Origin: Candidatus Micrarchaeia archaeon | Lineage (GTDB): Archaea > Micrarchaeota > Micrarchaeia > Anstonellales > J096 | Direction of reading: 5' to 3' | Length of the DNA: 64,000 nucleotides | NCBI GenBank assembly: GCA_041500405.1 | Contig: JBGQMB010000001.1 | Span: 9,490-73,489 of the forward strand | Part shown: one piece after another, positions 1-64,000 of the stretch | Position numbering within the stretch: the first letter of the stretch is position 1 | Layout: each line of letters opens with the position of its first letter | Notes under the pieces: generated by a model | What the model saw: the letters and a program-made list of their open reading frames with translations, nothing else | Database searches by the model: none | What the model was told of the DNA's origin: nothing | Program-made: the position numbers and the translations under genes

Positions 1-35
1 ATGCGCCGAGTTATTTCTCGTCTGAAATAGCGAAA

Positions 36-491
36 ATGCGGAAAGCAACCACAGAAAGGCAGATGCGCCAGTTCATCAACCAAAGCGCAGGCCTATCTGC
101 TACAATTTCAAGCGCAATTGAAAATGTGGCCGGAATAGCCAAAAATGAGCTCTCTTCAGCAACCCTGATGCTCGAGCAGTACAGGCAAAGGCTGGATTCG
201 GAAACAGTTTCCAAGATGGAGTCTTCCTTAGCCGATGCCGGAAGCGCGATAGGCATCCAGAAATACGGAACTGCCATAAACCTGTCAAAGGGCGTTTCAG
301 CCAGCATATCAAAGCTCGCTGCACAAAGCGATGAAGGGAACATGAGGCTGCTTGCGATAGGCCTTTTAGTGATTGGAAGCCTTGCCGTGATTGCATATAG
401 CTACAGGGAGCCCATAATGGGCCTCTTTGGAAGCCGGAAAGGGAAGATTGCGCTCAGGAAGCTGAAAAAAGGCGAGGAAGGACAGGAATAA
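36..491 (+). CDS. hypothetical coiled-coil protein with C-terminal transmembrane anchor
   Basis: ORF track, 151 aa. Ala/Ser-rich helical N-terminal part, then the hydrophobic segment LLAIGLLVIGSLAVIAY near the C-terminus. No family recognised. The antisense ORF 11..343 is judged spurious. Confidence 0.4.
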   Translation: MRKATTERQMRQFINQSAGLSATISSAIENVAGIAKNELSSATLMLEQYRQRLDSETVSKMESSLADAGSAIGIQKYGTAINLSKGVSASISKLAAQSDEGNMRLLAIGLLVIGSLAVIAYSYREPIMGLFGSRKGKIALRKLKKGEEGQE

Positions 492-549
492 TCTGTTCTT
501 AACAGAAATATCCACTTATGATTTTAAACTCTTAGACTGTTCATAAATC

Positions 550-1113
550 ATGGAAGACAAGATTTATGATGAATTTACAAGAATGTTTACTCTCGTAGGG
601 AATTCTAGAAGAGAGCTAAGAACAAAGATAATACAGGAATTTCTTTCCGAAAAAGGAGGATACTGGAAAGATAATATCAAGCACGTAACCCGCTATCGGT
701 ATTATGTAGAGAAATTGGCAGACGGAAGGAGAATATTTCTATATCGCCCCACATTCCTGAATAAGGGAATAGATTTTCAGGTCTGGATTGAGCAATTTGA
801 GGATGGCAAGGACAAGAAACCAAGCCATAAGGATATACTGAACGACCTAAAATTAAAACAGAAAGAAAATCCAAAGAAGTACCGGATGCTGCTTAAATCT
901 ATACAATGCATCTGGAATTGCGAAGATCCAGATGCCATAATTGAAAAGTTTGAGAGTCTATCTTTCAGAAAAGGTTATCCGGTGGATTTGATATTGAAAA
1001 CTCTTAAATGGCTCTTCATAGAACAAGACGTAACATACTGGAATTATGATGGGCGCGGCATGCTGATGTCTACGATATATAAAGATAACCCGAAGATAGA
1101 GCAATCCCCATAG
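550..1113 (+). CDS. hypothetical protein in AT-rich islet; candidate partner (restriction or control component?) of the adjacent Dam-family methylase
   Basis: ORF track, 187 aa. Visibly AT-rich codon usage (AAA/ATA/AAT) unlike the GC-rich bulk of the window. Sits immediately upstream of a Dam-like methylase on the same strand. No nuclease motif can be asserted by eye. Confidence 0.4.
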   Translation: MEDKIYDEFTRMFTLVGNSRRELRTKIIQEFLSEKGGYWKDNIKHVTRYRYYVEKLADGRRIFLYRPTFLNKGIDFQVWIEQFEDGKDKKPSHKDILNDLKLKQKENPKKYRMLLKSIQCIWNCEDPDAIIEKFESLSFRKGYPVDLILKTLKWLFIEQDVTYWNYDGRGMLMSTIYKDNPKIEQSP

Positions 1114-1147
1114 GCGTTGACCTCTGCTGGCAAGGAGGTCAGTAAAC

Positions 1148-1157
1148 AATTTAAAAG
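1148..1157 (+). promoter_or_regulatory. putative archaeal TATA box upstream of the dam-like gene
   Basis: AATTTAAAAG about 30 nt upstream of the ATG at 1187. It is preceded by the inverted repeat TGACCTC(1118-1124)/GAGGTCA(1135-1141) just after the stop of the upstream ORF. Confidence 0.35.
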
Positions 1158-1186
1158 GGGGCAACCAATATCCTTTCGTGCAGTAA

Positions 1187-2074
1187 ATGGATCTACCAAA
1201 ACCCTTTGTGAAATGGGCTGGCGGGAAAAGGCAGCTAATAGAACAGTTGATTCAGTATGCGCCTTCTCACTTTAATGGTTATTTTGAGCCATTTTTGGGC
1301 GGTGGCGCATTCTTTTTCAAACTTTCATCCTTAGGGAGAATAAACAAAGCTTACCTAAACGATTCCAATGAAGAGCTAATCAATGCATATAATGTAATTA
1401 AGGAAAATCCATTACATCTCATCTCTGAACTAGAAAGCGGTTCGTACAAAAACAACAAAGAGACATTTATAAATATAAGAAAAACACACCCCACGAATAC
1501 TATAAAAGCGGCAGCAAGATTTATTTATCTAAATAAGACAGCATTCAATGGGCTGTACAGAGTCAATTCCAATGGCCAATTCAATGCTCCTTTTGGCCGT
1601 TATAATAATCCATTAATCTGTGATGAGGACAATATACTGGCGGTAAGCCGGGCATTGCAGAAAGATGAGCTGACCTGCATGGATTTTGAAGACGCAGTTA
1701 ATGATGCCGAAGAAGGCGATTTGGTATATTTTGATCCGCCTTACGCTCCGCTTAATGCAACATCTAACTTTACAGGATATACTAAAGACAGTTTTTCAGA
1801 AAAAGATCAAGAGAAGCTTGCCAAAACGTTCTCGAAATTAGACCGCAGAGGTTGCTTTGTCATGCTCAGTAATTCATATACACCACTAGTGCTGGATCTA
1901 TATGATGAATTCAAGGTAAACACCGTTATGGCATCCAGAGTTATAAACTGTAAAGCGGAGCGCAGAGGAAAGATAAAGGAAGTTATCGTGACTAATGATT
2001 ACTTACAGGCAATCCCAAAAAGCTTAATGGCATACGTTTGCGCTAAGGGAGATATCGGCACTTCATCCGTTTAA
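1187..2074 (+). CDS. dam: DNA adenine (N6) methyltransferase, Dam/D12 class
   Basis: N-terminal FVKWAGGKRQL (SAM-binding motif of the Dam family) and the catalytic FDPPYAP (DPPY) motif. 295 aa, typical for the family. AT-rich like the preceding ORF. Confidence 0.85.
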   Translation: MDLPKPFVKWAGGKRQLIEQLIQYAPSHFNGYFEPFLGGGAFFFKLSSLGRINKAYLNDSNEELINAYNVIKENPLHLISELESGSYKNNKETFINIRKTHPTNTIKAAARFIYLNKTAFNGLYRVNSNGQFNAPFGRYNNPLICDEDNILAVSRALQKDELTCMDFEDAVNDAEEGDLVYFDPPYAPLNATSNFTGYTKDSFSEKDQEKLAKTFSKLDRRGCFVMLSNSYTPLVLDLYDEFKVNTVMASRVINCKAERRGKIKEVIVTNDYLQAIPKSLMAYVCAKGDIGTSSV

Positions 2075-2109
2075 AGAGCAGGAATAAAAACACTTTCAAG
2101 TCCCTTACC

Positions 2110-2982
2110 TTGATGGACCCAGTTTCATACAGGGAATACCTTTCGCAGTACACTGATCCGGACGTTCTTCTGGACACGCTGGAGAGTTTGCGGAAGACAT
2201 TCAGGGTCAACACGCTCAAGTGCTCGGAAGAAAAGTTTCTTTCCTTTACTGAAATGAAGATGGAGAAGGAGCCCCTGCCCCTTGCGTACAGCATGGGCGC
2301 GGATTTTCCAATAGGCAACACGCTGGAGTTTTTCTCGGGCATGATTCATACGCAGACCCTTTCATCAATGCTCCCGCCGCTTGTTCTGGAGCCCAAGCCG
2401 CACGAAAAGGTGCTTGACATGGCGGCAGCCCCCGGCGGAAAGACAACCCAGATGAGCGCCATGATGAAAAACACGGGAATAATAATCGCGAATGACGTAA
2501 AGATAGGCAGGCTGAGCGTCCTTGTCGGCAACATGCGGAGGCTTGGCGCGCTCAACATAACTGTCACAAGGGGCGACGCAAGGCGCCTTGATTACAAAAA
2601 TGAGTTTGACAGGGTTTTGCTCGACGCCCCGTGCTCGTCCATGGGTTCGTCCCTTTCGTCTTTCAGGACATTGGACAGGGACAGGCTAAGGGATATGGCA
2701 AGGGTGCAAAGGAAACTGGCAATCGCGGGCTTTGACGCGCTCAAGCCAAACGGGGCAATGGTGTATTCCACGTGCACGTTTTCAAAGGAGGAGAACGAGG
2801 AAATAGTGAAATTCCTTCTTGAGAGCAGGCCAAGCGCAAGGCTGGAAAAAATAAGCATGGACATGCCCCACGACGGCGGGCTTTCCGAATACGGGGCGGA
2901 ATTTAAAAAAGTTTGGCGCATCCAACCGCACCACTTAAAAAGCGAAGGCTTCTTTATAGCGAGGATAAGCAAGGGCCCTTAG
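2110..2982 (+). CDS. NOL1/NOP2/Sun-family RNA cytosine-C5 methyltransferase
   Basis: DMAAAPGGKTTQM SAM-binding motif, DAPCSSMG (Pro-Cys motif) and YSTCTF (second catalytic Cys motif) characteristic of RsmB/NSUN enzymes. 290 aa. Confidence 0.8.
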   Translation: MMDPVSYREYLSQYTDPDVLLDTLESLRKTFRVNTLKCSEEKFLSFTEMKMEKEPLPLAYSMGADFPIGNTLEFFSGMIHTQTLSSMLPPLVLEPKPHEKVLDMAAAPGGKTTQMSAMMKNTGIIIANDVKIGRLSVLVGNMRRLGALNITVTRGDARRLDYKNEFDRVLLDAPCSSMGSSLSSFRTLDRDRLRDMARVQRKLAIAGFDALKPNGAMVYSTCTFSKEENEEIVKFLLESRPSARLEKISMDMPHDGGLSEYGAEFKKVWRIQPHHLKSEGFFIARISKGP

Positions 2983-3044
2983 ATCAGCGGTAGATCGCTC
3001 CCCTCGCACGGGAGAGGCCAGGGGTTCAAATCCCCTAGGGTCCA
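2973..3044 (+). tRNA. tRNA-Ala (anticodon CGC)
   Basis: Hand-folded cloverleaf: acceptor GGGCCCT/AGGGTCC with the G3:U70 Ala identity pair, D-arm GATC-AGCGGTA-GATC, anticodon arm CTCCC-CTCGCAC-GGGAG (anticodon CGC), T-arm AGGGG-TTCAAAT-CCCCT, discriminator A. No encoded CCA. The 5-prime end overlaps the last 10 nt of the preceding CDS. Confidence 0.9.
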
Positions 3045-3111
3045 AGTCCTTTCTTTTAGAAAAAGAAAGCACTTGGGGAAAGAAAACTACTTCTGTAAAA
3101 AAGAAAGGGCT

Positions 3112-3212
3112 TGGGGATACGGGGATTTGAACCCCGACCTACAGGTTTCTTCTAATCGCGCGTCCGCGCAAAACCTGGAGCCTGCCGTGCTACCTGGTTG
3201 CACTATACCCCC
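3112..3212 (-). tRNA. tRNA-Trp (anticodon CCA) with 28-nt intron after position 37
   Basis: Reverse complement folds as acceptor GGGGGTA/TATCCCC, D-arm GTGC-AACCAGGTA-GCAC, anticodon stem GCAGG/CCTGT with loop CTCCA(G) interrupted by GTTTTGCGCGGACGCGCGATTAGAAGAA, T-arm CGGGG-TTCAAAT-CCCCG, discriminator A. An intron at the canonical 37/38 site is typical of archaeal tRNA-Trp. Confidence 0.85.
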
Positions 3213-3237
3213 AACAGGTGGTATATGGGCAGAGAAA

Positions 3238-3247
3238 CGTTTAAATT
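3238..3247 (-). promoter_or_regulatory. TATA box for tRNA-Trp
   Basis: ACGTTTAAAT (palindromic TTTAAA core) centred about 30 nt upstream of the tRNA-Trp 5-prime end at 3212. Confidence 0.45.
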
Positions 3248-3348
3248 GCTACCTCAGGATAATCCAGTATGCGTAATACATCCTTATTTTTGTCGGTATG
3301 GACAACACTGGCATGGAAGAGGAAAGAATGACAATGGATTAGATTAGC

Positions 3349-4545
3349 ATGGTTAATTCGGCAAAAGGCAATAACGGCAAAATCAATCCGACAGTAATAA
3401 AGCTCGGTGTGGTCAGTTTCCTGACCGACATTTCCAGCGAGATGGTCTTTCCCAACATAGCGCTCTTCCTTACGCTTGTGCTTGGCGCGGGCAAGGAGCT
3501 GGTCGGCCTGGTTGAGGGCGTCGCGGACAGCGCCGCGAGCATCGTCGAGATATTCTCCGGCTACTTTTCAGACAAGCTCGGAAAAAGGAAGCAGTTCGTA
3601 CTGTTTGGATACGGCCTTTCCTCAATAGTCAAGATAGGCATCGCGCTTTCCACCACCTGGTGGATGGTCCTAATAATGCGCGGGCTGGAGCGCGTAGGCA
3701 AGGGCATACGGACTGCGCCAAGGGACGCGATAATCGCCGCATCTGCAGAAAAGCAAATCCGCGGCAGGGCATTCGGCCTGCACCGCGCGATGGACACTGC
3801 AGGCGCGATAATAGGCCCGCTGCTGGCGTTCGCGCTGCTCTCTGCATTCGGCACGAACGAAACAGGGTTCCGCACCACATTCCTGATAGCGATAATACCC
3901 GCGGTCCTGGCGGTTGCCGTGATAGCGCTGTTCGTGCGCGAGCCCAAGGTTGCAACAGCCCCGGCCCCTTTGAAAAGGCCGTCCTTCTGGGATGTGCTGA
4001 AGCAAATGCCGCATGGATACAAGACGTTCCTTAAAGTTTCGCTGCTGTTCTCGCTCTCCTATTTCAGCTTTTCGTTCTTCATATTGCGCGCAGCCGACAT
4101 AGGCGTGGATCCCAAGGATGTCCTGCTGCTCTATGTTTTCTATAATGTCATATACGCGCTTGCGTCTGTGCCAGGCGGGTGGCTGTCCGACAGGATAGGG
4201 CGCAAGCCGGTGATTGCAGGCGCGTTCGCGCTCTATGCTATCATTTGCGCTGGCTTTGCCTTGGCTACCACCTGGTGGCACGCGGCGCTGCTGTTCGGGC
4301 TTTACGGCATCTTCGTGGCTTTGGACGAGAGCGTGAACAAGGCATACATCAGCGACATGATACCCGAGGAAAGGCGCAGCACAGCGATAGGCGCGTATAA
4401 CACGGCCATAGGCGTCGCATATCTTCCGGCAAGCATAATGGTCGGCGCATTGTGGACCGTTGCCGGGCCGGTTACCGGCTTTATGGCAGCAGCGGGCATA
4501 GCGGCATTTTCGGCAGTGGCCCTGATGGCCTTTGTCAGGGGCTGA
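3349..4545 (+). CDS. MFS-family transporter
   Basis: 398 aa with about 12 hydrophobic segments. Conserved MFS loop motif GYFSDKLGKRK between TM2 and TM3, repeated in the second half (GGWLSDRIGRK). Confidence 0.8.
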   Translation: MVNSAKGNNGKINPTVIKLGVVSFLTDISSEMVFPNIALFLTLVLGAGKELVGLVEGVADSAASIVEIFSGYFSDKLGKRKQFVLFGYGLSSIVKIGIALSTTWWMVLIMRGLERVGKGIRTAPRDAIIAASAEKQIRGRAFGLHRAMDTAGAIIGPLLAFALLSAFGTNETGFRTTFLIAIIPAVLAVAVIALFVREPKVATAPAPLKRPSFWDVLKQMPHGYKTFLKVSLLFSLSYFSFSFFILRAADIGVDPKDVLLLYVFYNVIYALASVPGGWLSDRIGRKPVIAGAFALYAIICAGFALATTWWHAALLFGLYGIFVALDESVNKAYISDMIPEERRSTAIGAYNTAIGVAYLPASIMVGALWTVAGPVTGFMAAAGIAAFSAVALMAFVRG

Positions 4546-4548
4546 AAT

Positions 4549-5574
4549 TCAAATTTTCCTTGACCCGTTTTTTGTTTCGGTTTTTGCTTTCAGAAGTTGC
4601 GCAGCTACAGGGAAATAGTCCACCTTGTGCTCTTCATAGACATGGAGCATTTCGTAATCCCCGGCAACATCGCCGAAGCGGTTCATGAAGTCCCCCATCA
4701 TGGACCGGAAATCCCTTTCGTCGCTAACCTCTGCCTCTATTTCCAAGTCCCATTCGCCGAAGCAGCCCACGAAATAGACGACTTCCGGTCTCAATGCGCA
4801 GAATGAATAGATAGTTTTCTCGTCCTTTTCCCCAAGGGATTTTGCGCTGACGATTGCCTTGTAGAATTTCCTGCCTGTTTTCTCCAGGTCCATGATTGTG
4901 CGGTATGCCTGTATTATGCCGTCTTTCTCAAGCTTCCTTATTCTCTCCTTTACCGCCCCATCGCTCATGCCAATTGTCTGCCCAAGTTCGCGGTTTGGCA
5001 GCCGGGCATTCCTGCCAAGGAGCTCCAGCAGCCGCAGGTTAGTTTCGTCCAGCTTGTATGGCCCGTACTCAAAGCCATAGACGAACGTTTCAGGGGGCAT
5101 TTCCCTTTCTTCTCCTGTGAGATAGGTCCTCTTGAAGTGGTAGTTGAACGTTGAGGGCGAAACAGAATAGCTTTTCAGCCGCTCGCCAAGCTCAGCCTTG
5201 ATTTTTCTTAGGATGTTGCTGAAATCAACCGGGTTCCTTGCCGCCAGGAGAATCTCCAGGTCCCACCTGCCGCTTGTGCTTGCCACCCACATGGACGGCA
5301 CCTCGCCCTTGAGATATTCTATTATCTTCGGATAGTCTGACGGAGGGGCTTTCTGCAGCCGCAGATAGAGCCTGTATGAGTAATATCCGAGCTTATGCAG
5401 ATTGATCAGGGCAGTGAAACCCTTTATCACCCCGGCTTCAGTCAGCTTATTGAGCCGGTATTTGGCGAGTTGAGGCGAAATCCCGACCTTTTTGGCAAGG
5501 ACAGCAAGGGGAATCCGGGCATTGAAGTCCAGTTCGGCGAGCATCCGGAAGTCCTTCTTATCGAGCTTTTCCAT
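4549..5574 (-). CDS. Lrp/AsnC-family transcriptional regulator, tandem (two HTH plus two RAM domains in one polypeptide)
   Basis: Two repeats of the Lrp architecture: LDKKDFRMLAELDFNARIPLAVLAKKVGISPQLAKYRLNKLTEAGVIKGF and LDETNLRLLELLGRNARLPNRELGQTIGMSDGAVKERIRKLEKDGIIQAY, each followed by a RAM-like segment. Start moved to MEKLDKK (5574); the upstream 44 aa of the track ORF read through an AT-rich promoter region. Confidence 0.7.
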   Translation of the reverse strand: MEKLDKKDFRMLAELDFNARIPLAVLAKKVGISPQLAKYRLNKLTEAGVIKGFTALINLHKLGYYSYRLYLRLQKAPPSDYPKIIEYLKGEVPSMWVASTSGRWDLEILLAARNPVDFSNILRKIKAELGERLKSYSVSPSTFNYHFKRTYLTGEEREMPPETFVYGFEYGPYKLDETNLRLLELLGRNARLPNRELGQTIGMSDGAVKERIRKLEKDGIIQAYRTIMDLEKTGRKFYKAIVSAKSLGEKDEKTIYSFCALRPEVVYFVGCFGEWDLEIEAEVSDERDFRSMMGDFMNRFGDVAGDYEMLHVYEEHKVDYFPVAAQLLKAKTETKNGSRKI

Positions 5575-5695
5575 GCTTGTTTTATATTTAGTAGTTTTTA
5601 TAAGCTTTTCTACTTTTTCTAAAAAAATAGGACTATATTGTTTTATATATATCAAAAGCCACGTATAGACACAGGTAAACACAAATGAGGCGATT

Positions 5696-6223
5696 ATGAT
5701 GACCATGAATACCCGGATGCTGGCTTTGAAAGCTGAACGCCTGGAAAAAAAGACGAGAAAATTTGGGATGTCGCATCATTCGATGCTCTTCAATGAACCA
5801 CTCGTAGAGTTGAAGCGGGACCTACAGATAAGGCAGGGTATGAAGGATAGCTTTGAGGCTGTCAAAACAAAAGTTTCCCCGGTCGATACAGGTGTAGATA
5901 ACGGAGTATGTAAAGGTAAAGGACTTGAGTTCTGGCTGAAAAATTCCCCGACGGGGATTGCCCTTTGCAATGCCTTACCAAAGCAGGCTACCATTCTGGG
6001 GAGTGTTTTAAGTGCTATCCTGGTTGCAGAAATGGCAATATGGTCTATTGTTCCGGAAGCTGTACAAACAATTACAGGCATATATGGAGTTCCAACCAAG
6101 TTACTCTGGTTCTATGAAAATTTTCCTCCAATAGTAGTAACATGCCTTTTTGGGATGTTCACCTCGGCTTTTGCTGGGTGTACAGCCGCAGCGTTCCGTG
6201 ACGAAGCGATAAGAGACAAATAA
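5696..6223 (+). CDS. hypothetical membrane protein sharing its N-terminal 25 aa with the next gene
   Basis: 175 aa. N-terminus MMTMNTRMLALKAERLEKKTRKFGM. Two C-terminal hydrophobic helices (ATILGSVLSAILVAEMAIWSIV; PPIVVTCLFGMFTSAFAGCTAAAF). Strong extended SD GAGGCGAT 5 nt upstream. Confidence 0.5.
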   Translation: MMTMNTRMLALKAERLEKKTRKFGMSHHSMLFNEPLVELKRDLQIRQGMKDSFEAVKTKVSPVDTGVDNGVCKGKGLEFWLKNSPTGIALCNALPKQATILGSVLSAILVAEMAIWSIVPEAVQTITGIYGVPTKLLWFYENFPPIVVTCLFGMFTSAFAGCTAAAFRDEAIRDK

Positions 6224-6239
6224 CACAGATGAGGCGATT

Positions 6240-7151
6240 ATGATGACTATGAAAACAAGGATGCTTGCCCGGAAGGCTGAGCGCGAAATGAACAAAGCGT
6301 ACAAGCTCGGCATGGAGTGGGGCGGAGATTTCCTCAGGCAACTGCGCGACGAACTAAGGGCATTCAAGGTGGATGTCGATAAGGATGATTCTGACACGCG
6401 CAGCCCAAGCGAGATCCACCGCGCTAGATGCTACACCCACGTATGCAACATCTTGCATACGACGGAAAGCACCAAGGAAGCAATCGCAAAATCCATCGAT
6501 AGCACGGTTGGGATACTGGAGGATGCGGCAAAGAAGCGCGGCGAACTACAGGAGGGACAGCGCGAAATGTGCGTGGTCTCATACAGGCCTTACAGGTACG
6601 AGTGCGAACTCAAAGTATGTGGCATAAGCAAGGCCGAATTCTGGTTAATGAAGGCAGCGGGCGCAACTCGCAAAACCCTGCTGCCATGTGCGGCAACAGC
6701 AGCCATGGCATGGCTTGCTTGTGAGAACTGGCCTGCAATAGCGCATGCTGCAACTTCGGCAACAAATCACATCGTAGACATAGCAGTAGCGGCAAAGGCA
6801 TATCTTGCAAAAAATATAAGGGAGATTGCAACAGTAGCGGCAGGTTTCGTTATTTTTATGACTATTATAGTTGGAGGGAGAAGCCGGCCTGAGCAGGAGA
6901 TGTCAGACAGTGAACTGCTCTTCGCAGCGGTCCACGACATGAGGGTAGGGATGGAGAGGGCGCTGAGGGAGCAAGATAGGAAGTGTGAGGAAAGCGTGGA
7001 AGCATGGCGGGTCGTTCACATGTTTAAGTATCTAATTCCTGCCGAAGAGATGAAGGCGAAGGTCCTGAAAGCGGCAGAGGAAATGCTGGCAACGGTAAAT
7101 ATGATTGAGGCTGCAGTAAAAGAGCAGCTGCAGCCGGCCAGGAAGATTTGA
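6240..7151 (+). CDS. hypothetical Cys-rich protein sharing its N-terminal 25 aa with the previous gene
   Basis: 303 aa. N-terminus MMTMKTRMLARKAEREMNKAYKLGM. Cys pairs CYTHVC, CVVSYRPYRYECELKVC and PCAATAAMAWLAC. One hydrophobic segment IATVAAGFVIFMTIIVGG. Same GAGGCGATTATGATG leader DNA as the upstream gene. Confidence 0.5.
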   Translation: MMTMKTRMLARKAEREMNKAYKLGMEWGGDFLRQLRDELRAFKVDVDKDDSDTRSPSEIHRARCYTHVCNILHTTESTKEAIAKSIDSTVGILEDAAKKRGELQEGQREMCVVSYRPYRYECELKVCGISKAEFWLMKAAGATRKTLLPCAATAAMAWLACENWPAIAHAATSATNHIVDIAVAAKAYLAKNIREIATVAAGFVIFMTIIVGGRSRPEQEMSDSELLFAAVHDMRVGMERALREQDRKCEESVEAWRVVHMFKYLIPAEEMKAKVLKAAEEMLATVNMIEAAVKEQLQPARKI

Positions 7152-7164
7152 AGAGGCGATTATT

Positions 7165-8886
7165 ATGGAAATGCAGATGAAGAAATTGGAGATAACGCGC
7201 CTTTCCAAAACGACATTCCCGATAATGAGTCCGCAAAATGCAGGCAGGATGGTTGAAAACAACTTGAGGATAGACAATATCTTCGCATCGGGCAGGGCGG
7301 CTGACCCGCTGGTTGCGGGGGAGCTTGACGAACTGAAAAAGGAAAGCCTGCACCTGCTGACGATAATGTATCCTCCGAAGGCCTGCAACTTCAAATGCCC
7401 GAACTATTGCTGCACGGAAGGCATCGACAAGGGCAGGCTGGACAACGGGCAGATCCTGGAAATCGTCAGGCAGGCAACCGAGCTGGGCATGAAAGTGACG
7501 TACTTTCCCGGCCTTGGCGAACTGCCCCTGCTGAAGAAATTCTGGGAACTCCAGGAAGAACTTCATAGGATGAGGATAGCTTCAGTCGTGTTCACAAACG
7601 GCAGCGCGTTCTGGGACGACGGGCTGGCAAGGACCGCTACAGGGAAGAGCGCCGAGGAGCTTATAGAGAAGGTCAATGAAATAGGGATGTATCTCTATGT
7701 GAAATACTGGCACTCTGACCCGAAGGAGGCGGCAAGGATGGTTGGCGTTAGGGAAAGCGAGTATCCGTACAAAACGCTGGCGGACGGCATGCGCATCCCG
7801 CTTGCGCTCGCGAGACTGATGGAACGCATGTCTAAAGACAGGCTCGGCGTCGAGGTGATGGTTTCGCGGGAAAATTACGGCGACGTGGTTGCGAACATCA
7901 TGCCCAATATAGAAAAACTTGGCCTTTATGGACTCATGGAGCCGGTCATATTCTCAGGAAAGGCCGAGGGAAGGCAGGCAGAGCTGGCGCTCACGCCGGA
8001 GCAGTATTCATCGCTCGCAGACCAGTTCATAAGCGGCGGGAAATGGTGCATAAAAAGGCAGTCGCGGGAAGCGTCGCTTGTCGGAGAAAACCTGCTGCTG
8101 GCAATGCTGCTGCCGCCGGCACAGGAGAACCGCGTGCTGGACAACAGCGGAGCGCTGAAGCCTATTCTCGGCATACTGCATGGGCCAGAAGCCAGAAGGA
8201 TAAGGGCAGACAACGACAGGTACGGCTGCGTTTGCAGGCACTATTTTCTTGAGAAGCAGAAGGAGAGAAGGATGGACGAACTTTTCGGCGCCTTTGCGCC
8301 TGACTACATCGTTCACATGGACAGAACGAACCACTCTGCAGTCCAGAAAAGAATAATGGACGGGTTTATCGGCCACATAGGAAAGAAGGTCCTTGACATA
8401 GCGACCGGACCGGGCACAATCGCGAAATACGTGAAGGGAGCAAAGTCGGAATGCGAGGTGCACGGAATTGACAGGAACGAAAAGATGCTCATAGAGGCGA
8501 CAAAAGACCCTCAGGGGGTGGAATTCAAGAAAGGCGAGGCCACAGCCCTGCCGGCCAAGGACGGGACTTACGACACCGTAACTTCGTCCTATGCGTTCTA
8601 TTGGATAAAGGATCCGGAAAAGGCGATCTCGGAAGTCGGACGGGTGCTGAAAACAGGCGGAACGTTCATCGTGCTTGAAGAGGAGTTCAACGGCGGGGAC
8701 ACACAACCGGTCTTCTCCAGATACGACCGGGCAGACCTGAAGGAACTTGCCGGTCTGGAGAACTACATCGGCGTGGCACGCGTAAGGCAGATGATAGAGG
8801 CAGCAGGTTTTGAGTTTGTGGAGCAAGTGCAGTATCCGGTTGACGAACGCCACGGCACAGCAGGGATGGCTTTCAGGAAGAGATAA
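7165..8886 (+). CDS. fusion protein: radical-SAM-like N-terminal domain (non-canonical Cys cluster) plus C-terminal class I SAM-dependent methyltransferase
   Basis: 573 aa. N-terminal domain: IMYPPKACNFKCPNYCCTEG (Cx3Cx3CC) and TYFPGLGELPLL, which resembles the radical-SAM GGEP SAM-binding motif. C-terminal domain: VLDIATGPGTIAKYV (motif I), GIDRNEKMLIEA, and LKTGGTFIVLEEEF, typical of UbiE/COQ5-like methyltransferases. Confidence 0.55.
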   Translation: MEMQMKKLEITRLSKTTFPIMSPQNAGRMVENNLRIDNIFASGRAADPLVAGELDELKKESLHLLTIMYPPKACNFKCPNYCCTEGIDKGRLDNGQILEIVRQATELGMKVTYFPGLGELPLLKKFWELQEELHRMRIASVVFTNGSAFWDDGLARTATGKSAEELIEKVNEIGMYLYVKYWHSDPKEAARMVGVRESEYPYKTLADGMRIPLALARLMERMSKDRLGVEVMVSRENYGDVVANIMPNIEKLGLYGLMEPVIFSGKAEGRQAELALTPEQYSSLADQFISGGKWCIKRQSREASLVGENLLLAMLLPPAQENRVLDNSGALKPILGILHGPEARRIRADNDRYGCVCRHYFLEKQKERRMDELFGAFAPDYIVHMDRTNHSAVQKRIMDGFIGHIGKKVLDIATGPGTIAKYVKGAKSECEVHGIDRNEKMLIEATKDPQGVEFKKGEATALPAKDGTYDTVTSSYAFYWIKDPEKAISEVGRVLKTGGTFIVLEEEFNGGDTQPVFSRYDRADLKELAGLENYIGVARVRQMIEAAGFEFVEQVQYPVDERHGTAGMAFRKR

Positions 8887-8900
8887 AAGCAACCCTTTCC

Positions 8901-8910
8901 TTTTTTAAAT
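8901..8910 (+). promoter_or_regulatory. putative TATA box for cysS
   Basis: TTTTTTAAAT centred about 25 nt upstream of the cysS ATG (8930). Implies a short leader or leaderless mRNA. Confidence 0.35.
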
Positions 8911-8929
8911 CCTGATTTCATATCCACCT

Positions 8930-10342
8930 ATGCTTGCACTGTTCAACAGCCTCACAAGGAAAACAGAGGCGTTCGTTCCCATCAGCGGCAAGTCCATCGG
9001 GCTTTACACCTGCGGGCCCACAGTCTACAATTATCCGCACATAGGCAATTACAGGGCATATATCTTCGAGGATATGCTTAGGCGCTGGCTTGAGTACAGG
9101 GGATACATGGTAATGCACATAATGAACATAACCGACGTTGACGACAAGACCATAAGGGACTCGCAGAAGGAGAAAATCCCGCTCAAGGCGTTCACTGCAA
9201 GGTACGAGAAGGCGTTTTTCGAGGACATAAAGACGCTAAACATAGAGCCTGCATACCTTTACCCAAGGGCGACGGAGCACATACCGGAAATGGTTGCCAT
9301 GATAAGGAAGCTGATGGACAAGGGGTATGCTTACAAGGGAGAGGACGGCTCAACCTATTTCTCAATCGCAAAATTCAAGGGCTATGGCAAGCTCTCCCAT
9401 CTTGACGTTTCAAAGCTCAAGGCCGGCGCAAGGGTCTCCCACGACGAGTACGAGAAGCAGCAGCTTGCGGATTTCGTGCTCTGGAAGGCCTGGGACGAAA
9501 AGGACGGAAATGTTTTCTGGGAAACGGAACTGGGAAAGGGAAGGCCGGGCTGGCACATTGAGTGCTCCGCGATGAGCATGAAATACCTCGGCGAGACTTT
9601 CGACATCCATTGCGGCGGAGTCGACAACATGTTTCCGCACCACGAGAACGAGATTGCGCAGAGCGAGGCAGCAAGCGGGAAAAAATTCGTGAATTGCTGG
9701 CTGCACGCCGAGCACCTCATGGTTGAAGGAAAGAAGATGAGCAAGAGCCTTGGCAATTTCTACACGCTAAGGGACCTGCTTTCAAAGGGCCACCATCCCA
9801 AGGCAATACGCTGGCTTCTGCTTTCCACGCATTACAGGCAGCAGCTGAACTTCACGTTCGGCGCGCTTGAGTCTTCTGCGAAAACCGTCCAGAACCTGCT
9901 GGACCTTGCGCTCAAGCTCAGATGCGCAAACGGAAAGCAGGATTACGAGACAGACAGGAAGGTGGAGGCATTCATTTCCAAGCTCATTTCCGGCTTTGAG
10001 AAAAACATGGACAACGACCTCCATATTTCTGAGGCGCTTGCAGAGCTGTTCAGCTTTGTTTCTGAGGTGAACAAGCTCCTTTTGCAGAACAAGATAAGCA
10101 AGGCCAATGCCGGGAAAATCCTTGACGCGCTTTTCAAGATTGACAGGGCGCTTGGCATAATCGGCGAAGGCGAAAAATTGCCTGAGGACGTGGCCAAGCT
10201 CATCGATGAAAGGAAGGCCGCAAGGAAGGCGAAGGACTGGAAAAGGGCGGACGAGCTGAGAAGCATGATAAAGGGCATGGGGTACAATGTGATGGACAGC
10301 GGGGACGATACGCTTGTCGGAGTTTCTGTAATTAAGCAATAA
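8930..10342 (+). CDS. cysS: cysteinyl-tRNA synthetase
   Basis: Class I motifs HIGN (YNYPHIGNYRAYIFEDML) and KMSKS (KMSKSLGN). Zinc/cysteine-binding CGGVDNMFPHHENE region. 470 aa. Confidence 0.95.
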   Translation: MLALFNSLTRKTEAFVPISGKSIGLYTCGPTVYNYPHIGNYRAYIFEDMLRRWLEYRGYMVMHIMNITDVDDKTIRDSQKEKIPLKAFTARYEKAFFEDIKTLNIEPAYLYPRATEHIPEMVAMIRKLMDKGYAYKGEDGSTYFSIAKFKGYGKLSHLDVSKLKAGARVSHDEYEKQQLADFVLWKAWDEKDGNVFWETELGKGRPGWHIECSAMSMKYLGETFDIHCGGVDNMFPHHENEIAQSEAASGKKFVNCWLHAEHLMVEGKKMSKSLGNFYTLRDLLSKGHHPKAIRWLLLSTHYRQQLNFTFGALESSAKTVQNLLDLALKLRCANGKQDYETDRKVEAFISKLISGFEKNMDNDLHISEALAELFSFVSEVNKLLLQNKISKANAGKILDALFKIDRALGIIGEGEKLPEDVAKLIDERKAARKAKDWKRADELRSMIKGMGYNVMDSGDDTLVGVSVIKQ

Positions 10343-10344
10343 CT

Positions 10345-11001
10345 TTATGCAATGCCTTTGTCGATGTTGCTTAATATTGCCTTAAGTCCGTCTGCATCCT
10401 TGACATAATGGACCTTGCAGCCGAGTTTGTTGATGTATGACTCAAGCTCGTAGCCAAGGCTTTGCCTGAAGAACGGAGAGTATATTATAAGAGAGAACGG
10501 AACCCTGTCCCCTGCTATTATTTTGGGGTGTATCGCCTTCTTTGATGCCTTGACTTCCGGCTTTCCGTCGCTGAAAAGCTTATACAAATAATACGCGTAT
10601 GCGACCTCGCCCATCGCGCCAAGGCTGTTCCCGAGCATCAGGATGCAATCCCCGAAAAGGCAGTGCACAAGGTCCTGCTTGTACCAGCTGTGCGTGTCCA
10701 ATATTTCGTCGAATACCCTCTTTCCGTGCATTTCCGAATTGAGGTAAGGCTCAAGGTGGAGTATGCCGAATTCCTTGTCCTCGATCGGGACAGTTCCGTA
10801 AACCCTCTTTCCGTTTAGGCCCTTGTAGCGTGTTGCAATGTCGTAGCATATTCCGTTGTCCGGCAGGAGCACGATTTCGTGCTCGCTTATGGCTTTTGCT
10901 ATATTGTCAAGGTGCGAGTCAAAAACCGCCTTGTCCATGCCAAGAAGCTCAAGGAAATGGTATCTCACATCGCCTGGCCCAACGAGGCTTATCCTTAGCA
11001 T
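10345..11001 (-). CDS. hypothetical Rossmann-like protein (possibly LOG/SLOG-type nucleotide-binding fold)
   Basis: 218 aa. ISLVGPGDV N-terminal beta-strand/Gly motif and later LGNSLGAMGEVAYAY, reminiscent of the PGGxGTxxE motif of the LOG family. Weak assignment. Confidence 0.35.
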   Translation of the reverse strand: MLRISLVGPGDVRYHFLELLGMDKAVFDSHLDNIAKAISEHEIVLLPDNGICYDIATRYKGLNGKRVYGTVPIEDKEFGILHLEPYLNSEMHGKRVFDEILDTHSWYKQDLVHCLFGDCILMLGNSLGAMGEVAYAYYLYKLFSDGKPEVKASKKAIHPKIIAGDRVPFSLIIYSPFFRQSLGYELESYINKLGCKVHYVKDADGLKAILSNIDKGIA

Positions 11002-11004
11002 ATG

Positions 11005-11793
11005 TCAATGTTGCGGAGGCTCGGTTTTAATGCTTTCCCTTTTTCCGAAATTGAACCTGAAAAAAGGCAAAACCTTGAACCTCTTTGCCGTCTTGTCAAT
11101 GTTCAAAAGGCCTATCTGGGCCCCGCGGAGGCGCTTTTTGCAGATGTTGACAAGGCCTATCGCCAAGCCGTCAAGCTCGGCAATATTGTTGATTGTGGCA
11201 AGCGCAATGCCCCTCATATAGTTTATCTCGTTCACGCCGATTGCGGATATGGAGGCGGCAAAGCCCCTCATTTCTCCTATAACATTGAGCGAGTGCACAA
11301 GCCCAAGCGTGATGACTGCGGCAATGGGCCCGGCCCTGCCCAGGTCCGCCACAGAATACATGCCTCCAAATGACACCAATGCCTTGTGCAGCTCCTTTAT
11401 GTCTGTGATGGACAAAAGCAAAGACATCGTGGTGGCGCCTTCGGTCCTTTCAATGCTGCTTATAGCAACCCCTGCGCCGAGCGTATCCACGCTGATTCTG
11501 CACTTTCCAATCCTGTTCTCTGCCATAATGCCTGCCGCCAAAACGCTCTTTTCAGCAACCTCTATGTCGTTGGACGCCCCGACGCCGAGCGCGGACACGC
11601 CGCCCCTTGCAACCTTGATTTCATTGTCAGCTTCGCAGATACAGGCCGTTCCAACGGCGCCTTCCGCGCGCTCTATTTTGTTTTTTGCTGATGCGCAGAA
11701 CGCCAAGATGCCCCTGCTCCTTTGGGCCTCGTCCAGCCTAAGGTTTCCCCTGAGCATTATCTGCGGCATGCGCGCTGCCATCATTTTTTTCAT
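11005..11793 (-). CDS. beta-helix-type repeat protein (bactofilin/hexapeptide-like), hypothetical
   Basis: 262 aa dominated by about 18-20-aa repeats with Gly/Ala/Val/Ile periodicity: NEIKVARGGVSALGVGASNDIEVAEKSVLAAGIMAENRIGKCRISVDTLGAGVAISSIERTEGA. Confidence 0.45.
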   Translation of the reverse strand: MKKMMAARMPQIMLRGNLRLDEAQRSRGILAFCASAKNKIERAEGAVGTACICEADNEIKVARGGVSALGVGASNDIEVAEKSVLAAGIMAENRIGKCRISVDTLGAGVAISSIERTEGATTMSLLLSITDIKELHKALVSFGGMYSVADLGRAGPIAAVITLGLVHSLNVIGEMRGFAASISAIGVNEINYMRGIALATINNIAELDGLAIGLVNICKKRLRGAQIGLLNIDKTAKRFKVLPFFRFNFGKRESIKTEPPQH

Positions 11794-11889
11794 GCATATC
11801 TTTAGTTAGTTATATTTTTTAAATGTTTGTGGAAGATAAAACAGATCCGGCGCATAAACCTTTTATATCTCCTTGGCATTTAGCTTTTC

Positions 11890-12195
11890 ATGGGAATAAT
11901 ATCTGAGTTCAAGGACTTCCTGCAGGAGTACAAGGTAATGGGCCTGGCAGTGGCGTTCATAATGGCTGTTGCGGCAACGGCGCTCGTGCAGTCGTTGGTC
12001 AGCAACATCATAATGCCGCTGGTTTCGCCGTTCATACCAGGCGGGGACTGGCAGACCGCGGTGCTTGCCATAGGGCCGTTTAACTTCGGCTGGGGCCCGT
12101 TCCTTGCTGCGCTGGTAAACTTCATCATAATCGCCTTTGCGGTGTTCCTTATCGCGAAGTCGCTGATGAAGGGAACCAAAGCCTCCAAGAAGTAA
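11890..12195 (+). CDS. mscL: large-conductance mechanosensitive channel
   Basis: 101 aa. FKDFLQEYKVMGLAVAFIMAVAATALVQSLVSNIIMPL matches the MscL N-terminal amphipathic helix plus TM1 consensus (FKEF...GNVVDLAVGVIIG...V..DIIMP), followed by a second TM helix. Confidence 0.75.
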   Translation: MGIISEFKDFLQEYKVMGLAVAFIMAVAATALVQSLVSNIIMPLVSPFIPGGDWQTAVLAIGPFNFGWGPFLAALVNFIIIAFAVFLIAKSLMKGTKASKK

Positions 12196-12200
12196 ACCCT

Positions 12201-12227
12201 TTGTTTTTAATTTATTTTTTTAATTTC
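12201..12227 (+). terminator. oligo-T archaeal terminator after mscL
   Basis: TTGTTTTTAATTTATTTTTTTAATTTC immediately after the mscL stop, followed by the small hairpin CTGGC-GCTTA-GCCAG. Confidence 0.4.
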
Positions 12228-12419
12228 TGCTGGCGCTTAGCCAGACCCCATATTCTTTCATATAACCATTCCATCCCTCTTTTTACCCTTTACTCTATAC
12301 CAATCATCGTCCCACATGGCAAGTTTTTTAAAGAGTTATTTTTAAATGCCCTTGTGGCGCCTGCAAAAAAGGCAGAAAAAAGCGAAAAGGCCAATGACGG
12401 CAACGGAGGGGTATGCACA

Positions 12420-13115
12420 ATGCTCAAAAAATACATTCAGATGTTCCCGTTCGTGAGGAAGGAGCTGGGCGAGCTTGCGGCAAACCCGAACAAGGCAATG
12501 CCCAAGGAGATAGAAAACTCGACGGCAATCCGCGGCCTGAAGGACGCGGCAATCTCCGCATTCGTCTTTTCCACAGTCATGTCGCTTTTCTGGATTATAT
12601 TTAGCATGCGGACCCTTCTGCCGGCGCTGGCGGCGATGCCCTTGGTCGTGGTTGGCATGGTGATAAGCGTATACGCAATTTCGCTTGTCGCGACGATTTT
12701 GTTAAACATTGTGCTTGAGCTGATTCCGACTGCCTGCGTGTATTATCTCATAGCAAAAGTCTTGGGCGGCAAGGGCTCATTTGGAAAGACCTTGGGAATG
12801 CTCAGCACGATATCGGCGCCTAGAAACCTCCTGCTCATCGCACTGCTTGTGATTTCGGGCATACTGATGGCGATTGTCAACACGTTCCTGGGAAGCCTTT
12901 ACACAATCGCATACATACTGGTAATTCTGGGCGGCACTGCGCTGGCGTTCTTCCAGCTTTACCTCAACTACAAGATGGTCAGGATGCTCCACGGCCTTTC
13001 AAGGGGCAAGTCCGTTGTGGTTGTCGCGATTCCGCCTTTGATGGCGATTGCAGTTGTGATGGCGCTTGTGTCATGGATAATTTCCATCGTTGCGTCCATA
13101 ATGCCCGCCGCCTAG
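12420..13115 (+). CDS. polytopic membrane protein, paralog 1 of 3 (Yip1-like?)
   Basis: Shares KYIxMFPFVRKEL, AKVLGGKGSFGKTLGMLSTI and YLNYKMVRMLHGLS with the next two genes. Start set at MLKKY (12420); the longer track ORF 12201.. is probably an upstream extension. Confidence 0.55.
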   Translation: MLKKYIQMFPFVRKELGELAANPNKAMPKEIENSTAIRGLKDAAISAFVFSTVMSLFWIIFSMRTLLPALAAMPLVVVGMVISVYAISLVATILLNIVLELIPTACVYYLIAKVLGGKGSFGKTLGMLSTISAPRNLLLIALLVISGILMAIVNTFLGSLYTIAYILVILGGTALAFFQLYLNYKMVRMLHGLSRGKSVVVVAIPPLMAIAVVMALVSWIISIVASIMPAA

Positions 13116-13164
13116 GCGCGCGGGCCCGTTTCCATTTTTAAATTTTTCCTATCCAGCGTAGGCT

Positions 13165-13878
13165 ATGGCAGACAATTCTTGGGTTGTTGGTCTTAAGGAC
13201 CTGATAAGGAAATACATTATGATTTTCCCGTTCGTGAGGAAGAAGGAATTCACAGAAATAATAATAAACCCGGATTCCGCGATCCCGAACGAGATAAAGA
13301 CGTCCTCGATAGGCAAGGGATTCAAGGATGCAGTGGTGCCCTACCTTTTCATCGTCATCATAGGGTCCGTAATCAGCGCTTTGATAAGCATTGCAATGTC
13401 TGCGGCCGGACTTGGCGCTGCCGGGATTGTGAATACGGTAATATCAAGCGCCATCCAGTTCGTAATCGCGCTGGTCATCGCCCCCATTTTCCTTGCGGTT
13501 GCGCTGTTCCTGACAGCGGCGCTGTATTTCATCCTGGCAAAGGTGCTTGGCGGAAAAGGCAGTTTCGGGAAGACGATGGGCATGCTCGGCACCATAGTGG
13601 GCCCGATATGCCTGCTCAACATAATAACCAACATTTTGAGCGTGATACCGCTGGTTGCATGCATAGCGGCCATACCGGCGCTGGCAATAAGCATATACTG
13701 CCTTTACCTTAACTTCAGGATGGTCAAGGCGCTGCACAGCCTGGATGATATTAAGGCGGCGGTGGTCGTAATAATACCGATACTGCTGGCGATTGCGCTT
13801 ACCATTGCCGTGATAGCGGTGATGGCATCCATGCTGGGAATGGCGGCATACACGCAGGCATTGCCGTCCACGGGCTGA
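13165..13878 (+). CDS. polytopic membrane protein, paralog 2 of 3
   Basis: 237 aa. MADNSWVVGLKDLIRKYIMIFPFVRKKEF, AKVLGGKGSFGKTMGMLGTI and YLNFRMVKALHSL, conserved with paralogs 1 and 3. Confidence 0.6.
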   Translation: MADNSWVVGLKDLIRKYIMIFPFVRKKEFTEIIINPDSAIPNEIKTSSIGKGFKDAVVPYLFIVIIGSVISALISIAMSAAGLGAAGIVNTVISSAIQFVIALVIAPIFLAVALFLTAALYFILAKVLGGKGSFGKTMGMLGTIVGPICLLNIITNILSVIPLVACIAAIPALAISIYCLYLNFRMVKALHSLDDIKAAVVVIIPILLAIALTIAVIAVMASMLGMAAYTQALPSTG

Positions 13879-14107
13879 ACCGGGATACATTTAAAAGTCT
13901 TTCCGGGCATGGATTGCACTTAGCGTTGACAATTGGGTGATTATTTGGGCTCAAAACCAAGAAAATGGAAGAAGAAAGGCAAAATGAGATGGAAATGGAT
14001 AAAGAAGAGAAGAAAAAGGCTCAAGAGAAAGCTTAAGAGAAGGGTCGGCGAGCTTTGAAGTTGCGTCGGACCCTCATTTTTTAAACATTTACTGCGCAAA
14101 ACAGAAT

Positions 14108-14836
14108 ATGGCAGAGAATTCCCTGATTATTACGCTGAAGGACTGGACAAGGAAATACATAATGCTTTTTCCGTATATTAGGAAAAAGGAATTCGCTGGT
14201 ATGGTAACCAACCCTGATTCCGCAATCCAGGCCGAGGTAAATTCAGCCTCAGCGTTGAAAGGGGTTGGTGATGCCATACTTTCGTTGTGGCTATACATAA
14301 TAACAAAGTCTTGTTTTGTTATAGTTTTGTTCCTTGCGGCAGTCATCATATCAGCTTTTGCCAGCAGAGCAGCAGGCGTCGCAAGCACATATAGCAGCGG
14401 AGAATTAATGGGCCCAATCGCAACCCTAGTTTTGAATTCAGCCAGTGCGCTCGTAATCTTGCCTTTTTTACTGGCCATTGGACTGTTTATTGCGGCCGTC
14501 ATATATTTTGTTGTCGCGAAGATACTCGGCGGAAAGGGAAGCTTCGGCAAGACGATGGGAATGCTCGGCACCATAGCAGGCATCGTATTCCTGCTCACGA
14601 TAATACCAGACATTTTGTGCATTATTCCATTTGGTATATTGATAGCGGCTATACCATTATTGGCCGTATTGATTTTCGCCCTTTACCTCAATTTCAAGAT
14701 GATCCAGAGCCTTCACGGACTCAGCGGCATCAAGGCAGCGGCCGTGGTGGTAATATCGTTGCTGATAATAACCGCTCCATTTATCCTTGCCGGAGCCGTG
14801 CTGTTAATGCTATTATTCAATTTTGCACATATGTAA
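14108..14836 (+). CDS. polytopic membrane protein, paralog 3 of 3
   Basis: 242 aa. MAENSLIITLKDWTRKYIMLFPYIRKKEF, AKILGGKGSFGKTMGMLGTI and YLNFKMIQSLHGLS. Confidence 0.6.
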   Translation: MAENSLIITLKDWTRKYIMLFPYIRKKEFAGMVTNPDSAIQAEVNSASALKGVGDAILSLWLYIITKSCFVIVLFLAAVIISAFASRAAGVASTYSSGELMGPIATLVLNSASALVILPFLLAIGLFIAAVIYFVVAKILGGKGSFGKTMGMLGTIAGIVFLLTIIPDILCIIPFGILIAAIPLLAVLIFALYLNFKMIQSLHGLSGIKAAAVVVISLLIITAPFILAGAVLLMLLFNFAHM

Positions 14837-14874
14837 GTTCTGGCATCCGTGCTGGCGTGGGTTTAACGAATAGA

Positions 14875-16215
14875 TCATTTCGTTTCCTTGTACAGTTTCT
14901 CCATCCTTGCGTACAATCCCTTTCCGTTTTTTGCAGCAAGTTTTTCGTCCATCGAGCTTGCCCATATCCTTATCAGCGGCTCCGTTCCGCTTACCCTTAC
15001 CATAATCCAGTAATCCTTGTAGTCAACCCTTGTGGTCTCGTTGTCCATGTTTATTGCATTGTCCTTCTCGAACGTTTTCCTCACCTTTGCCATGAATTTT
15101 GCCGATTTTGCCTTGTCCATCATAAGCTTTTCCTTGTGTATGTGCCAAACCGGAAGCACGGAAACAAGGTTCTTCAGCTTTTTGCCGTCAAGCATCTCCA
15201 TTATCTTCAATGCGGTGAACATGCCGTCCTTTGCCAGGCTCAATTCCTTCCAGATTGTCCCGCCTACCTCCTCCCCGCCTGCCATCATGCCGTCTTCCAG
15301 CATCTTCTCGGCAACATAGGAAGCCCCGACCTTCGTGTACCTTACCTTGAAGCCGGCCTTTTCCGCAATGTGGTTCACGAGCTTCGAGCTTGCAATCGTT
15401 GTCGCAACGTCCCCCTTCAGCCCCTCCTCGTACATCTTCTTCACTGCAAGCGAGAACACAACATCCCCGCTTACGAAATTTCCGTTTTCATCAACCATGC
15501 TCAGCCTGTCGCCATCCCCGTCAAAGGCCAGGCCAGGCAGGCCCTGGCTCCTGCATGTTTCCATGAGCAGCTTGAGGTTTGCCTGCGAGGGCTCCGACTC
15601 CCTTCCGGGGAAGTTTCCGTCCATCGTGGCGTTGAGCCAAACGGTGTCCAGCTCAAGCTCCCTGAGTATCTTTGAGAATATGTCAACAGTGACGCCGTTT
15701 CCGTAGTCAACCACAAACCTCTTTCCCTTCAGCTTTTTCCTGTCTATGAGCTCAAGCACCCTTTCTATGTAGAATGCGGATGCGCTCTCGCGCCTGTCCC
15801 TATCCTTTCCAACGCAGTTCCAGTTTGCAAGGCTCGTGCCCTTCGCGACCATTTTGTTTGACGTTTCCTTGTTTATGATTACGCCTCTCCTGTCGGCTAT
15901 CTTTATGCCGTTGTACTCCGGAGGGTTGTGGCTCGCCGTGACTATGAAAAGGCCGTCATACCTCTTGAATGTGTTGTAGAACTCCGCAACCGGGCTCGGG
16001 CAGTATCCAAGCTCTATGGCATCGCTTCCGCCGTCCATTATGCCGGAAATCAGGCTATGGTATATTGAAGGCGATGTAAGCCTGTGGTCCATCGCAACGA
16101 CGATGTTCTTGCCCAGCTGGGGCGCGAAAATGTTGCCTATCTCGTATGCAGTCCTGCCGTTTATCTCGTCGAATAGCCCCCTGACGCCCGATGTTCCGAA
16201 GTCCATATTCAACAA
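14875..16215 (-). CDS. phosphohexomutase (phosphoglucosamine/phosphomanno-/phosphoglucomutase family)
   Basis: Active-site serine loop TASHNPPEYNGIK, FGTSGVRG N-terminal motif, metal-binding DGDGDR. 446 aa. Confidence 0.85.
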   Translation of the reverse strand: MLNMDFGTSGVRGLFDEINGRTAYEIGNIFAPQLGKNIVVAMDHRLTSPSIYHSLISGIMDGGSDAIELGYCPSPVAEFYNTFKRYDGLFIVTASHNPPEYNGIKIADRRGVIINKETSNKMVAKGTSLANWNCVGKDRDRRESASAFYIERVLELIDRKKLKGKRFVVDYGNGVTVDIFSKILRELELDTVWLNATMDGNFPGRESEPSQANLKLLMETCRSQGLPGLAFDGDGDRLSMVDENGNFVSGDVVFSLAVKKMYEEGLKGDVATTIASSKLVNHIAEKAGFKVRYTKVGASYVAEKMLEDGMMAGGEEVGGTIWKELSLAKDGMFTALKIMEMLDGKKLKNLVSVLPVWHIHKEKLMMDKAKSAKFMAKVRKTFEKDNAINMDNETTRVDYKDYWIMVRVSGTEPLIRIWASSMDEKLAAKNGKGLYARMEKLYKETK

Positions 16216-16313
16216 TTCTTGATATAATGCTTAAAAAGGTTTCAATTTTCCGCCGAACCATAAACATATAAAAACAGTTATATACACAGATTACTCTTCA
16301 TATAGGTGCCAAA

Positions 16314-17579
16314 ATGAGCGAAACGTCACATAAGCAAAAAAGACATAAGGACCACCCGGCGGCAAGGCTGGGGAAGTTCTTCTTTGAATCAAAGGAGGGC
16401 GCAAAAAGGCTGCTGCCGCTCAAGCTGGCCCTTAAAAGGCAGGAGCATTTTGAGAGGCTTACGATAGCGGCAATACAGGAGATATCCGCGGACGCCCTGT
16501 TCTTTGTCGGCATGGACAAGAAGGTAATAAGCTGCAGCGACTCCGCATCTGGCATCTTCGGGTACGGAAAAGGCGAGCTTATTGGCATGGACGCATCAGT
16601 GTTCCTTCCAAGTGAGGATAAGGTAAGGCCGGTGCACGGCCAAATAGCAAAGAGGGTTTGCACATTCATAAGGAAGGACGGCTCAACGTTTTCTGGGGAG
16701 CTTTGCGGAAAGGTCGTGAACGACCATAAAGGCAAGCCCTCTTTCGTCGTGATTTCAGTTTGGGACACCACAGACAGGGAAAGGAGCCTCATGGAGCAAA
16801 AAGCCGAGAGCGCGACAATAGTTGGCAGCGGCCTTGCGCACGACATCAACAACATGTTGGGTGCAGTTTTGGGCAATGTTGAACTGGCGAAAAGCAATGT
16901 CCCGCAGCATGGAATGGACCATGCCAACCCGGCCAAGTGCCTGGCGTACTTGTCAAAGGCCATGGAATCAATCATGGCGATAAGGGGGCTCACGCAAATG
17001 TTCAATGACATCTCAGGCTTTACAGTAATGAGGGGCGAGCGCGTTGACCTTGAGCCCATCATGGGCTATCTGTTCGACAAGATAAAGGACAATGCAGGCA
17101 AGGCAAACGTCAATCTCGATTTCACGGGCGGAAAGGATTGCGCATTCCTTGGGGACCCGATAAAGACATTGGAAATGCTTGAGATGTTCGCCGTAAACGC
17201 CATAGAGGCGATGGAAGGGAAGGGCGGAATCCTGCGCATAAGGGTGTTCAAAAGGAACATAGATGCAGCCGGGGCGCCGGGAGACCCGCTTAGCCCAAGC
17301 AGGTGGGCAAGGCGCGATGCGCAAGGAAGGGATTCGATAATGATAACAGTGGCGGATACCGGAAAAGGCATGGACGAAAAGACCAAAAGGAAGATATTTG
17401 ATCCCTATTTCTCCACCAAGGACAGGGGATCGCAGAAGGGCATGGGCCTGAGCCTTGCTGTTGCGCATTCCCTGATAAGCATATTCAAGGGGGACATAAA
17501 AGTGAATTCCGCTCCGGGCAAGGGAACGACCTTTTGGATGAGGTTTCCGGCGGCCGGCCAGGAGGACCGCAACATATAA
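16314..17579 (+). CDS. PAS-domain sensor histidine kinase
   Basis: HisKA H-box LAHDINNMLGAVLGNVELAK. HATPase_c N/G1/G2 boxes (NAIEAM..., VADTGKGMDEKTKRKIFDPYFSTK, GMGLSLA). PAS-like N-terminal region. No response regulator adjacent. Confidence 0.8.
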   Translation: MSETSHKQKRHKDHPAARLGKFFFESKEGAKRLLPLKLALKRQEHFERLTIAAIQEISADALFFVGMDKKVISCSDSASGIFGYGKGELIGMDASVFLPSEDKVRPVHGQIAKRVCTFIRKDGSTFSGELCGKVVNDHKGKPSFVVISVWDTTDRERSLMEQKAESATIVGSGLAHDINNMLGAVLGNVELAKSNVPQHGMDHANPAKCLAYLSKAMESIMAIRGLTQMFNDISGFTVMRGERVDLEPIMGYLFDKIKDNAGKANVNLDFTGGKDCAFLGDPIKTLEMLEMFAVNAIEAMEGKGGILRIRVFKRNIDAAGAPGDPLSPSRWARRDAQGRDSIMITVADTGKGMDEKTKRKIFDPYFSTKDRGSQKGMGLSLAVAHSLISIFKGDIKVNSAPGKGTTFWMRFPAAGQEDRNI

Positions 17580-17624
17580 AAGCATATTCTCCTGAATTAT
17601 CCTTTGCAAACTCATGATTAGCAG

Positions 17625-19829
17625 GTGTCAATAATGGGAAAGAAAGAATTCGTTGTAGAAGAAGTGCAGAAAATAATGGACGACCTTAAACACGTCAGGA
17701 ACGTCGCGATAGTCGCGCACGTCGACCACGGAAAGACGACGCTTACAGACTCGCTTGTCGCAAGGGCCGGCCTGATATCCAAGGAATTGGCAGGCTCCCA
17801 GAGGGTTATGGACTACGATGAGCAGGAGCAGAAAAGGGGCATCACAATCAAGGCGGCGAACATATCCCTTGGATTTACGTATGAGGGCAGCGACTACCTC
17901 ATCAACCTGATTGACACGCCAGGCCACGTGGACTTCGGCGGGCACGTCACAAGGGCCATGAGGGCGGTCGACGGCGTCGTTGTGGTCGTTGACTCAGTGG
18001 AAGGCGTGATGCCGCAGACTGAAACGGTCCTGAGGCAGGCGCTCAAGGAAAGGGCGAAGCCGGTCATATTCATAAACAAGGTCGACAGGCTGATAAACGA
18101 GCTCAAGCTGACCAAGGAGCAGATGATTGAAAGGCTAACGAAGCTGATAATCAACATCAACAAGATAATACAGACCTCGGCACCGCCGGAATTCAAGGAA
18201 GACTGGGCGGTTTCGGTTGAGAATGGCAAGGTGGTGATAGGGTCCGCGTTCAACAAATGGGCGCTCAGCATAACGTCCATGAAGAAAACCGGGATAAACC
18301 TCGGGGACATTTACACCAAGGTTGAGGCAGGGGACCACAAATACCTTGTGGAAAAATCCCCGCTTGACGAAGTCCTGCTTGAGATAATAATAAAGCACCT
18401 TCCCACGCCTTTTGTTGCGCAGAAATACAGGATACCGGTGCTGTGGAAAGGGGACCTTAACTCGCCGGTCGGCCAGAGCATGCTAAACTGCGACAGAAAC
18501 GCGCCGGTTGTCGGCATCATTTTCGTCGTGGTCCATGACGAGCACGCAGGCGAAGTCGGGGTGGCGAGGATTTTCGCCGGAAAGGTGGAAAAAGGGACAC
18601 AGCTTTATCTCGCATCCAAGATGACATACGCCAAGGCCCAGCAGACCGCGATATACATGGGCCCTGACAGGATAGGGACGGAAAAGGTAACAGCAGGGAA
18701 CATCGGCGCAATAATCGGCCTCCGCGACCTTTATGTGGGGGAAACGATATCCTCGGAGCCGATAGAGCCGTTCGAGCAGATAAAGCACTACTCGGAGCCA
18801 GTGGTAACCAAATCCATAGAGGCGAAAAACAGCAAGGACCTTGGCAAGCTGATTGACGCGCTGAGAGGGATATCAAAGGAGGATCCGACGCTAAAAGTCG
18901 CGCTGAACCAGGAAACCGGGGAGCACCTCATAAGCGGCATGGGCGAACTGCACCTTGAAATCATTGAATACAAGATAAGGGAAGAGAAGAAGATACCGAT
19001 TGAGACCTCTCCGCCGATTGTCGTTTACAGGGAGACTATGACAAGGGCCGGCCCGATAAGCGAGGGAAAGTCGCCAAACAAGCACAACAAGTTCTACATA
19101 AAGGCAGAGCCCCTGTCCAAGGAAGTCATGCAGATGCTGGACAACGGGGAAATCAAGGAAGGCGTCCCGAAGGGAAAGAACCAGGAGGTTGTGGACAAGC
19201 TTGTCGCCGCCGGATGGGACAGGGACGAGGCCAAGGGAATATGGGACGTTTACAACAGGAACATAATTGTGGACGCCACCAAGGGAGTCCAGTACCTGAA
19301 TGAGGTGCAGGAGCTTGCCATCCAGTCCTTCGAGGACGCGATGGACAGGGGGCCCCTTGCCCAGGAAAAGGTTTCGGGGCTCAAGATAACGATTGACGAC
19401 GTTTCGCTCCACGAAGACAACGTGCACCGCGGACCGGCCCAGATTCTGCCGGCAGTGAGGAACGCGATATACGTTTCCATGATAAGCGGCGGCATAGTGC
19501 TGCTTGAGCCGAAGCAGAAGGTGCTTATCCAGGTGCCGCATGATTACGCAGGGGACATAATCAACCTCGTGAACGGAAAGAGGGGGCAGATGGTCAACAT
19601 GGAGCAGGAGGAGGACCTGACAAAGATTGTGGAAATCCTCCCGGTCGTTGAGATGTTCGGGTTCTCGAACACGCTCAGGGGCGCGTCCCAGGGAAGGGCG
19701 ATTTGGTACCAGGAGTATGCGGGGTATGACCCGCTTCCGGTAAACCTCCAAGCAAAGATTGTGGAGGACACGAGGAAGAGAAAAGGGCTTCCGCCGCAGC
19801 CGCCGAACGCGCAGCACTTCATGGAATAA
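17625..19829 (+). CDS. fusA: translation elongation factor 2 (aEF-2)
   Basis: GTP-binding AHVDHGKTTLTDSL, DTPGHVDF, NKVDR. Diphthamide-region and domain IV sequences. 734 aa. Real start probably MGKKEF at 17634. Confidence 0.95.
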   Translation: MSIMGKKEFVVEEVQKIMDDLKHVRNVAIVAHVDHGKTTLTDSLVARAGLISKELAGSQRVMDYDEQEQKRGITIKAANISLGFTYEGSDYLINLIDTPGHVDFGGHVTRAMRAVDGVVVVVDSVEGVMPQTETVLRQALKERAKPVIFINKVDRLINELKLTKEQMIERLTKLIININKIIQTSAPPEFKEDWAVSVENGKVVIGSAFNKWALSITSMKKTGINLGDIYTKVEAGDHKYLVEKSPLDEVLLEIIIKHLPTPFVAQKYRIPVLWKGDLNSPVGQSMLNCDRNAPVVGIIFVVVHDEHAGEVGVARIFAGKVEKGTQLYLASKMTYAKAQQTAIYMGPDRIGTEKVTAGNIGAIIGLRDLYVGETISSEPIEPFEQIKHYSEPVVTKSIEAKNSKDLGKLIDALRGISKEDPTLKVALNQETGEHLISGMGELHLEIIEYKIREEKKIPIETSPPIVVYRETMTRAGPISEGKSPNKHNKFYIKAEPLSKEVMQMLDNGEIKEGVPKGKNQEVVDKLVAAGWDRDEAKGIWDVYNRNIIVDATKGVQYLNEVQELAIQSFEDAMDRGPLAQEKVSGLKITIDDVSLHEDNVHRGPAQILPAVRNAIYVSMISGGIVLLEPKQKVLIQVPHDYAGDIINLVNGKRGQMVNMEQEEDLTKIVEILPVVEMFGFSNTLRGASQGRAIWYQEYAGYDPLPVNLQAKIVEDTRKRKGLPPQPPNAQHFME

Positions 19830-19837
19830 AGGGAGCG

Positions 19838-20971
19838 TTATTTTTCATTTCCCCTGTTCTTTCCAATCTTTTCATAAAGCGCAACAATCCTTTTTGTCTG
19901 CTTCACAATGTCATATTTCTTAGCCGCTTCCCTGCACTTCCTGCAGTTTCCGTGTTTCATGGCAAAACTGACTGCCTTCCCGAATTCATCCGCGTTTGAG
20001 AACACAAGCCTTTTGTCGACCTCTTCGGCAATTTCCGCCCCAGACGTCCCTTTTGCCGCTATGACCGGCATTCCGGACGCCAATGCCTCAACCACAACAA
20101 GGCCCTGGGTGTCAAACGGCGAGCAAAAGACCAGCGCGTTCGCCTTCCTGTAAAGCGCGTTCAGCCTTTTGTGCGGCACAAATCCCAGGAATTTCACGTC
20201 CCTTGAGACGCCGAGCCTTTTCGCCTCCTCCCTGTAATGCGCGATGCCAGGCCCGCCGCCTGCAACAACCAGTTTGGCCTTCTTTCCCTTTTCCTTCATC
20301 GCGGCCATCATGCACATTGCCGTGTCTATCCTTTTCTCCTTTACGACGCGGCCAACGTGGAGCAAAAGAGGAATTCCCCTATTGGGTTTGCGCATAGCCT
20401 TGAGGTATCTGCCTAACTCTATGCCGTTCGGGAAAACAGCGGATTTTATGCCGTGGTCCGAGAGCATTTTCGCCGCAGTCTCCGACGGCGCAAGAACAGC
20501 GTCGTAGTTCGAGTAAAGCCATCTCAGATAGTGCCACGCGATTGCCTCGAAGTGGCGGTCAAGCATCTTGAATTTGGATATGTAATGCGTCGCTCCCGCG
20601 ACGTTCGTGTGGAACGTAACAACTTTCGGGACATTGAGCCTCTTTGCCACCCTGTACGCCGCTATGCTGGTGAAAGCAATGCCGTGGCTATGCACCGCAT
20701 CTATCTTCAGTTCCCTGCATTTCCTTGCCAGCGCGTCTATGCCAAGCGTGGCCTCATGCACCATGGCTATCCTGTACTGCGGATATGGCGCAAACGGATG
20801 GGACTCGAAATAATGCACTTCCTTGTCAACCCAGCTTTCCCTTGATGGGGATGGCGCAAAAACATAGACAGTATGCCCGTTCCTTTCAAGCTCGCCCTTA
20901 AGAAGTTCAATGCACCTGACAACTCCATCAACGTTTGGCTTGTAGCTGTCCGTGAAAAAGGCAATGTTCAA
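19838..20971 (-). CDS. glycosyltransferase family 4
   Basis: MNIAFFTDSYKPNVDGVV N-terminal GT4 signature. C-terminal EX7E region (GLVVVEALASGMPVIAAKGTSGAEIAEE). 377 aa. Confidence 0.8.
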   Translation of the reverse strand: MNIAFFTDSYKPNVDGVVRCIELLKGELERNGHTVYVFAPSPSRESWVDKEVHYFESHPFAPYPQYRIAMVHEATLGIDALARKCRELKIDAVHSHGIAFTSIAAYRVAKRLNVPKVVTFHTNVAGATHYISKFKMLDRHFEAIAWHYLRWLYSNYDAVLAPSETAAKMLSDHGIKSAVFPNGIELGRYLKAMRKPNRGIPLLLHVGRVVKEKRIDTAMCMMAAMKEKGKKAKLVVAGGGPGIAHYREEAKRLGVSRDVKFLGFVPHKRLNALYRKANALVFCSPFDTQGLVVVEALASGMPVIAAKGTSGAEIAEEVDKRLVFSNADEFGKAVSFAMKHGNCRKCREAAKKYDIVKQTKRIVALYEKIGKNRGNEK

Positions 20972-20975
20972 GTTT

Positions 20976-21689
20976 TCACCTTATCGGCTCGTACTCTGTC
21001 CCCGTCTTGTTAAGCAGGTTCGCCTCTATGAAATTCCTTGCATGGAAAAACGTGTATTTCAGGTATCCCCATTTCCTCATCCTTCTGGGGCTTGTGAACG
21101 CGAACGCGTCCTTGCTGTGGATTATCCTTCCATGCCTTTTTGCCGCCCTTACAAGCATGGTGTCCTCCCCGGTCATCACGTGCGGGAACCCGCCTATCTT
21201 GCGGTAGAACTTCCTTTCAAGCGCTATGTTGTCCGCGTTTGCGTAGACAAGGTTGAGCATGGACGTTGCTGGAAGCAAAACCTTATTCACCAGGTGCCCT
21301 CCCCATTCTTCCAGGAAGTTGGGCTGGTCTATGTAAAGGCTCCCCATGACCGCGTCCGCCCTTTTCTCTATTATCGGCTCCGTTATCCTTTCAAGCCAGC
21401 CCTTGGGGTAAATCGCGTCCGCTGAACAGCTTATGAGTATTGTTCCCCTTCCAGCCCGCATGGCCTTGTCCCTTGAGCGGCCTATGCTCCCGCGCGGGTC
21501 GAAAATGACCTTGGCGCCGATGTCCTCCGCTATTTTAACAGTTCCATCGCTGCTATAGCTGTCAACCACTATTGCCTCGATTTTACCGCTTTGCCTAAAA
21601 AGGCTGTCAAGGCACTTTCCGATGTACTTTCCCTCATTGTACGTCGGTATAGTGAAGGTTATCATGCGTTTTCCGTGTTGTGCAAACAA
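20976..21689 (-). CDS. glycosyltransferase family 2
   Basis: ITFTIPTYNEGKYIGKCLDSL (GT-A fold N-terminus), DSYSSDGT (DxD region). 237 aa. Confidence 0.8.
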   Translation of the reverse strand: MFAQHGKRMITFTIPTYNEGKYIGKCLDSLFRQSGKIEAIVVDSYSSDGTVKIAEDIGAKVIFDPRGSIGRSRDKAMRAGRGTILISCSADAIYPKGWLERITEPIIEKRADAVMGSLYIDQPNFLEEWGGHLVNKVLLPATSMLNLVYANADNIALERKFYRKIGGFPHVMTGEDTMLVRAAKRHGRIIHSKDAFAFTSPRRMRKWGYLKYTFFHARNFIEANLLNKTGTEYEPIR

Positions 21690-21698
21690 TTAATAACC

Positions 21699-22628
21699 CT
21701 ATTGGCTGCTGCCTTCGGCGGCGCCTTCGGCGGGCTCTTCCACAAACTCTGTTTTCACATCAAGGCCGCTAACCCGCCTTATCCTTTCAATATGCCTTTC
21801 TATGCGCTCGAGCAGCCTTAGCGTCCTCTGCCCTGTTTTCATTGCATCGGTCTGCATTCTTTCCCCGACTCTCCTTTGGGATCCCTTCCTCAGCATCGCA
21901 TCCCGCGAAAACTTGACGGATATTGCCGCGGCTGTTCCAGATGCAACAGCTATCCCAACGGATATCAGCATCTCGGCCAAGCGCTCAGATTGCGGCAGCG
22001 GCTCTATGCCCGGCGGCGCTGCGCTGTCAAGCCTTACCATCTCAATCATCAGGGACATAAGCACGATTCCGCCAAGGTATCCGCCCCATATGGCCCCGGT
22101 TTTCCAGTTTTTCTTGCTATGTGCCTTTAGCGGAAGCCCGTCATAATATCCTATGTCGCTCCTTGCAGACCCGAGCGATTCAACCATTTCCGCATTTACC
22201 GCATTGAATACCTCCGCGCACTTCCTGCGCGCAAGGTCCAGCGCCTCGCCGACCTTTGTCATATCGCCGCTGAACGTTTCGCTGCCCGGCTTTATTTCCA
22301 TAATGCTGTTCTTGAGCAGCGAAAGGCCCAGTATCGGGCTCTCGCAAAGCACCACATCATTCTTGGCTTCGGCATTATCCTCTTTCTTTTCGTTCTTAAT
22401 TTTCATAGAGGTTGTGGTTGTCTTGGTCTTAGGAGGCTCCTTTTTCGGGGCCAGCCTCTCCATCCGCTCCATGCAGTCCTTTGCTTTCGCGATGCAGCGG
22501 AGCGCCATCTTCTTTTCGTGGCCCGCAACCAGCTTTTTCACGCATTTCGGCATCTGGGGCTTCCTGAAATGGGCCTGAAAATATGCCTGTATTTTCTCCA
22601 TCCTCTCGCCTGGTTCTGCCATATACAC
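21699..22628 (-). CDS. hypothetical membrane protein with Lys/Thr-rich low-complexity linker
   Basis: 309 aa. KEPPKTKTTTTSMKIKNEKKEDNAEAKND low-complexity segment. Hydrophobic helices GAIWGGYLGGIVLMSLMIEMV and MLISVGIAVASGTAAAISV. Confidence 0.4.
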   Translation of the reverse strand: MYMAEPGERMEKIQAYFQAHFRKPQMPKCVKKLVAGHEKKMALRCIAKAKDCMERMERLAPKKEPPKTKTTTTSMKIKNEKKEDNAEAKNDVVLCESPILGLSLLKNSIMEIKPGSETFSGDMTKVGEALDLARRKCAEVFNAVNAEMVESLGSARSDIGYYDGLPLKAHSKKNWKTGAIWGGYLGGIVLMSLMIEMVRLDSAAPPGIEPLPQSERLAEMLISVGIAVASGTAAAISVKFSRDAMLRKGSQRRVGERMQTDAMKTGQRTLRLLERIERHIERIRRVSGLDVKTEFVEEPAEGAAEGSSQ

Positions 22629-22692
22629 TTACTATTTGAAACAATTTAAAAAGCTGGCGCTGGTTCAGCTGCCGTTTCCGCCGCGCCTGCCA

Positions 22693-24078
22693 TCACATGT
22701 GGAAGTACTGGTCGAACTCGTAGGCGTTCGGTATCATGCTCCCCATCCTCTGCTCCTTTATCTTCTGTTCTAGGTAATCAACAAGCAGTTCCGGGGTTAT
22801 TACGCCCTTCACGAAATCAACGTCGTTTTCCATGGCATCTATCGCCGTCATCAGGTCCCTTGGGAAGTCCTCAACCTTGAGCCTCTTCCTTTCCTTTGAC
22901 TGCATTGTCGAAGGCCTTTCAGTGAGCATCTCCATCGGAGGCTCGGTCTTTCTTTTCACTCCGTCAAGGCCTGCGGCCATTATGACGGAATAGGCCAGGA
23001 ACGGGTTGAGCGTCGGGTCCGGGAAGGTCGCGACTATCCTGGCGTCCTTTCCGGAATTGTCTATGAAAACCGCGTTTGACTTGTCCGCATTGCCCCAGGA
23101 CATGTATTTCGGATCCTCGTAGAACCTCTTGTATGAGTTTGTCGTGGGGTTTGTGAAAAGCATGAGAGCTTTCAAATGCTCCAGTATGCCTCCGACAAAA
23201 TACCTTGCGTTGTCGCTGATTCCGTCCTTTTTGCCGTAGAACACGTTTTCGCCCTTGTCTCCGATTGCCGATATCTCAAGCTCAAGGCCGCTTCCCTTTT
23301 CAGACGGTATCGGCATGGGCATGAACGTGGCGTTTACGCCGTTCAGGAAACCGACCGTCCTTGCCACCTGCTTGAAGGACGTGAATGCAAATGCGGATGT
23401 TATGAAGTCCAGGTCCTTTATGAACATGGCCTGGTGCGAACTGTTGTTCCTGCCGTGCATGTGCCTTTCAACCGCGTATCCAAATTGCGAATAGACCTGG
23501 CATATCTGCTGCCTTATGCCGTTGTAAAGGTCGTTCGGGAACGATGCGGCATTCATGTTTTCCATTATCGGCGCGTTCGGGGTCCACTTGCTTTCCTTGC
23601 TTCCGAGCGTTACGGCAGAGCCTCCCTCCTTGTAGGTCCTATCCACGCCGTACCTGTCAAAGACGTAGAACTCCACCTTCTGCCTCACGATGATCTTGCT
23701 GATTCCGAGCGCATCCGCGTTCTTTCCGAGCCTGTCGGCGGCGTAAACAGGGTCCTTGAGGTGCCTTGTCCCGTCAGTTTTCTGTATCCTGCAGATGAGC
23801 CTTGCGTTCTTGTCCCCCATGTCAACGTACGTGTCCAAATCCGGGACAAGGACAAGCTTCTCGTAATAGTCGTCATTGAAGATGCTGCCGACATTGTCAG
23901 CCTCGATTCCTTTTTCGAAGTCGCTTGCCGCGATGAGTTCCCTGTTGACGCTGACCTCCCTCACGGAGCCGAAAATGTCTATGAACTGCAGATTCAGCCA
24001 CTTTATCCCGTTGGAGTTCATCTTATCCATAATTTCGTTTGAGCTTGGCATAATACCACGTCTTCCTTTTGGGGTCAA
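22693..24078 (-). CDS. glnA: glutamine synthetase family protein
   Basis: N-terminal beta-grasp IKWLNLQFIDIFGSVREVSV and catalytic-domain features over 461 aa. Alternative start at MPSSNE (24051). Confidence 0.8.
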   Translation of the reverse strand: MTPKGRRGIMPSSNEIMDKMNSNGIKWLNLQFIDIFGSVREVSVNRELIAASDFEKGIEADNVGSIFNDDYYEKLVLVPDLDTYVDMGDKNARLICRIQKTDGTRHLKDPVYAADRLGKNADALGISKIIVRQKVEFYVFDRYGVDRTYKEGGSAVTLGSKESKWTPNAPIMENMNAASFPNDLYNGIRQQICQVYSQFGYAVERHMHGRNNSSHQAMFIKDLDFITSAFAFTSFKQVARTVGFLNGVNATFMPMPIPSEKGSGLELEISAIGDKGENVFYGKKDGISDNARYFVGGILEHLKALMLFTNPTTNSYKRFYEDPKYMSWGNADKSNAVFIDNSGKDARIVATFPDPTLNPFLAYSVIMAAGLDGVKRKTEPPMEMLTERPSTMQSKERKRLKVEDFPRDLMTAIDAMENDVDFVKGVITPELLVDYLEQKIKEQRMGSMIPNAYEFDQYFHM

Positions 24079-24094
24079 GCTGTTTTTAAATCTT

Positions 24095-24439
24095 TTAGCG
24101 CTTCACACTCAACCTTACATTTCCTGCAATCGAATCGTGGTTCACTGAAACCGATTCGGCTTCCGCGCCGTCGCATCCGGACTCAATGGCGCAGAACGGC
24201 GTTTCGTAGGACACGCAGGCGCCTGACATCTTTGCCATCTTCACAATATCGGCTTCAAGCCCGACGGGGTCAGAGCAATAGAACATGCCTGTTCCGTGCC
24301 TGGCATAAAGGGTTGAGAGCATGTCCTCCGCTATCGCATACTGCGCCGCCCTCCTGTCGTCCCCGCCGTAGAATATCGGGACCATTGGCAGCATCGCGAC
24401 CAGCAGCAAAAGCGAGACAGCGGCCTCAAGCGCCTTCAT
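24095..24439 (-). CDS. small secreted Cys-containing hypothetical protein
   Basis: 114 aa with signal-peptide-like N-terminus MKALEAAVSLLLLVAMLPMVPIF and four Cys. Confidence 0.4.
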   Translation of the reverse strand: MKALEAAVSLLLLVAMLPMVPIFYGGDDRRAAQYAIAEDMLSTLYARHGTGMFYCSDPVGLEADIVKMAKMSGACVSYETPFCAIESGCDGAEAESVSVNHDSIAGNVRLSVKR

Positions 24440-24551
24440 GGTTAAGCATTCCAGAATAAGCTTTTAATCCATAGCGCAACAATGGGCCCGCTGCAGCGAT
24501 GACCCTGCTGGTCCATTTGCAGCAGGCCCTCGGGAGCCATGCCGTATTATT

Positions 24552-24625
24552 TGGGCCCGCTGGGAGTTGGACCCAGGACCTTTCGATTATCAGTCGAACG
24601 CTCTACCAGGCTGAGCTACGAGCCC
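24552..24625 (-). tRNA. tRNA-Ile (anticodon GAT)
   Basis: Reverse complement folds as acceptor GGGCTCG/CGGGCCC (one G-U), D-arm GCTC-AGCCTGGTA-GAGC, anticodon arm TTCGA-CTGATAA-TCGAA, variable AGGTC, T-arm CTGGG-TCCAACT-CCCAG, discriminator A. 74 nt, no CCA. Confidence 0.9.
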
Positions 24626-24776
24626 CATTGGCATTTAAACGTAGGAAAACGTGCAGGAAAAGGTTTTTAACACGCTTGCCTTTGCGGTTTTGGCAGAACA
24701 ATCATTTTTGTGTCTTTTTGTGGCAGAAAGCAATCTTTTTAAACCGTTTGTGGATAGTTATCCAAAAGGTATCATT

Positions 24777-26042
24777 ATGGCAGAACAAACCGTTGCACCA
24801 GGGGCAAAGCTCAATCCGAATTACAGGAAGCTTGCGGCAGGCTATCTTTTTCCGGAGATAGCGAAAAGAGCGAATGCATTTGCGGCCAAAAATCCGGACG
24901 CAAAGATAATCAGGCTGGGCATAGGCGACACTGTTTTGCCCTTGACAGCTACGGTCATAGAGCACCTGCACAGGGGCGTCGACAAGCTTTCAAAGCAGGA
25001 GACATATTCTGGCTATGGAGAAGAGCATGGGGACATCAGGCTGAGGAAAGCGCTGGCTGATTATTACAGGAAAACGAGATATGTAGAGATTGAATCAGAA
25101 GAATTTTTTATAAGCGACGGGGCGAAATGCGACTCAGGAAACATTCAGTCCATTTTCGACATAAAAAACATCGTTGCTGTGCAGGACCCGGCATACCCGG
25201 TCTACGTTGACACGAACGTGGCATCAGGAAGGTCCGAAGAATACAACGCTGACCTTTCATGCTATTCAGGGATAGTGTACATGCCGTGCAATGCATCAAA
25301 CGGGTTTTTCCCGGATGTCCCGAAACAGCATGTTGACCTGATATACATCTGCAGCCCGAACAACCCGACCGGCGCGGCTGCAACAAAGGAGCAGCTGAAG
25401 ACAATTGTCGAATATTCAATAGCTGAAAAGGCCATAATACTGTTCGACTCCGCATACTTCATGTTCATAAGCGACCCTTTGCTGCCAAAGAGCATTTATG
25501 AGATAGAAGGCGCAAGGCAATGCGCGATTGAGATTAGCAGCTTCTCAAAATGGGCAGGCTACACCGGTGTAAGAGGGGGCTGGTCCATTGTGCCAAAGAC
25601 GCTCATTACCGCTGATTCCAAGCCTGGAGAGGTCCATACTGTATGGAGCCTGTGGCACAGGAGACAGCGCACCTTCTTCAACGGGCCTTCAAACATAGCC
25701 CAGGAAGGGGCACTTGGAGTCCTTACAGAAAAGGGCCTTGCGGAAAGCCAGGGGCTGATTGACTATTACATGCACAACGCAACGATATTGGCGGAGTGCT
25801 TCAAGAAACTGGGTCTTGAAGTGTATGGCGGGAAAAACGCGCCTTTCCTTTGGGTAAGGACGCCAAACGGCATGAAATCCTGGGAGTTCTTCGACAAGAT
25901 GCTCAACGAGGCTCATGTCGTCGTCACTCCGGGCTCAGGTTTCGGGCCAAGCGGAGAAGGGTATTTCAGGGTCAGCGCATTCGGCATGAGGGACAGCATA
26001 AACGCCGGCGTTGAAAGCATAAAGTCAAACCTTAAGCTGTGA
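24777..26042 (+). CDS. dapL: LL-diaminopimelate aminotransferase
   Basis: N-terminal signature NPNYRKLAAGYLFPEIAKRANAF...AKIIRLGIGD matches the DapL consensus (KLKAGYLFPEI...IIKLGIGD). Class I/II aminotransferase fold with PLP-Lys region SFSKWAGYTGVRGG. Start set at MAEQ (24777). Confidence 0.8.
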   Translation: MAEQTVAPGAKLNPNYRKLAAGYLFPEIAKRANAFAAKNPDAKIIRLGIGDTVLPLTATVIEHLHRGVDKLSKQETYSGYGEEHGDIRLRKALADYYRKTRYVEIESEEFFISDGAKCDSGNIQSIFDIKNIVAVQDPAYPVYVDTNVASGRSEEYNADLSCYSGIVYMPCNASNGFFPDVPKQHVDLIYICSPNNPTGAAATKEQLKTIVEYSIAEKAIILFDSAYFMFISDPLLPKSIYEIEGARQCAIEISSFSKWAGYTGVRGGWSIVPKTLITADSKPGEVHTVWSLWHRRQRTFFNGPSNIAQEGALGVLTEKGLAESQGLIDYYMHNATILAECFKKLGLEVYGGKNAPFLWVRTPNGMKSWEFFDKMLNEAHVVVTPGSGFGPSGEGYFRVSAFGMRDSINAGVESIKSNLKL

Positions 26043-27334
26043 TCATGATGTCGCAAAAAACATTGCCGTTCACAAAGCACCAGGTAGAAAAGCTGGCGCA
26101 ATGCCAGCCTACGCCGTTCTACATTTACCACGAAAAGGGAATAAAGGAGACCGCAGGGGGGCTGAACAGCGCATTTTCTTGGGTTCCAAGGGGATTCAGG
26201 AACTATTTTGCTTTCAAGGCCTGCCCAAACCTCTTCATACTGGAAAGGCTGAAAAAACAGGGACTCGGCGCTGACTGCAGTTCTATGTCTGAACTGCAAA
26301 TGGCTGAAATGGTCGGGATGAAGGGCGAGGACATAATGTTCACGTCCAACGACACGCCTGCCGAGGAGTTCCAGTATGCAAAGGAGCTTGGAGCGATAAT
26401 AAATTTGGATGACATCAGCCACCTGCCTTTCCTTGAGGAGTATTGTGGCGGCCTTCCAGACCTGCTTTGCTTCAGGCTCAACCCAGGCAAGATTGTCCAA
26501 GGGAACAAGATCATAGGGCAGCCGGAAGAGGCGAAATATGGGCTGACACCCGACCAGCTTTTCAAGGCATACAAAATCGCGAAAGCCAAGGGCGTGAAAA
26601 GGTTCGGCATTCATATGATGGTGGCGTCCAACGAGCTGGACCCGCAAAAGTTCATTGACGACGTAAGGATGCTTGTCGAAATACAGCTAAAGCTGAAAAA
26701 GGACTTTTCAATAAACCTGGAATTCATCAACAGGGGCGGCGGAATAGGCATAGCCTACAGGCCAGAGCAGAATGATGTCGATCTTGACTTTGTTTCAGAA
26801 GGGATAAGGAAGGAATTTTCCAGGCTTGAAGGCATAGTTGATCCCATGCCAAGGCTGTTCATGGAATGCGGAAGGATGATTACTGGGCCGCACGGCTACC
26901 TTGTATCAACTGTCAGGCACATAAAACACATATACAGGGACTATGTCGGCCTTGACGCATGCATGGCGAACCTGATGAGGCCTGCGCTTTATGGGTCATA
27001 CCACCACATAACCGTGATGGGCAAGGAGAACATGCCGCTGGACCACATTTACGACGTCACTGGCTCGCTTTGCGAGAACAATGACAAGTTTGCAATCCAG
27101 AGGCCGTTGCCGGAGATTGTGCCTGGAGACATCGTTGTCATCCACGACGCGGGCGCTCATGGATATGCGATGGGCTTTCAGTACAATGGCAAGCTCAGGT
27201 GCGCGGAGTTCCTGCTAAGGGAAAAGGACGGAGAATTCCAGATGATAAGACGGGCAGAAACAACTTCGGACTACCTCTCGACTTTCGACTTCGAGGGCTC
27301 AAAGTTCCGCGATGCGGTAAGGGAGATGGAATAA
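26039..27334 (+). CDS. lysA: diaminopimelate decarboxylase (Orn/DAP/Arg decarboxylase family 2)
   Basis: PLP-Lys region YFAFKACPN, Gly-rich loop NRGGGIGIAY, EPGR-like MECGRMITG, CESND substrate motif. Overlaps the dapL stop by 4 nt. Confidence 0.8.
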   Translation: MIMMSQKTLPFTKHQVEKLAQCQPTPFYIYHEKGIKETAGGLNSAFSWVPRGFRNYFAFKACPNLFILERLKKQGLGADCSSMSELQMAEMVGMKGEDIMFTSNDTPAEEFQYAKELGAIINLDDISHLPFLEEYCGGLPDLLCFRLNPGKIVQGNKIIGQPEEAKYGLTPDQLFKAYKIAKAKGVKRFGIHMMVASNELDPQKFIDDVRMLVEIQLKLKKDFSINLEFINRGGGIGIAYRPEQNDVDLDFVSEGIRKEFSRLEGIVDPMPRLFMECGRMITGPHGYLVSTVRHIKHIYRDYVGLDACMANLMRPALYGSYHHITVMGKENMPLDHIYDVTGSLCENNDKFAIQRPLPEIVPGDIVVIHDAGAHGYAMGFQYNGKLRCAEFLLREKDGEFQMIRRAETTSDYLSTFDFEGSKFRDAVREME

Positions 27335-27371
27335 ACTCCCTTTTTTAAATTTTCCCGAACAATCCAATTGC

Positions 27372-28103
27372 ATGATTTACGTTGTTGATATAGACGGGAC
27401 CATTTTCATAGAGGGCGTCGGGGCGATTGACGGCGCCGTTGAATTTGTTGAAAAATTAAAGAAAAAGGGCCCGGTCTACATAATGACCAACAACTCCACC
27501 CAGTCGTCCATCCAAATAGCAGAGAAAGTATATCCGGTCAAGGTTGATGCGGCGCATATACTTTCAACGCTCCCGATGGTGGAATATGTCATAAAAAGGG
27601 ACAATATCAAAAGCGCATTCTATATAGGCAACTTCGTGCTTGAGCAGTTCATACTCAACTCGGGGTCAAGGATAAGCGACAAGGAGGCGGATGCGGTCTT
27701 TATAGGCTACACCAAGAACCCGAAATTCGCGAACATAACAAAGGCGGCAAGGCTTTTGAGAAAAGGCGCGAGGCTCTATGCGCTCGGCATCGACTCTTTT
27801 TACCCAATATTCGGCAGGCCGACGCCTGGCGTGGGCTACCTTGTGGGCTCGTTCGAGTACCTTTCAGGGCAAAAGCCGACGCTGCTCGGAAAGCCGGGCA
27901 CAACAATGCTGGACTTCATAGTCCACAAGGAAAAGGCGAAAAAGGAGGACATCATTGTCATTGGCGACAATCCGGAAACTGACATGAGAATGGCAAACGC
28001 CTACGGATGCAGGGGCATATTGGTTGGAAAAAGGGAGGACAAGCGCGCGACCTGGTGCGTAAGGGACCTGAAATCTGCCATGCAGATAATAGAGAAACTA
28101 TGA
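27372..28103 (+). CDS. HAD-superfamily hydrolase, subfamily IIA (NagD-like)
   Basis: DIDGTIF (motif I DxDGT), GDNPETDM (motif IV). 243 aa. Confidence 0.7.
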   Translation: MIYVVDIDGTIFIEGVGAIDGAVEFVEKLKKKGPVYIMTNNSTQSSIQIAEKVYPVKVDAAHILSTLPMVEYVIKRDNIKSAFYIGNFVLEQFILNSGSRISDKEADAVFIGYTKNPKFANITKAARLLRKGARLYALGIDSFYPIFGRPTPGVGYLVGSFEYLSGQKPTLLGKPGTTMLDFIVHKEKAKKEDIIVIGDNPETDMRMANAYGCRGILVGKREDKRATWCVRDLKSAMQIIEKL

Positions 28104-29180
28104 CTTGTCGAACGCTTCCATTATCTTTTCCGCGCTTCCTTTGTATTTTATCCCGCGCCTGTCAAAATGGGCCTTTGTCGCGCTTCCGCCCATCTTTTTG
28201 AAGCTGTTTATGACATCTTCTGTCTTCGGCGGGCTCATTTTCCTGTATTTTGACGCGTCTGAAAGCGAAAGGAAGAATGGCGGATAGCCCAGTTCGCCCT
28301 TTATCAATTCCAGCATGCGCTTTGCCTCCCCGTCCGCGTTCTTCAGCGCTTTTTTGGCTATGTTCCTGTCCGCAAGGTCTCCCGTCCACAGCGGGCCGGC
28401 ATAATCGTAATATTTTTTTTCGATTATCGGCTTTTTTGACGTTTTCACAAAAACGGAATCCTTGTCAAGCGCAAAAACATACCCGAGATTTTCCAGGTTC
28501 GCGTCGCAATGCTCCGCCCCGCGCCTCAATCTCAGGATTATCTTCATCTGGTGCCTGTAATAGAAGCACAGCAGCGGCTCTATCCCGAAATTAAACTCAT
28601 GCGCGCTTTCCATAACCCTTTTGACCAATATCCTCAACCCTGTTTCGTGGCAGAACTCGTTGAGCATGGGCTTTGAATGGTAATTTTTTATGCACGGTTT
28701 TGGGTGAGTCCCGCAGAGCACCGCGGTGTCGGTCGCGGTTGCGGAAATGTACGCAACCTTTTCCCTGCGCATCGCCCTTATTGCGGAATGCAGTGACGGA
28801 ACCGGGCTTCCGAATGGGTCAAGGTCTATGAAATTGTATTTTCCGTATCCGTCATTCAGCATGTATCTTATCGCATCAGACTTAATCACGTTTCCATTTA
28901 TTTTGTGCTTCTTCAGGTTTTTCTTCAACGATTTCACCGCGTTTGGCTCGGCGTCAACAAAGTCAACGCTTTCAACGTTTTTGCATTCAAGCGCATAGCG
29001 CATGCCCCTTATGCCTGATGCGGCGAACGCGTCAAGCACCCTGAGCTTGTCATCTATCTCATTGATTGCAAGCGAGGAAAGGGTCCTGCTGAGCTCCATG
29101 AAGGGGTTGTAGAACACGTTTTTTCCAATATGGAAAATAAGCCCGTTTTCTGTTATTGCCTTTGCGCCCTGGGATGCCAC
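28098..29180 (-). CDS. trm1: tRNA (guanine26-N2)-dimethyltransferase Trm1
   Basis: LDAFAASGIRGMRYALE and IDLDPFGSPVPSLHSAIRAM match the Trm1 SAM-binding and catalytic motifs. 360 aa. Confidence 0.8.
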   Translation of the reverse strand: MASQGAKAITENGLIFHIGKNVFYNPFMELSRTLSSLAINEIDDKLRVLDAFAASGIRGMRYALECKNVESVDFVDAEPNAVKSLKKNLKKHKINGNVIKSDAIRYMLNDGYGKYNFIDLDPFGSPVPSLHSAIRAMRREKVAYISATATDTAVLCGTHPKPCIKNYHSKPMLNEFCHETGLRILVKRVMESAHEFNFGIEPLLCFYYRHQMKIILRLRRGAEHCDANLENLGYVFALDKDSVFVKTSKKPIIEKKYYDYAGPLWTGDLADRNIAKKALKNADGEAKRMLELIKGELGYPPFFLSLSDASKYRKMSPPKTEDVINSFKKMGGSATKAHFDRRGIKYKGSAEKIMEAFDKS

Positions 29181-29851
29181 TATTCAAGCGCCCCAAGAAT
29201 CCTTGTGAGCAGCATGTCTGGCGCAAGCGTCCCATCAAAGCCGTCAACAGGCTTTCCGTTCGCAATGACAACAGTCCTCGGGACGTGCCTTACGCCGTTC
29301 TTGTCCGCCCATTCGCTGAACTCCACGGCCTCAACTCCGCATCCCATGACGTTCTTGTTCAGTATCGCCATGGCGTGCGCGAGCCTCACAGCTCCGGGGC
29401 AATACGGGCACTGCGGGGTCACGAAAACATCCAGCCTAAGCGGAACATTTATGGACGCAATCTTCTTTTTCAGGTCTTCCGGGAATTCTACGGTTTCCCC
29501 TTTCGAGACTTCCACTATGGTTGCAAGGAAACCGCCGAATTCATGGCCGGACGGTATGCCGTAAAACCTGACCTTTCCCTTGTTCTTGCCATCAAAAATT
29601 ACCAGCGGCGCGCGGTCTGCGCCGTATTTTTCCGCGGCGGCCTTGTCGCTTATCAGGTGCTTTTCAACCTCTATCTTGTCGCCAGCGCCCTTTATCTCGT
29701 CAAGCAGCATGGCTATGTCATTGCAGTATGTGCAGTTGTCCCCGCTGTCAAAATAGACAAGCTTTATCCTGTTTTCCATCCCCCTGAGGAAGTTCTTTAC
29801 CTCGTTCTTCGTGTTTTCGTCAAGCAGCGGCATAGCGGCACCCATTTCCAA
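29180..29851 (-). CDS. protein disulfide oxidoreductase (two thioredoxin folds, two CxxC sites)
   Basis: CTYC and CPYC active-site motifs in two Trx-like halves. 223 aa. Typical archaeal PDO/glutaredoxin-like protein. Confidence 0.7.
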   Translation of the reverse strand: MEMGAAMPLLDENTKNEVKNFLRGMENRIKLVYFDSGDNCTYCNDIAMLLDEIKGAGDKIEVEKHLISDKAAAEKYGADRAPLVIFDGKNKGKVRFYGIPSGHEFGGFLATIVEVSKGETVEFPEDLKKKIASINVPLRLDVFVTPQCPYCPGAVRLAHAMAILNKNVMGCGVEAVEFSEWADKNGVRHVPRTVVIANGKPVDGFDGTLAPDMLLTRILGALE

Positions 29852-29971
29852 AATATAAAGAACTCTTGCGAACAGAGTGTTTAAATAATTTCCGAACGCC
29901 CGCGCCGCGTCCCGGAATGTTTGCGCACCCTTTAAAATCTTAACGCTGCTTATTCCACCTGCTAAGGTGCA

Positions 29972-30382
29972 TTGATGGAAAATTACGAGAAGCTTCTTGA
30001 CAACGTCTATGGAAAGCTCAACTCCGAAAAGGCAAAACCCGGGGAAAGGTTCGAGATGCCGCCCCTTGACGTTCTCAATGAGGGAAAGAACAAGACTATC
30101 GTTAAAAACTTCAAAAGGATATGCGACGCCGTAAGGAGGGACCCGGCGATGCTGTCCAGGTACATTTCAAGGGAGGTCGGCGCGCCCGTCGATTTGGACG
30201 GCGAACGGCTCATCATACACAGGAGGGTGATGGGCATGGTCCTGCAGAAGAGGCTTGACTTCTTCGTTAAGGAATACGTGATATGCCAGCAGTGCGGAAA
30301 GCCCGACACCAACCTCGCGACAATAGAAAGGACAAAGATGCTCGTTTGCGAAAGCTGCGGGGCAAGAAGGCCGGTGAAATAA
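29972..30382 (+). CDS. translation initiation factor 2 beta subunit (aIF-2 beta)
   Basis: C-terminal C4 zinc ribbon CQQCGKPDT...CESCGA and the conserved helical core. 136 aa. Confidence 0.85.
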   Translation: MMENYEKLLDNVYGKLNSEKAKPGERFEMPPLDVLNEGKNKTIVKNFKRICDAVRRDPAMLSRYISREVGAPVDLDGERLIIHRRVMGMVLQKRLDFFVKEYVICQQCGKPDTNLATIERTKMLVCESCGARRPVK

Positions 30383-30723
30383 TGGGAAGGAAAGAAAGGG
30401 AAAAGCAAGCGGCGGCAATGAAGAACACTGTCTTCAGGGTAAGGATGCCAAGGAAAGAGGACGAGGAGATGTTCGGCATTGTCGTTTCAACGCTCGGCGG
30501 GGCAAGGATGCTCGTTGTCTGCGAGGACGGCAAGGAAAGGATTTGCAGGATACCCGGCAAGATAAAGAACAGGGTCTGGGTCAAGGAAGGGGACTATGTC
30601 GTGATCCAGCTTTGGGACGCGGAGAAGGACAGGAAAGCGGACATTGTCTGGAGATACAGGGACAACGAGTCCAAGTTCCTGAAGTCAAGGGGATTCCTGG
30701 ACTTCCTCGGAGCCTCCCAGTAG
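30382..30723 (+). CDS. translation initiation factor 1A (aIF-1A)
   Basis: S1-like OB fold FGIVVSTLGGARMLVVCEDGKERICRIPGKIKNRVWVKEGDYVV typical of eIF-1A. Start at MGRKER overlaps the aIF-2 beta stop by 1 nt; the track ORF 30283.. is an upstream extension. Confidence 0.75.
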   Translation: MGRKEREKQAAAMKNTVFRVRMPRKEDEEMFGIVVSTLGGARMLVVCEDGKERICRIPGKIKNRVWVKEGDYVVIQLWDAEKDRKADIVWRYRDNESKFLKSRGFLDFLGASQ

Positions 30724-30768
30724 GGCCTTTCCAAAATTCTTATAAACAGTTGGGATGCATATCAGCGC

Positions 30769-31269
30769 ATGCAAAGCTTTGACATAATTGCGCTTTTCCT
30801 GCTGCTGGTGCTGCCGGCATACATAGCAAATGCCATTCCCGTCGTTCTTGGGGGCGGAAAGTCCTTTGACGAGCTGCTGAAAGCCAGGCTATTTGGCAAG
30901 AACAAGACCATCAGGGGATTTGTTTCAGGCCTTGTTTTCGGGACATTGGCGGCATTCGCGGTTGCGATGGCGCTTCCGGCCTCCATGGTGGCGCCGTACA
31001 TCGCATTTGGTTTTCTTTCCTCGCTTGGAACAATGGCAGGGGACCTGCTTGGCAGCTTCATAAAAAGGAAATCCAAAATCGAGGAGGGCAAGCCGTTCTT
31101 CCTTGACCAGGTGCTTTTCATAATACTGGCCATGGCCTTTGGCTATCCGGTGCTGGGAAGCTATTACACGATTGAGCTGATGGCCGCAATCCTCATCCTG
31201 ACATATGTTTTCCATGTGCTTTTCAACATAATAGCCAACAGGCTCGGAATCAAGAAAGTTCCTTGGTAG
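30769..31269 (+). CDS. carS: CDP-archaeol synthase (CarS, DUF46 family)
   Basis: 166 aa, about 5 TM helices. GKNKTIRGFVSG resembles the CTP-transferase KTWEG motif. Size and topology fit CarS. Confidence 0.6.
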   Translation: MQSFDIIALFLLLVLPAYIANAIPVVLGGGKSFDELLKARLFGKNKTIRGFVSGLVFGTLAAFAVAMALPASMVAPYIAFGFLSSLGTMAGDLLGSFIKRKSKIEEGKPFFLDQVLFIILAMAFGYPVLGSYYTIELMAAILILTYVFHVLFNIIANRLGIKKVPW

Positions 31270-31270
31270 T

Positions 31271-32476
31271 TCAGCGCATTGCATCTATCGCGTTTATGGA
31301 CGCGGCGCTCCTTGCAGGGAGTATTCCGGCAACAACGCCGACAAGCACGCCCATGGCAATAGCTATTATGACGACAAAAGAATCGACCTCAAAAGGGATG
31401 CCATAGACTGCCTTCACAGTATATCCAACGGCCGTTCCGAATAGTGCGCCAAGCGCGGCGCCGGTCATGGACAGCGTGACAGATTCCAGCAGGAATATGC
31501 CGATGATGTCCTTCCTTTTTGCGCCAAGCGCCTTCATTATGCCTATCTCCTTTCTTCTCCTGAAAACGGACGTGAACATGGTGTTGCCTATTCCGACTGC
31601 GCTTACAAGGCTGGCTATGAGGCCGACTGCGGTAGCCCCGATGTACAGTATATTGAGCGACTGGTTGGCCATGTCTATTATGAACTTGGTCGTTATCACG
31701 CTGAAGCCGGCGTTGTCCAGGCTCACGCCCATCCTCCTTGCCAGCAGAGTCTCTATCTGGCTTTTCGTGTCGTCAATGTTGCATCCCTCGCCCACCTTAA
31801 GGATGGCCGCGTCCCTCTTGCCCTGCTTGTCGAACAGCGTTTCTGCCTCGCGTACCGGTATGTATATCTGTTCGTCGTCCGTCTGGCTGTAGGATGTCCC
31901 GACCTTGGTGAGCGTTCCGACCACCCTGAACGTCCTGTTGCCTATCATTATCGACTTGCCGGGCAGGATTTCCTCGCTGAAAATGGTGTTTGCGACCGCA
32001 TATGCCAGGACCGCGGACGTGGTTTCCGTGTCCTTGAACACCCTTCCCTTTGCGACCTGCTGGTAATCGGGGTACATCGTGAAATAATTGTCAGAAAGCC
32101 CCATCACCAGTATGCTGGCCTCCTCGTCCCCGTAATAGATGTTCTGCTTTTTGTATACCATCTCGCATACGCTCTCCACGCAAGTTAGCCCCTTTATTGC
32201 GGTTATGTCAGCGTTGCTGAATTCCGTTATGGCGCTGAATGCCCCCCCAACGCCGCTGCCCACCATCTTGTTCATGTTGAACGGCATCACTATTATCTGG
32301 TCGGTGCCGATTTGCATTATCAGGGACTGGACATCCATTATTATCCCCCTGCCGACCCCGAGGATTATGACAGCGGTGAAAAGGCCCAAGAATATGCCTA
32401 TCAGCGTGAGCATGCTCCTGAGGCTGTCTCTTCTGAGCGCATCCACCACAAAGCCCAGCATATGGCCCAATCTCAT
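31271..32476 (-). CDS. ABC transporter permease, FtsX/MacB-like
   Basis: 401 aa. N-terminal TM, large extracytoplasmic domain, C-terminal FtsX-type 3-TM bundle (IMKALGAKRKDIIGIFLLES...). Paralog of the next gene. Confidence 0.8.
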   Translation of the reverse strand: MRLGHMLGFVVDALRRDSLRSMLTLIGIFLGLFTAVIILGVGRGIIMDVQSLIMQIGTDQIIVMPFNMNKMVGSGVGGAFSAITEFSNADITAIKGLTCVESVCEMVYKKQNIYYGDEEASILVMGLSDNYFTMYPDYQQVAKGRVFKDTETTSAVLAYAVANTIFSEEILPGKSIMIGNRTFRVVGTLTKVGTSYSQTDDEQIYIPVREAETLFDKQGKRDAAILKVGEGCNIDDTKSQIETLLARRMGVSLDNAGFSVITTKFIIDMANQSLNILYIGATAVGLIASLVSAVGIGNTMFTSVFRRRKEIGIMKALGAKRKDIIGIFLLESVTLSMTGAALGALFGTAVGYTVKAVYGIPFEVDSFVVIIAIAMGVLVGVVAGILPARSAASINAIDAMR

Positions 32477-32477
32477 G

Positions 32478-33683
32478 CTACTCGTACCTCAGGGCCTCTG
32501 CGGCGTTTATGCCTGACGCTATCTTCGCGGGAACGTATGACGCAACGCCTGAGCCGATTGTTATGAACACGATTGCCAGCCCCGTCTGCAAATATTCTAT
32601 TGAAAATGGCACCCAGGGGGCTATCAGGGTTCCCAACCCAATCCCCACAGCCGCGCCAACCACAGACCCGATGAAGCCAAGGCCCGCGCCCTCAAGAAGG
32701 TATATCGCCAGTATCTCTGACCTTTTTGCGCCTATGGACTTCATTATGGCTATCTCCTTTGTCCTGTCGATGACGTTCATGTACATCGTGTTTCCAACGC
32801 CGACAAGGCCGATTATCACGGATATTGAGGCGACCGCAATGAAGAATAGGTTAAGGGTTCCCAGTATCTTGTCCATCTGGCTGTTTATGAACGCCGGGGT
32901 TATCACAGTGAACCATTTGTCGTCCTCGCTGGTTATTTTTTTGTAGAACATCAGCGTTCTCTCTATCTCTGCTCCAACGGAGTTGGAGTCGTATCCGGGG
33001 CTTGTCTTCACCACAATGGCGCCTATCTGGTCGCTTCCGTACGTGCTGTTGTAGAACTCCCTGCCCGTTTCGTACGGTATGTAAACAAGGTTGTCCAGGT
33101 TTGCGGCCGGATTGCCGGTCTCGTTGAGTATCCCGACCAGCGTGAACGTCCTGTTGTTGAGCACGATTTTCTTTCCGATGTTTATTTTCCCGCCAAGGTT
33201 TTCGTTGACGTTGCTCCCAAAGACCATCTCAAACCTGCCCGTGCTGAGCCACCTGCCCTCATTCACTATTATTCCAGTTAAAATTTCATCGGCATCCTCC
33301 GAAATCGCATAAACAGAGACCTCGAATTCCTTGTCTTTGTATTCCATCTTTGAGGTCCCGCTCAGCACCGGGATGGCCTTCTTCACGCCCTCCACCATCA
33401 GGATTTTCTTTATGTCGCTTTCCGTGAACCTGTCGGTCTGCACGCTGAACTGCGTCGCTGAAATAGACGCTATGCTCTGGGTGCTGATTGGTATTATAGT
33501 AATGACGTCTGTTCCAATGAACTTCAGCTTTGACATGACGCTCTCCTCTGTTCCCTTGGAGATGCCTGTCAGAAGCGCCACGCTGAACACGCCTATCACT
33601 ATCGCCGTAAGCGTGAGCAGCGTCCTTATGTTGGAGTAGCCCATCGACTTCAGGGCGAACTTCCCTATTGACTCGCGCTTCAT
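32478..33683 (-). CDS. ABC transporter permease, FtsX/MacB-like (paralog)
   Basis: 401 aa, same architecture (IMKSIGAKRSEILAIYLLEG...). Confidence 0.8.
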   Translation of the reverse strand: MKRESIGKFALKSMGYSNIRTLLTLTAIVIGVFSVALLTGISKGTEESVMSKLKFIGTDVITIIPISTQSIASISATQFSVQTDRFTESDIKKILMVEGVKKAIPVLSGTSKMEYKDKEFEVSVYAISEDADEILTGIIVNEGRWLSTGRFEMVFGSNVNENLGGKINIGKKIVLNNRTFTLVGILNETGNPAANLDNLVYIPYETGREFYNSTYGSDQIGAIVVKTSPGYDSNSVGAEIERTLMFYKKITSEDDKWFTVITPAFINSQMDKILGTLNLFFIAVASISVIIGLVGVGNTMYMNVIDRTKEIAIMKSIGAKRSEILAIYLLEGAGLGFIGSVVGAAVGIGLGTLIAPWVPFSIEYLQTGLAIVFITIGSGVASYVPAKIASGINAAEALRYE

Positions 33684-35137
33684 TTCTTCGCTTCCTTCCT
33701 TTTCCTGAACAGCAGGTATGCGGCAACCGCAACAACGGCTATGCCGATTATCATCAGCATGCCGCCGTCGCCCGATCTCTCCGCCGCCTTTATGTTTATT
33801 GGCACTTCTGTTGTCTTCACATGCTCAACGCCGGACGGGTCCTTGAAGCTGACCGTTATTTCCACGGAGCTGTTTGCCGGCGGGCTGCCCGCTACCCTTA
33901 TCTTGAATTGCTGGCTGCTGAAGTCGTCGTTGTTTATTGAGCCTATGAATTTTCTCTTCTCAACGTCCAGGACGTCGAAGCTGTTGGAGTCTATGCTGAC
34001 CGAGACGCCGTCCATCTCATAGCTGGCCTTGTTTGCCACAACCACGGAAAGCGTATGCTCGCCCCCCGCGGTAAGCGGGCTTGGGTTCGCCTCCATGTAA
34101 ATTTCTATGGGGTCGTCAGACCCGACGGATATCGGCACCCCGATGGTGTCGCTCTTTTCCTGGCCGTTTTCCTTCCAGCGCACGGTGAAGTTGACAACGT
34201 TCACTCCGGGATCAAGCGAGGTGTATGTCATTTCCGAGAATGATTCCTTCTGCCCGCTTGCCATGTCCCCGGCCTCTATCTCGCTGCTCTTCGTCAGGGT
34301 TATGCTGGAGCCTGGCGTTATCCTGATGTCCTGCGCCGCTTCTCCCTTGTTCTCGACAGTGAATGCCAGGGCGCCGCTCTTCCTGTTTGTTATTGTTCCT
34401 GTCTGGCTTATGACGAACCTGCCAGCCTCCTTGGAGATGCTCATCGGTATATAGACGGTTTCGGAATATCTACCGCCAAGCGTGTCCGAATAGCTGAGGT
34501 TGAACGCTATGTTGCCGGTCCCCTCATTCAGGCCGGATGAATCGTATTCCGCATTCACTGTTGTGCAGTTGCTCACGCTGCTGATGTATATCCTTCCGCC
34601 GTTAAGGTAAAGCTGCGACGAAATTTCAATGTTCTTCGGGCTTCCCTTCTTGGCGCAGACCGTCAATCCGATCGTGCCGCTCTTGCCTATGCTTTTCGGG
34701 CTCGCCTCAAGCGTAATTACCGGCTTCGAGACGACCTTGACTATAACGGCCGCGACCCCGCTGTCAATCTTGTCGCTCTTTGTCCCGCTCTCGTCGATCT
34801 TGGCAACGCCGGACACCGTTGCCGGCACAGTGTAAATGCCCTCCTGCGTGTTCGCCCCTATCGTAATGGGCACGGTCAGTATGGTGCTTCCGCCGCTTAT
34901 GGTGCCAAGGTTCTGGTAATAGTCCGTGAAAGACGAATACGACGTTATAGTGACAGCGCTGAACCCTGAAAGCGTCTCGCCGGACGCTAGGTTCGTCGTC
35001 ATCGCAACGTTCAATGTCGCATATCCAGAGTCCCCGGGCTCATAGCTGGCCTTGTCAGTAGACCAGGACGTTATCGTTATCCCAAACGACGCCACCATGA
35101 GCGCCGCCAACACAAACAACATGCAAAGTTTTTTCAT
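33680..35137 (-). CDS. large extracellular beta-rich protein with signal peptide and C-terminal TM anchor
   Basis: 485 aa. N-terminal MKKLCMLFVLAALMVASFG. Ser/Thr/Gly-rich body. C-terminal MLMIIGIAVVAVAAYLLFRKRKEAKK anchor. Start overlaps the ABC ATPase stop by 4 nt. Confidence 0.5.
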   Translation of the reverse strand: MKKLCMLFVLAALMVASFGITITSWSTDKASYEPGDSGYATLNVAMTTNLASGETLSGFSAVTITSYSSFTDYYQNLGTISGGSTILTVPITIGANTQEGIYTVPATVSGVAKIDESGTKSDKIDSGVAAVIVKVVSKPVITLEASPKSIGKSGTIGLTVCAKKGSPKNIEISSQLYLNGGRIYISSVSNCTTVNAEYDSSGLNEGTGNIAFNLSYSDTLGGRYSETVYIPMSISKEAGRFVISQTGTITNRKSGALAFTVENKGEAAQDIRITPGSSITLTKSSEIEAGDMASGQKESFSEMTYTSLDPGVNVVNFTVRWKENGQEKSDTIGVPISVGSDDPIEIYMEANPSPLTAGGEHTLSVVVANKASYEMDGVSVSIDSNSFDVLDVEKRKFIGSINNDDFSSQQFKIRVAGSPPANSSVEITVSFKDPSGVEHVKTTEVPINIKAAERSGDGGMLMIIGIAVVAVAAYLLFRKRKEAKK

Positions 35138-35823
35138 TTCTTTTCAACCTCTTTTTCTATTTTTCCATCCCTTAGGAATATAATCCTGTCGGCATGCGCC
35201 GTAAGGTCCGAGTCATGCGTGACTATCACGATTGTCTTTCCCTCGTCGTTGAGCTCCTGGAACAGCTCTATCACGTCCTCCCCGCTTTTGGAGTCCAGGT
35301 TTCCCGTAGGCTCGTCCGCAAGCAGGAAGGACGGCCTCATGCTAAGCGCCCTTGCTATCGCGACGCGCTGCTGCTGGCCCCCGCTGAGCTGGTTGGGCCT
35401 GTTCTGCAGCCTGTCGCCCATGCCGAGCCTTTTTAGCGTCTCTTCCGCAGTTTCCCTTGCCTCTTCGTCGTCAAAATCATAAATCTGCATCGGCAGCATG
35501 ACGTTCTCAACCGCGGTAAGCGACGGTATGAGGTTGAACGCCTGGAAAATGAACCCTATGTCCTTGCCCCTTTCCGCCGCGGCCTCGTCCTCAGTGAGCT
35601 TTGAGACATCCTTGTCGTTAAGGAACACCTTTCCCGTTGTCGGCGTGTCCAGCAGCCCCATCATGTGGAGCAAGGTTGACTTTCCGCTTCCGCTGGGCCC
35701 AAGTATTGTCAGCAATTCGCCTGGGTGCACCTCGAGGTCAATGTCCTTCAGCACGTGCGCCTTTATCACCGTGCTGTTGTATATCTTGTTGACATTCTCC
35801 AGCTTCATCGTGTGCTTGTGCAT
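35134..35823 (-). CDS. ABC transporter ATP-binding protein (MacB/LolD type)
   Basis: Walker A GPSGSGKST, Q-loop, signature LSGGQQQRVAIARAL, Walker B FLLADEPTGNLD, H-loop. 229 aa. Confidence 0.9.
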   Translation of the reverse strand: MHKHTMKLENVNKIYNSTVIKAHVLKDIDLEVHPGELLTILGPSGSGKSTLLHMMGLLDTPTTGKVFLNDKDVSKLTEDEAAAERGKDIGFIFQAFNLIPSLTAVENVMLPMQIYDFDDEEARETAEETLKRLGMGDRLQNRPNQLSGGQQQRVAIARALSMRPSFLLADEPTGNLDSKSGEDVIELFQELNDEGKTIVIVTHDSDLTAHADRIIFLRDGKIEKEVEKK

Positions 35824-36107
35824 CCTGCCATCTCCCTCATGAACTGCCCCCTCATCCCGTGGCTCACGAATCCCTTAGCCGCGGACAGGCATTTTGCGCC
35901 CTTTGACGTTATTGTGTAGCAGACCTTCCTGCCTTTTTTGCCCCTTGATATGAGCCCCTCCTTTGACATTGAAGACAGGAGCGGATATATCCTTGACGCC
36001 TTTATGTATCCCATGCCCATCGCATTCAGGTCCTTCATTATTGCGTAGCCGTGGGCGGAGCCCCTGCCCATTATCCAGAGCACGACAATGGTGTGCTTCA
36101 TGCGCAT
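35805..36107 (-). CDS. PadR-family transcriptional regulator
   Basis: Winged-helix SAHGYAIMKDL...YPLLSSMSKEGLISR typical of PadR. Start set at MRMKH (36107); the track ORF extends to 36164. Overlaps the ABC ATPase gene by about 19 nt. Confidence 0.65.
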   Translation of the reverse strand: MRMKHTIVVLWIMGRGSAHGYAIMKDLNAMGMGYIKASRIYPLLSSMSKEGLISRGKKGRKVCYTITSKGAKCLSAAKGFVSHGMRGQFMREMAGCTSTR

Positions 36108-36257
36108 GACTTTCCGCACGAAGCCTATGCCGAGCTTCCCGCCTTTGGGCATGCGTATATCCATAATTGGATATATCTTGGATTTGATATATAAACCTTT
36201 GCCTTTTTTTGCGTCGATAGCTTAAGGGTTATAAATCTATGATAGGATATCATTCCG

Positions 36258-36953
36258 ATGCCAATGGCGGAATCAAGGCCGTATGTGATAAGGTCCATAG
36301 ACAGGATAGGGGACATAAAGGTGTTCCGGCTTTTCCCTGAAGACGGAAAGCCGGTTGCGTTCCTGCCTGGCCAATTCGTTAGCCTCTTTAAGCTGGACGA
36401 AAGGACATTGACGCGCGCATATTCTGTCGCCTCTTCTCCAGACTCGCCCCTGATGGAGCTGGCAATCCAGATAATCGGCGGGAAGTTCACGTCATATCTT
36501 GACACCCTTAAGGCCAATGACAGAATAGGGCTGATGGGGCCTTTTGGCGCCAACGGCTATTCCGGGGAAACAAAGGCGGTCATGATAGCGGCGGGGGTCG
36601 GCATAACGCCCATGGCGTCCATATGCAGGCACATCGCCTCAAAAAAGATAAAGGGCGATTTCAGGCTTTACTATTTCTGCGGGAAGAGGGAGAACGCGGC
36701 GTTCCTTCCAGAGCTTATGTCATATTCCAAGTCCGGCATCATAAAGGGCGATTTCAGGTTCACCAAGGAACCGGTTCCGGGATTCAGCCAGGAAAGGGTT
36801 AATATCAACAAGGTAATCGAGAGCCTGGGTCCCTCGTTTGCGGAATACTCGTATTACCTCTGCGGGCCTGTTGCAATGGTTAAGTCGTTCAGCGACGCAA
36901 TCATCGCAAAGGGCGTTGACAGGAAAAAGATAAAGTCCGACGCGTTCGGCTAG
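36258..36953 (+). CDS. FAD/NAD(P)-binding oxidoreductase, ferredoxin-NADP reductase-like
   Basis: FAD-binding RAYSVAS (RxYS motif), LPGQFVSL beta-barrel, NAD-binding GVGITPM. 231 aa. PyrK/hydrogenase-gamma-like. Confidence 0.65.
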   Translation: MPMAESRPYVIRSIDRIGDIKVFRLFPEDGKPVAFLPGQFVSLFKLDERTLTRAYSVASSPDSPLMELAIQIIGGKFTSYLDTLKANDRIGLMGPFGANGYSGETKAVMIAAGVGITPMASICRHIASKKIKGDFRLYYFCGKRENAAFLPELMSYSKSGIIKGDFRFTKEPVPGFSQERVNINKVIESLGPSFAEYSYYLCGPVAMVKSFSDAIIAKGVDRKKIKSDAFG

Positions 36954-36993
36954 AGCGAGAAAATAAAGTAGGAAATATTGGCCCTGGGCTGCG

Positions 36994-37827
36994 ATGGATT
37001 TTAAAACTGTTATAATACCACTTAATATGTGGTTTATAATGGCACTCAGAACCAAAGAATCGGCAACAGGACCATGCACGGCGCCCTCGGGCATTTGCAA
37101 ATTCAAGAACGCAACTGAAATCGGAAAAAATGCATCCGCAACCAAGAGCATGCTTCATACAAAATTCGGCCTGGCAATATGGAGAAGGAATCTGGATTCT
37201 GCAACCAGGTGCATTGCGGACGGGGCCGACCCCAATGCGATGTTTGATGGCATTCCGGACGCAATCAACCAGGGCCTATGGACGATGTTCTCCTATGCAT
37301 GCCATCATGCGTTGTCTGAAAATGACGCCCATATAGTGAGGGCGATGCTTGAAAGGTGCAGGGGCGTGGGCATCAACGCAATCGACATCGAAGGCAAAAC
37401 CCCGTTGATGCTGGCATTGGAAAATTCCAACAAGGAGGTTGCCGGGCTGATACTGAAATACGATGTGGACGTCAGAATAAAGGACAATGAAGGCAAGACT
37501 GCCCTGGTTCACGCAATCAAGAACTGCAACGGCATTGGTATCATTGCCATGATTCTTGAAAAAGGCGCGGATGCCAATGCAACCGACAACTGCGGCAGGA
37601 CGCCGATGATGTGGGCTTCTGATTCGGAGTGCGCCGCGGCGCTTATTGCCAGCAGAGCAGAAATGAATGCAAGGGACGCCAACGGCAGGTCCGTGCTTGG
37701 CCATGCTATCGGAAGCCTCGAGTTCTGCAAGGCATGCCTCCATTCCGAACTTGAATATTACATCGAAATGGTGGAGAGTTATGGCAAACTGGTTGATTTC
37801 CTAAAAGGCGCAGGCGCAAGGGAATAA
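36994..37827 (+). CDS. ankyrin-repeat protein
   Basis: At least 4 ANK repeats (GKTPLMLALENSNKEVAGLILKYDVDVRIKDNEGKTALVHAIKN; GADANATDNCGRTPMMWAS; ARDANGRSVLGHAI). N-terminal about 60 aa uncertain; start may be later. Confidence 0.7.
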   Translation: MDFKTVIIPLNMWFIMALRTKESATGPCTAPSGICKFKNATEIGKNASATKSMLHTKFGLAIWRRNLDSATRCIADGADPNAMFDGIPDAINQGLWTMFSYACHHALSENDAHIVRAMLERCRGVGINAIDIEGKTPLMLALENSNKEVAGLILKYDVDVRIKDNEGKTALVHAIKNCNGIGIIAMILEKGADANATDNCGRTPMMWASDSECAAALIASRAEMNARDANGRSVLGHAIGSLEFCKACLHSELEYYIEMVESYGKLVDFLKGAGARE

Positions 37828-37835
37828 TAGCGGCA

Positions 37836-38924
37836 TCATATCGAGAAAACAAGGTACGGAATTATTATTGAGCCGAGCAGCGCCGTTTTCTCGTCGTAGA
37901 ATTTGTTTCCCACTGCAAAAGACGCCAGCATCAGCGCCGCGCCTGCCAGCCCGGATGTCGCAATGACAACAAGCGATATTGCCGCGGCAGCCAGGGCATA
38001 CCCAAGCCTGCCCCTGCTGATTGTCCTGAAAATATTCTCTGCGACCGCAACCACAATCAGCGCGCCTGCGACATAGCCCATCACGAACCAGATTTCGTTT
38101 CCTTTCACGATGTCCGCAATCTGGATGGTCGCGCCCACGCGCGGGGCCCCGACATCCAAGCCGGAAAAGCTCATGAAATACTGGGACGCGGAGAACGAGG
38201 AAAAGAAGGACAGCATGGAAATGTCCTTCAGCATCGGATATGCAAACGCGCCCATTGCAGACGGCGCGCCCACTGCCGGAATTCCGAAGGAGACAAGCGC
38301 AAGCAGGACGCCAAGAATTGCACCCTTCGCCATTTCCTTGGAGTTTGGCATGCGGATGCTCTGCTGGACCGGCTTTTCCGTCCTTCCAAGCATTCCTCCG
38401 ATGAGGAACGGAAGCGCAAAAAGGCCAGTGAAAATCGCCATGAACGGGTTGTCCAGATGAAAAGATATGCCGATGTAGCCGATTGCGCCTGAAAGAAGCA
38501 ATCCAATGACCCAGCCGATGCGCCTGTTGAAAACCAGATTAAGGAAAAGCACAAGCAGGACAAGGTAAAACGAAACGGGCTTTAACAGGGTTGCGGCGCT
38601 TTGCACAACGCTCCCGGGAATCATCACAGAAAGAATCAATCCAATGAACCCTGCGCCAAGCCAGCAGAAAACATACTCCCTGAGCCTGCCCTGGTTCAGG
38701 AACCTGTGCACAAGCGGAAGGGCTATGCCTGCCTCCCCTGGCGAGTAGGCGTAGATTATGGTCTGGATGATGACAAGCGCTGAAAAGGACCCGTACATCA
38801 GCATAAGCGCCTCGGGCGGCAGGATGCCCTCCGTAAGGCTCAAAATAAGCGAGATATGCACCCCTGGCAAGAACGAGAAAAGAACGACCAATGCCAGACC
38901 AATGGCAAGGTCCACTGCAGCCAT
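37836..38924 (-). CDS. polytopic membrane protein, unknown function
   Basis: 362 aa, about 10-11 hydrophobic helices. No family recognised. Confidence 0.5.
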   Translation of the reverse strand: MAAVDLAIGLALVVLFSFLPGVHISLILSLTEGILPPEALMLMYGSFSALVIIQTIIYAYSPGEAGIALPLVHRFLNQGRLREYVFCWLGAGFIGLILSVMIPGSVVQSAATLLKPVSFYLVLLVLFLNLVFNRRIGWVIGLLLSGAIGYIGISFHLDNPFMAIFTGLFALPFLIGGMLGRTEKPVQQSIRMPNSKEMAKGAILGVLLALVSFGIPAVGAPSAMGAFAYPMLKDISMLSFFSSFSASQYFMSFSGLDVGAPRVGATIQIADIVKGNEIWFVMGYVAGALIVVAVAENIFRTISRGRLGYALAAAAISLVVIATSGLAGAALMLASFAVGNKFYDEKTALLGSIIIPYLVFSI

Positions 38925-38976
38925 GAATCAGATTGGCGCAGCCTGATTTTTAACCCCTTCGCCGTACAATAAAGGC

Positions 38977-39465
38977 ATGCAGCAGCGCCAGAAGGAAAAG
39001 GAGCATGGCCGTTTCAGGAAAAAGGCAATGCACCTGCTGGAATCAGGCAAAAGGTCAGTAAAGAGGATACTCACGCTCTCAAAGAAGAGCAAGGAGCTGG
39101 ATGAGGCGCTCATCGTCTCCGCATGTAATGGCAACAACGTGGGAGTAATGCGGCTAATCAGGGCAGGAGCAAATATCGCAGCAAGGGATAACGAAGACAG
39201 GACAACAGCCCTGTTATGGGCCGCACGGAATGGATACACTAAAACCTGCGCCCTGCTTATCTCAGAATATACAAAAGCCAACGGAAACATAAAGAGACTG
39301 ATTGCAGCAAAGGACAATAAAGGCAGAACAGCTACGAAATGGGCCGCACGGAACGGACACACCCAAATTGTTCAGTTGTTCGATTCCATGGAAAACATGC
39401 AGGAAAGCATGGGCAAGGAAGCGTTCAGCTCATTCCTTTCCGCTTTCAATGAATGCGTTTCCTGA
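38977..39465 (+). CDS. ankyrin-repeat protein
   Basis: ANK repeats LIVSACNGNNVGVMRLIRAGANIAARDNEDRTTALLWAARNGYTKTCALLI and KDNKGRTATKWAARNGHTQIVQLF. 162 aa. Followed by the hairpin GGGCT-TTTTAAACA-AGCCC. Confidence 0.7.
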   Translation: MQQRQKEKEHGRFRKKAMHLLESGKRSVKRILTLSKKSKELDEALIVSACNGNNVGVMRLIRAGANIAARDNEDRTTALLWAARNGYTKTCALLISEYTKANGNIKRLIAAKDNKGRTATKWAARNGHTQIVQLFDSMENMQESMGKEAFSSFLSAFNECVS

Positions 39466-39584
39466 CCCCCAAACGGGCTTTTTAAACAGCCCTTCCGTCT
39501 AAGTGGTATTCCAAGCTCACCCCCGCCCTTTTTATAATGTTTGTAGCTAAAAATAGCTTGTCAAAGTTTAATTTACGGTGAAAC

Positions 39585-40280
39585 ATGATGCCCAAAAGGT
39601 ATGAAGAGATTGGCCAGTTCCTGGCCAACGACGCCGTGAGGAAAGAACTCATAAACTGCGCAGGCGAGAACGCGATAGACATACTCAAATTGCTGGGCAA
39701 GGAAACCGAAGACGAGAAAATCGCCAATGTCCTCAAGCTGAAGGTCAGCGACGTCCGCTCCGTCTTAAACAGGCTGAACGAGATAGGCATCGCCTTCTAT
39801 GACAGGACCAAGAACGAGGACACGGGCTGGTACTACTACAACTGGTCGGTGGACATGAACAAGTTCAGGGGCTGGGTGAACAGCACGCTCAGGAACCAGG
39901 ACGCAAGGATAAAGTACGCGTACCTCATTGAGGATGAGCATTATTACTGCCCGCAATGCGGGATAGGGACAAGCTTTGCGTTCCATGACGCGGCTGATTT
40001 GGTGTTCAAGTGCCCGTCCTGCACAAACACGCTGGAGCTTATAGAAAGCGGGGTTTTGGACAGGTATTTTGGCAGGCCAAAGAAGCTGACAGTCATGCTG
40101 CCCCCGGTTGTGCATGAGCATAGGCACGTTCCGTCCGGGCCGAAGCACGAAAAAAAGCCGCACCTTGTAAAGCACACGGCAAAGGCCCACAAGGCTGCCG
40201 CTAAAAAAGCCGTTAAAAAAGCAGTGAAGAAAAAGGCTAAATTCTCAGCCAAGAAAAAGGCAAAGAAAAGGAAAAGATGA
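39585..40280 (+). CDS. tfe: transcription factor E (TFE/TFIIE-alpha homolog) with Lys/Ala-rich C-terminal tail
   Basis: N-terminal winged helix. C4 zinc ribbon CPQCG...CPSCTN. C-terminal tail HTAKAHKAAAKKAVKKAVKKKAKFSAKKKAKKRKR. 231 aa versus about 170-180 typical. Confidence 0.65.
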   Translation: MMPKRYEEIGQFLANDAVRKELINCAGENAIDILKLLGKETEDEKIANVLKLKVSDVRSVLNRLNEIGIAFYDRTKNEDTGWYYYNWSVDMNKFRGWVNSTLRNQDARIKYAYLIEDEHYYCPQCGIGTSFAFHDAADLVFKCPSCTNTLELIESGVLDRYFGRPKKLTVMLPPVVHEHRHVPSGPKHEKKPHLVKHTAKAHKAAAKKAVKKAVKKKAKFSAKKKAKKRKR

Positions 40281-40286
40281 TTGCCT

Positions 40287-41369
40287 TTAGCCTGTTCCGT
40301 TCATCGCTGTCTCATTGCTAAGGCAATCTGTTTTCATGGTCCCGTTAGCTATCCTTTCGCAGTATGCCGGGTCCTTCTTGTCCATTACCTTGCCGAAATA
40401 GTACCAGCACTGGTCCTTTTCGCTTCCTGAAAGCAGCGGGCACGCGTTCGGGTTCTTGGTCCCTGTCATATAGTCCAGGATGCAGAGTGAGAAGTTCGAC
40501 GTTTTCCTGCACAGCTCAGGCATGCGGTACTCCATTGCCAGGGTTATCATGCCGGTGTCCGAGGAAACGTTGTTGTATGCCTTCCAGAACTGCGAGAAAG
40601 AATAGAAAAGCGCCTTGAACTCCGTGTCATTGACAACAGAGGGGGATTCTATTTCGCTTGAAGACCTCGCAAAGGACGTGACGTTTGTGCTTTCGGAGTA
40701 TCCCTGCCCCAAATAAGTGTAATCAAGGCTGTCAAAAACCCTCATTCCGTCCGATTCTCCGAAAGCCATCCTTTCATTGAATGAAAGCACGCTTATCAGC
40801 GGTGACGTTGGCGAGATGTAAAGCATTGAAAGCTCCTCCCCGCTAAGGTCCTTGAGAGAAAATCTCATTGCAAAGGCGCTTCCTTTGCTGTCGTTGCTGA
40901 ATTCGGTTATGTTGAGCGAGTTGTGCTCCATCAGGCCATTGTATTCCACGGAAAGCTGGCTTGCCTGCGCTTTCGTTAAAAGGACTGAGGAAAGGCTTGA
41001 GGATATGCCTGAGGACGATGTTCCCAAAACGGAGATGTTTGCAGTGCACGATGTCTGGTTCCCGAATTTCAGGCAAAGGTATTCCGTGCCGTTCTTCTTT
41101 ATTGTTGTCCAGGCATAGAACTCCGAGCCCAATGAAACGGAATAATCGCTTCCGTGCCTTGAGACGCTTACATCGGACGTCCTGTTGGACACTGACATCA
41201 CTATCGTTTCGGAATAGTCGCCTGTGCTGTTGACCAAATATATGTACCTGTTGATGCTTGCGTTGAACGCGTCCATTGCCGCATTGCCCTTGGATTCTCC
41301 GCCCAGGCATCCGAACACAAGGCACATTGCCATTGCCAAAACAATTATTTTATATCCCATCATAATCAC
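40287..41369 (-). CDS. secreted/lipoprotein-like Ser-rich hypothetical protein
   Basis: 360 aa. N-terminal MIMMGYKIIVLAMAMCLVFGC (lipobox-like). Ser/Thr/Asn-rich body with multiple Cys near the C-terminus. Confidence 0.45.
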   Translation of the reverse strand: MIMMGYKIIVLAMAMCLVFGCLGGESKGNAAMDAFNASINRYIYLVNSTGDYSETIVMSVSNRTSDVSVSRHGSDYSVSLGSEFYAWTTIKKNGTEYLCLKFGNQTSCTANISVLGTSSSGISSSLSSVLLTKAQASQLSVEYNGLMEHNSLNITEFSNDSKGSAFAMRFSLKDLSGEELSMLYISPTSPLISVLSFNERMAFGESDGMRVFDSLDYTYLGQGYSESTNVTSFARSSSEIESPSVVNDTEFKALFYSFSQFWKAYNNVSSDTGMITLAMEYRMPELCRKTSNFSLCILDYMTGTKNPNACPLLSGSEKDQCWYYFGKVMDKKDPAYCERIANGTMKTDCLSNETAMNGTG

Positions 41370-42502
41370 TTCTTTGCTGTTGAAACGATTTTGATTACAT
41401 CCAAATCCTTAATAATGTGATCCTTCGCGATTTTCATCTTGGTCCTTGCGTCTATCCCGTACAGCATGTTGTTCGCTATGTCCGTGTGGATTGTCGCCGC
41501 CAGGTCGTGCGCCGTCTTTCCCTTTTCCAGAAGCTTGACGTTTGGCAGGACGTTGCCTTTCTTGTCCGTAAGCTTTGTTTCGTCTTCCACCGGATAGGCC
41601 GTTATGTACCCAAGAAGCTCGAACGCCATTGCGTTGAGCGCCTCTGTTATCCCGGTTCCATTGTTCCTGTCCATGAATTCCTTTATCCTCGCAAGCGCGG
41701 CCTTCTGTTCATCTGTTCCATTGTTTATCGTGAATGTCCTGTCCCCCGGCATGTAGCTTATTACCCCTGCCTTTGCCGCCTTTACAAGCGCAAGCTCATA
41801 GACCCCCGAGCCGTAGATTACCGGCCTTGAGCATATTATTTCCTTCTTTCCCTTGTCAGCCTTGTTTCCGAAAACGAGTATGGGCTTGTCCTTGACTATT
41901 TGGTCTGCAAGCGCCCACGCGATTTTCTCGTCCATCCTGACCTTGCCCTTGTCTATGCCCGCCTTTTCCGCGGCGCGGAGCATCATTTCATTATCAACTT
42001 TCAATGAGGAAAGGATGTCCATAAGCTTGGCGATGTCCCTGTTCTCAAAATCCTTCCTGTTCCTGAGTATTATGCCCTTTATCCATTCCCTTAGCTCCGT
42101 TTCAATAAGCTCGACTTCCTTTGAAGGGTCGCAGTCCCCTGGATTTCCCTCCAGGTCAGACTGGCCGGACGCGTCAACCACTATGATGATTCCGTCCGCC
42201 TGCCTCATATCATCGAGGAACTGCAATCCTAATCCCTTTCCCGCGTGCGCATCAGGCACAATCCCTGCCACGTCCAGCAGCTGCGCAGGTATCAGCCTTG
42301 AGCCGCTGACGCATATCGAGTCCTGGGGATTGCATTTAACGTGAAAATCCGAGCACGGGCACGCCTTCCTCAGGTAACCCACGCCCCTGTTCGGCTCTAT
42401 GGTGGTAAACGGATAGTTTGCTATCTTTACGTCCACATGGGTTGCCGCAGAGAAGAACGTCGACTTGCCAGAGTTGGGCTTGCCCACTATTCCGATCAGC
42501 AT
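41366..42502 (-). CDS. Obg-family GTPase, YchF/OLA1-like
   Basis: G1 IGIVGKPNSGKSTFFSAAT and NYPFTTIEPN (G2 region) as in YchF. 378 aa. Confidence 0.7.
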   Translation of the reverse strand: MLIGIVGKPNSGKSTFFSAATHVDVKIANYPFTTIEPNRGVGYLRKACPCSDFHVKCNPQDSICVSGSRLIPAQLLDVAGIVPDAHAGKGLGLQFLDDMRQADGIIIVVDASGQSDLEGNPGDCDPSKEVELIETELREWIKGIILRNRKDFENRDIAKLMDILSSLKVDNEMMLRAAEKAGIDKGKVRMDEKIAWALADQIVKDKPILVFGNKADKGKKEIICSRPVIYGSGVYELALVKAAKAGVISYMPGDRTFTINNGTDEQKAALARIKEFMDRNNGTGITEALNAMAFELLGYITAYPVEDETKLTDKKGNVLPNVKLLEKGKTAHDLAATIHTDIANNMLYGIDARTKMKIAKDHIIKDLDVIKIVSTAKK

Positions 42503-42503
42503 T

Positions 42504-42734
42504 TTACTTCTTTCCCTTTTTCGGCTTTTTCTTGGCCTTTGGCTTTGCCGCCGGCTTTATGGGAACGATGACGTCCTCACTTTGTTCCTCCTTCGGGGGC
42601 GCCTTTTCCTCGCCAATCATGTCCCTCTCAACATCCTCGTTCTTCTCGAATTCAGTGACGTCGTCGGGCTCGAGCTTGATTTCGCTTGGCTCCTTTTTCC
42701 CGAAAAGCGACTTGAACCATTCTATCAGTCCCAT
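42504..42734 (-). CDS. small acidic/Lys-rich hypothetical protein upstream of the GTPase
   Basis: 76 aa. C-terminal PAAKPKAKKKPKKGKK. Ends 2 nt before the GTPase start, so likely co-transcribed. Confidence 0.4.
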   Translation of the reverse strand: MGLIEWFKSLFGKKEPSEIKLEPDDVTEFEKNEDVERDMIGEEKAPPKEEQSEDVIVPIKPAAKPKAKKKPKKGKK

Positions 42735-42816
42735 TCTACCACCTTCTGAAATGTAGGCTACTTGTATTTATAAATTTTGCCGTTTTCCTAGAAGTTGCAG
42801 GCTATTTTTAATTGCT

Positions 42817-43176
42817 TTGGCGCATTGGGGTTGCATGCAGAAAGAGAATCCTTTGGCTGGGCCGGAACCAGTGAAAAAGGAGATAATGGCCGCGCTTTCA
42901 ACGGTCATAGACCCGGAAATCGGCATAGACATCGTCAACCTGGGTCTGGTTTACGGCGTTGAGGTTGATTTAAAGAACAGCAAGGCAACGGTCCGCTTGA
43001 CAATGACAACGCCGGCCTGCCCGCTCATGGGCGTCATCCTTTCTGACATCGAAAAGGCGCTCGGCGAAGTCAAGTCAGTGAAGGACATAATAGTCAAGCT
43101 TGTCTGGGACCCGCCATGGGACCAAAACAGGATGAGCGAAAGGGCGAAGATGATGCTTGGCGCGCCGAAACCCTAG
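42817..43176 (+). CDS. MIP18/DUF59-family Fe-S cluster assembly protein
   Basis: IMAALSTVIDPEIGIDIVNLGLVYGVEVD...TMTTPACPLMGVI is the DUF59 signature with the conserved Cys. Start may be an internal Met. Confidence 0.7.
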   Translation: MAHWGCMQKENPLAGPEPVKKEIMAALSTVIDPEIGIDIVNLGLVYGVEVDLKNSKATVRLTMTTPACPLMGVILSDIEKALGEVKSVKDIIVKLVWDPPWDQNRMSERAKMMLGAPKP

Positions 43177-43769
43177 ACGCGCTTGAACGCAATGAGCCCG
43201 CCCTGGACCCTTGCAAACCTGTAATTGAGGATTAAGTATTTTTTCTGGATAAGGCTTCCGCCGCTTTCTATATTCGCCCTTATGTCGCCTTCAGGAAGCT
43301 CGCCGCACATGCCGACCGCGTACTCAAGCCCGTTCCTTTTTGCCTCCCTTTCCCTTTCCTCTATGAGCATCTCTATTATGCCCTTGCCCTGGTACTCGTT
43401 CAGCACCGCGGTCTCCTCCATGTAAAGCGCGTTTGCGGCCTGGCCGGTGTCAAGCGTCTTTTCAGACCTGTCGAAAAACACGGGCCACGCAAGGCCAACC
43501 CCGACTATGAACTTCTCCACGCACGCGCCGTAGCTGTGGCCTTCGGCAATGATGTCCTTTATCTGCTTCACTTCCCTTGTCCCTATCTCGAAAAGGGCGC
43601 TTCTCATCAGCTTGACGACCTCCTCAAGGTCTTCCTCATCAAGGCGCTTTATCTCGGCGCTTTCGTTGCTCGCTATTTCCAGGTCCTCAAGCAGCGCCCT
43701 CCTTTTCAGCGCGGACGGCGGGGCAAGCGCCTTGTGCCTTTCCTCCTTTTCCTTCTCCTGCTGGACCAT
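43173..43769 (-). CDS. GNAT-family N-acetyltransferase
   Basis: Acetyl-CoA-binding motif NEYQGKGIIEMLIEEREREAKRNG (Q/RxxGxG/A pattern) and GNAT beta-strands. Acidic N-terminal extension. Confidence 0.55.
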   Translation of the reverse strand: MVQQEKEKEERHKALAPPSALKRRALLEDLEIASNESAEIKRLDEEDLEEVVKLMRSALFEIGTREVKQIKDIIAEGHSYGACVEKFIVGVGLAWPVFFDRSEKTLDTGQAANALYMEETAVLNEYQGKGIIEMLIEEREREAKRNGLEYAVGMCGELPEGDIRANIESGGSLIQKKYLILNYRFARVQGGLIAFKRV

Positions 43770-43821
43770 GTTTTTTTGTGGAACTGTTTTGTTTTAAAAC
43801 GTTGCCCTGCCCCAAACTATC

Positions 43822-44475
43822 ATGAAGGAGATTTTTCCCGGCGTCTTTGCGGACGGAAGGAGGATATTCACCATAAACGCAGTGCCGGGCAAGAGCGTGT
43901 ACGGGGAAAAGCTCGTCCGCCAGGGAAGCGTCGAGTTCCGCGAGTGGGACCCTTTCAGGAGCAAGCTGTGCGGGGCGCTCAGGAAGGGGCTGAAGACATT
44001 CCCGTTTTCCAGGACCAGCAAGGTCCTTTACCTTGGCGCGTCAACCGGAACGACTGTAAGTCACCTTTCAGACATTGCGGAAGAAGGGGAAATCTACGCG
44101 GTTGAGATGGCGCCGGTAATGGGCGAAAGGCTGATGGAACTGGCTGAAAAAAGGCAGAACATAGTGCCCATAATCGCCGATGCAAGGAAGCCGGACGAGT
44201 ATGCGGAAATACCTGAAGTTGACGTCGTGTACCAGGACGTGGCCCAGCCGGACCAGGACAGGATTCTTGCGATAAACGCAAGGCAGTTCCTGAAAAAGGG
44301 CGGAATTGCGATGCTGTGCGTTAAGAGCCAGAGCATAGACGTGACAATGGACCCGAAGAAGGTGTTTGCGATGGTTGAAAAGTCCCTTTCTTCTGATTTT
44401 GAGATAGTTGAAAAGTTTTATTTGGAGCCGTATGACAAGGAGCACGAGTTCCTTGTGCTGAGGCTGAAGGGATAG
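43822..44475 (+). CDS. flpA: fibrillarin-like rRNA/tRNA 2-prime-O-methyltransferase
   Basis: EFREWDPFRSKLCGAL and VLYLGASTGTTVSHLSDI (SAM motif I). 217 aa. Canonical archaeal fibrillarin. Confidence 0.9.
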   Translation: MKEIFPGVFADGRRIFTINAVPGKSVYGEKLVRQGSVEFREWDPFRSKLCGALRKGLKTFPFSRTSKVLYLGASTGTTVSHLSDIAEEGEIYAVEMAPVMGERLMELAEKRQNIVPIIADARKPDEYAEIPEVDVVYQDVAQPDQDRILAINARQFLKKGGIAMLCVKSQSIDVTMDPKKVFAMVEKSLSSDFEIVEKFYLEPYDKEHEFLVLRLKG

Positions 44476-44516
44476 AGCAGTTCCATTAAAAAACCCCTTT
44501 ATCCACAAATAAGCAC

Positions 44517-46235
44517 ATGAAAAGGCTGCTGTACCGCGCGCGTCACCATCCCATAGGCGCAGCCAACCATCCGCCGGCACAAACCCAGGAGCCAGCAATA
44601 GAATCCCCTGCAAGCATGTTGAAGGAGAGGGTATCCGCGCTCCTGCAAAAGGTCATGTCCAGCCCGCGTTATGACCAAAGGATGCAGCCTATTGTCAACG
44701 ACATAATCCAGCTGGAGTGCAAGTTCGGGAATGAAAAGGACGGATACGACAACAGCAACAGGGTGAAGATAGACTCGCTGGAGGAGCTTTCCCTGCTCAT
44801 GGAAAGCGGCGCGCTCGGAAAGCACCTTGCGCCAATCCTGGCTGAACTGCACAGCAAGCTCATTTCTGCGGCAATTGAGGCAGGCAAATGCTTTTACGCG
44901 CGCAATTTCATGGAGTCAAAAAGGAACGTCTCAACATCGCTGTTCTGGGCCCTGAAGCAGCTAAGGAGGCTGTCCCAGGCTCCGGAGTTTTCCGGGACAG
45001 ACGCAATGCTTGCCGAAAAGGCCACAATGAGGACAGATTTCGGCAACATCATGTTCAGCTATTCAATTTTGAAATCGATGCTTGGCAACAGGAACCTGGA
45101 CAAGCTTAAGGAAAGCAGGAACGCATTCGACAACACATTCATTTCCATAACAGATGCCGCAAAAGAGGCAGTGAAAAAGGCATACCGCAGGCAGGACCCG
45201 GGCCAGCTGTATGCATGGATAGAGAGGATTGCGGGCAGCCCCAATTTCGGCCCTGACACCGTCCCGGCGCTGGTCATGGTGCTCAACGACATCGGCATCG
45301 GATACAGCGTCGCTGCAAAGTCCATGAACCCGGAAAGCGCCACAAAGGCCGCGGCCTCGATTTCCGAACTGGGCCTCCTTATCAATTCCCCGAACTATGA
45401 CCGCCACGCTGAGCTGGCGCTGCGCAATGTTGCAATAACCGGCGAGCGCATGCTTGCCTCAGACACTGTCAATGCGATGTACTCTGTTTTCATTAACAAA
45501 AACCTGCCGGAAGAAGCGCGCCGCACTGTATTTTTCATATCAACCAAGTGCCCGCCAAAGCACCTGATGCGCGCCTATAATGCAGCATCCCGCCTTTTCA
45601 AGATAGGAAAGTTCCAGGGCAGGGTAGGCTCCGCGATAGCGAGTGCCGCATCGGCGATAGAGGACCAGGACCTTGCAGACTTCCTGGATTCCATTGCAAA
45701 TGCAGTATGCAGCGATCCAGGCATCAAGCCAAGGATGGTGGCCCCGCTTTGCAGCGTAATACTGGGCTGCGTGCATGACGAAAAGACCAGGGAGGAATGC
45801 CTGGGCCTGTTTTCCAAAATCGCAAACCACAAGAACATGAAAGGCAGGATGGTCCGCGTACTGGACATGGCCGCTTCGGAAAGGGGGGAGGACCTTTATC
45901 CTGCCCTTGCCTCGCTTTATTCGCTTATCAACAGCAACCCGTTCAGCAACAAGTTTTCGGTCATGGCGGAAAAGGCGGCGTCATTGGCGAAAGAGGGCGC
46001 AGTGTCGGACTCGCTTGACATGCTTGGCATCATGCTGAAAAACGAGATGATAGGGATAAGGCGGCTTGACAGGGACCTTTTGTCGGCTTCGTGCGCAATC
46101 GCCAACCATGCGTCGCTTGCAAGGCACGGGGGCATGCGCCAGGGCACAGTTGCTGACGCGCTCAAGAAGCTTGGCAGAGGGTTTTCCAAGGAAGACCTGC
46201 TCTGGACGGCAGAAGCGCTTCCCTCGTTCAAGTGA
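44517..46235 (+). CDS. hypothetical alpha-helical repeat protein (paralog family member)
   Basis: 572 aa, all-helical. Shares the motif PDTVP...IGxGYSVAAK with the genes at 47185 and 51566. Confidence 0.45.
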   Translation: MKRLLYRARHHPIGAANHPPAQTQEPAIESPASMLKERVSALLQKVMSSPRYDQRMQPIVNDIIQLECKFGNEKDGYDNSNRVKIDSLEELSLLMESGALGKHLAPILAELHSKLISAAIEAGKCFYARNFMESKRNVSTSLFWALKQLRRLSQAPEFSGTDAMLAEKATMRTDFGNIMFSYSILKSMLGNRNLDKLKESRNAFDNTFISITDAAKEAVKKAYRRQDPGQLYAWIERIAGSPNFGPDTVPALVMVLNDIGIGYSVAAKSMNPESATKAAASISELGLLINSPNYDRHAELALRNVAITGERMLASDTVNAMYSVFINKNLPEEARRTVFFISTKCPPKHLMRAYNAASRLFKIGKFQGRVGSAIASAASAIEDQDLADFLDSIANAVCSDPGIKPRMVAPLCSVILGCVHDEKTREECLGLFSKIANHKNMKGRMVRVLDMAASERGEDLYPALASLYSLINSNPFSNKFSVMAEKAASLAKEGAVSDSLDMLGIMLKNEMIGIRRLDRDLLSASCAIANHASLARHGGMRQGTVADALKKLGRGFSKEDLLWTAEALPSFK

Positions 46236-46300
46236 ACTATTTCCACCTTTTGTCACTAGTGCAAACCAATAAAAACCCTTAGCAGCAATAATATATATTT

Positions 46301-47101
46301 ATGGATACCAAAAATGCCACCGGAAGCGGACAAGGGCACAAGGATCCCCAGCCCGGCCGCACTGCCGCACATGAGCCATTGGAAAGCGGAACCGGCGAGC
46401 ACAACTTTTTTGCTCAATTGTGCAGCAAGCTTTCAAAAGACCGCCAGGCAGTCTCATTCATAACCGCCCTTTCAAGAAGCATAACCCCGGCCATGCCGAA
46501 CTATGAGCTGCTGGCCAAAGGCAAAAGCGCCTCAAACGCCCTGGTCCTTCTTGCAAAGCGCATAGCCGAAATCTATAGGGACAGCCCGCCCCACGGCAGC
46601 ATGGCGTCACAGGCCGCGCTCAGGGCGATTTGCGGGCCAAGGCTTGACGAAGGCTCGCTGTCCCTTCTGCTTTCAGCGGCGCTCCGCTCTTCAGAGATGC
46701 ACACAGGCCTTTGCATCAACACCATAAGCGACATGGCGGAGAAGGGAATCCTGTCGTGCGCAGGCGTCGGGGGCACCCTGGATTCATTTGTCATACGCAC
46801 CGATGCGAACGAGGTTTATCCGTTCCTCCTGGTGTCGGATGCCGCGCTTTCCAACCCGCACATGCCTCAAGGGAGCATTACCATAGCCGTGCTTTCTGAC
46901 ATCCATGATGCAGTCTCGGCATTCTGCCGCAATTCCCCCGGCAGCAGCTTGCCGATAGAGGTGCTCAACATGGCGGCATATCTTGAAATCATGTCGTTCC
47001 AAGTGCACACGCACGCCGATTCCCCTGCCCATGAGCCGTCTGCAGCTGCCGGCGAAAATGCCATCAAGCAGATGATAAAGATGATGCAGGGCAAGCCATA
47101 G
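46301..47101 (+). CDS. hypothetical helical protein
   Basis: 266 aa, Ala/Leu/Ser-rich helices. No family recognised. Confidence 0.4.
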   Translation: MDTKNATGSGQGHKDPQPGRTAAHEPLESGTGEHNFFAQLCSKLSKDRQAVSFITALSRSITPAMPNYELLAKGKSASNALVLLAKRIAEIYRDSPPHGSMASQAALRAICGPRLDEGSLSLLLSAALRSSEMHTGLCINTISDMAEKGILSCAGVGGTLDSFVIRTDANEVYPFLLVSDAALSNPHMPQGSITIAVLSDIHDAVSAFCRNSPGSSLPIEVLNMAAYLEIMSFQVHTHADSPAHEPSAAAGENAIKQMIKMMQGKP

Positions 47102-47184
47102 GCGCCCCGAATCGCATTATTCTCTTTGTGTTTAAATATAAGCGCAAGTGTAGCATTATTAAACTGTTTGCTGCGCAATAAAAC

Positions 47185-47907
47185 ATGGTAAAATCCTGCT
47201 CCCTAGCATATGCCGCCAGCAGAAACTGCAATGGCTGCGCAGCGGGGCAGGGCAATGAATTTTTCAGCAGTTACAAATGGTTTTGCTCCCCTGACATGAC
47301 TTCTTACAAAAAGCAAAGGGCGGCGGCAGGCATCCGCATGACATCAAGGTCGCTTTGCAGAATTGCAGATGGCAGTGCCCAGCTATCGGCCAATCACTCC
47401 CTGATGAAGCTGATAGGCGAAGAAAAGTTTGACCCGTCAATCCTTCCTTTTATGAACAGGCTCGTCTCGAATGGCCGCCTTTCAGGATTTTATACCGCGA
47501 TTTCCATAAACTGTTTCAGGGATATATGCGCAACCGGAAGATTCGAGAGGTCAATGCTGCCTTTCTTTGATTGCATGCTCCGCAAAAAAGGGAAGAATGA
47601 CATGTACCTTGCGGTCGAATCCGTGCGCGCGCTTTTCCGCAACCCGGATTTTGACAAAGGATGGCTCACGCAGGACAACTACGCCATTATATTGAGGATA
47701 ATCGGCGCCATGGCCCAGAAACCGGATTCGGACACTGTGCCTTATCCATTCTACAGCTTCACTTCCCTGATAGGCAGCAGGGGATTCTCGGTTGCTGAGC
47801 TTCCCAAGGTGCATGACGGCATGCAAAACCTGAACGGCATTGCGATGGCGGCGTATTTTTACAGTCTTGAGAAGGAGCGGCATCCAAACGCCGAGCCGAA
47901 AACCTAA
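47185..47907 (+). CDS. hypothetical helical protein (paralog family member)
   Basis: 240 aa. DSDTVPYPFYSFTSLIGSRGFSVAEL resembles GPDTVPALVMVLNDIGIGYSVAAK of the 44517 gene. Start uncertain. Confidence 0.4.
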   Translation: MVKSCSLAYAASRNCNGCAAGQGNEFFSSYKWFCSPDMTSYKKQRAAAGIRMTSRSLCRIADGSAQLSANHSLMKLIGEEKFDPSILPFMNRLVSNGRLSGFYTAISINCFRDICATGRFERSMLPFFDCMLRKKGKNDMYLAVESVRALFRNPDFDKGWLTQDNYAIILRIIGAMAQKPDSDTVPYPFYSFTSLIGSRGFSVAELPKVHDGMQNLNGIAMAAYFYSLEKERHPNAEPKT

Positions 47908-47960
47908 AAAATCAGGGCATGGGTCAATAGCTTTTAATCTTATCCCGCAGTAATAAGCGC

Positions 47961-49787
47961 ATGGCCCAGCAGGGCGATCTAAATTGGGGCTCGGCGCTTG
48001 CAATCGTTGCATTAGTGTCCATCATCGCAATCGTGGCTTACGTATTTTTCGCGCATGGCCCAAGGGAGATTGTGATGGGCGGAAGGACGCCGCTCCTGAA
48101 TTCCGCGATAAGCTTTTACATCCTCAATGGCGACGGGAGCAAGGGCGCGCTTGCAGGCAGCACAACAACGGATGAGGACGGCATTTATGTCACTGCAATC
48201 AACGCGTCGCCCAATGATTTCCTTCTCATTGAGGCAACAAACGGCTCGTATGCCAAGGACACAGCCAACACAAGGCCGCTCAAGCCATCGCAAAGCCTGG
48301 CAACAGCAGTGTCCGCGTCAAACTCCAGCACTTGGGCAGCAATAACGCCTCTCACGCACATGGCAGCAGCAAGGGCAAGGGCGCTCGCGGCAGGAGGGAC
48401 GCCATTGTCGACAGCCGTTGTGTCATCAAACATTGGCGTTGCGCGGCAGTATGGCCTTGCTGACATAATATCAAACCAGCCTGTTCCTGTTGACGACGAG
48501 GAATGGGCCGCGCGCGCGAACATTGACGAACGGCAATATTCTCTTGTCATTGCGGGCATCTCAGAAGAGGCGGAAGACCTCAATATGGACGCCGTGGGTT
48601 TTGCGGACGCGCTTGCAAAGGACGCGAGCGACGGCCTGCTTGACGGCAAAGAGAACGGAGAGCCGATAACAATGGAGTCATTGTCAGGCGGGACAATGAG
48701 GCTTGACGCGAATGCCGGGACAGAAGGCGTGCAGGACGGCATTGCCAGCGCGCAGGTCGCACCAAACCTTGCGCCCAACCAGGCAAATGCCCAAGTGCCG
48801 CTCCAGCCAGTCCAGCTCGGCATAAACGGGGCAGGGAAATTTTACATAACATCAACAATGCTTCCTGCTGCCATAGCGCAAACACAATATAATTTTCAGT
48901 TAACTGCACAAGGGGGAACTACCCCTTACACGTGTTCATTGGCAGGAAGGAATGCGGACAACACGGTTTCGGCTTTGCCGAATTGGCTCTTGCTTGGAAA
49001 CGATTGCACGCTTTACGGCGGCGTTCCTTTGCTTGCAGGCGGAACAACGATGTCAATTTCACAGCCGTTCACAATAGCAATGTGCGATTCCGCAAACTCG
49101 TGCGAAAACCTGGAGCTGCGCATAACGACAATAGGGCAGAAGCCGGAGATAACGACATATATCGCCAAGTGCTTTATTAATGAATTCTGCAACCAGAACA
49201 TCGCAACAGCGCAAGGAGGGATAACGCCGTATTATTTCAGGTCCGACTATCTCAGGAACGGCGCGTCGCCGCTCGGCACAATCGTGGACCTGAACGGCAA
49301 CATCCGCGGGACGCCAACGGAGATGGGGACGTTTGACGTCGGCGTTTGCGCAATAGACAGCATAGGCGCATACTCCTGCGATACAGCCGAAGTCAGGGTT
49401 ATTTCGCGGAACGTTACGCTTTATCTTACGAAAACTGGCACCGGCACAGGCAAGGTCTACTCGAACCCCTTCAATGACGACAACATCTTTTCGTACGGCG
49501 TGACGCTCACGCTCACGGCAACCCCGAACAGCGATTCCGAGTTCACGGGATGGGGCGGCGCGTGCAGCGGAACAGGGACATGCAGGCTACTGATGGACGG
49601 GGACAAGGAAATCACTGCGGAGTTCACCCAGACAGAGGAGGAGCCTACGCCGAACCCCAATCCGCCGGACACATGCGGAAGCGGATATCACATCAGCAAC
49701 TGCGGAAACGGCCAGACGCGCTGCTGCCGCAGCGGCTGGGAGTGCTGCAACAGCGGCAACTGCGCGCCGGCTGTCTGGTGCGGCTGA
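47961..49787 (+). CDS. membrane-anchored adhesin-like surface protein with Ig-like/InlB-B-repeat-like domains and Cys-rich C-terminal module
   Basis: 608 aa. N-terminal TM LAIVALVSIIAIVAYVFF. Repeats with GGTTPYTCSL / GGITPYYF (putative-Ig GxTPY motif). YGVTLTLTATPNSDSEFTGWGGAC (divergent InlB B-repeat-like). C-terminal CGSGYHISNCGNGQTRCCRSGWECCNSGNCAPAVWCG. Confidence 0.55.
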   Translation: MAQQGDLNWGSALAIVALVSIIAIVAYVFFAHGPREIVMGGRTPLLNSAISFYILNGDGSKGALAGSTTTDEDGIYVTAINASPNDFLLIEATNGSYAKDTANTRPLKPSQSLATAVSASNSSTWAAITPLTHMAAARARALAAGGTPLSTAVVSSNIGVARQYGLADIISNQPVPVDDEEWAARANIDERQYSLVIAGISEEAEDLNMDAVGFADALAKDASDGLLDGKENGEPITMESLSGGTMRLDANAGTEGVQDGIASAQVAPNLAPNQANAQVPLQPVQLGINGAGKFYITSTMLPAAIAQTQYNFQLTAQGGTTPYTCSLAGRNADNTVSALPNWLLLGNDCTLYGGVPLLAGGTTMSISQPFTIAMCDSANSCENLELRITTIGQKPEITTYIAKCFINEFCNQNIATAQGGITPYYFRSDYLRNGASPLGTIVDLNGNIRGTPTEMGTFDVGVCAIDSIGAYSCDTAEVRVISRNVTLYLTKTGTGTGKVYSNPFNDDNIFSYGVTLTLTATPNSDSEFTGWGGACSGTGTCRLLMDGDKEITAEFTQTEEEPTPNPNPPDTCGSGYHISNCGNGQTRCCRSGWECCNSGNCAPAVWCG

Positions 49788-49864
49788 GGCGTTTTCTTAG
49801 GCGGGCGCCTTGCATTTTGCCTCATATTTATAAATTAAGCGAGCCAAATGCCATTGTGGTCAAA

Positions 49865-50713
49865 ATGGAAAAAATACACATCGCTTTTGCAATGTTAGCG
49901 TTGCTTCTGTTCTCTTTCGGGTGCACAAGCCTGATGAGCGACACTCAAAGCTTGGTTGGCGGCGACAGCGGGCGCACGTCATCCACTATAGGCGTTTCGG
50001 AAGACTTGAGCTACAAGTCGGCGCCAAGCGCATCAGACGGCGCTGTCCAGGACGCAATGGTCATAAAGACCGGCTCTGCGCAGATAGAGGTGCCTGAGAA
50101 CACGCTTTCGGCAAGGTACGAAAGCCTAAAGGCTATGGCTGTCCAATATGGCGGCTCAATCTCGTACTCAAGCTACTATGAGAGCGAATCCGGCAAGACG
50201 CAGTATGTCACCGTGAAAGTGAACTCGGAAAAATTTGACGAGTTTACGGGAAGGCTCTCCGAGATAGGGACAGTCAAGAGCTTCTCCAGCAACACGGACG
50301 ACGTCACGCAGGAGTACATCGACACGACCGCGAAGCTCAGCAACCTGATAGCCTCAAGGGACAGGCTGCTTGCGCTGTACAACACGACGGGAAACCTGAG
50401 CGACATACTGATGCTCGAGCAGGCGATTGAGAACGTGCAGTACCAGATAGACTCCGCGACGCAGCAGAAGCTGTACTACGAGAGGCAGTCCGCGAAGGCG
50501 AGCGTGAGCATAACTCTTTCCGAGCCGCTTCCGGTCGTCGACACCACGATTCTGGACCCGCTTTCGCAGCTTGCGAACCTGTTCATCGGCAGCCTCATTG
50601 TCGGCGTGACGCTTATCGTCATTGGCGCCGGCTTCGTGATACCGATAGCCATAGCGCTGTTCGTGCTCTGGAAGATATGCGCGTGGCTCTGGACCAAGCT
50701 CAAGAAGAAATGA
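49865..50713 (+). CDS. DUF4349-like lipoprotein with C-terminal TM anchor
   Basis: MEKIHIAFAMLALLLFSFGC signal/lipobox. Central helical domain (LSNLIASRDRLLALYN...LEQAIENVQYQIDSATQQKLYYERQSAKASVSITL) resembling DUF4349. C-terminal TM. Start chosen at internal Met 49865. Confidence 0.5.
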   Translation: MEKIHIAFAMLALLLFSFGCTSLMSDTQSLVGGDSGRTSSTIGVSEDLSYKSAPSASDGAVQDAMVIKTGSAQIEVPENTLSARYESLKAMAVQYGGSISYSSYYESESGKTQYVTVKVNSEKFDEFTGRLSEIGTVKSFSSNTDDVTQEYIDTTAKLSNLIASRDRLLALYNTTGNLSDILMLEQAIENVQYQIDSATQQKLYYERQSAKASVSITLSEPLPVVDTTILDPLSQLANLFIGSLIVGVTLIVIGAGFVIPIAIALFVLWKICAWLWTKLKKK

Positions 50714-50781
50714 TTTTGTTTTTTAATTTCTTTTTTCGTTTTTCCGAATGATTTTTATATTTATCCATCAAAAATAACAGT

Positions 50782-51564
50782 ATGGCCGAAAAGAGCGTCC
50801 AGGCCCAAACGGGAAAGCCGGAAGGGAAGCGGATTCACGCCGGCATAATTGAGCAGTCCGCAGTCTCAATGAAGGACATCGTCGAAGCCATAAGGACCGC
50901 CATTTCCTTTTCCGACGACCGCGGCATTCCGCTGCCAAACGAGCTGACGCTTCCGCAAAAGCAAAAGGACGCGATAATGGGCTTTGTGGAATCGCTTGCA
51001 AAGGACCCTGCAAGGGACAGCGACCTTGTCTCGTTCGCAGTCGCAATAAGCCGCATATGCAATTCTTGCTCGTACAATGAAGAAAGGCTGGCCACGCTCA
51101 ATACGTTGGCGATGCTGGTCTCCGGGGAGAGGTTCAAGGAGCTCTCAAAGGAAACGGTCGGCATAGTCCACAAGGTGGCGCTCAACCCGCTGAACAGCGG
51201 CATAAAGGACTCAATCTTGGTGTCGCTTGCCAGCTTGATTGACAGCCCGGACTTCAGTGGCGGGCTTCTGCCGGCCCTGCACATCATTTCAGAGCAAACA
51301 GACGGCGCGCACATGGTAATGTCGCTGGAGCACATGCTGAGCATATGCCAAAGCAAGCGCTGCACGCCTGCCGTCGAGGCCCTGGTGCTTGAAGTGGCCA
51401 AGAAGACATGGAGCAAGGAGACGGAGCTCTCCCTGTGCTCGCTTTCCCTGCTTGTGGAAAGCAGCAAGGCGTCGGACGCCCTGTTCGCCGGCCTGCGCAA
51501 CGAGATAAGGGACATGCCGGCCTACAGCATAGCGCTCCGCATCAACAACACAAGAGGCGGATAA
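50782..51564 (+). CDS. hypothetical helical protein
   Basis: 260 aa, Ala/Leu/Ser-rich. No family recognised. Confidence 0.4.
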   Translation: MAEKSVQAQTGKPEGKRIHAGIIEQSAVSMKDIVEAIRTAISFSDDRGIPLPNELTLPQKQKDAIMGFVESLAKDPARDSDLVSFAVAISRICNSCSYNEERLATLNTLAMLVSGERFKELSKETVGIVHKVALNPLNSGIKDSILVSLASLIDSPDFSGGLLPALHIISEQTDGAHMVMSLEHMLSICQSKRCTPAVEALVLEVAKKTWSKETELSLCSLSLLVESSKASDALFAGLRNEIRDMPAYSIALRINNTRGG

Positions 51565-51565
51565 G

Positions 51566-52249
51566 ATGGATTCAGTGAAAAGACCGTTAAATAAGCAAGG
51601 CGAACCCGCGAACAACAAGAAGCCGCAGCTTGAGAAGTTCAAGGACAGGTTCCCGAAAGCGAACCTCATATGCAGGCGCCTCGGCGCCAAGATGGACAAC
51701 TTCGACCGCATGACGAGGCTTCCGCAGGAGGACAGGCAGAACATACTGGATTATGCGGCAATGCTTGCAAGCCGCAACAAAAAGGGAAATCTCGGCCTGC
51801 TTGCGAGCACGGTAGACGCAATCTGCAACTACGGCGAGCCGCACGACAGGAGCTACTTTAACCTCGTTTATCTGAACAGGCTACTTGGAAGCCAGCGGTT
51901 CATTGATGCGCCGCGCTTTGTCATGGTTCCTGTTGCAATGATAGCGTGCCAGCCAAGGAACAGGGATCTGCTCTATTTTCACTTGGACTCCATAAGGACG
52001 ATAGCGGACGACAACTTCCTTTCGGCGGCAACCGCGTTGGAGCTGTGCACGATGGCCATGGGAAACACAGGAAACGACCTTTCGATGAAATTCCACGAGC
52101 TCATAATAAGGCTCAGGGCGGAAAGGAAAAAAGAAAACATGAAATCCGGCCGCGAGCTTGGAAAAACGCTAAAGGAAATTGACCACTTTGAAAAGTCCAG
52201 CAGGAATCCGAACCCGCCAATAATGGTCAAGGAAAAGAAGCAGGCGTGA
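51566..52249 (+). CDS. hypothetical helical protein (paralog family member)
   Basis: 227 aa. LNRLLGSQRFIDAPRF resembles FTSLIGSRGFSVAELP of the 47185 gene. Starts 2 nt after the previous gene. Confidence 0.4.
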   Translation: MDSVKRPLNKQGEPANNKKPQLEKFKDRFPKANLICRRLGAKMDNFDRMTRLPQEDRQNILDYAAMLASRNKKGNLGLLASTVDAICNYGEPHDRSYFNLVYLNRLLGSQRFIDAPRFVMVPVAMIACQPRNRDLLYFHLDSIRTIADDNFLSAATALELCTMAMGNTGNDLSMKFHELIIRLRAERKKENMKSGRELGKTLKEIDHFEKSSRNPNPPIMVKEKKQA

Positions 52250-52322
52250 GACGGGCGGTGCGGTTCCTTTTTAAATTTTTCACTGGAATAAGGCAAAAGC
52301 ATAACCGTAAAGGTGTTTATCG

Positions 52323-52610
52323 ATGAAATTTCCAGGGGAACTAATGAGGTATTGCCCGCACTGCAACGCAAGGACTTTGCACAAGGCGAAGAACGTGTCA
52401 AAGGGCAAGGCAAGCCCGTTCTCGTTCGGAACCATGAAGCACGCAAAGAAGCTCATGGGCCACGGCGGAAAAAGGGCGGGCCAGAAGGAAGTGAAGAAGC
52501 AGGGCAAGAAGCAGAAGGTAATTTTAACGTGCACGGCCTGCAGCAAGAAGCAGGAGTGGGTCTGCCACAAAAGGACCAAGAAAAAGGTGGAAATCGTGAA
52601 GAAACAGTAA
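52323..52610 (+). CDS. rpl44e: ribosomal protein L44e (eL42)
   Basis: MKFPGELMRYCPHCNARTLH...LTCTACSKK: C4 zinc-binding L44e pattern (compare MKMPRRFNTYCPHCN). Confidence 0.85.
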   Translation: MKFPGELMRYCPHCNARTLHKAKNVSKGKASPFSFGTMKHAKKLMGHGGKRAGQKEVKKQGKKQKVILTCTACSKKQEWVCHKRTKKKVEIVKKQ

Positions 52611-52611
52611 A

Positions 52612-52794
52612 GTGATGCTTATGGCAACAAGTTTCATGAAGATAAAGTGCTCGAAGTGCGGCGAGGAAAGGAAGGTTTTCTCGCATTCAAACAAGGACAT
52701 CTTCTGCGGCAAGTGCAAGGCGCACCTAATGCAGCCGAGAGGCGGAAAGGCGCTGCTGATTGACGCGGAGATATTAGAGGAGTACAATGAGTGA
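52612..52794 (+). CDS. rps27e: ribosomal protein S27e
   Basis: C4 zinc finger IKCSKCGEERKVFSH...FCGKCKAHL typical of S27e. 60 aa. Confidence 0.8.
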   Translation: MMLMATSFMKIKCSKCGEERKVFSHSNKDIFCGKCKAHLMQPRGGKALLIDAEILEEYNE

Positions 52795-53557
52795 CATAAA
52801 GGATCTCAAGCTTCCGCAGAAGGACGAGCTTGTAGTCGGCGAAGTGAAGAAGGTCCTGAATTACGGCGCATTCTGCTCATTATTGGAGTATCCGGGCGTT
52901 GACGGGTTTTTGCACGTCAGCGAGGTCGCAAGCAAGTGGATAAGGAACATAGGCGAGTATGTCAGGGAGAACCAGAGGGTCGTAATCAAGGTAATAAACG
53001 TCGACCCAGGCAAGAACGTGGTTGACGTCTCATTAAGGCGCGTCAATGAGAACGAAAGGAAGCAGGTGCTGGAGTTTTTCGACAGCAACCAAAAGGCAGA
53101 AAGGATGATAGGGGTTGCTTCAAAAAAGACCAAGATTGAGGTTCCTGCAAACATCGTTTCTGAAATACTGAAAACCTACAGCTCGGTCTATGATTTCGCA
53201 TATGACGTTTATGAGAAGGGCGAGGCAGTGGCGGAAAAGGCCGGCATGCCGAAAAAGCTCGCAACGGCCTATTTCGAGCTGGTCCAGATCTCAATGAAGC
53301 CGTCCAAGGTCACCGTAAGGGCCGAGATAAAGGCAACATCCCTCAGGCCCAAAGGCGTTGAGGACATAAGGGCCGTGCTTTCCGGGATAGAGGGCGCCTC
53401 AATAAAATACCTGGGCGCGCCGAGGTACATGGCGGTAATAGAGGACGAGTCGTTCAAGCAGGCCAACAAGAGGATGACCGCGCTTTTGTCGTCGGTGGAA
53501 AAGAAGGCAAAGGCGTCCGGCGTGTCCATGGAATACGAGATAATGAAAAATGAGTGA
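52787..53557 (+). CDS. translation initiation factor 2 alpha subunit (aIF-2 alpha)
   Basis: N-terminal S1 domain VVGEVKKVLNYGAFCSLLEYPGVDGFLHVSEVASKWIRNI...VIKVINVD. 256 aa. Confidence 0.85.
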   Translation: MSDIKDLKLPQKDELVVGEVKKVLNYGAFCSLLEYPGVDGFLHVSEVASKWIRNIGEYVRENQRVVIKVINVDPGKNVVDVSLRRVNENERKQVLEFFDSNQKAERMIGVASKKTKIEVPANIVSEILKTYSSVYDFAYDVYEKGEAVAEKAGMPKKLATAYFELVQISMKPSKVTVRAEIKATSLRPKGVEDIRAVLSGIEGASIKYLGAPRYMAVIEDESFKQANKRMTALLSSVEKKAKASGVSMEYEIMKNE

Positions 53558-53711
53558 AATTCTTGGAAGATTGAGGAGGTGCACGGCATGCGGGGCATAC
53601 ACGATGCTCATCACCCACCACAAAATGCTCTCAACCAACGCCCACAGCCCGGTTTTTAAGCCTTTTGACAGATACGCAAAGTATAGGGAGATGGAGAAGG
53701 AGATTGAATGA
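53550..53711 (+). CDS. nop10: H/ACA RNP protein Nop10
   Basis: 53 aa, below the ORF track cutoff, translated manually. RRCTACGAYTM...HSPVFKPFDRYAKYR matches the Nop10 pattern (CxxCG...HPPRFSP.D.Y.KYR). Only one CxxC pair present. Overlaps flanking genes by 8 and 4 nt. Confidence 0.65.
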   Translation: MSEILGRLRRCTACGAYTMLITHHKMLSTNAHSPVFKPFDRYAKYREMEKEIE

Positions 53712-54463
53712 ACCACACGATGATAGTGGTCAGGAAGAAGCTGCCGGAGCAGCTCAACAAGCCAGTGCTTCTTGTCGGGTTGCCCGGAGTGGGATTCATA
53801 GGCCGCGTTGTTGCCAAGTACATGATAAGCAAGCTCAACGGCGAGCGTTTCGCCGATGTCTATTCGCCGTATTTCCCGCCGCATGCGATAATGGCGCGGA
53901 GCGGCGTGCTGAGGCTCATAAAGGACTCATTATACCTGGTCAAGACCAAGAATGCGGACGTAATCGTGCTTTACGGGGAGACGCAGGCGCTCAGCACGGA
54001 AGGGCATTATGAGTTTGCCTCAAGGATGCTGCATTTCTGCGAAGTCCATAAAATCAAGGAGATCATAACAGTAGGCGGATACGCGACAGGCAAGCTGATA
54101 AAGGAGCCGAGGATTTTCGGCGCAGCCAACTCAAAGGCGTACGTTGAAGCGCTCAAGAAAAAGGGGATATCGTTCGGGGACTCGTTCGGGGCGATAGCCG
54201 GCATATCCGGCCTGCTTCCGGCGATGGCAAAGTCGGTGAGGATACCGGCGGTGTGCCTGATGGGCGAGACGCACGGCGGGTTCGTCGACGCGGTCGCGTC
54301 AAGCAAGATTTTGGAGTTCATTTCATCCTATTTCGAGACAAAGATAGACATGGCGGAGATTGACAAGGCCGTGAAGATAAACGAGGACGTCATAAAGAAG
54401 GTTGAAACCGAGATAAAGAAGCAGATGTCCGAAAGCGCGACCAAGCCAAGCTACATCAGGTGA
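53708..54463 (+). CDS. PAC2-family (proteasome assembly chaperone-like) protein
   Basis: 251 aa. PVLLVGLPGVGFIGRVVAKYM N-terminal Gly-rich strand and overall pattern of the PAC2/COG1938 family. Occupies the superoperon slot that often holds the proteasome alpha subunit. Confidence 0.55.
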   Translation: MNHTMIVVRKKLPEQLNKPVLLVGLPGVGFIGRVVAKYMISKLNGERFADVYSPYFPPHAIMARSGVLRLIKDSLYLVKTKNADVIVLYGETQALSTEGHYEFASRMLHFCEVHKIKEIITVGGYATGKLIKEPRIFGAANSKAYVEALKKKGISFGDSFGAIAGISGLLPAMAKSVRIPAVCLMGETHGGFVDAVASSKILEFISSYFETKIDMAEIDKAVKINEDVIKKVETEIKKQMSESATKPSYIR

Positions 54464-54476
54464 TTTTACGGTATCA

Positions 54477-55166
54477 ATGGACAAGGCGATAATAGGCAGG
54501 ATAGTCAGGAACGGCGAGAAGTTCGAGCTTTTCCTTGACCCGGACAACGCCTATGCGTACATAGAGAAGAAAAAGCCGGATTTAAAGAACATCTTGGTCA
54601 GCGAGGATGTCTTCAAGGACGCGAAAAAAGGCGACAGGCAGGGGCCGATGGCGATAAAGAAGGCGTTTGGGACAGAGGACATTTACGTCATACTGAAGGA
54701 AGTTTTCGACAAGGGAGAGGTTCAGTTAACGACGGAACAGAAGCACAGGATGGCAGAGGAAAAGAAGCAGCTCATAGTCGCAATGATAACAAGGGAGGCC
54801 ATCGACGCAAGGACAGGGGCGCCGATACCGGACAAGAGGATTGAGCTGGCCATGGAGGAAGTGAGGTTCCACGTGGACCCGTTCGTGCCTGCGAAGGACC
54901 AGATGGACAGTTTGGTCAAGCAGCTCAGGCTCAAGATACCCATAAAGTTCGAAAAGGTGAAGCTGGACGTCAGGATACCGGCGGCGCATGCGTCGAAGGC
55001 GTATGGCGTTTTAAAACACTATGGTCTAAAAAGGGAGGAATGGACCCAGTCCGGCGACTTCGTAGGATTGCTGGAAATACCGGCGGGCATGCAGGCGGAA
55101 GTCATAGACAAGCTGAACAAGGCCACGTCCGGAGAGGTCCAAATCAAGGTTGAAAAATCACAGTGA
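54477..55166 (+). CDS. sdo1: SBDS-family ribosome maturation protein
   Basis: 229 aa. N-terminal FYSH-domain pattern IIGRIVRNGEKFELFLDPDNAYAY, then the characteristic helical and ferredoxin-like C-terminal domains. Confidence 0.8.
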   Translation: MDKAIIGRIVRNGEKFELFLDPDNAYAYIEKKKPDLKNILVSEDVFKDAKKGDRQGPMAIKKAFGTEDIYVILKEVFDKGEVQLTTEQKHRMAEEKKQLIVAMITREAIDARTGAPIPDKRIELAMEEVRFHVDPFVPAKDQMDSLVKQLRLKIPIKFEKVKLDVRIPAAHASKAYGVLKHYGLKREEWTQSGDFVGLLEIPAGMQAEVIDKLNKATSGEVQIKVEKSQ

Positions 55167-55187
55167 TGCTTAAAGAGGTGCATTTGA

Positions 55188-55811
55188 ATGAAGGAGATAT
55201 ATCTGCCGGGCGACAAGCTGCCGGCTTCCGTGCGCGTTTCGAGGCTGAACCAGAACGCGGTCAGGAGGCAGGGCAACGTGCTGTACGCCACGGTCGTGGG
55301 TTCAGTCAGCGACGAGATGTTCATGCCGTTTGAGATGGTGTACATCCCGAAGGAGGGGGACTCCATAGTCGGCATAGTGACAGGCAAGAGGAACGTCGGC
55401 TATTTCGTGGACACCGGAACGGCTTATGAGGGCCTGATACTGTCAAGGGAGACAAGGATAGAGCTTAGCATAGGCGACATCGTGTGCGGAAAGGTCGACA
55501 GGGTGGAGGACGAGGACACCATCATAGTGTCGCACGCGAAACAGCTTGAGGTTGGCCGGGTCCTTGACCTGCCGCCGTCCAAGATACCGAGGATAATCGG
55601 CAAGGAGGCGAGCATGATAAACCTGATAAAGAGCCACACCGGAGTGGACATATTCGTAGGCGCAAACGGCTACGTCTGGATAAGCTCAAAGGGAAAGCTC
55701 AACAAGGCAATCCAGGCAATGACCACAATAGTCAACAAGGCCCATATGGAAGGGCTTACTGACGAGATAACAAAATTCCTCGAACAGGGTGAAACTCATG
55801 GGAACGCATAA
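55188..55811 (+). CDS. rrp4: exosome RNA-binding subunit Rrp4 (S1 plus KH)
   Basis: S1 region GDIVCGKV and KH motif IPRIIGKEASMINLIKSHTGVDIFVGANGYVWI. 207 aa. Confidence 0.75.
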   Translation: MKEIYLPGDKLPASVRVSRLNQNAVRRQGNVLYATVVGSVSDEMFMPFEMVYIPKEGDSIVGIVTGKRNVGYFVDTGTAYEGLILSRETRIELSIGDIVCGKVDRVEDEDTIIVSHAKQLEVGRVLDLPPSKIPRIIGKEASMINLIKSHTGVDIFVGANGYVWISSKGKLNKAIQAMTTIVNKAHMEGLTDEITKFLEQGETHGNA

Positions 55812-56544
55812 TCCAAACCTGAAGCTCATAGCAGCTGACGGAAAAAGGCTGGACGGAAGGACAGCCAACCAGCTTAGGAACATACGCATAGACGTCGGCG
55901 TCCTTGAGGGCGCGGTCGGCTCGGCATATGTGGAGTGGGGCGACAACAAGGTCATCGCCGGAGTATATGGCCCAAGGGAAGTTTTTCCAAAGTTCTTCGC
56001 AAAGGCGGACAGGGCCATTGTAAGGACAATCTACTCAATGTCAACGTTTGCGTCCTTGGAGGAGCACGGCAGGGCCGGCCCAAACAGGAGGAGCAACGAG
56101 ATTTCCATGGTTCTTGCCGAGGCGTTCGAGAACGTGGTCATGATAGAGAAGTTCCCGACAAAGATGATTGACACGCACATAACGGTCCTCCAGGCCGCGG
56201 CAGGGACAAGGATAGCCGCGTTCCTGGCAGGCGTTGCGGCGCTCATAGACGGCGGATTCCCGATGAATGACATCGCGGCCGGCGTTTCAGTCGGAAAGGC
56301 GGACGGGGCGCTTGTGGTTGACCTCAACAAGGAGGAGGACAACTTCGGGCAGGCGGACATGCCTATTGTGTTCTCAGGCTCTGACGACATTTTGCTGCTC
56401 CAGATGGACGGCAAGATGACAAGGGAGGAAATAAAGGAGGGCCTGGACCTGACAAACGAGGCGTCCAAGGCCATAATGGGCATGATAAGGAAAGCGGTTG
56501 GAGCCAAGTATGAAGGCGCGATATCCAACAAGCTCAACCTTTGA
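55789..56544 (+). CDS. rrp41: exosome complex exonuclease Rrp41 (RNase PH-like, catalytic)
   Basis: RLDGRTANQLRNIRIDVGVLEGAVGSAYVEWGDNKVIAGVYGPRE RNase PH domain 1 signature. 251 aa. Confidence 0.9.
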   Translation: MKLMGTHNPNLKLIAADGKRLDGRTANQLRNIRIDVGVLEGAVGSAYVEWGDNKVIAGVYGPREVFPKFFAKADRAIVRTIYSMSTFASLEEHGRAGPNRRSNEISMVLAEAFENVVMIEKFPTKMIDTHITVLQAAAGTRIAAFLAGVAALIDGGFPMNDIAAGVSVGKADGALVVDLNKEEDNFGQADMPIVFSGSDDILLLQMDGKMTREEIKEGLDLTNEASKAIMGMIRKAVGAKYEGAISNKLNL

Positions 56545-56554
56545 GGCGATATTC

Positions 56555-57349
56555 ATGGTAAAAGAAAGCGTTTTGAAAAGGATGAGAAGGGAATTCCAGA
56601 TAGATGTCCTTGAAAGCGGCGTTAGACCTGACGGAAGGGGCTTCCGCGACTACAGGGACATCAAGGTCACGACAAATGTCATAGGAAGCGCCGAAGGGTC
56701 GGCGCTTGCGCAGATCGGCAACACGAAAGTGCTGGCCGGCGTCAAGCTCGGGATGCTGACGCCGTTCCCGGACGAGCCGAACAAGGGCGTCATGATGGTT
56801 GGGGCGGAGCTTCTGCCGATGGCGTCGCCGACATTCGAGCCCGGGCCCCCTGACGAAAGGAGCATTGAGTTCAGCAGGGTGGTTGACAGGGGAATAAGGA
56901 GCGCGGAAATAGTTGACATGAGCAAGCTCTTTGTCGAGGAAGGCAAGGTCCTTGGCCTTTTTATCGACCTTTATGTGCTTGACTACGACGGCAACCTGTT
57001 TGACACCGGAACGCTGGCGGCGGTCGCGGCACTGAAGAACACGAAAATGCCGAAGATAGAGAACGGCGCGATAGTGAGGGGGGAATACACCGGCCCGCTT
57101 GAGGTGCTCGGCTACCCGACATCGTCAACGTTCGTCAAGATAGGCAACTACATACTGATTGACCCTGAGATGCACGAGGAAGGGGCGGCCGACTCAAGGC
57201 TTACGGTAACGGTTTGCGACGACAAGGTGGTCGCGATGCAGAAAGGCGGCAACGGCGGCCTCAAAAAGGAGGAAGTGGTTAACTTAATAAACATTTCTTT
57301 CGAAAAGAGGGACACGCTGATGAAATACATCACAGGGCGAGGGTTATGA
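56555..57349 (+). CDS. rrp42: exosome subunit Rrp42 (RNase PH-like, non-catalytic)
   Basis: RPDGRGFRDYRDIKVTTNVIGSAEGSALAQIGNTKVLAGVK RNase PH fold. Start set at MVKESV (56555), preceded by GAGGCGAT SD; the track ORF starts inside rrp41. Confidence 0.8.
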   Translation: MVKESVLKRMRREFQIDVLESGVRPDGRGFRDYRDIKVTTNVIGSAEGSALAQIGNTKVLAGVKLGMLTPFPDEPNKGVMMVGAELLPMASPTFEPGPPDERSIEFSRVVDRGIRSAEIVDMSKLFVEEGKVLGLFIDLYVLDYDGNLFDTGTLAAVAALKNTKMPKIENGAIVRGEYTGPLEVLGYPTSSTFVKIGNYILIDPEMHEEGAADSRLTVTVCDDKVVAMQKGGNGGLKKEEVVNLINISFEKRDTLMKYITGRGL

Positions 57350-57579
57350 TAAACACAGTGAAGTTCGGAAGGAAGATAAGGAATTTATACAACAAGGCAT
57401 TCGAGGGCAGGAAAGAGTTCGAGTGCCCGAAGTGCGGAAAAATAGGCAAGATGAAGAAGAAATCGTTCTCGGTCTGGGAATGCAAGTCCTGCGGCGCGGT
57501 TGTCGCAGGAGGGGCGTACCAGCTTACGACGGAGGCGGGGGAAACCATGAAAAGGATCCTGACCTCAACAAAAAGGTGA
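57346..57579 (+). CDS. rpl37ae: ribosomal protein L37ae (eL43)
   Basis: C4 zinc ribbon CPKCGKIGKMKKKSFSVWECKSCGAV. 77 aa. Confidence 0.85.
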   Translation: MINTVKFGRKIRNLYNKAFEGRKEFECPKCGKIGKMKKKSFSVWECKSCGAVVAGGAYQLTTEAGETMKRILTSTKR

Positions 57580-57723
57580 ATGAAGATGCCCAATTACAGA
57601 GTATGGCTTTCAGGAGAGAAGATAGAGATAAAGGACGTAAAGAACTACACCCTGGCGCTTTCCGGCGCAAAGATACTGCTTAAGGAGAGGCCGCCGGTCG
57701 CAAAAGAGGTCTCCACGGATTGA
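57580..57723 (+). CDS. rpoP: RNA polymerase subunit P (RpoP/Rpb12-like) variant lacking all four zinc-ligand cysteines
   Basis: 47 aa, manually translated: MKMPNYRVWLSGEKIEIKDVKNYTLALSGAKILLKERPPVAKEVSTD. Aligns to the RpoP consensus YxCxxCxxxIEI...VRCPYCGSKILYKPRP with Cys replaced by V, S, L, S. Sits in the conserved position between L37ae and Brix. Confidence 0.5.
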   Translation: MKMPNYRVWLSGEKIEIKDVKNYTLALSGAKILLKERPPVAKEVSTD

Positions 57724-58166
57724 TTCTTCTAACAACCTCCCTTAATCCAACAAAAGGCGCAAGGTCCCTTGCAAGGGGCCTTTCAAACTCCATTTTTGGC
57801 TTCTATATGAACAGGGGCAGCGCCACATTTGAGCGCGTGATGCGGAAAGCAGCGTCTTTAGGATGCGCCAAAGCGGCGTTCGTGTTTTCCGGCAATGGAA
57901 AGGCGTCAAGGATAAGGTTCGCCTCGCTGGACAACGGGTGGGCGTGGGACAGGGAGGAGTTCGTTGTCAGCAGGCATCCGCAGTCTTCCGTGGAACGCAA
58001 AAACGGCGAGGCTGCTTCAAGGTCAAAGAAGCTGAAAAGCGCCTTCGGGCTTTCCGGCCCGGCAGCGGACGCGGACAGGGTTCTGTCATATTCTGGAAAA
58101 AAACTTTCAATAAAGGAAGGAAAAAAAGAGGTGTTTTGGGTTGAAGGGCATTTCTCTAAGCGCTGA
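57720..58166 (+). CDS. Brix-domain (Imp4-like) ribosome biogenesis protein
   Basis: ILLTTSLNPTKGARSLARGLSNSIFGFYMNRG matches the archaeal Brix N-terminus (ITTSRKPS..TR.F...L). 148 aa. Apparent TTG start at 57720. Confidence 0.65.
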   Translation: MILLTTSLNPTKGARSLARGLSNSIFGFYMNRGSATFERVMRKAASLGCAKAAFVFSGNGKASRIRFASLDNGWAWDREEFVVSRHPQSSVERKNGEAASRSKKLKSAFGLSGPAADADRVLSYSGKKLSIKEGKKEVFWVEGHFSKR

Positions 58167-58377
58167 GATAAGGGTAAATGGGGACATGAAGACGCTGGCT
58201 GCGATGAAGGCCGCGCTGCTCGAGTCCAAGGACGCAAGGATATGTGGAAGCGTTTCGCTGAAAAAATCGCTTGTGATAACCGTTGAATCGCCGGATGCGA
58301 CGGCGTTGAGGGCAGGTTTAAATACATATCTAAGGATATTGCAATCAGTCGAGGATATTTCAAAAGGTGATTATTGA
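58141..58377 (+). CDS. small protein in the Pcc1 (KEOPS subunit) slot, Pcc1-like
   Basis: 78 aa. ISLSAEIRVNGD...SLVITVESPDATALRAGLNTYLRILQSVEDI is compatible with the Pcc1 beta-alpha fold. Position between Brix and prefoldin beta is where Pcc1 is commonly found. Not verified. Confidence 0.4.
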   Translation: MKGISLSAEIRVNGDMKTLAAMKAALLESKDARICGSVSLKKSLVITVESPDATALRAGLNTYLRILQSVEDISKGDY

Positions 58378-58718
58378 TGGCATCAGCAGACATAGAAGAA
58401 AAGGTAATAGAGTTCCAGAAAATGGAGAAGCAGCTCGAGATGTACATGGGGCAAAGGTACCAGTTCGAGATGCAGCTTGCGGAGACGAATGCGGCAACGG
58501 AAGAGATATCCAAGCTTGCGGAATCTGCGGAAATATACAAGTCAACGGGCGGCTTCTTCGTGAAGGTGGCAAAGGCTCCTGCGCTTGAGGAGCTCAACTC
58601 AAGGAAAACGCTGCTTGAAAGCAGGTCCAAGATGTTCAGGGAGCAGGAGGAGAAGCTCAAGGTGAGCCTGACGAGACTTGGAAAAAGCCTTGAGGAAGAG
58701 ATGAAGGGCGCAAAGTGA
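58374..58718 (+). CDS. pfdB: prefoldin beta subunit
   Basis: 114 aa coiled-coil, beta-hairpin, coiled-coil: EKQLEMYMGQRYQFEMQLAE...YKSTGGFFVKV...LESRSKMFREQEEKLK. Confidence 0.7.
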   Translation: MMASADIEEKVIEFQKMEKQLEMYMGQRYQFEMQLAETNAATEEISKLAESAEIYKSTGGFFVKVAKAPALEELNSRKTLLESRSKMFREQEEKLKVSLTRLGKSLEEEMKGAK

Positions 58719-59690
58719 ATGGACGACTTTGGCGCGTTCTTCCGGAAATACGGGAACTCGAAGCTCGCGTTTGTCGCGCATTCAAGGGCGGACATTGACA
58801 GCATAGCGTCCGCGCACGTCCTAAGGAAAAGGTTCAGGAACAGCGTCCTGCTGGTCCCAAACGACACAACATATTCCGCAGGAAAGCTCATTGAAACGTT
58901 CGGGATAAGGTTCGAGACGCTTGAGACTGTAAACATCAAGGATTTCGAGGCCGTTGTTTCGGTTGACGCGTCCAACTACGGGCTTTTCGAAATTGACAGG
59001 TCAATGAAGATAGCCGCGGTTTTCGACCACCACCAGAAGGCATACAATGGGTTCGAGGGCGAGTTCAACTATATAGACCCGAATGCAAAATCCACTGCTG
59101 AAATAATAGCCGGCATACTGGAAAGGGAGCTGGACAAGGAGGATGCGGCCATGCTTGCAGCTGCCATAATAATGGACACGGCGAGGTTCAAGTCCGCGAA
59201 CAACGAAACATTCAGCATCCTGTTCAAGCTTATAGAAAAATCGAAGAGGGATTATTCAGAGCTTCTTTCAATCGCATACCCTCCGCTTCCGACAGACGAA
59301 AAAATAGCGATCCTCAAGGCGCTTCAAAGGGTGGAGTTCTTCGAGCACAAGGGATTCATAATCGCCCTGTCCAACGTCAACGCGAAGATAGGAGAGGCGT
59401 CATCAATGCTTTCTGATGCTGCGGATGCCGCGTTTGTCGCGCAGTTCAACGAAACTGAAAGGAAGACCATGGTTTCCGCAAGGGCAAATTCGCATTTCCC
59501 GGTTCCGCTGAACGGCATAATGTCGGAGATAGGCAAAAAATTCAAGGGCTCGGGAGGAGGCCATTTCAAGGCGTCCGGCGCATTCGGCTACGCAAAGCCA
59601 AATGAGGTGCTTGAGATGTGCCTCGGATTAGTCAAGCAGGAAATAGACAAGAAGAACCTGGATTATAGTCAGATTGTGCCGAAGAAATAA
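58719..59690 (+). CDS. DHH-family phosphoesterase (NrnA/RecJ-like)
   Basis: Motif I FVAHSRADIDSIASA, motif III VFDHHQ (DHH), DHHA1-like C-terminal GGGHFKASG. 323 aa. Confidence 0.65.
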   Translation: MDDFGAFFRKYGNSKLAFVAHSRADIDSIASAHVLRKRFRNSVLLVPNDTTYSAGKLIETFGIRFETLETVNIKDFEAVVSVDASNYGLFEIDRSMKIAAVFDHHQKAYNGFEGEFNYIDPNAKSTAEIIAGILERELDKEDAAMLAAAIIMDTARFKSANNETFSILFKLIEKSKRDYSELLSIAYPPLPTDEKIAILKALQRVEFFEHKGFIIALSNVNAKIGEASSMLSDAADAAFVAQFNETERKTMVSARANSHFPVPLNGIMSEIGKKFKGSGGGHFKASGAFGYAKPNEVLEMCLGLVKQEIDKKNLDYSQIVPKK

Positions 59691-59777
59691 TTGTCATTAA
59701 GCGGAGTTTTGTGTTGATATTCCGCTGCAGCCAGCCATCTTTTATAAACCGTTTACACAACCAACCATGTAAGTGGT

Positions 59778-61340
59778 ATGATGAACGGAACCTTCAAGGA
59801 TGTCAAAAAGGAGCTTGATGTCTACAGGCACAGGAAATACATCACGCAGGCCAAGCTGATAGACATCAGCACAGGCAAGAAGATTGTCGTGCTCAACGAC
59901 AGGGAAGCAACCGCCAACGACGTATTCGAGGGCCAGAGGGTCGAGATAAAGATAAAGGGCGCGCCGCACATAGTCGTTGTCAACCTTTCAACGCACCTTG
60001 TCAAGGAAGGCGAGATTGGCATTTATGCTGATGTTTCAAAAGGATTCACAATATCAAATGGGGACATCATAGAGATAAACCACGTGCCGCTGCCGAAAAG
60101 CATTGAAACGATAATAAAGAAAATAGGCGGCCAGCCGACCACGAAGGAGGAAACAGACGCGATAATAACGGACCTCATGGCAAACAGGCTTTCGGAGGCA
60201 GAGCTGTCCGCGTGGCTGACCGCGTGCTCGGTAAGGGGGCTTAATGACGACGAGACTGTTTCACTCACCGAATCCATGGTCGCGTCCGGGGACACGCTCA
60301 AGCTTGGCAAGTCTCCCATAGTGGACAAGCACTGCATAGGCGGGGTTGCGGGAAACAGGACCACGATGGTGCTCGTCCCGATAATCGCGTCCGCAGGCAT
60401 TTTCATACCGAAAACATCCTCAAGGGCGATAACGTCCCCTGCCGGGACAGCGGACACCATGGAGGTTTTCGCGCCCGTCAACATAAGCATGGACGAAATG
60501 AGGGAAATAGTCAAGAAAACATTCGGCGTCATAGTCTGGGGAGGCGGCATAAACATAGCGCCTGCAGACGACAAGATGATACAGCTCAGGCGCTCGCTGA
60601 GGATGGACCCGAAAGGCGTCCTTCTTGCAAGCATCCTGAGCAAGAAGAAGGCTGTCGGCTCGGAGCATGTGCTCATAGACGTGCCGCTCGGCATAAACGT
60701 CAAGATAGGCGATATGGGCGCAGCGCAGGACCTTGCAAAGGAATTCAAGACAATAGGCGCAAGGCTTGGCATGAACGTCGGCGTGATCGTGACAAACGGC
60801 TCTGAGCCCATAGGCGACGGCATGGGGCCGGTCCTTGAGGCAAAAGATGTTCTCATGGTGTTGGAGGGCAAAGGCCCTGCGGACCTTAGGGACAAGAGCC
60901 TGCTGATGGCCGGAAAGATATTCGAGCTGTGCGGCAAGGTCAGCAAGGGCGAAGGATACGACGTGGCAAAGCACTTCCTTGAATCAGGCAAGGCGCTTGC
61001 GAAGATGAAAGAGATCATAGCGGCCCAGGGAGGGGACCCGAATGTGAAATCAAGCTCATTGCCGACAGCGAAATACTCTTATATTGTCAAGGCCACGGTT
61101 GACGGAAAGATAGAGCACATAGACAACAAGTGCGTGTCCCGCATCGCAAGGGCGACGGGGGCGCCGCAGGACAAGGCCGCGGGCCTTTACCTGCACAAGG
61201 CAAAGGGCGACACCATCAAGGTGGGCGACGTGCTTTTCGAGCTTTTCGCGGAAAGCGAGGCAAACCTGGATTTTGCGCTCAAGATGGCGGAAGAGTTCAA
61301 CCCCGTTATGATGGGCAAGGTGCTGCTTGACGAGTTCTGA
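59778..61340 (+). CDS. deoA: AMP phosphorylase (archaeal DeoA-type thymidine-phosphorylase family with N-terminal extension)
   Basis: 520 aa. Pyrimidine-nucleoside phosphorylase core DKHCIGGVAGNRTTMVLVPIIASAG and TSSRAITSPAGTADTMEVF. Extra N-terminal ~100-aa domain typical of AMP phosphorylases. Confidence 0.7.
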   Translation: MMNGTFKDVKKELDVYRHRKYITQAKLIDISTGKKIVVLNDREATANDVFEGQRVEIKIKGAPHIVVVNLSTHLVKEGEIGIYADVSKGFTISNGDIIEINHVPLPKSIETIIKKIGGQPTTKEETDAIITDLMANRLSEAELSAWLTACSVRGLNDDETVSLTESMVASGDTLKLGKSPIVDKHCIGGVAGNRTTMVLVPIIASAGIFIPKTSSRAITSPAGTADTMEVFAPVNISMDEMREIVKKTFGVIVWGGGINIAPADDKMIQLRRSLRMDPKGVLLASILSKKKAVGSEHVLIDVPLGINVKIGDMGAAQDLAKEFKTIGARLGMNVGVIVTNGSEPIGDGMGPVLEAKDVLMVLEGKGPADLRDKSLLMAGKIFELCGKVSKGEGYDVAKHFLESGKALAKMKEIIAAQGGDPNVKSSSLPTAKYSYIVKATVDGKIEHIDNKCVSRIARATGAPQDKAAGLYLHKAKGDTIKVGDVLFELFAESEANLDFALKMAEEFNPVMMGKVLLDEF

Positions 61341-61383
61341 TGCACCGTCAGGTATAAAAACATCGGCCGCCCAATCGTTGCAC

Positions 61384-62379
61384 ATGGGCGTAATCTCCAT
61401 TTTCGGAAAGACCGCCTGGAAAGGCTGCAGGATAGCCCTTCCCGAGGCAGAGGACGGGCGCATTTTGGAGGCGGCCGCGGCGGCAATGAAAAAAGGGTTC
61501 GCGACGCCGGTCCTGATCGGGGACAAAAAAAAGATAAAGGCAAAGGCCACGGAGCTCGGCATCAGCATTGCCGGCATTGAGGTAATGGACACGTCCAAAG
61601 GCGTTCCGCGGAAATACGTGGACGCCTATGCGAAAATAAGGCATGTGCCTCTGCGGCTTGCCGAGCGCATCCTTTCGGAGCCCATCTTCCTTGCTGCCCT
61701 GCTTGTTAAGCAGGGGGAGTGCGATGCCATGATGGGCGGCGCCGTGTACACCTCTGCCGACGTCATAACCGCATCAGAAGGCATAATCGGCCTGAAAAAG
61801 GGCATATCCGTGCCTTCGAGCTTCTTCATAATGGAGATACCGGGATATGAAAACAAGGAGGGCGGGCTTGTGCTTTTCGCGGATTCATCGGTGAATATTG
61901 AGCCGACGGCAGAACAGCTCGCTGATGTGGCAATAACAACTGCGCAGAGCGCAGCCGAGCTGCTTGGCTGGACCCCAAGGGTGGCAATGCTGTCCTTTTC
62001 GACAAAGGGAAGCGCCATCCATCCAAGGGCGGACAAGGTCATAAAGGCAACGCAGATTGCGAACAGGAAGGCGCCGGGGCTTTTCATAGACGGCGAGCTG
62101 CAGGGCGACTCCGCGCTTGTTGAAAGCACTGCAATGAAGAAGATGGGCAAGAAGATCGGCAATGTGGCAGGAAGAGCGAACGTCCTCATATTCCCTGACT
62201 TGGATTCAGGCAACATATCATACAAGCTTGTGCAGGCCTTCGCAAAGGCGAACTGCTACGGCCCGATACTGCAGGGCTTCCTGAAACCGGTCAGCGACCT
62301 TTCAAGGGGGGCAAAGCCCGAAGACATAGCCGGCGCAATGGCAATCCTCAGCACATGGGCAGGGAGGATGAAAAGATGA
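61384..62379 (+). CDS. pta: phosphate acetyl(butyryl)transferase
   Basis: Pta core motifs LFADSSVNIEPTAEQLADVAI, MLSFSTKGSA, DSGNISYKLV, GPILQGFLKPVSDLSRG. Start set at MGVISIFGK (61384); the track ORF overlaps the previous gene. Confidence 0.75.
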   Translation: MGVISIFGKTAWKGCRIALPEAEDGRILEAAAAAMKKGFATPVLIGDKKKIKAKATELGISIAGIEVMDTSKGVPRKYVDAYAKIRHVPLRLAERILSEPIFLAALLVKQGECDAMMGGAVYTSADVITASEGIIGLKKGISVPSSFFIMEIPGYENKEGGLVLFADSSVNIEPTAEQLADVAITTAQSAAELLGWTPRVAMLSFSTKGSAIHPRADKVIKATQIANRKAPGLFIDGELQGDSALVESTAMKKMGKKIGNVAGRANVLIFPDLDSGNISYKLVQAFAKANCYGPILQGFLKPVSDLSRGAKPEDIAGAMAILSTWAGRMKR

Positions 62380-63566
62380 ACAAGATATTGGTGCTCAACT
62401 GCGGAAGCTCCTCCATAAAATACAGGCTTTTTGACTCGAAGTTCAGGGAAATGCTCAGCGGAAAGGTGGAAAGGATAGGGGAAAAGGGGCCTGGGATTGT
62501 CCATGCCAAGGGCAAGGAAACCTTTAGGGCAAACGCAAAAGCAAGCAGCCACAAGGAGGCAATAGCATTGATGATAAGGATGCTCCATGACAGGAAATGG
62601 GGCGGCATACGCAGCGTTTCGGAGATATCCGTCATAGGCCACCGCGCCGTCCACGGAGGCCAGATGGCGAAAACATCGCTTGTCTCCGGCGCGGCGCTGG
62701 ACTACCTGAGGTCGTTTGAGATGCTCGCGCCGCTGCACAACCCCCATAACATAGAGGGCATGAAGGAGATGAAGAAGGCCATGCCGAACGTGCCGCAGGT
62801 CATGGTGTTCGACACGGCGTTCCACCAGACCATGCCGAGGAAGGCGTACATGTACGGGCTTCCTTACGCGTTCTTCGACAAATACGCGGTAAGGAGATAC
62901 GGGTTCCACGGCACGTCCCACAAGTACGTTTCGCTCAGGGCCGCCGAAATGCTGAAAATGAAAAGGCCCAACCTCATAACATGCCACCTTGGCGCAGGCT
63001 CAAGCATAACCGCGGTCAGGGAAGGCAGGTCTGTCGACACAAGCATGGGCATGACGCCATTGGAAGGCGTGATGATGGGAACAAGGACAGGGGACATAGA
63101 CCCGTCCATAGTCCAATACCTGGTGAAGAAATACGGCTTCAGCTATGACGACCTTTTTGACATCATGAACAACAGGAGCGGCCTGCTTGGCATATCCGGC
63201 GCAAGCAAGGACGTCAGGGTGATAATGGGAAAGGCAGGCAAGGGCAACGAGAGGTGCAGGCTTGCGCTCGAGATGTTCAGTTATAGAGTTTCAAAATACA
63301 TCGGCGCATACGCCGCCGCGCTTGGCAAAGTCGACGCAATCGTGTTCACCGCAGGCATTGGCGAGAACTCCCCCTGGATAAGGAAAGAAATATGCGCCAG
63401 CCTCGGCATAATCGGGGCAAAGCTTGATTCCGGAAAAAACAGGAGGGCCATAGGCAAGGAAGCCGATATAAGCGCAAAAGGCTCGAAAATAAGAATGCTT
63501 GTGATTCCGACGGATGAGGAGCTGATGATGGCAAGGGAGGCCGCAGCCGCACTCGGGGGATTGTGA
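62355..63566 (+). CDS. ackA: acetate kinase
   Basis: MNKILVLNCGSSSIKYRLFD (acetate kinase signature 1), VIGHRAVHGG, VFDTAFHQTMP, FHGTSH. 403 aa. Confidence 0.9.
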   Translation: MGREDEKMNKILVLNCGSSSIKYRLFDSKFREMLSGKVERIGEKGPGIVHAKGKETFRANAKASSHKEAIALMIRMLHDRKWGGIRSVSEISVIGHRAVHGGQMAKTSLVSGAALDYLRSFEMLAPLHNPHNIEGMKEMKKAMPNVPQVMVFDTAFHQTMPRKAYMYGLPYAFFDKYAVRRYGFHGTSHKYVSLRAAEMLKMKRPNLITCHLGAGSSITAVREGRSVDTSMGMTPLEGVMMGTRTGDIDPSIVQYLVKKYGFSYDDLFDIMNNRSGLLGISGASKDVRVIMGKAGKGNERCRLALEMFSYRVSKYIGAYAAALGKVDAIVFTAGIGENSPWIRKEICASLGIIGAKLDSGKNRRAIGKEADISAKGSKIRMLVIPTDEELMMAREAAAALGGL

Positions 63567-63937
63567 TGGAGACAAGGGGAATCGGCGTGGACATTGTTGA
63601 CATAAGAAAGCTCAGAAAAATCCTGAAGGGCAAGGCCGGAACGAAGTTCGTCTCCAACACCTTCACCAGGCGCGAGATAGGGTGCGCGAAAGGCGGGGCG
63701 AACATTTTCAAGCTCGCAACCTCGTTCGCCGCAAAGGAGGCGGTCTTCAAGGCCCTTGGCACAGGCTGGATTGAGGGAAAGGACGTGGAGATTGTGAGAA
63801 GCAGGGAAGAGGGCACGCCCAGCATAAGGCTTCATGGAAAAATCGAAAAAATGGCGAAGAAAATGAAAATAAGGAGAGTGCTGGTTTCGCTTTCGTTTGC
63901 CGAAGACTACGCAATTGCCTTTGCGGTCATCTCCTAG
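63563..63937 (+). CDS. acpS: 4-prime-phosphopantetheinyl transferase, AcpS-like
   Basis: GIGVDIVDIRKL and FAAKEAVFKALG match holo-ACP synthase motifs. 124 aa. Overlaps the ackA stop by 4 nt. Confidence 0.6.
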   Translation: MMETRGIGVDIVDIRKLRKILKGKAGTKFVSNTFTRREIGCAKGGANIFKLATSFAAKEAVFKALGTGWIEGKDVEIVRSREEGTPSIRLHGKIEKMAKKMKIRRVLVSLSFAEDYAIAFAVIS

Positions 63938-64000
63938 CCTTCTTGTGCATATAGTCGATTGCCTCGCCCACCGTCTTGTTCTGCCTGACGTCCCCTTGCG

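Follow-up and report, generated by a model that had tools for sequence, protein, structure and literature searches.

Within a 64,000-nucleotide stretch of a Candidatus Micrarchaeia genome (hereafter the window), two neighbouring genes begin with a nearly identical leader and a similar N-terminus and are followed by a gene for a two-domain enzyme. We asked what this common 5' segment is and whether it has any bearing on the enzyme. Gene A (5696-6223, 175 aa), gene B (6240-7151, 303 aa) and gene C (7165-8886, 573 aa), whose lengths agree with the first-pass annotation, all lie on the + strand with intergenic gaps of 16 and 13 nt, and as read from the sequence they form one tight operon, the neighbours of which are a regulator gene and CysRS. 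The operon probably ends at a T-rich run (CTTTTTT, 8896-8906, + strand) 10 nt past the gene C stop codon, which would act as an archaeal oligo-T terminator.

A repeat search of the window returned a direct repeat of 63 nt, 5678-5740 versus 6222-6284 (both + strand), with 83% identity. The roughly 85% DNA repeat reported earlier at the 5' ends of A and B was thus recovered, as was the start of its first copy, while the second copy had been placed 1-2 nt off. Each copy consists of an 18-nt leader (17/18 identical) containing the ribosome-binding site, followed by the first 15 codons of gene A or gene B, and the second copy overlaps the stop codon of gene A. The quoted N-termini were reread exactly as given and share 17 of 26 residues across the BLASTP alignment (E=1e-6), or 17 of 25 over the quoted 25-residue stretch. 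The 64-kb window contains three exact copies of GAGGCGATTAT (5687, 6231 and 7153), one immediately 5' of the start of each of A, B and C, so that the common leader claimed for gene C was also found. When one mismatch was allowed, the window contained eight matches against 0.93 expected, a number reached in 0 of 100 shuffles. The third exact copy is the ribosome-binding site of gene C (7153-7163, + strand); the orthologous position on contig L001 differs in sequence, and only in this genome is the gene C site identical to those of A and B.

Across the 25 shared codons of A and B, the amino acid is unchanged at 12 degenerate codons, 10 of which differ synonymously, and there are 8 replacements. 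Together with the 17/18 identity of the leader, this pattern indicates selection on both the peptide and the translation-initiation region. The N-terminal module is thus a real protein feature under purifying selection, neither a chance match nor a fresh duplication. Judging from the saturated synonymous sites in the shared codons, the duplication of A and B is not recent, contrary to the alternative that the first-pass annotation had named against itself. We also considered whether A and/or B are real genes at all or whether their similarity reflects a non-coding duplication, as both are orphans with low codon scores and atypical GC3 (0.44 for A and 0.58 for B, versus 0.66-0.70 for C and CysRS). 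However, the annotated frame has the best coding score of all six for both genes, a Shine-Dalgarno sequence precedes each ORF at the proper distance, and the pattern of synonymous and replacement changes, like the three collinear blocks shared with a relative of B described below, is a signature of coding sequence; we regard the chance that they are not genes as close to negligible.

Beyond the shared N-terminus (approximately residues 1-41), gene A encodes a linker and two transmembrane segments predicted by hydropathy at 97-123 and 143-166, in agreement with the earlier description. Gene B encodes eight cysteines, a helical region with a CX4C motif, one predicted transmembrane segment at 192-215 that had been overlooked, and a C-terminal helical block. 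In word-based searches each of the two proteins retrieved only itself (for A, among 5.8 billion proteins), and neither had a match in PHROGs or PADLOC. An exhaustive HMMER search against 1.84 billion representatives yielded a sole relative, P0014 (43 bits, E=4.6e-6), a 371-aa protein encoded on contig L018 from another metagenome; this search, in which A was not recovered with B as query, would miss proteins that have only the 25-41-aa module. For all three proteins, Pfam and NCBIfam gave nothing credible. P0014 aligns with B in three collinear blocks, namely the N-terminal module and two further blocks that include the C-terminal helical block, and the two proteins have in common the conserved cysteines of a CX4C and an MC motif. 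A mid motif recurs in P0014 (FKVYTISKSEFQLKKVAG), B (LKVCGISKAEFWLMKAAG) and, weakly, A (VCKGKGLEFWLKNSPTG). The link between A and P0014 consists of the head and this weak motif, and past residue 41 A has no demonstrable homology to B or P0014. A and B had been called otherwise unrelated. Past residue 26 there is indeed no significant direct similarity (Smith-Waterman score 34 versus 29.3±4.4 for shuffles, with 76 of 500 shuffles reaching 34), but the weak VCxGxxxEFWL motif recurs in P0014, and on sequence grounds the phrase is probably too strong. Within P0014 the module recurs once internally (score 45 versus 25.4±3.7; 0 of 500 shuffles reach 45), while no internal copy was detected within A or B.

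At the 5' end, A is closer to the L018 gene (80% identity, with 3 of 10 synonymous changes) than to B (65%), so that either the duplication predates the split of the two organisms or B came from a divergent source. These statistics on selection, like those on recombination breakpoints below, derive from three members, two genomes and a few dozen sites. A metagenome DNA scan for MTM[KN]TRMLA gave seven matches, all unrelated signal peptides or chance, and a viral contig scan with the family alignment gave none. Two further candidates were set aside: the 'EWGG' of B as a double-glycine leader or WXG motif, since it is missing from A and P0014, and a JGI contig break inside B, which is a mere assembly overlap with one mismatch to the window sequence.

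An AlphaFold2 model of B built from the three-sequence alignment placed helices at residues 4-22 and 26-41, separated by a turn, with a pLDDT of 36 that made it unusable for a fold search. Sequence periodicity and this poor model suggest that the module is a helical hairpin of about 41 residues. It is basic and amphipathic and has no hydrophobic core, and a classical targeting signal, one of the roles proposed for it, is for this reason unlikely. The module profile had no match in the PDB, nor did hhalign detect a match to the enzyme family.

The enzyme itself had been described as a fusion of a radical-SAM-like domain and a methyltransferase, which held, and as not placeable in any family, which did not. 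The C-terminal domain (8251-8886, + strand) is a class I SAM-dependent methyltransferase of the UbiE/Methyltransf_11 type (PF08241, E=5.8e-19, 69 bits versus a cut-off of 21.2; PF01209, 65 bits; residues 400-560) with a VLDIATGPG motif and PDB matches to LahSB and other methyltransferases. No equivalog-level assignment was obtained, the UbiE and BioC scores lying far below cut-offs, and a mad2 match from PADLOC/PHROGs falls in this same domain. The N-terminal domain (residues 1 to about 362; 7165-8250, + strand) adopts a radical-SAM fold of the twitch/SPASM clade: a partial (beta/alpha)6 TIM barrel with the cluster loop after beta1, preceded by residues 1-60 modelled as two helices, and a GGE-like motif, the invariant P115-G116-x-G118-E119, directly after strand 110-114. 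The cluster motif C74-x3-C78-x3-C82 (nt 7384-7410) is invariant in the window protein and nine homologues and differs by one residue from the canonical CX3CX2C of the superfamily, which is found in the distant homologues L009 (CDFNCSIC) and P0011 (CNADCPIC). PF04055 gave no match at E<=1, and the only radical-SAM score was 27.5 bits (TIGR04317, cut-off 380). Conserved cysteines at C295 and C355/C357 (GCxCR), an invariant H339 and a hairpin modelled at 302-312 suggest that the auxiliary region is twitch-like and contains a putative cluster site. We found nothing relevant in the literature on CX3CX3C radical-SAM enzymes or on radical-SAM enzymes of Micrarchaeota.

Divergently transcribed from the operon is a gene for a 341-aa tandem Lrp/AsnC-type protein (4549-5574, - strand). 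Its start is ATG 5574 (MEKLDKK) rather than the in-frame upstream ATG 5706, and MEKL is kept in L018 and L001. It matches HTH_24 (E=2e-29) and the HTH_AsnC type (E=5e-24) over two stretches each, and LysM, LrpA and Lrp in NCBIfam (E~1e-20). A RAM domain scores above cut-off in the L009 orthologue but only weakly in the window protein (E=1.6e-4), and by its HTH_AsnC and RAM domains the predicted regulator belongs to the Lrp/AsnC family. Between regulator and gene A lies a conserved cassette (5621-5702, + strand). It contains a TATA-like TTGTTTTATATATA (5638-5651) as well as CACGTATAGACACAG, and its leader, AACACAAATGAGGCGATT, runs as far as the first codons. Over 82 nt it matches L001 6209-6289 at 86.6% identity; identity to L018 is 85% over 161 nt and also for the L018 region upstream of P0014 versus window 5563-5695, while identity between the proteins on either side is only about 50%. 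The cassette presumably functions as a promoter or operator, and the divergent orientation together with so highly conserved an intergenic stretch fits a transcription factor. An upstream mini-ORF (ATG AGG CGA TTA TGA), found ahead of A, of B and of the gene on L018 but lost in L001 (ATATTAGGGG), was treated as incidental.

The first genes behind this cassette differ among three genomes although the cassette itself is 85-87% identical, and in L001 it precedes an unrelated 564-aa radical-SAM gene starting MMKT. Homologues of gene C lie at nine other loci, where a divergent tandem Lrp/AsnC regulator adjoins in those loci that reach it and A/B-like genes were not found. A separate methyltransferase gene follows the radical-SAM homologue in four of the nine (L008, L010, L019 and L020), and the stand-alone 212-aa gene of L008 is 45% identical to the gene C methyltransferase domain. 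Such a Rosetta-stone fusion is nothing unusual, and the joining here of genes that are separate elsewhere indicates that the two activities work together.

Because the same 82 nt precede three different first genes, including one that starts MMKT, the shared segment could be mainly a nucleotide-level element, that is, a portable translation-initiation or homology cassette that was copied before B, with its core before C, and served as a recombination arm, peptide conservation being secondary. The leader, in which A resembles B, and the coding 5' end, in which A resembles L018, form a mosaic suggestive of short-tract conversion; informative sites in L018 are A-like to about +49 and mixed thereafter, and P0014 resembles B in its body, a pattern that recombination between the two repeats would produce. 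That the ribosome-binding site of C is identical in this genome only would fit as well. Yet residues are kept where synonymous sites are saturated, which argues for selection on the peptide beyond codon 5. Moreover, Rfam at gathering thresholds found only tRNAs, the three 5' regions fold no more stably than shuffles (z -0.8 to +0.7), and the breakpoint is placed from about 30 sites. We consider a primarily nucleotide-level element very unlikely.

The regulator gene with its 85%-identical cassette is the only partner of module genes in both genomes, and a basic amphipathic helical hairpin is typical of interaction domains. The module might accordingly dock onto the tandem Lrp/AsnC protein, with A, B and P0014 as membrane-tethered or soluble modulators of the regulator of their own promoter. 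This proposal builds on two genomes, and L001 has the same regulator and cassette without a module gene, so that we give it a slender chance.

A third possibility, closest to the leader or recognition logic of ribosomally synthesized and post-translationally modified peptides (RiPPs) suggested in the first-pass annotation, is that the fused enzyme recognises A and B by their module and modifies them, or is recruited by them to the membrane. The tight operon with its identical ribosome-binding sites and the protein-level selection on the module are in line with this view, the conserved cysteines of B and P0014 could be modification sites, and among the closest structural matches to the radical-SAM domain are the RiPP or protein maturases SuiB, SkfB, PqqE, ChlB, TigE, CteB, EpeE and anSME. 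As in RiPP systems, a short conserved N-terminus is found on otherwise different products upstream of a radical-SAM enzyme. Unlike in those systems, the carriers are large (175, 303 and 371 aa, two with predicted transmembrane segments) instead of short precursor peptides, the module is repeated inside P0014, as would not be expected of a leader, and the enzyme has no RRE or PqqD-like domain in Pfam, NCBIfam or its model. Co-occurrence of module and enzyme across genomes was not found either, in what is a small sample: enzyme and regulator are kept at the nine other loci without a module gene, and P0014 sits behind the same cassette on a 2.1-kb contig that carries no radical-SAM gene. Downstream of P0014 comes a convergent ankyrin gene, and a radical-SAM/methyltransferase gene may be located in another part of that genome. 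Neither a protease nor an exporter gene adjoins the operon, and equally good structural neighbours (MoaA, BlsE, viperin and GDGT-MAS) act on small molecules or lipids. RiPP-like leader logic is thus not supported; a leader-peptide role for the module is possible but unsupported, and docking towards the enzyme is possible. Overall, we rate a recognition or docking peptide for the enzyme as unlikely, and its extended form, in which the hairpin acts as a transferable docking unit that brings different membrane or soluble proteins to the enzyme for post-translational modification and the 5' cassette is a homology arm for swapping cargo genes, as distinctly unlikely.

Relative to SPASM/twitch maturases (SuiB 5v1q, SkfB 6efn, CteB 5wgg, PqqE 6c8v and anSME 4k36), gene C has 9-17% identity and TM-scores of 0.35-0.48, but it has neither an RRE domain nor a PF04055 match, and no conserved precursor gene lies alongside. 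The 7-Cys SPASM motif is absent; instead, the family has only three conserved C-terminal cysteines, with CX3CX3C in most members. Nor does gene C belong at the sequence level to the small-molecule twitch enzymes (MoaA 1tv7, BlsE 7vob, viperin 5vsl and AbmM 8wm2) or the lipid enzyme GDGT-MAS (7tom), families that are not known to go together with a class I methyltransferase and a tandem Lrp/AsnC protein. The siroheme decarboxylase systems (AhbAB/NirDL with AhbC, AhbD or NirJ) likewise have a fused Lrp/AsnC-like pair adjoining a SPASM-clade radical-SAM protein. Weak matches were obtained for the window regulator (AhbA, E=4e-9; NirDL HTH, E=5e-7) and for the L009 radical-SAM homologue (NirJ, AhbC and AhbD, E about 3e-4 to 5e-3), all far below family cut-offs, whereas the window regulator matches the true regulators LysM, LrpA and Lrp better. 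Polymorphic toxins form 'conserved head, variable body' families with swapped C-terminal cassettes. Like them, A and B lie in tandem, combine conserved 5' ends with unrelated or fast-diverging remainders, and give a slight indication of recombination at the conserved part; they differ in that the head is only about 41 aa, three members are known, and Pfam, NCBIfam, PHROGs and PADLOC revealed no domain linked to toxins, immunity or secretion.

We therefore favour, with somewhat better than even confidence, the reading that A and B are old, diverged tandem paralogues that carry a docking or oligomerisation hairpin and have been inserted into a radical-SAM operon under Lrp control. A, B and P0014 would constitute a very small, lineage-restricted family whose only well-kept part is the basic N-terminal helical hairpin and the translation-initiation region, and the 63-nt repeat would be the still recognisable trace of their common origin. 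The peptide would be kept by purifying selection on the protein and the 18-nt leader with its Shine-Dalgarno sequence at the nucleotide level. A and B may occupy a variable first slot behind the conserved promoter cassette under the Lrp/AsnC-type protein, the operon's conserved cargo in relatives being the twitch-type CX3CX3C radical-SAM enzyme and its class I methyltransferase partner, fused here. The hairpin would then serve protein-protein docking or oligomerisation, for example the pairing of A with B, rather than act as a cleavable leader, and the identical ribosome-binding sites may match the translation rates of A, B and C.

If the docking hypothesis held, leader-guided modification would extend to whole, full-size membrane proteins in a DPANN archaeon. 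If our favoured reading of diverged paralogues is true, the locus is mostly an ordinary lineage-specific pair whose shared head stands out only because the remaining parts have decayed. To specialists, two by-products of the analysis may be of interest. The 82-nt cassette, far better conserved than the surrounding proteins, offers a small natural case in which the cargo behind a fixed, regulated promoter turns over. The uncharacterised archaeal radical-SAM family, with its invariant CX3CX3C motif and no Pfam match, has a tandem Lrp/AsnC protein as its consistent partner, often joined by a class I methyltransferase, and provides a defined biochemical target in DPANN archaea.

Genes A (5696-6223, 175 aa), B (6240-7151, 303 aa) and C (7165-8886, 573 aa) follow one another on the + strand with gaps of 16 nt between A and B and 13 nt between B and C. 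The duplicated 5' segment and shared N-terminus that the first-pass annotation had described for A and B proved genuine and statistically solid: a repeat search of the window found a 63-nt direct repeat (5678-5740 and 6222-6284, 83% identity), the N-termini were exactly as quoted, and their BLASTP alignment gave 17/26 identical residues (E=1e-6). Past residue 26 there is no significant similarity between the two proteins. Hydrophobic segments had been assigned to A alone, but B also has a strong one (residues 192-215). Within the 64 kb there are exactly three copies of the 11-mer GAGGCGATTAT, one just 5' of each of the start codons of these genes (A, B and C), and when up to one mismatch was allowed we counted 8 sites against 0.93 expected, a number reached by no shuffle. 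Since the C homologue on contig L001 has a ribosome-binding site different from GAGGCGATTAT, the triple identity is confined to the genome of the window. GAGGCGAT is similar to sites of the GAGGT, AGGTG and GGTGA type 5' of other operon-internal genes in the window and would fit an extended Shine-Dalgarno sequence; identical ribosome-binding sites would be expected to give equal translation of A, B and C. No RNA family matched the repeat, nor was unusual RNA stability found there. A four-codon mini-ORF (ATG AGG CGA TTA TGA), the stop of which overlaps the main ATG, precedes A (5685-5699), B (6229-6243) and P0014, a relative of A and B from another metagenome (124-138 on its contig, L018). It is missing in L001 and 5' of C and is therefore probably incidental to the Shine-Dalgarno sequence.

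Comparison of the first 25 codons of A and B revealed 12 codons for the same non-Met residue, 10 of which differ synonymously, and 8 replacements, while 17 of the 18 nt preceding the ATG are identical. Synonymous saturation at the kept residues shows that the duplication is not recent. The amino-acid sequence was retained while silent sites saturated, and the leader and Shine-Dalgarno sequence were retained at the nucleotide level, a pattern that shows selection on both peptide and leader. GC3 is 0.44 in A and 0.58 in B, compared with 0.66-0.70 for C and the neighbouring CysRS gene, and codon scores of A and B are low, yet the annotated frame scores best of six; such values are typical of accessory genes that are young, acquired or rapidly evolving.

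With A and with B as queries, word-based searching across 5.8 billion proteins recovered nothing but the queries. An exhaustive HMMER search with B across 1.84 billion cluster representatives yielded one relative, the 371-aa protein P0014 (E=4.6e-6). As the HMMER search with B as query missed A, proteins that have only the short module in common would escape searches of large databases, and the module carriers sampled come from two genomes. The alignment of P0014 with B falls into three collinear blocks: the first is the N-terminal module, with 21/41 residues identical, the second a middle motif that reads FKVYTISKSEFQLKKVAG in P0014 and LKVCGISKAEFWLMKAAG in B and is also similar to VCKGKGLEFWLKNSPTG in A, and the third is helical and C-terminal. 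P0014 lacks hydrophobic segments and contains the module twice, the second copy being internal (residues 8-34 versus 117-143, score 45 versus 25.4±3.7 for shuffled sequences, reached by 0/500 shuffles), from which we conclude that the module is more than a 25-residue tag and constitutes a domain-like unit of about 41 residues. This unit belongs to a small family and can occur twice within one protein. AlphaFold2 predicts, with low confidence, a helix at residues 4-22, a turn and a second helix at 26-41.

Over the first 75 coding nucleotides A and P0014 are 80% identical (with 3/10 synonymous changes), compared with 65% for A and B and 68% for B and P0014. At sites where P0014 sides with either A or B, it is A-like to about +49 and mixed thereafter, and its body is B-like. 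On these few sites, the simplest reading would be that the A/B duplication is older than the separation of the two organisms and that P0014 combines an A-type head with a B-type body, an arrangement that recombination between the two direct repeats would generate. The contig carrying P0014, from SRR29366192, is 2.1 kb long; a spacer of about 185 nt and a convergent ankyrin-repeat gene follow P0014, and a C homologue was not found on these 2.1 kb.

An 82-nt promoter/leader cassette (5621-5702) takes in a TATA-like box, CACGTATAGACACAG and the leader, as well as the ATGATG start, and has a counterpart with 86.6% identity at positions 6209-6289 of L001. The 134 nt 5' of P0014 are 85% identical to window positions 5563-5695 and hold the first codons (MEKL) of the divergent regulator gene in addition to the TATA-like box and leader. 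Cassette identity between genomes is thus 85-87% (L018 19-179 included) while neighbouring proteins reach only about 50% (regulator 51%, radical-SAM protein 50%, window versus L001), a constraint much above that of a typical archaeal promoter. The slot behind this promoter is variable across the three genomes: it is occupied by A and B in the window, by P0014 in L018 and, in L001, by a gene for a 564-aa radical-SAM protein starting MMKT, inserted between the regulator and the C homologue. This protein (6286-7980) has a canonical CPNECGYC motif and an unclassified N-terminal domain of about 250 aa. The intergenic region of the window (26% GC) contains two copies of TTGTTTTATAT(T/A)TA (5577-5590 and 5638-5651), 61 nt apart, which may serve the divergent transcripts as TATA elements. 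With another TATA-like sequence, TTTTTATAAG, at 5594-5603, the regulator mRNA would be leaderless.

A divergent tandem Lrp/AsnC-type gene (320-341 aa) adjoins the radical-SAM gene in every locus that reaches upstream (L001/L007, L003/L004, L008, L009, L019 in part, L020, L021, L022/L023 and the window). Outside the window, nothing similar to A, B or the module was found in loci with both genes, showing that the conserved pairing of enzyme with regulator does not depend on A and B. The fused Lrp/AsnC pair beside a SPASM-clade radical-SAM gene (4549-5574 on the - strand with 7165-8250 on the + strand in the window; also L003, L008, L009 and L020-L023) recalls the siroheme decarboxylase AhbAB/NirDL with AhbC/AhbD/NirJ, but matches to these families were weak and far below cut-offs (AhbA E=4e-9, NirDL HTH E=5e-7, NirJ E~4e-4). 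The Lrp-like protein might be an enzyme partner instead of a regulator.

C itself, which had initially been left without a known family, belongs to known superfamilies, radical SAM and class I methyltransferase. Residues 400-560 constitute a class I SAM-dependent methyltransferase (PF08241, E=5.8e-19), and residues 1-360 have nine stand-alone homologues (342-363 aa, 42-50% identical), all without Pfam annotation; further homologues lie on Candidatus Micrarchaeota contigs and on contigs of other MAGs from uncultured archaea. Alignment of the family revealed an invariant C74-x3-C78-x3-C82, a conserved PGxGE motif, invariant C295 and H339 and a nearly invariant GCxCR. CX3CX2C, the canonical spacing, is present in two homologues that are more distant. 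In L008, L010, L019 and L020 the gene directly 3' of the radical-SAM gene encodes a 211-212-aa methyltransferase that shares 43-46% identity with the C-terminal domain of C, which identifies C as a fusion of two cooperating genes. The radical-SAM domain also has a distant homologue in P0011 (L005 8001-10595; 29% identity, canonical CX3CX2C), joined there to a class II aminoacyl-tRNA-synthetase-like domain (PF00152), and the P0011 locus, with phosphodiesterase-family, methyltransferase, FemAB-like and MFS genes, resembles a biosynthetic cluster.

The RiPP-like leader model proposed in the first-pass annotation fails the tests run: neither a short precursor nor an RRE was found, and co-occurrence of the module with the enzyme is not conserved. 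Most likely, A and B are lineage-specific, diverged tandem paralogues whose N-terminal domain is conserved and which were inserted into an operon under Lrp control, and we infer that the hairpin serves as a docking or oligomerisation domain. Docking to enzyme C or to the Lrp-type regulator is conceivable.

Elsewhere in the window, three tandem paralogous Yip1-domain membrane proteins (12420-13115, 13165-13878 and 14108-14836, all +; PF04893, E 5e-7 to 1.5e-13) have motifs in common such as K(V/I)LGGKGSFGKT(L/M)GML and form another local gene-family expansion in this genome. A 101-nt Rfam tRNA match (3112-3212, -; 56 bits), absent from the ARAGORN calls, is probably an intron-containing archaeal tRNA beside tRNA-Ala (2973-3044). 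A D12-class (Dam-like) N6-adenine DNA methyltransferase gene (550-2074, +; PF02086, E=6e-64) with an atypical codon score may form, with an unannotated 187-aa ORF 5' of it, a horizontally acquired restriction-modification pair. Collectively, the explanation of the A/B pair is an ordinary one, and the more interesting by-products are the highly conserved promoter cassette with its changing cargo and the uncharacterised CX3CX3C radical-SAM/methyltransferase family.

Follow-up and report, generated by a model that had tools for sequence, protein, structure and literature searches.

Helical-repeat genes and an unrelated envelope gene pair, probably two interleaved modules, between flpA and rpl44e in a Micrarchaeota genome

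Gene content of the flpA-rpl44e interval

The window, meaning the whole stretch of 64,000 nucleotides analysed here, belongs to a Micrarchaeota (DPANN) MAG. The relatives of its flpA gene are also found in Micrarchaeota MAGs, those at loci L005 and L043 showing 83-85% identity. Between flpA and rpl44e, seven consecutive ORFs (g1 to g7, Table 1) are tightly packed on the plus strand in a block of 7.7 kb, as the preliminary description of this DNA had stated, and the ORF list and the gene calls on an identical public contig agree on this arrangement and on the coordinates. The start of g5 was set at 49865 on the basis of the gene call and of orthologues, not at 49550, where the longest ORF begins. 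The GC content of the block equals that of its surroundings, and neither flanking repeats nor an integrase were found at the block. With rpl44e begins a conserved run of Pfam families (rpl44e-rps27e-eIF2alpha-Nop10-PAC2-SBDS-exosome), the order of which is identical in L005, L043 and L045, and in L042 and L047 up to the end of these short contigs.

Each of the genes g1 to g6 is preceded by an octamer composed entirely of A/T (7/8 in the case of g4) at position -30 to -41. These boxes are candidate promoters, which would imply separate transcription of the six genes. No such box was seen in the sequence upstream of g7, the start codon of which lies 1 nt past the stop of g6.

Table 1. Features of the block and its flanks, with window coordinates
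Feature	Position	Strand	Description	Basis
flpA	43822..44475	+	fibrillarin, conserved upstream flank	Pfam Fibrillarin
A/T octamer, g1	44485..44492	+	ATTAAAAA, candidate archaeal TATA box	~32 nt upstream of g1 ATG
g1	44517..46235	+	572 aa, pI 9.2, probable long helical-repeat superfamily member	profile matches
A/T box, g2	46268-46275	+	candidate promoter element	read from sequence
g2	46301..47101	+	266 aa, putative superfamily member with the weakest support	hhalign, g3-family profile
A/T box, g3	47155-47162	+	candidate promoter element	read from sequence
g3	47185..47907	+	240 aa, probable helical-repeat family	orthologues in L043, L045
A/T box, g4	47931-47938	+	candidate promoter element	7/8 A/T
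g4	47961..49787	+	608 aa, envelope protein	Pfam Flg_new_2, TM segment
A/T box, g5	49824-49831	+	candidate promoter element	read from sequence
g5	49865..50713	+	282 aa, DUF4349 envelope protein	Pfam DUF4349
A/T box, g6	50751-50758	+	candidate promoter element	read from sequence
g6	50782..51564	+	260 aa, acidic helical-repeat protein, probable superfamily hub	AF2 model, orthologues
g7	51566..52249	+	227 aa, basic g6 paralogue	Smith-Waterman, hhalign
rpl44e	52323..52610	+	conserved downstream flank	Pfam

The envelope pair g4-g5

The earlier view of g4 as a membrane-anchored protein with Ig-like features is borne out by a match to Pfam Flg_new_2 (InlB B-repeat, PF18998; 35.8 bits, cutoff 23.6, E 8e-9), by an N-terminal TM anchor at about residues 6-35 and by a He_PIG Ig domain, which scores 19.3 bits in g4, below the cutoff of 24, and 36.8 bits in the L044 orthologue. 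Residues 36-300, which make up most of the ectodomain, gave no family match. Orthologues in L005, L043 and L044 are 53-61% identical with a conserved ectodomain, but in the window another C-terminal tip has taken the place of theirs, and its Cys-rich form (g4 has 18 Cys) occurs only in this genome. g4 resembles surface proteins of the InlB B-repeat/He_PIG type in having one B-repeat, an Ig-like segment, a single anchor and a large Cys-containing ectodomain, and differs from them in its N-terminal anchor and Cys-rich tip; adhesion is only a putative function.

For g5, the assignment to DUF4349 (PF14257) likewise held, the full domain being covered with 145 bits (E 2.6e-42). Hydrophobic segments lie at residues 2-25 and 233-279; the hydrophobic signal at the N-terminus has Cys20 as its last residue ('LLFSFGC'), and the C-terminal part comprises TM segments, a layout shared with a DUF4349 candidate from the literature (PMC10924467). 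In contrast to other DUF4349 proteins, g5 is archaeal and invariably accompanies a g4-family gene, immediately downstream of it; the pair is kept in L005, L041, L043 and L044. The Cys context 'SFGC' is non-canonical compared with the bacterial lipobox, and a twin-arginine motif is absent.

Homology of the helical genes

Neither Pfam nor NCBIfam models matched g1, g2, g3, g6 or g7. At least three of these (g1, g3 and g7) had been proposed to be paralogs on the basis of short shared motifs ('PDTVP...IGxxGFSVAxL' and 'L[IL]GS[RQ]xF'). The strings are present in the three proteins, but as proof of kinship they failed in both statistical approaches. Smith-Waterman scores against 300 shuffles remained at chance level (z = 0.7 for g1-g3, 0.1 for g1-g7 and -0.3 for g3-g7), and with a motif HMM from whose build the tested protein was left out, only the g6 instance scored above 1,000 shuffles. 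Moreover, the 'PDTVP...IGIGYSVA' stretch of g1 is not kept in its own orthologue, and the profile matches on g1 fall outside it. The motifs alone are therefore not significant.

A family nevertheless emerged from profile searches of 1,610 ORFs from 45 loci, with ~1,590 decoy ORFs. Using orthologue-based profiles, all five helical genes matched one another ahead of any decoy; after the own members of each profile, the next matches were other helical-block proteins, and the first decoys followed at E 0.29-0.48. Because these profiles join all five genes before the decoys, the sequence data suggest that g1, g2, g3, g6 and g7 probably form one very divergent superfamily. Comparison of profiles by hhalign linked the g6 and g7 families (95% probability, E 5e-8), the g3 family with the L045_287 family (E 4e-6), with g2 (E 2.3e-4 over 166 columns) and with the g6 family (E 2e-4), and the g1 with the g6 family (E 4.5e-4), while the controls g4 and g5 reached at best E 0.14 against the helical families and showed no sequence relation to them. 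Profiles built without any window sequence retrieved g1 (5.5e-5), g3 (3e-8), g6 (2e-17) and g7 (1e-6); a profile built solely from distant relatives missed g2. Ankyrin, prefoldin and SBDS proteins of the same loci, which are likewise helical or repetitive, did not score in the helical-gene searches. The E-values between families, 1e-3 to 1e-6 in searches of small databases, are modest, and convergent helical-hairpin periodicity instead of common descent could partly account for them.

The evidence differs among the members. g1 had no match in Pfam, NCBIfam, PHROG or PADLOC, and a word-indexed search returned only g1 itself; the profile that retrieved it was built from L045_649 and L046_233 alone, with the next ORF at 0.54, and the g3-family profile matched it at three sites (144-196, 318-378 and 419-480; E 2.7e-5 to 5.8e-6). 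No orthologue of g2 was found in the searched relatives, but a g3-family profile built without g2 ranked it 10th of the 1,610 ORFs (E 7.6e-4, first decoy 0.47), and its Smith-Waterman z was 3.5 against g3 and 2.7 against g6. Orthologues of g3 are present in L043 (5417-6193; 38% identity, blastp E 7e-59) and in L045 (L045_282, 282 aa; blastp E 1e-7).

The only paralogue pair detectable within the window is g6-g7 (Smith-Waterman z 7.4). The g6 orthologues show 73-78% identity in L041 and L042 and 24-26% in L045 and L047, and all except that of L041 lie directly upstream of rpl44e. For g7, orthologues reach no more than 48-58% identity in comparisons in which rpl44e reaches 96%; the C-terminal tail NPxPPI[MI]VK of g7 is conserved. 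g6 is acidic (pI 5.8) and g7 basic (pI 9.7), a contrast kept in the orthologues. The two are probably a recent duplicate pair of translationally coupled genes, the products of which would probably act as a heterodimer. In the earlier proposal of at least three paralogs, the existence of a rapidly diverging family of alpha-helical repeat proteins is supported; the membership has to be revised to five, with a clear pair in the window only for g6-g7.

Fold and predicted location

An AF2 model of g6, based on a 10-sequence alignment (pLDDT 85.1, pTM 0.82), is all-alpha with 13-14 helices and contains no strand of at least three residues. Its best Foldseek match was the designed helical repeat DHR79 (E 0.12), and the best match among PDB sequences was also a designed helical repeat (5cwh, profile E 1.3e-5). 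Natural PDB structures did not match the model at E < 0.1 or TM > 0.4, and the viral structure library BFVD yielded no fold match. Of the suggested alpha-solenoid nature, the all-alpha architecture is supported by the g6 model. Like ARM/HEAT/TPR-like and DHR alpha-solenoids, g6 is multi-helical and strand-free with a recurrent 'h..h..hLxSxxF' turn motif, but none of the Pfam ARM, HEAT and TPR models matched at E <= 1. Internal repeats were not significant at the sequence level. The hydrophobic periodicity is of the alpha type in all five helical proteins and of the beta type in g4; a solenoid fold of g1, g2 and g3 is putative.

Since a signal peptide or TM segment was found in none of the five helical proteins, they look cytoplasmic rather than surface-exposed, and are probably soluble, although protein export that needs no classical signal may occur in DPANN archaea, which counts against this placement.

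Distribution and evolutionary rates

When 1.84 billion representatives were scanned in full with HMMER, only 8 clusters emerged, and the helical family appears to be confined to a small branch of Micrarchaeota. The closest relative, L005 (flpA-g4-g5-methyltransferase-TM protein-rpl44e), lacks all five helical genes, yet L045, which is less closely related, has them in synteny before rpl44e, as the array 649-282-287-267-rpl44e, and lacks g4 and g5. L043 has kept the g3 orthologue as its sole helical gene together with g4-g5, L041 has g4-g5-g6-g7 adjacent, and in L047 and L042 a g6-like gene is followed by rpl44e. In L044, g4-g5 are found in a different context and helical genes are absent. As had been suspected, these are not single-copy core genes of the order. 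In L043 and L045, slots next to this one carry ankyrin-repeat genes.

All seven genes of the block evolve faster than their housekeeping neighbours. The dN/dS was 0.38-0.50 for g6, 0.40 for g7 and 0.28 for g3 (with dS saturated), compared with 0.05-0.16 for flpA, rpl44e, eIF2alpha, PAC2 and SBDS.

Discussion

The block is probably best explained by two unrelated modules that were interleaved by chance, module A consisting of g1, g2, g3, g6 and g7, and module B of g4 and g5. Module A would be a lineage-specific superfamily of soluble, all-alpha helical-repeat (alpha-solenoid-like) proteins that may go back to tandem duplications ahead of the rpl44e operon. Its array (long form, ~280-aa forms, g6-like gene, rpl44e) would be older than the split from a relative with 67-78% identical housekeeping proteins, and its products would have drifted to ~20-25% identity under relaxed purifying selection, with wholesale loss in the nearest relative. 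Module B would be a conserved envelope pair. Of its two proteins, g4 is anchored by a TM segment, carries Ig-like and InlB-B-repeat domains and varies in its distal tip, and g5 is a DUF4349 protein with both ends presumably in the membrane. This pair may have entered the array at a point between genes of the g3 type and of the g6 type.

The preliminary description had instead suggested that the seven genes together make up a single lineage-specific module acting at the surface or in host interaction, with the helical paralogues cooperating with g4 and g5 at the cell surface. The tight same-strand packing, the partial recurrence of the g3-g4-g5-g6 adjacency in L041 (g4-g5-g6-g7) and L043 (g3...g4-g5), the fast evolution of all seven genes and the host-dependent, symbiotic life of Micrarchaeota (PMC8975820, PMC5498576) would agree with such a module. 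We nevertheless consider it unlikely, as the helical proteins have neither signal peptide nor TM segment, each of g1 to g6 has its own promoter-like box and no sequence relationship links g4/g5 to the helical genes. Nor does the block behave as one module: L005 and L044 have g4-g5 but no helical genes, and L045 has the helical array but not g4-g5. The interleaving of the helical genes with an unrelated, separately conserved envelope pair therefore appears to be a lineage-specific curiosity.

It is also doubtful that the helical proteins have a lineage-specific accessory role in translation, ribosome biogenesis or RNA processing and that their genes are kept beside the rpl44e-rps27e-eIF2alpha-Nop10-SBDS-exosome run because of a shared function. 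In eukaryotes, alpha-solenoids are common as RNA- and ribosome-assembly factors, g1, g3 and g7 are basic (pI 9.2-9.7), and a g6-type gene lies on the same strand directly upstream of rpl44e in L042, L045 and L047, as does g6-g7 in the window. However, common descent inside a narrow clade would account for this synteny, the operon is intact in L005 and L043 where the genes are absent or mostly absent, dN/dS is 4-6 times as high as in the adjacent translation genes, and known RNA-binding repeats gave no significant match.

Chance-level similarity among g1, g3 and g7, the mostly failing leave-one-out test and the insignificant internal repeats could point to unrelated orphan or spurious ORFs, with the family being an artefact of shared helical composition. 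This is very improbable in view of orthologues with dN/dS < 1, the confident model for the g6 family, three independent profile searches placing cross-family matches above all decoys, and the silence of ankyrin, prefoldin and SBDS from the same loci; the spurious-ORF reading is largely refuted. That the interval between flpA and rpl44e received a mobile, viral or anti-viral defence island, as the differing slot content of close relatives and a methyltransferase-like gene in the slot of L005 and L043 (weak PADLOC mad2 match, E 0.004) might hint, is hardly credible given that none of the seven genes has a meaningful PHROGs or PADLOC match, relatives on IMG/VR contigs and a BFVD fold match are lacking, repeats and integrase were not found, GC content is that of the surroundings and the array shows vertical synteny with L045.

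Returning to the two-module reading, our best guess from fold class and evolutionary pattern is that members of the helical family act as scaffolds or adaptors that bind other proteins, with a rapid turnover of partners; to assign the block a role in cell-cell or host interaction is speculation. Symbionts are known for fast-evolving expansions of repeat-protein effectors, e.g. with ankyrin or TPR repeats. Although its genes carry no secretion signal, lack a known delivery system and have no sequence kinship to ankyrin or TPR, the helical family shares with these effectors tandem duplication, rapid divergence, patchiness and a host-dependent organism.

Results

Seven consecutive plus-strand genes (g1 to g7) lie between the fibrillarin gene flpA and rpl44e, and an identical public contig (GCA_041478675.1) has the same gene calls. 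The start of g5 was taken from gene calls and orthologues; the longest open reading frame would begin at 49550. The GC content of the block is that of the flanking DNA, and the closest fibrillarin relatives of the window flpA belong to Micrarchaeota MAGs, which assigns the window to a DPANN archaeon. The usual archaeal operon partner of flpA is nop5; here, the gene upstream of flpA, in divergent orientation, encodes an N-acetyltransferase. The first 2,000 nt of the window have a lower GC content than the rest. At 3112-3212, a tRNA adjoining tRNA-Ala was called by Rfam (56 bits) and unreported by ARAGORN; its length of 101 nt suggests an intron-containing archaeal tRNA.

Features of the flpA–rpl44e interval and of its surroundings (window positions unless a related contig is named)
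Feature	Position	Strand	Length	Remark
Low-GC segment	1-2000			GC 0.41 vs 0.49-0.55 in rest of window
tRNA-Ala	2973-3044
tRNA	3112-3212	-	101 nt
Lys-rich ORF	42504-42734	-	76 aa
N-acetyltransferase region	43173-43822
flpA	43822-44475			upstream flank
g1	44517-46235	+	572 aa
g2	46301-47101	+	266 aa
g3	47185-47907	+	240 aa
g4	47961-49787	+	608 aa
g5	49865-50713	+	282 aa
g6	50782-51564	+	260 aa
g7	51566-52249	+	227 aa
rpl44e	52323-52610			downstream flank
AATAA region, g1	44506-44516
AATAA region, g3	47174-47184
AATAA region, g4	47950-47960
AATAA region, g6	50771-50781
g4/g6 similar stretch	48595-48623 (g4), 50978-51006 (g6)		29 nt	86% identical
g4 C-terminus	49610-49787			~10 Cys in last ~45 aa
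g7 C-terminal tail	52190-52249
L005 g4 copy	L005 3077-5416			B-repeat duplicated
g6-g7 slot, first protein	L005 6451-8106; L043 10377-11912		511-551 aa
g6-g7 slot, second protein	L005 8159-8581; L043 11978-12400		140 aa	polytopic membrane protein
Ankyrin-repeat proteins	L043 1622-2530, 3089-3595; L045 180-596, 16524-17102

Five genes (g1, g2, g3, g6 and g7, referred to here as the helical genes) encode proteins with an alpha-type hydrophobic periodicity, that of g4 being beta-type. None of the five proteins contained a transmembrane (TM) or signal-like segment or matched Pfam or NCBIfam at E <= 1 beyond noise. The preliminary description had derived a family of diverging helical paralogues from two motifs, PDTVP...IGxxGFSVAxL and L[IL]GS[RQ]xF, in g1, g3 and g7. 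These strings are present, although insignificant by themselves, with Smith-Waterman z values against 300 shuffles of 0.7 (g1-g3), 0.1 (g1-g7) and -0.3 (g3-g7). A motif HMM made from hand-picked instances was discarded as evidence, as it regained its own seeds only and mostly failed in leave-one-out runs, in which the excluded instance was regained for g6 alone. Moreover, the 'PDTVP...IGIGYSVA' stretch of g1 is unconserved in the g1 orthologue, and family profiles match g1 elsewhere. The only clear relationship within the window connects g6 and g7 (z 7.4), a pair not picked out before and, at borderline level, also the only one returned by all-vs-all blastp and phmmer.

The family itself held up on other grounds, namely orthologue profiles, which ranked g1, g2, g3, g6 and g7 above all decoys, i.e. 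the ORFs from outside the helical block among 1,610 ORFs from 45 loci. On the related contig L045, the 649-aa protein L045_649 is collinear with g1 in the alignment, L045_282 is the g3 orthologue (E 1e-7), and L045_267 is g6/g7-like, as are P0015 and P0013. A profile from L045_649 and L046_233 alone found g1 at E 5.5e-5 among the 1,610 ORFs, with the next match at 0.54. In hmmsearch, every profile matched helical-block proteins best after its own members. Such matches were g1 (5.8e-6) and g6 (2e-4) with the g2/g3 alignment profile (A5), g3 (1.6e-3) with the g6/g7 profile, and g6 (3.9e-3) with the g1 profile, while the earliest decoys in these runs appeared at E 0.29-0.48. When the g3-family profile was built without g2, helical-block proteins occupied all of ranks 7-15, with g2 at 7.6e-4. 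Profile-profile comparison connected the g6 family with the g7 family (95% probability, E 5e-8), the g3 family with the L045_287 family (E 4e-6), g2 (E 2e-4) and the g6 family (E 2e-4), and the g1 family with the g6 family (E 4.5e-4); the controls g4 and g5 gave a best E of 0.14. The g6-g7 link is direct, the remaining links run via orthologue profiles (E 1e-3 to 6e-6, above every decoy), and the one to g2 is the weakest (E 2e-4 to 8e-4). On the strength of these orthologue-based searches and profile-profile links, it is highly probable that the five genes form one very divergent superfamily, with g2 as its least secure member.

When 1.84 billion representatives were scanned in full by HMMER with the g6/g7 profile, only 8 clusters emerged. 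In a word-indexed search, g1 matched itself alone and g6 gave two relatives with 73-78% identity. With an alignment as query, this search found relatives of the first row only and missed even query rows, and a 'self only' outcome from it should not count as orphan status or absence.

The AF2 model of g6 obtained with a 10-sequence alignment (pLDDT 85.1, pTM 0.82) comprises 13-14 helices and no strand of at least 3 residues; it replaced a poor run with 4 sequences (pLDDT 63), the fold search of which was uninformative. The model is thus all-alpha. Foldseek found no significant match in the PDB (best E 0.12, TM <= 0.38) or BFVD. The top PDB matches were mostly designed helical repeats, which the g6-family sequence profile also reached among PDB sequences at E 1e-5; we read this as shared periodicity and not as descent. 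For the g1 family and the g3 family, this profile search turned up no genuine match. The family matched no curated repeat model of the ARM/HEAT/TPR alpha-solenoid type and showed no significant internal sequence repeats: Pfam models scanned against 16 members revealed no recurrent family and no ARM, HEAT or TPR match, and off-diagonal E values in self hhalign were insignificant (0.06-0.13). The g3-family profile matches g1 at three sites.

Gene order was compared on the contigs of the g6/g7-profile clusters and of flpA and g5 relatives. In line with the lineage-specific character initially assigned to them, the helical genes are not conserved single-copy core genes, being absent in L005 and represented in L043 by a g3 orthologue alone. 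The view that the whole block is one surface module conflicts with the gene orders, as g4-g5 occur without helical genes in L005 and the helical array without g4 and g5 in L045.

Gene order on related contigs
Contig	Identity to window	Gene order	Remark
L005	flpA 85%	flpA, g4, g5, methyltransferase-like protein, TM protein, rpl44e	0/5 helical genes
L043	flpA 83%	flpA, g3 orthologue (38% identity), Lipoprotein_15 protein, g4, g5, methyltransferase, TM protein, rpl44e
L041		g4, g5, g6, g7, TM protein
L042		g6, g7, rpl44e
L044		g4, g5	unrelated context
L045	housekeeping proteins 67-78%	649-, 282-, 287- and 267-aa proteins, rpl44e	without g4/g5
L046, L047			fragments of L045-type helical array

The g6-g7 slot of the two closest relatives, L005 and L043, holds two other genes. 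A weak SAM-methyltransferase core is seen in the product of the first, along with a PADLOC match to mad2 that is likewise weak (E 0.004), and the small membrane protein encoded by the second is also found after g7 in L041.

The initial assignments of g4 as a membrane-anchored protein and of g5 as DUF4349-like were both confirmed, and an Ig-like domain in g4 is probable. A single N-terminal hydrophobic anchor and 18 cysteines are present in g4, together with Flg_new_2 (InlB B-repeat, PF18998) at residues 489-558 (35.8 bits, cutoff 23.6; 41-90 bits in orthologues). He_PIG (PF05345) stayed under its cutoff of 24 in g4 (19.3 bits) and reached 36.8 bits in the aligned L044 orthologue. The Cys-rich tip of g4 replaces a C-terminal domain of ~120 aa in the L005, L043, L044 and L041 orthologues; a swapped tip would fit a variable distal binding end. 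It is by its architecture of TM anchor, Ig-like/B-repeat domains and variable tip that g4 may be considered a candidate adhesin. The L043 copy carries a lipobox-like N-terminus in place of the TM anchor. Over positions 2-211 of 213, g5 matches the DUF4349 profile (PF14257) with 145 bits (cutoff 27.7, E 2.6e-42). Its N-terminal signal ends in 'LLFSFGC', with Cys20 invariant in orthologues and positions -3 and -2 non-canonical with respect to the [LVI][ASTVI][GAS]C lipobox, and TM segments follow at the C-terminus. A bacterial DUF4349 protein has the same layout of N-terminal signal and C-terminal TM (PMC10924467). A short stretch is similar between g4 (GFADALAKD) and g6 (GFVESLAKD), probably by chance, because the two proteins are otherwise unrelated.

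The dN/dS ratios were 0.05-0.16 for flpA, rpl44e, rps27e, eIF2alpha, PAC2 and SBDS, 0.19-0.27 for g4 and g5, 0.28 for g3, 0.38-0.50 for g6 and 0.40 for g7. The scored block genes are genuine, but purifying selection on them is relaxed, and their proteins change three to seven times faster than those of their neighbours. An A/T octamer lies 30-41 nt upstream of g1-g6 and is missing before g7, which begins 1 nt past the g6 stop, and all orthologue pairs combine an acidic g6 with a basic g7. Octamer, spacing and pI contrast suggest that g1-g5 are each transcribed as a leaderless message of their own, whereas g6 and g7 share a bicistronic one and may yield proteins that pair. An 'AATAA' element is located 5-11 nt before the ATG of g1, g3, g4 and g6. 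The g7 tail, 'NPxPPI[MI]VK(E)K.QA', is kept in all g7 orthologues, which are ~50% identical overall, and could be a short docking peptide.

Discussion

We propose that the block consists of two interleaved modules. The helical array is probably ancestral to a Micrarchaeota subclade, lies upstream of rpl44e, and is dispensable, having been lost in L005, while g4-g5 constitute an independent envelope pair that moves as a unit with or without it. What is new is a clade-restricted protein superfamily in a familiar structural class, beside members of known domain families; no new mechanism is in evidence. The superfamily has one confident structural model (g6), without a relative in Pfam, PDB or viral libraries, and a literature search on these families found nothing. 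As a methodological lesson, the orphan-looking proteins turned into a family only once syntenic orthologues were gathered into profiles.

The helical proteins are probably cytoplasmic, and their most economical interpretation is that of protein-binding scaffolds with fast-changing partners; as ordinary cytoplasmic scaffolds, they would be of local interest only. Possibly, the family works with the neighbouring translation genes. It is rather unlikely that the array is the fast-evolving effector repertoire of a DPANN symbiont, comprising soluble solenoid proteins passed to, or acting on, the host via a contact that g4-g5 helps establish; if so, the flpA-rpl44e slot would be a small 'interaction island' with a content tracking host range. 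The data give no hint of a virus, mobile element or defence system, as PHROGs and PADLOC returned nothing for the five helical genes, BFVD gave no support, viral-contig scans with the g1 and g6/g7 families found no relatives, and the DNA-repeat search for insertion signatures gave short chance-level matches only.

To our knowledge, almost no proteins mediating the host dependence of Micrarchaeota and other DPANN archaea are known. The helical superfamily, read here as scaffolds, and the envelope pair are concrete candidates for localisation and interaction work in the few available co-cultures. Ankyrin-repeat proteins, encoded in L043 and L045 at variable sites close to these conserved genes, are a second repeat-protein class varying between these genomes; in L043, their genes lie between a GTPase and an FeS-assembly gene, an interval that in the window contains only the Lys-rich ORF.

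Follow-up and report, generated by a model that had tools for sequence, protein, structure and literature searches.

RpoP, the archaeal homologue of Rpb12, belongs to a family whose CX2C...CX2C motif has been described as conserved in eukaryotes and archaea (Reich et al. 2009, PMC2680338). The stretch of DNA analysed here, 64,000 nucleotides from a Candidatus Micrarchaeia archaeon and referred to below as the window, carries a very small ORF which the original prediction took to be an RpoP that has lost all four cysteines of its zinc ribbon. The question is whether this ORF encodes a genuine subunit P of the RNA polymerase (RNAP) and, if it does, how such a subunit could act without its metal.

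The ORF and its place in the exosome superoperon

In the archaeal exosome superoperon the ORF stands at the position of rpoP, in the order Rrp4-Rrp41-Rrp42-L37ae-[ORF]-Brix/Imp4-Pcc1-prefoldin beta, with a gene for a DHH protein downstream of pcc1 and prefoldin beta. Pfam KH/S1 and RNase_PH domains are found across the exosome genes. The layout is as follows.

55188-55811, + strand: rrp4
55789-56544, + strand: rrp41
56498-57349, + strand: rrp42
57346-57579, + strand: rpl37ae (eL43), directly 5′ of the rpoP ORF; PF01780, E 2.8e-17; C4 ribbon CPKC...CKSC intact
57580-57723, + strand: the ORF as listed, 47 aa, MKMPNYRVWLSGEKIEIKDVKNYTLALSGAKILLKERPPVAKEVSTD, with no cysteine
57720-58166, + strand: degenerate Brix/Imp4-like gene; weak match to an NCBIfam rRNA maturation protein (E 1e-3), no Pfam match
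58141-58377, + strand: pcc1; PF09341, E 3e-7
58374-58718, + strand: prefoldin beta; PF01920, E 1e-18

The arrangement rpl37ae-rpoP-IMP4-pcc1-pfdB, or exosome superoperon, has been described for Euryarchaeota and DPANN (PMC10450193). The Brix/Imp4-like gene begins at a TTG that overlaps the stop codon of the ORF by 4 nt, and its N-terminus, MILLTTSLNP, resembles that of the L021 and L022 Brix proteins (MILITTSRRP). A Cys-free ortholog also lies directly 3′ of rpl37ae at 12 genome loci that were fetched by Rrp42 similarity (48-87% identity), and all 12 are labelled as Micrarchaeota, Micrarchaeia or ‘Ca. ainarchaeum’ MAGs. Two other loci, L018 and L019, have no rpoP adjoining L37ae.

Two in-frame ATG codons, at 57580 and 57586, are available, and use of the upstream one adds Met-Lys only. 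Of the two, ATG 57586 is most likely the true start, giving a product of 45 aa: the homologues begin there (MPNY/MGEY), it is preceded at 7 nt by a GGTGA, and the identical 45-aa protein is recorded for the NCBI MAG GCA_041478675.1. The 47-aa ORF that had been placed between rpl37ae and brix is thus present, with its start corrected. Its features are the following.

57574-57578, + strand: GGTGA, a putative Shine-Dalgarno-like site 7 nt before ATG 57586, read from the sequence; overlaps the L37ae stop codon (57577-57579)
57586-57723, + strand: CDS of the candidate Cys-free rpoP (Rpo12/Rpb12 ortholog) from its probable true start; 45 aa plus stop, MPNY...
57595-57615, + strand: former first zinc knuckle, Y4-R-V6-W-L-S9-G10, from HMM alignments to P. 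furiosus and T. kodakarensis RpoP
57646-57666, + strand: former second zinc knuckle, Y21-T-L23-A-L-S26-G27, from alignments and a column census of 121 members
57667-57720, + strand: conserved C-terminal block AKILLKERPPVAKEVSTD, residues 28-45; near-invariant in the family, and covered by an hhalign alignment to Cys4 sister RpoPs (96% probability)

In the first knuckle, canonically Y-x-C-x-x-C-G, Cys1 is replaced by Val (57601-57603) and Cys2 by Ser (57610-57612), and the Gly is kept. In the second, canonically V-R-C-P-Y-C-G, Cys3 is replaced by Leu (57652-57654) and Cys4 by Ser (57661-57663). The HMM alignments to the P. furiosus and T. kodakarensis proteins put these four residues exactly where the original prediction had them. 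The C-terminal block AKILLKERPPVAKEVSTD is the positional equivalent of P. furiosus (Pfu) RpoP residues 32-49, its K33 and R35 corresponding to Pfu K37 and R39.

Relationship to canonical RpoP

A Pfam search with the window protein alone gave no match, and the RpoP family model PF03604 (Zn_ribbon_RPAB4) recognized 0 of 121 members of the Cys-free family at E<=1; as a control, a Cys4 RpoP from a sister lineage, P0122, matched at E 1e-9. Against the full NCBIfam library the window protein had three matches only, all of them RpoP models (E 0.0035-0.02) and all far below the cut-offs. Among the 121 members, up to 49 matched an RpoP model at E<=0.01 (best 1e-6), again below the curated cut-offs, and no NCBIfam family other than RpoP was matched. 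A weak match is to be expected of a single sequence of only 45 residues that lacks the cysteines.

Profile comparisons are more telling. When a profile built from 13 Cys-free orthologs was compared with 177,635 PDB sequences, the top match was T. kodakarensis RpoP (4qiw_P, E 0.0046), followed by P. furiosus Rpo12 (E 0.019); the next match stood at 0.81. The alignments are in register, with Y-x-[C]-x-x-[C]-G opposite Y-R-V-W-L-S-G, and [C]-P-Y-[C]-G-S-K-I-L-x-K-x-R-P opposite L-A-L-S-G-A-K-I-L-L-K-E-R-P. Alignment by hhalign of the 121 Cys-free proteins to seven Cys4 RpoPs from sister Micrarchaeia gave a probability of 96% and an E-value of 4e-9. Conversely, an HMM made from the Cys4 sister RpoPs was run over 5,273 six-frame segments from the window and related loci, and the 57580-57723 ORF was the sole convincing match in the window (E 0.003), the second window segment, 46566-46727, having an E-value of 0.88. 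The alignment to RpoP that had been called convincing is therefore significant at the profile level, but not by PF03604 or by the NCBIfam cut-offs. With the same HMM, no canonical rpoP was found within the 64-kb window or within about 4 kb on either side of the relatives’ Cys-free loci.

Sister Micrarchaeia do have canonical Cys4 RpoPs, such as MAYVCMHCGKEMKAIEKNTVRCPYCGYRVIAKKRSSIAKEVSTD (L016) and P0122 (L033). These two, and the metagenomic Cys4 genes L027 and L028, sit in the same operon and have the ...AKEVSTD tail in common with the Cys-free family. In L027 and L028, K-x-RPPVAKEVSTD is identical to that of the Cys-free family, and Brix-like ORFs then follow; L027 has Pcc1-like and prefoldin-like ORFs downstream as well. 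The scan of metagenomes with the family alignment yielded six loci, of which these two are the relevant ones. The remaining four, L029-L032, were set aside: they are ORFs of some 260 aa from contigs rich in GC, have no relation to RpoP and contain the string SGAKILLKERPP by chance.

Positional orthology, profile similarity and Cys4 sequences that bridge the two forms by a shared C-terminal tail support the assignment of the window ORF as an RpoP/Rpb12 ortholog devoid of all four zinc-ribbon cysteines. The same comparisons show that the Cys-free family descends from a Cys4 RpoP in that slot of the operon.

Predicted structures do not decide the matter. The AlphaFold2 (AF2) model of the Cys-free protein has low confidence (pLDDT 61.7), with three short strands where a ribbon would have them; the control, a Cys4 protein from a sister lineage, reached 68 over its length and about 80 in the ribbon. 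All eight Foldseek matches of the low-confidence model in the PDB were RpoP/Rpb12 chains, with TM scores of 0.52-0.59 but E-values of 1 or more. Since AF2 confidence is low for both proteins, the structural argument below rests on the sequence pattern and not on the models. Weak Pfam matches to PcrA/UvrD tudor domains in 27 of the 121 members (best E 0.005, but 0.22 when inspected again) raised the idea of a ribbon-to-SH3 transition and were rejected as noise.

Spread, replacement pattern and selection

A search of the protein database returned 255 clusters at E<=10. The best 120 of the 255 all lack the four cysteines: 99 have no cysteine at all, and 21 have a single one at unrelated positions. 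An exhaustive profile search of 1.84 billion representatives added 16 further divergent 50%-identity representatives, again all without the four cysteines. Relatives thus have the same loss as the window protein, and orthologs at only 38-55% identity retain its frame and length. The column census of 121 Cys-free members is as follows.

Cys1 position: Asp 85, Glu 27, Val 9 (of 121)
Cys2 position: Thr 99, Ser 21 (of 121)
Cys3 position: Phe 116, Leu 5 (of 121)
Cys4 position: Thr 85, Ser 35 (of 121)
Gly after Cys2: retained in 109/121
Pro after Cys3: retained in 116/121; Ala in the window’s subclade
Gly after Cys4: retained in 121/121
Residue two before Cys3: Phe in 115/121
Arg before Cys3 (Pfu R26): lost

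The window protein belongs to the minority V/S/L/S subclade. The C-terminal segment of about 18 residues is near-invariant, A-K-[IVM]-L-x-K-x-R-P-P-x-A-K-E-x-x-T-D; within it the Lys equivalent to Pfu K37 is present in 120 of the 121 members, and the Arg equivalent to Pfu R39 and the Pro following it in every one.

Some members are shorter still. Forms of 35-36 aa (P0140, P0142), without the first hairpin, occupy the same operon slot; in these, either a longer frame would not fit or a Shine-Dalgarno site immediately precedes the short start. As predicted proteins they show that the first hairpin can apparently be dropped altogether in some lineages.

Zinc ribbons elsewhere in the window have been spared. 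The CxxC pairs of L37ae, S27e, L44e, aIF2-beta and TFE-alpha are intact, and therefore the loss of cysteines is specific to RpoP and is not a proteome-wide trend. Cysteine makes up an ordinary 1.26% of the residues in the window’s ORFs; with the five intact ribbons, this figure rules out a proteome-wide depletion of cysteine or a general erosion of zinc ribbons.

Selection was assessed by the Nei-Gojobori method. Between the window and L006 there are 8 synonymous and 2 nonsynonymous differences (Sd and Nd) overall, with Sd 5 and Nd 2 in the N-terminal half (omega about 0.08) and Sd 3 and Nd 0 in the C-terminal half. In the L008 clade the N-terminal half has omega values of 0-0.11 at pS 0.27-0.71. 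Both halves of the Cys-free RpoP are thus under purifying selection, with dN/dS of about 0-0.1 in close pairs. Between subclades, pN is 0.39-0.48 in the N-terminal half vs about 0.2 in the C-terminal half.

In a neighbor-joining tree of Rrp41 plus Rrp42, the Cys-free taxa fall into two subclades that form a trichotomy with the clade containing the Cys4 loci (L016, L033) together with L018 and L019. A bipartition uniting all Cys-free taxa was recovered in 34 of 100 bootstraps. The intermediate sequences P0130, P0135 and P0138 hint that the cysteines may have been lost once.

A proposed subunit P without zinc

The part of RpoP that is essentially unchanged in the family is the part for which a function has been assayed. 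P. furiosus RNAP lacking subunit P forms no stable open complexes (Reich et al. 2009, PMC2680338). A synthetic Pfu RpoP peptide of residues 32-49, which has none of the four cysteines and retains K37 and R39 as its only conserved residues, restored permanganate reactivity to the Delta-P enzyme and about 80% of single-round activity in vitro (PMC2680338). Conversely, the P. furiosus C27S/C30S mutant protein was badly impaired, loosely bound and easily displaced (PMC2680338), and in yeast the first cysteine alone is essential according to Rubbi et al. 1999, as cited in that paper. Simple loss of cysteines is therefore deleterious in P. furiosus and in yeast, and compensation must be assumed for the Micrarchaeota protein.

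We propose, with a probability of roughly 80%, that the window ORF encodes a functional archaeal RNAP subunit P, specified by a single locus, that no longer binds zinc, and that this holds for a large branch of the Micrarchaeota (DPANN). The C-terminal tail would dock on the Rpo2/Rpo3 surface and supply the open-complex function, a role that the matching P. furiosus peptide of 17-18 residues fills in vitro. What was once the ribbon would persist as a small β-hairpin module, maintained by selection and free of metal. This module may be held together by a miniature hydrophobic core, the F-x-F-P motif (Y-x-L-A in the window’s subclade), with polar caps in place of zinc. It is tempting to propose that mesophily makes stabilization by zinc dispensable, the hairpin then sufficing to hold the subunit on the enzyme. 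Compensatory stabilization, which the original prediction had put forward next to a structurally reduced RNAP, would be consistent with the regular pattern of the replacements, in which Cys3 becomes Phe in 116 of 121 members, a second Phe stands two residues earlier, and the Pro and Gly of the knuckles are kept; a reduced RNAP is neither supported nor needed. We further think it likely that this whole major branch runs its only RNAP with a metal-free Rpo12, built on an aromatic mini-core F-x-F-P-x-T-G and eroded to 35 aa in places.

A different fate for the protein deserves consideration. An RpoP-derived micro-protein might have taken up a new function, for example in the service of another superoperon partner, with the RNAP dispensing with subunit P as in ASFV and vaccinia. 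Viral RNAPs such as that of ASFV do work without Rpb12 (PMC10881513), and the loss of the Arg before Cys3 (Pfu R26), the reduced basic character of the tail and the marked divergence of the N-terminal half between subclades (pN 0.39-0.48) also speak for this reading. Yet what has stayed unchanged is the very C-terminal peptide that functions in RNAP, with the equivalents of K37 and R39 kept, and the same tail is found in Cys4 sister proteins that pass PF03604. Foldseek, moreover, matched the model to RpoP/Rpb12 chains only, though at low model confidence and E-values of at least 1. We regard a new function as unlikely.

Nor is it probable that the ORF is a decaying relic, kept by its position in the operon, with the real RpoP encoded by a canonical Cys4 gene at another place in the genome; the chance of this we rate as small. 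Against it stand the strong purifying selection on both halves and the conservation over 255 clusters, with a near-invariant tail of 18 residues and a regular pattern of replacement. No canonical match appeared in the window or at any Cys-free locus, and in sister lineages the slot is taken by a Cys4 form, which does not co-occur with a Cys-free one. On the other side, the genome was inspected over 64 kb only, Pfam fails to recognize the window ORF, and the L018 and L019 loci, without rpoP next to L37ae, imply that the gene can reside elsewhere in this phylum. A canonical Cys4 rpoP alongside an unconserved ORF would have spoken for such a relic; what is found is a strongly conserved ORF.

It is very unlikely that a metal is still held by alternative ligands, namely Asp or Glu at Cys1 and Ser or Thr at Cys2 and Cys4. 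An acidic residue does stand at Cys1 in 112 of 121 members, but all 121 have either Phe or Leu at Cys3, Ser and Thr are poor zinc ligands, and the Val, Ser, Leu and Ser of the window protein make no plausible ligand set.

That the ORF is there by chance, or is conserved on account of an overlapping opposite-strand feature or an RNA element, can practically be dismissed: the ORF is very short and small minus-strand ORFs exist (57524-57670, 57610-57735), but substitutions are overwhelmingly synonymous in the rpoP frame, orthologs at 38-55% identity retain frame and length, and there is no Rfam match at the locus.

The protein favored here, a metal-free subunit P, resembles canonical RpoP/Rpo12/Rpb12 (ABC10-alpha; PF03604, COG1996, PRK00398) in its length of about 45 aa, its slot after rpl37ae, its two-knuckle layout and its K-x-R-P tail, and differs from it in the absence of the four zinc ligands and of the Arg before Cys3. 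Like Pfu peptide 32-49 (PMC2680338), it is Cys-free and contains the same segment, including the K37 and R39 equivalents; unlike the peptide, it is a natural protein under selection that retains a conserved N-terminal half. The Pfu C27S/C30S protein, in contrast, is engineered and impaired, and the Micrarchaeota form implies additional changes, namely Cys3 to Phe and Val to Phe two residues before it. In the multisubunit RNAPs of ASFV and vaccinia, which are without Rpb12 and which show that the assembly platform can be simplified at the Rpb12 position (PMC10881513), the subunit is wholly absent, whereas in the Micrarchaeota it is retained and the metal site alone is lost. Metal-free archaeal domains derived from zinc ribbons, such as Cren7 and Sul7, are described by Kaur et al. 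2018 (PMC5906684). They too lead from an archaeal zinc-ribbon ancestor to a small β-rich family, but they have an SH3-like barrel and a new function in chromatin; there is no sign of a new fold in the Cys-free RpoP.

The loss itself has parallels in bacteria. Among bacterial ribosomal proteins, C+ and C− forms often exist as pairs of paralogs, and their occurrence is tied to zinc limitation. Makarova, Ponomarev and Koonin reportedly described such forms of zinc-ribbon ribosomal proteins in 2001, under the title ‘Two C or not two C’. As in RpoP, a C4 ribbon is disrupted in a small core protein of information processing and function is retained. The Cys-free RpoP differs in being archaeal and an RNAP subunit, apparently of single copy, with the neighboring ribosomal ribbons intact. 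The disruption of zinc ribbons is thus known from bacterial ribosomal proteins; what is new is an RpoP ortholog that fails the eponymous feature of its family.

A zinc-free RpoP that is under selection across a clade would be the in vivo counterpart to the in vitro sufficiency of the C-terminal peptide, and the zinc site of RpoP seems to be dispensable in nature. If true, nature would here provide the first demonstration that the universally conserved zinc site of Rpb12/RpoP can be dispensed with in vivo, and the series from Cys4 to Cys0 to the shortened form would offer an evolutionary path along which to dissect the role of the ribbon. The pattern suggests which residues may stand in for the metal, namely Phe at the Cys3 position, another Phe two residues before it, and polar caps. 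With these natural variants one could study how the ribbon contributes to retention of the subunit and to promoter opening. The finding fits existing RNAP biochemistry neatly, is likely to be somewhat surprising for RNAP specialists, and has a consequence for annotation.

That consequence is as follows. Because members carry the NCBI label ‘hypothetical protein’ and are invisible to PF03604, surveys that rely on PF03604 or on NCBI labels could count RpoP as absent from many Micrarchaeota. One comparative-genomics study of DPANN gives the conserved RNAP subunits without RpoP (PMC8407392). A full-text literature search found no description of a Cys-free RpoP/Rpb12, in line with the expectation that such a protein is rarely, if ever, noted, but a few members do bear the right name in a database. 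Among the matches listed, the NCBI-named members are all ‘hypothetical protein’, and four entries from IMG/JGI are called ‘RPC12/RpoP’.

Gene order around rpoP

The gene that follows the Cys-free rpoP is degenerate, and its recognisable part is confined to the N-terminal MILLTTS… motif, with no Pfam match to the ORF:

57720-58166 (+), degenerate Brix/Imp4 gene

In some relatives, this Brix/Imp4 gene is shortened to about 83 aa, and in the clade of locus L008 it is missing, so that rpoP is followed directly by pcc1. The relatives' loci behind these observations of shortening or absence are L008, L009, L010, L012, L014, L017, and L025, together with L011, L013, and L015. The sister lineage with a canonical Cys4 RpoP carries an extra ORF of 119-121 aa, without a Pfam match, between rpl37ae and rpoP:

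L016 5024-5389, extra ORF
L033 4637-4996, extra ORF

Shortened RpoP forms and other zinc-ribbon proteins

Three further loci encode RpoP-derived peptides of 35-36 aa, as follows:

L036 1055-1165
L037 2501-2608
L038 129-236

The entire first hairpin is missing from these peptides, e.g., MPTEKEGEKFFKMPSAGNKIVIKLRPVIAKEVKTD, and they occupy the operon slot of rpoP. They are natural near-equivalents of the P. furiosus RpoP C-terminal peptide (residues 32-49) that is active in vitro.

Besides RpoP, another small zinc-ribbon protein in this lineage is Nop10:

53550-53711 (+), Nop10 (PF04135, E 2e-7)

The first CxxC is retained as CTAC, and the second knuckle (…THHKM…) is without Cys; a relative's Nop10 (L005 6020-6190) reads CVKC…YHCNE. 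The zinc ribbon of the window Nop10 may be partly eroded, or its ligands may have switched. In uncultured archaeon LFW-156_1, three of the four zinc-ribbon Cys of the L37ae ortholog (L019 4842-5111) are gone (YESPIIHKMS…WICDSTGY), and the gene is not followed by an rpoP-like ORF.

Probable chance matches and tRNA genes

ORFs of about 260 aa on GC-rich metagenome contigs (L029-L032) contain SASGAKILLKERPPLG, with 12 residues identical to the near-invariant C-terminal RpoP tail; we judged this a chance match. Weak Pfam matches to the PcrA/UvrD tudor domain, found in 27 of the 121 Cys-free RpoPs (best E 0.005; e.g., P0035 residues 9-40) and curious because that domain binds RNAP, are probably noise.

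Three tRNA genes lie in the window:

2973-3044 (+), tRNA gene
3112-3212 (-), tRNA gene
24552-24625 (-), tRNA gene

The second is 101 nt long against a model of 71 positions and therefore probably has an intron.
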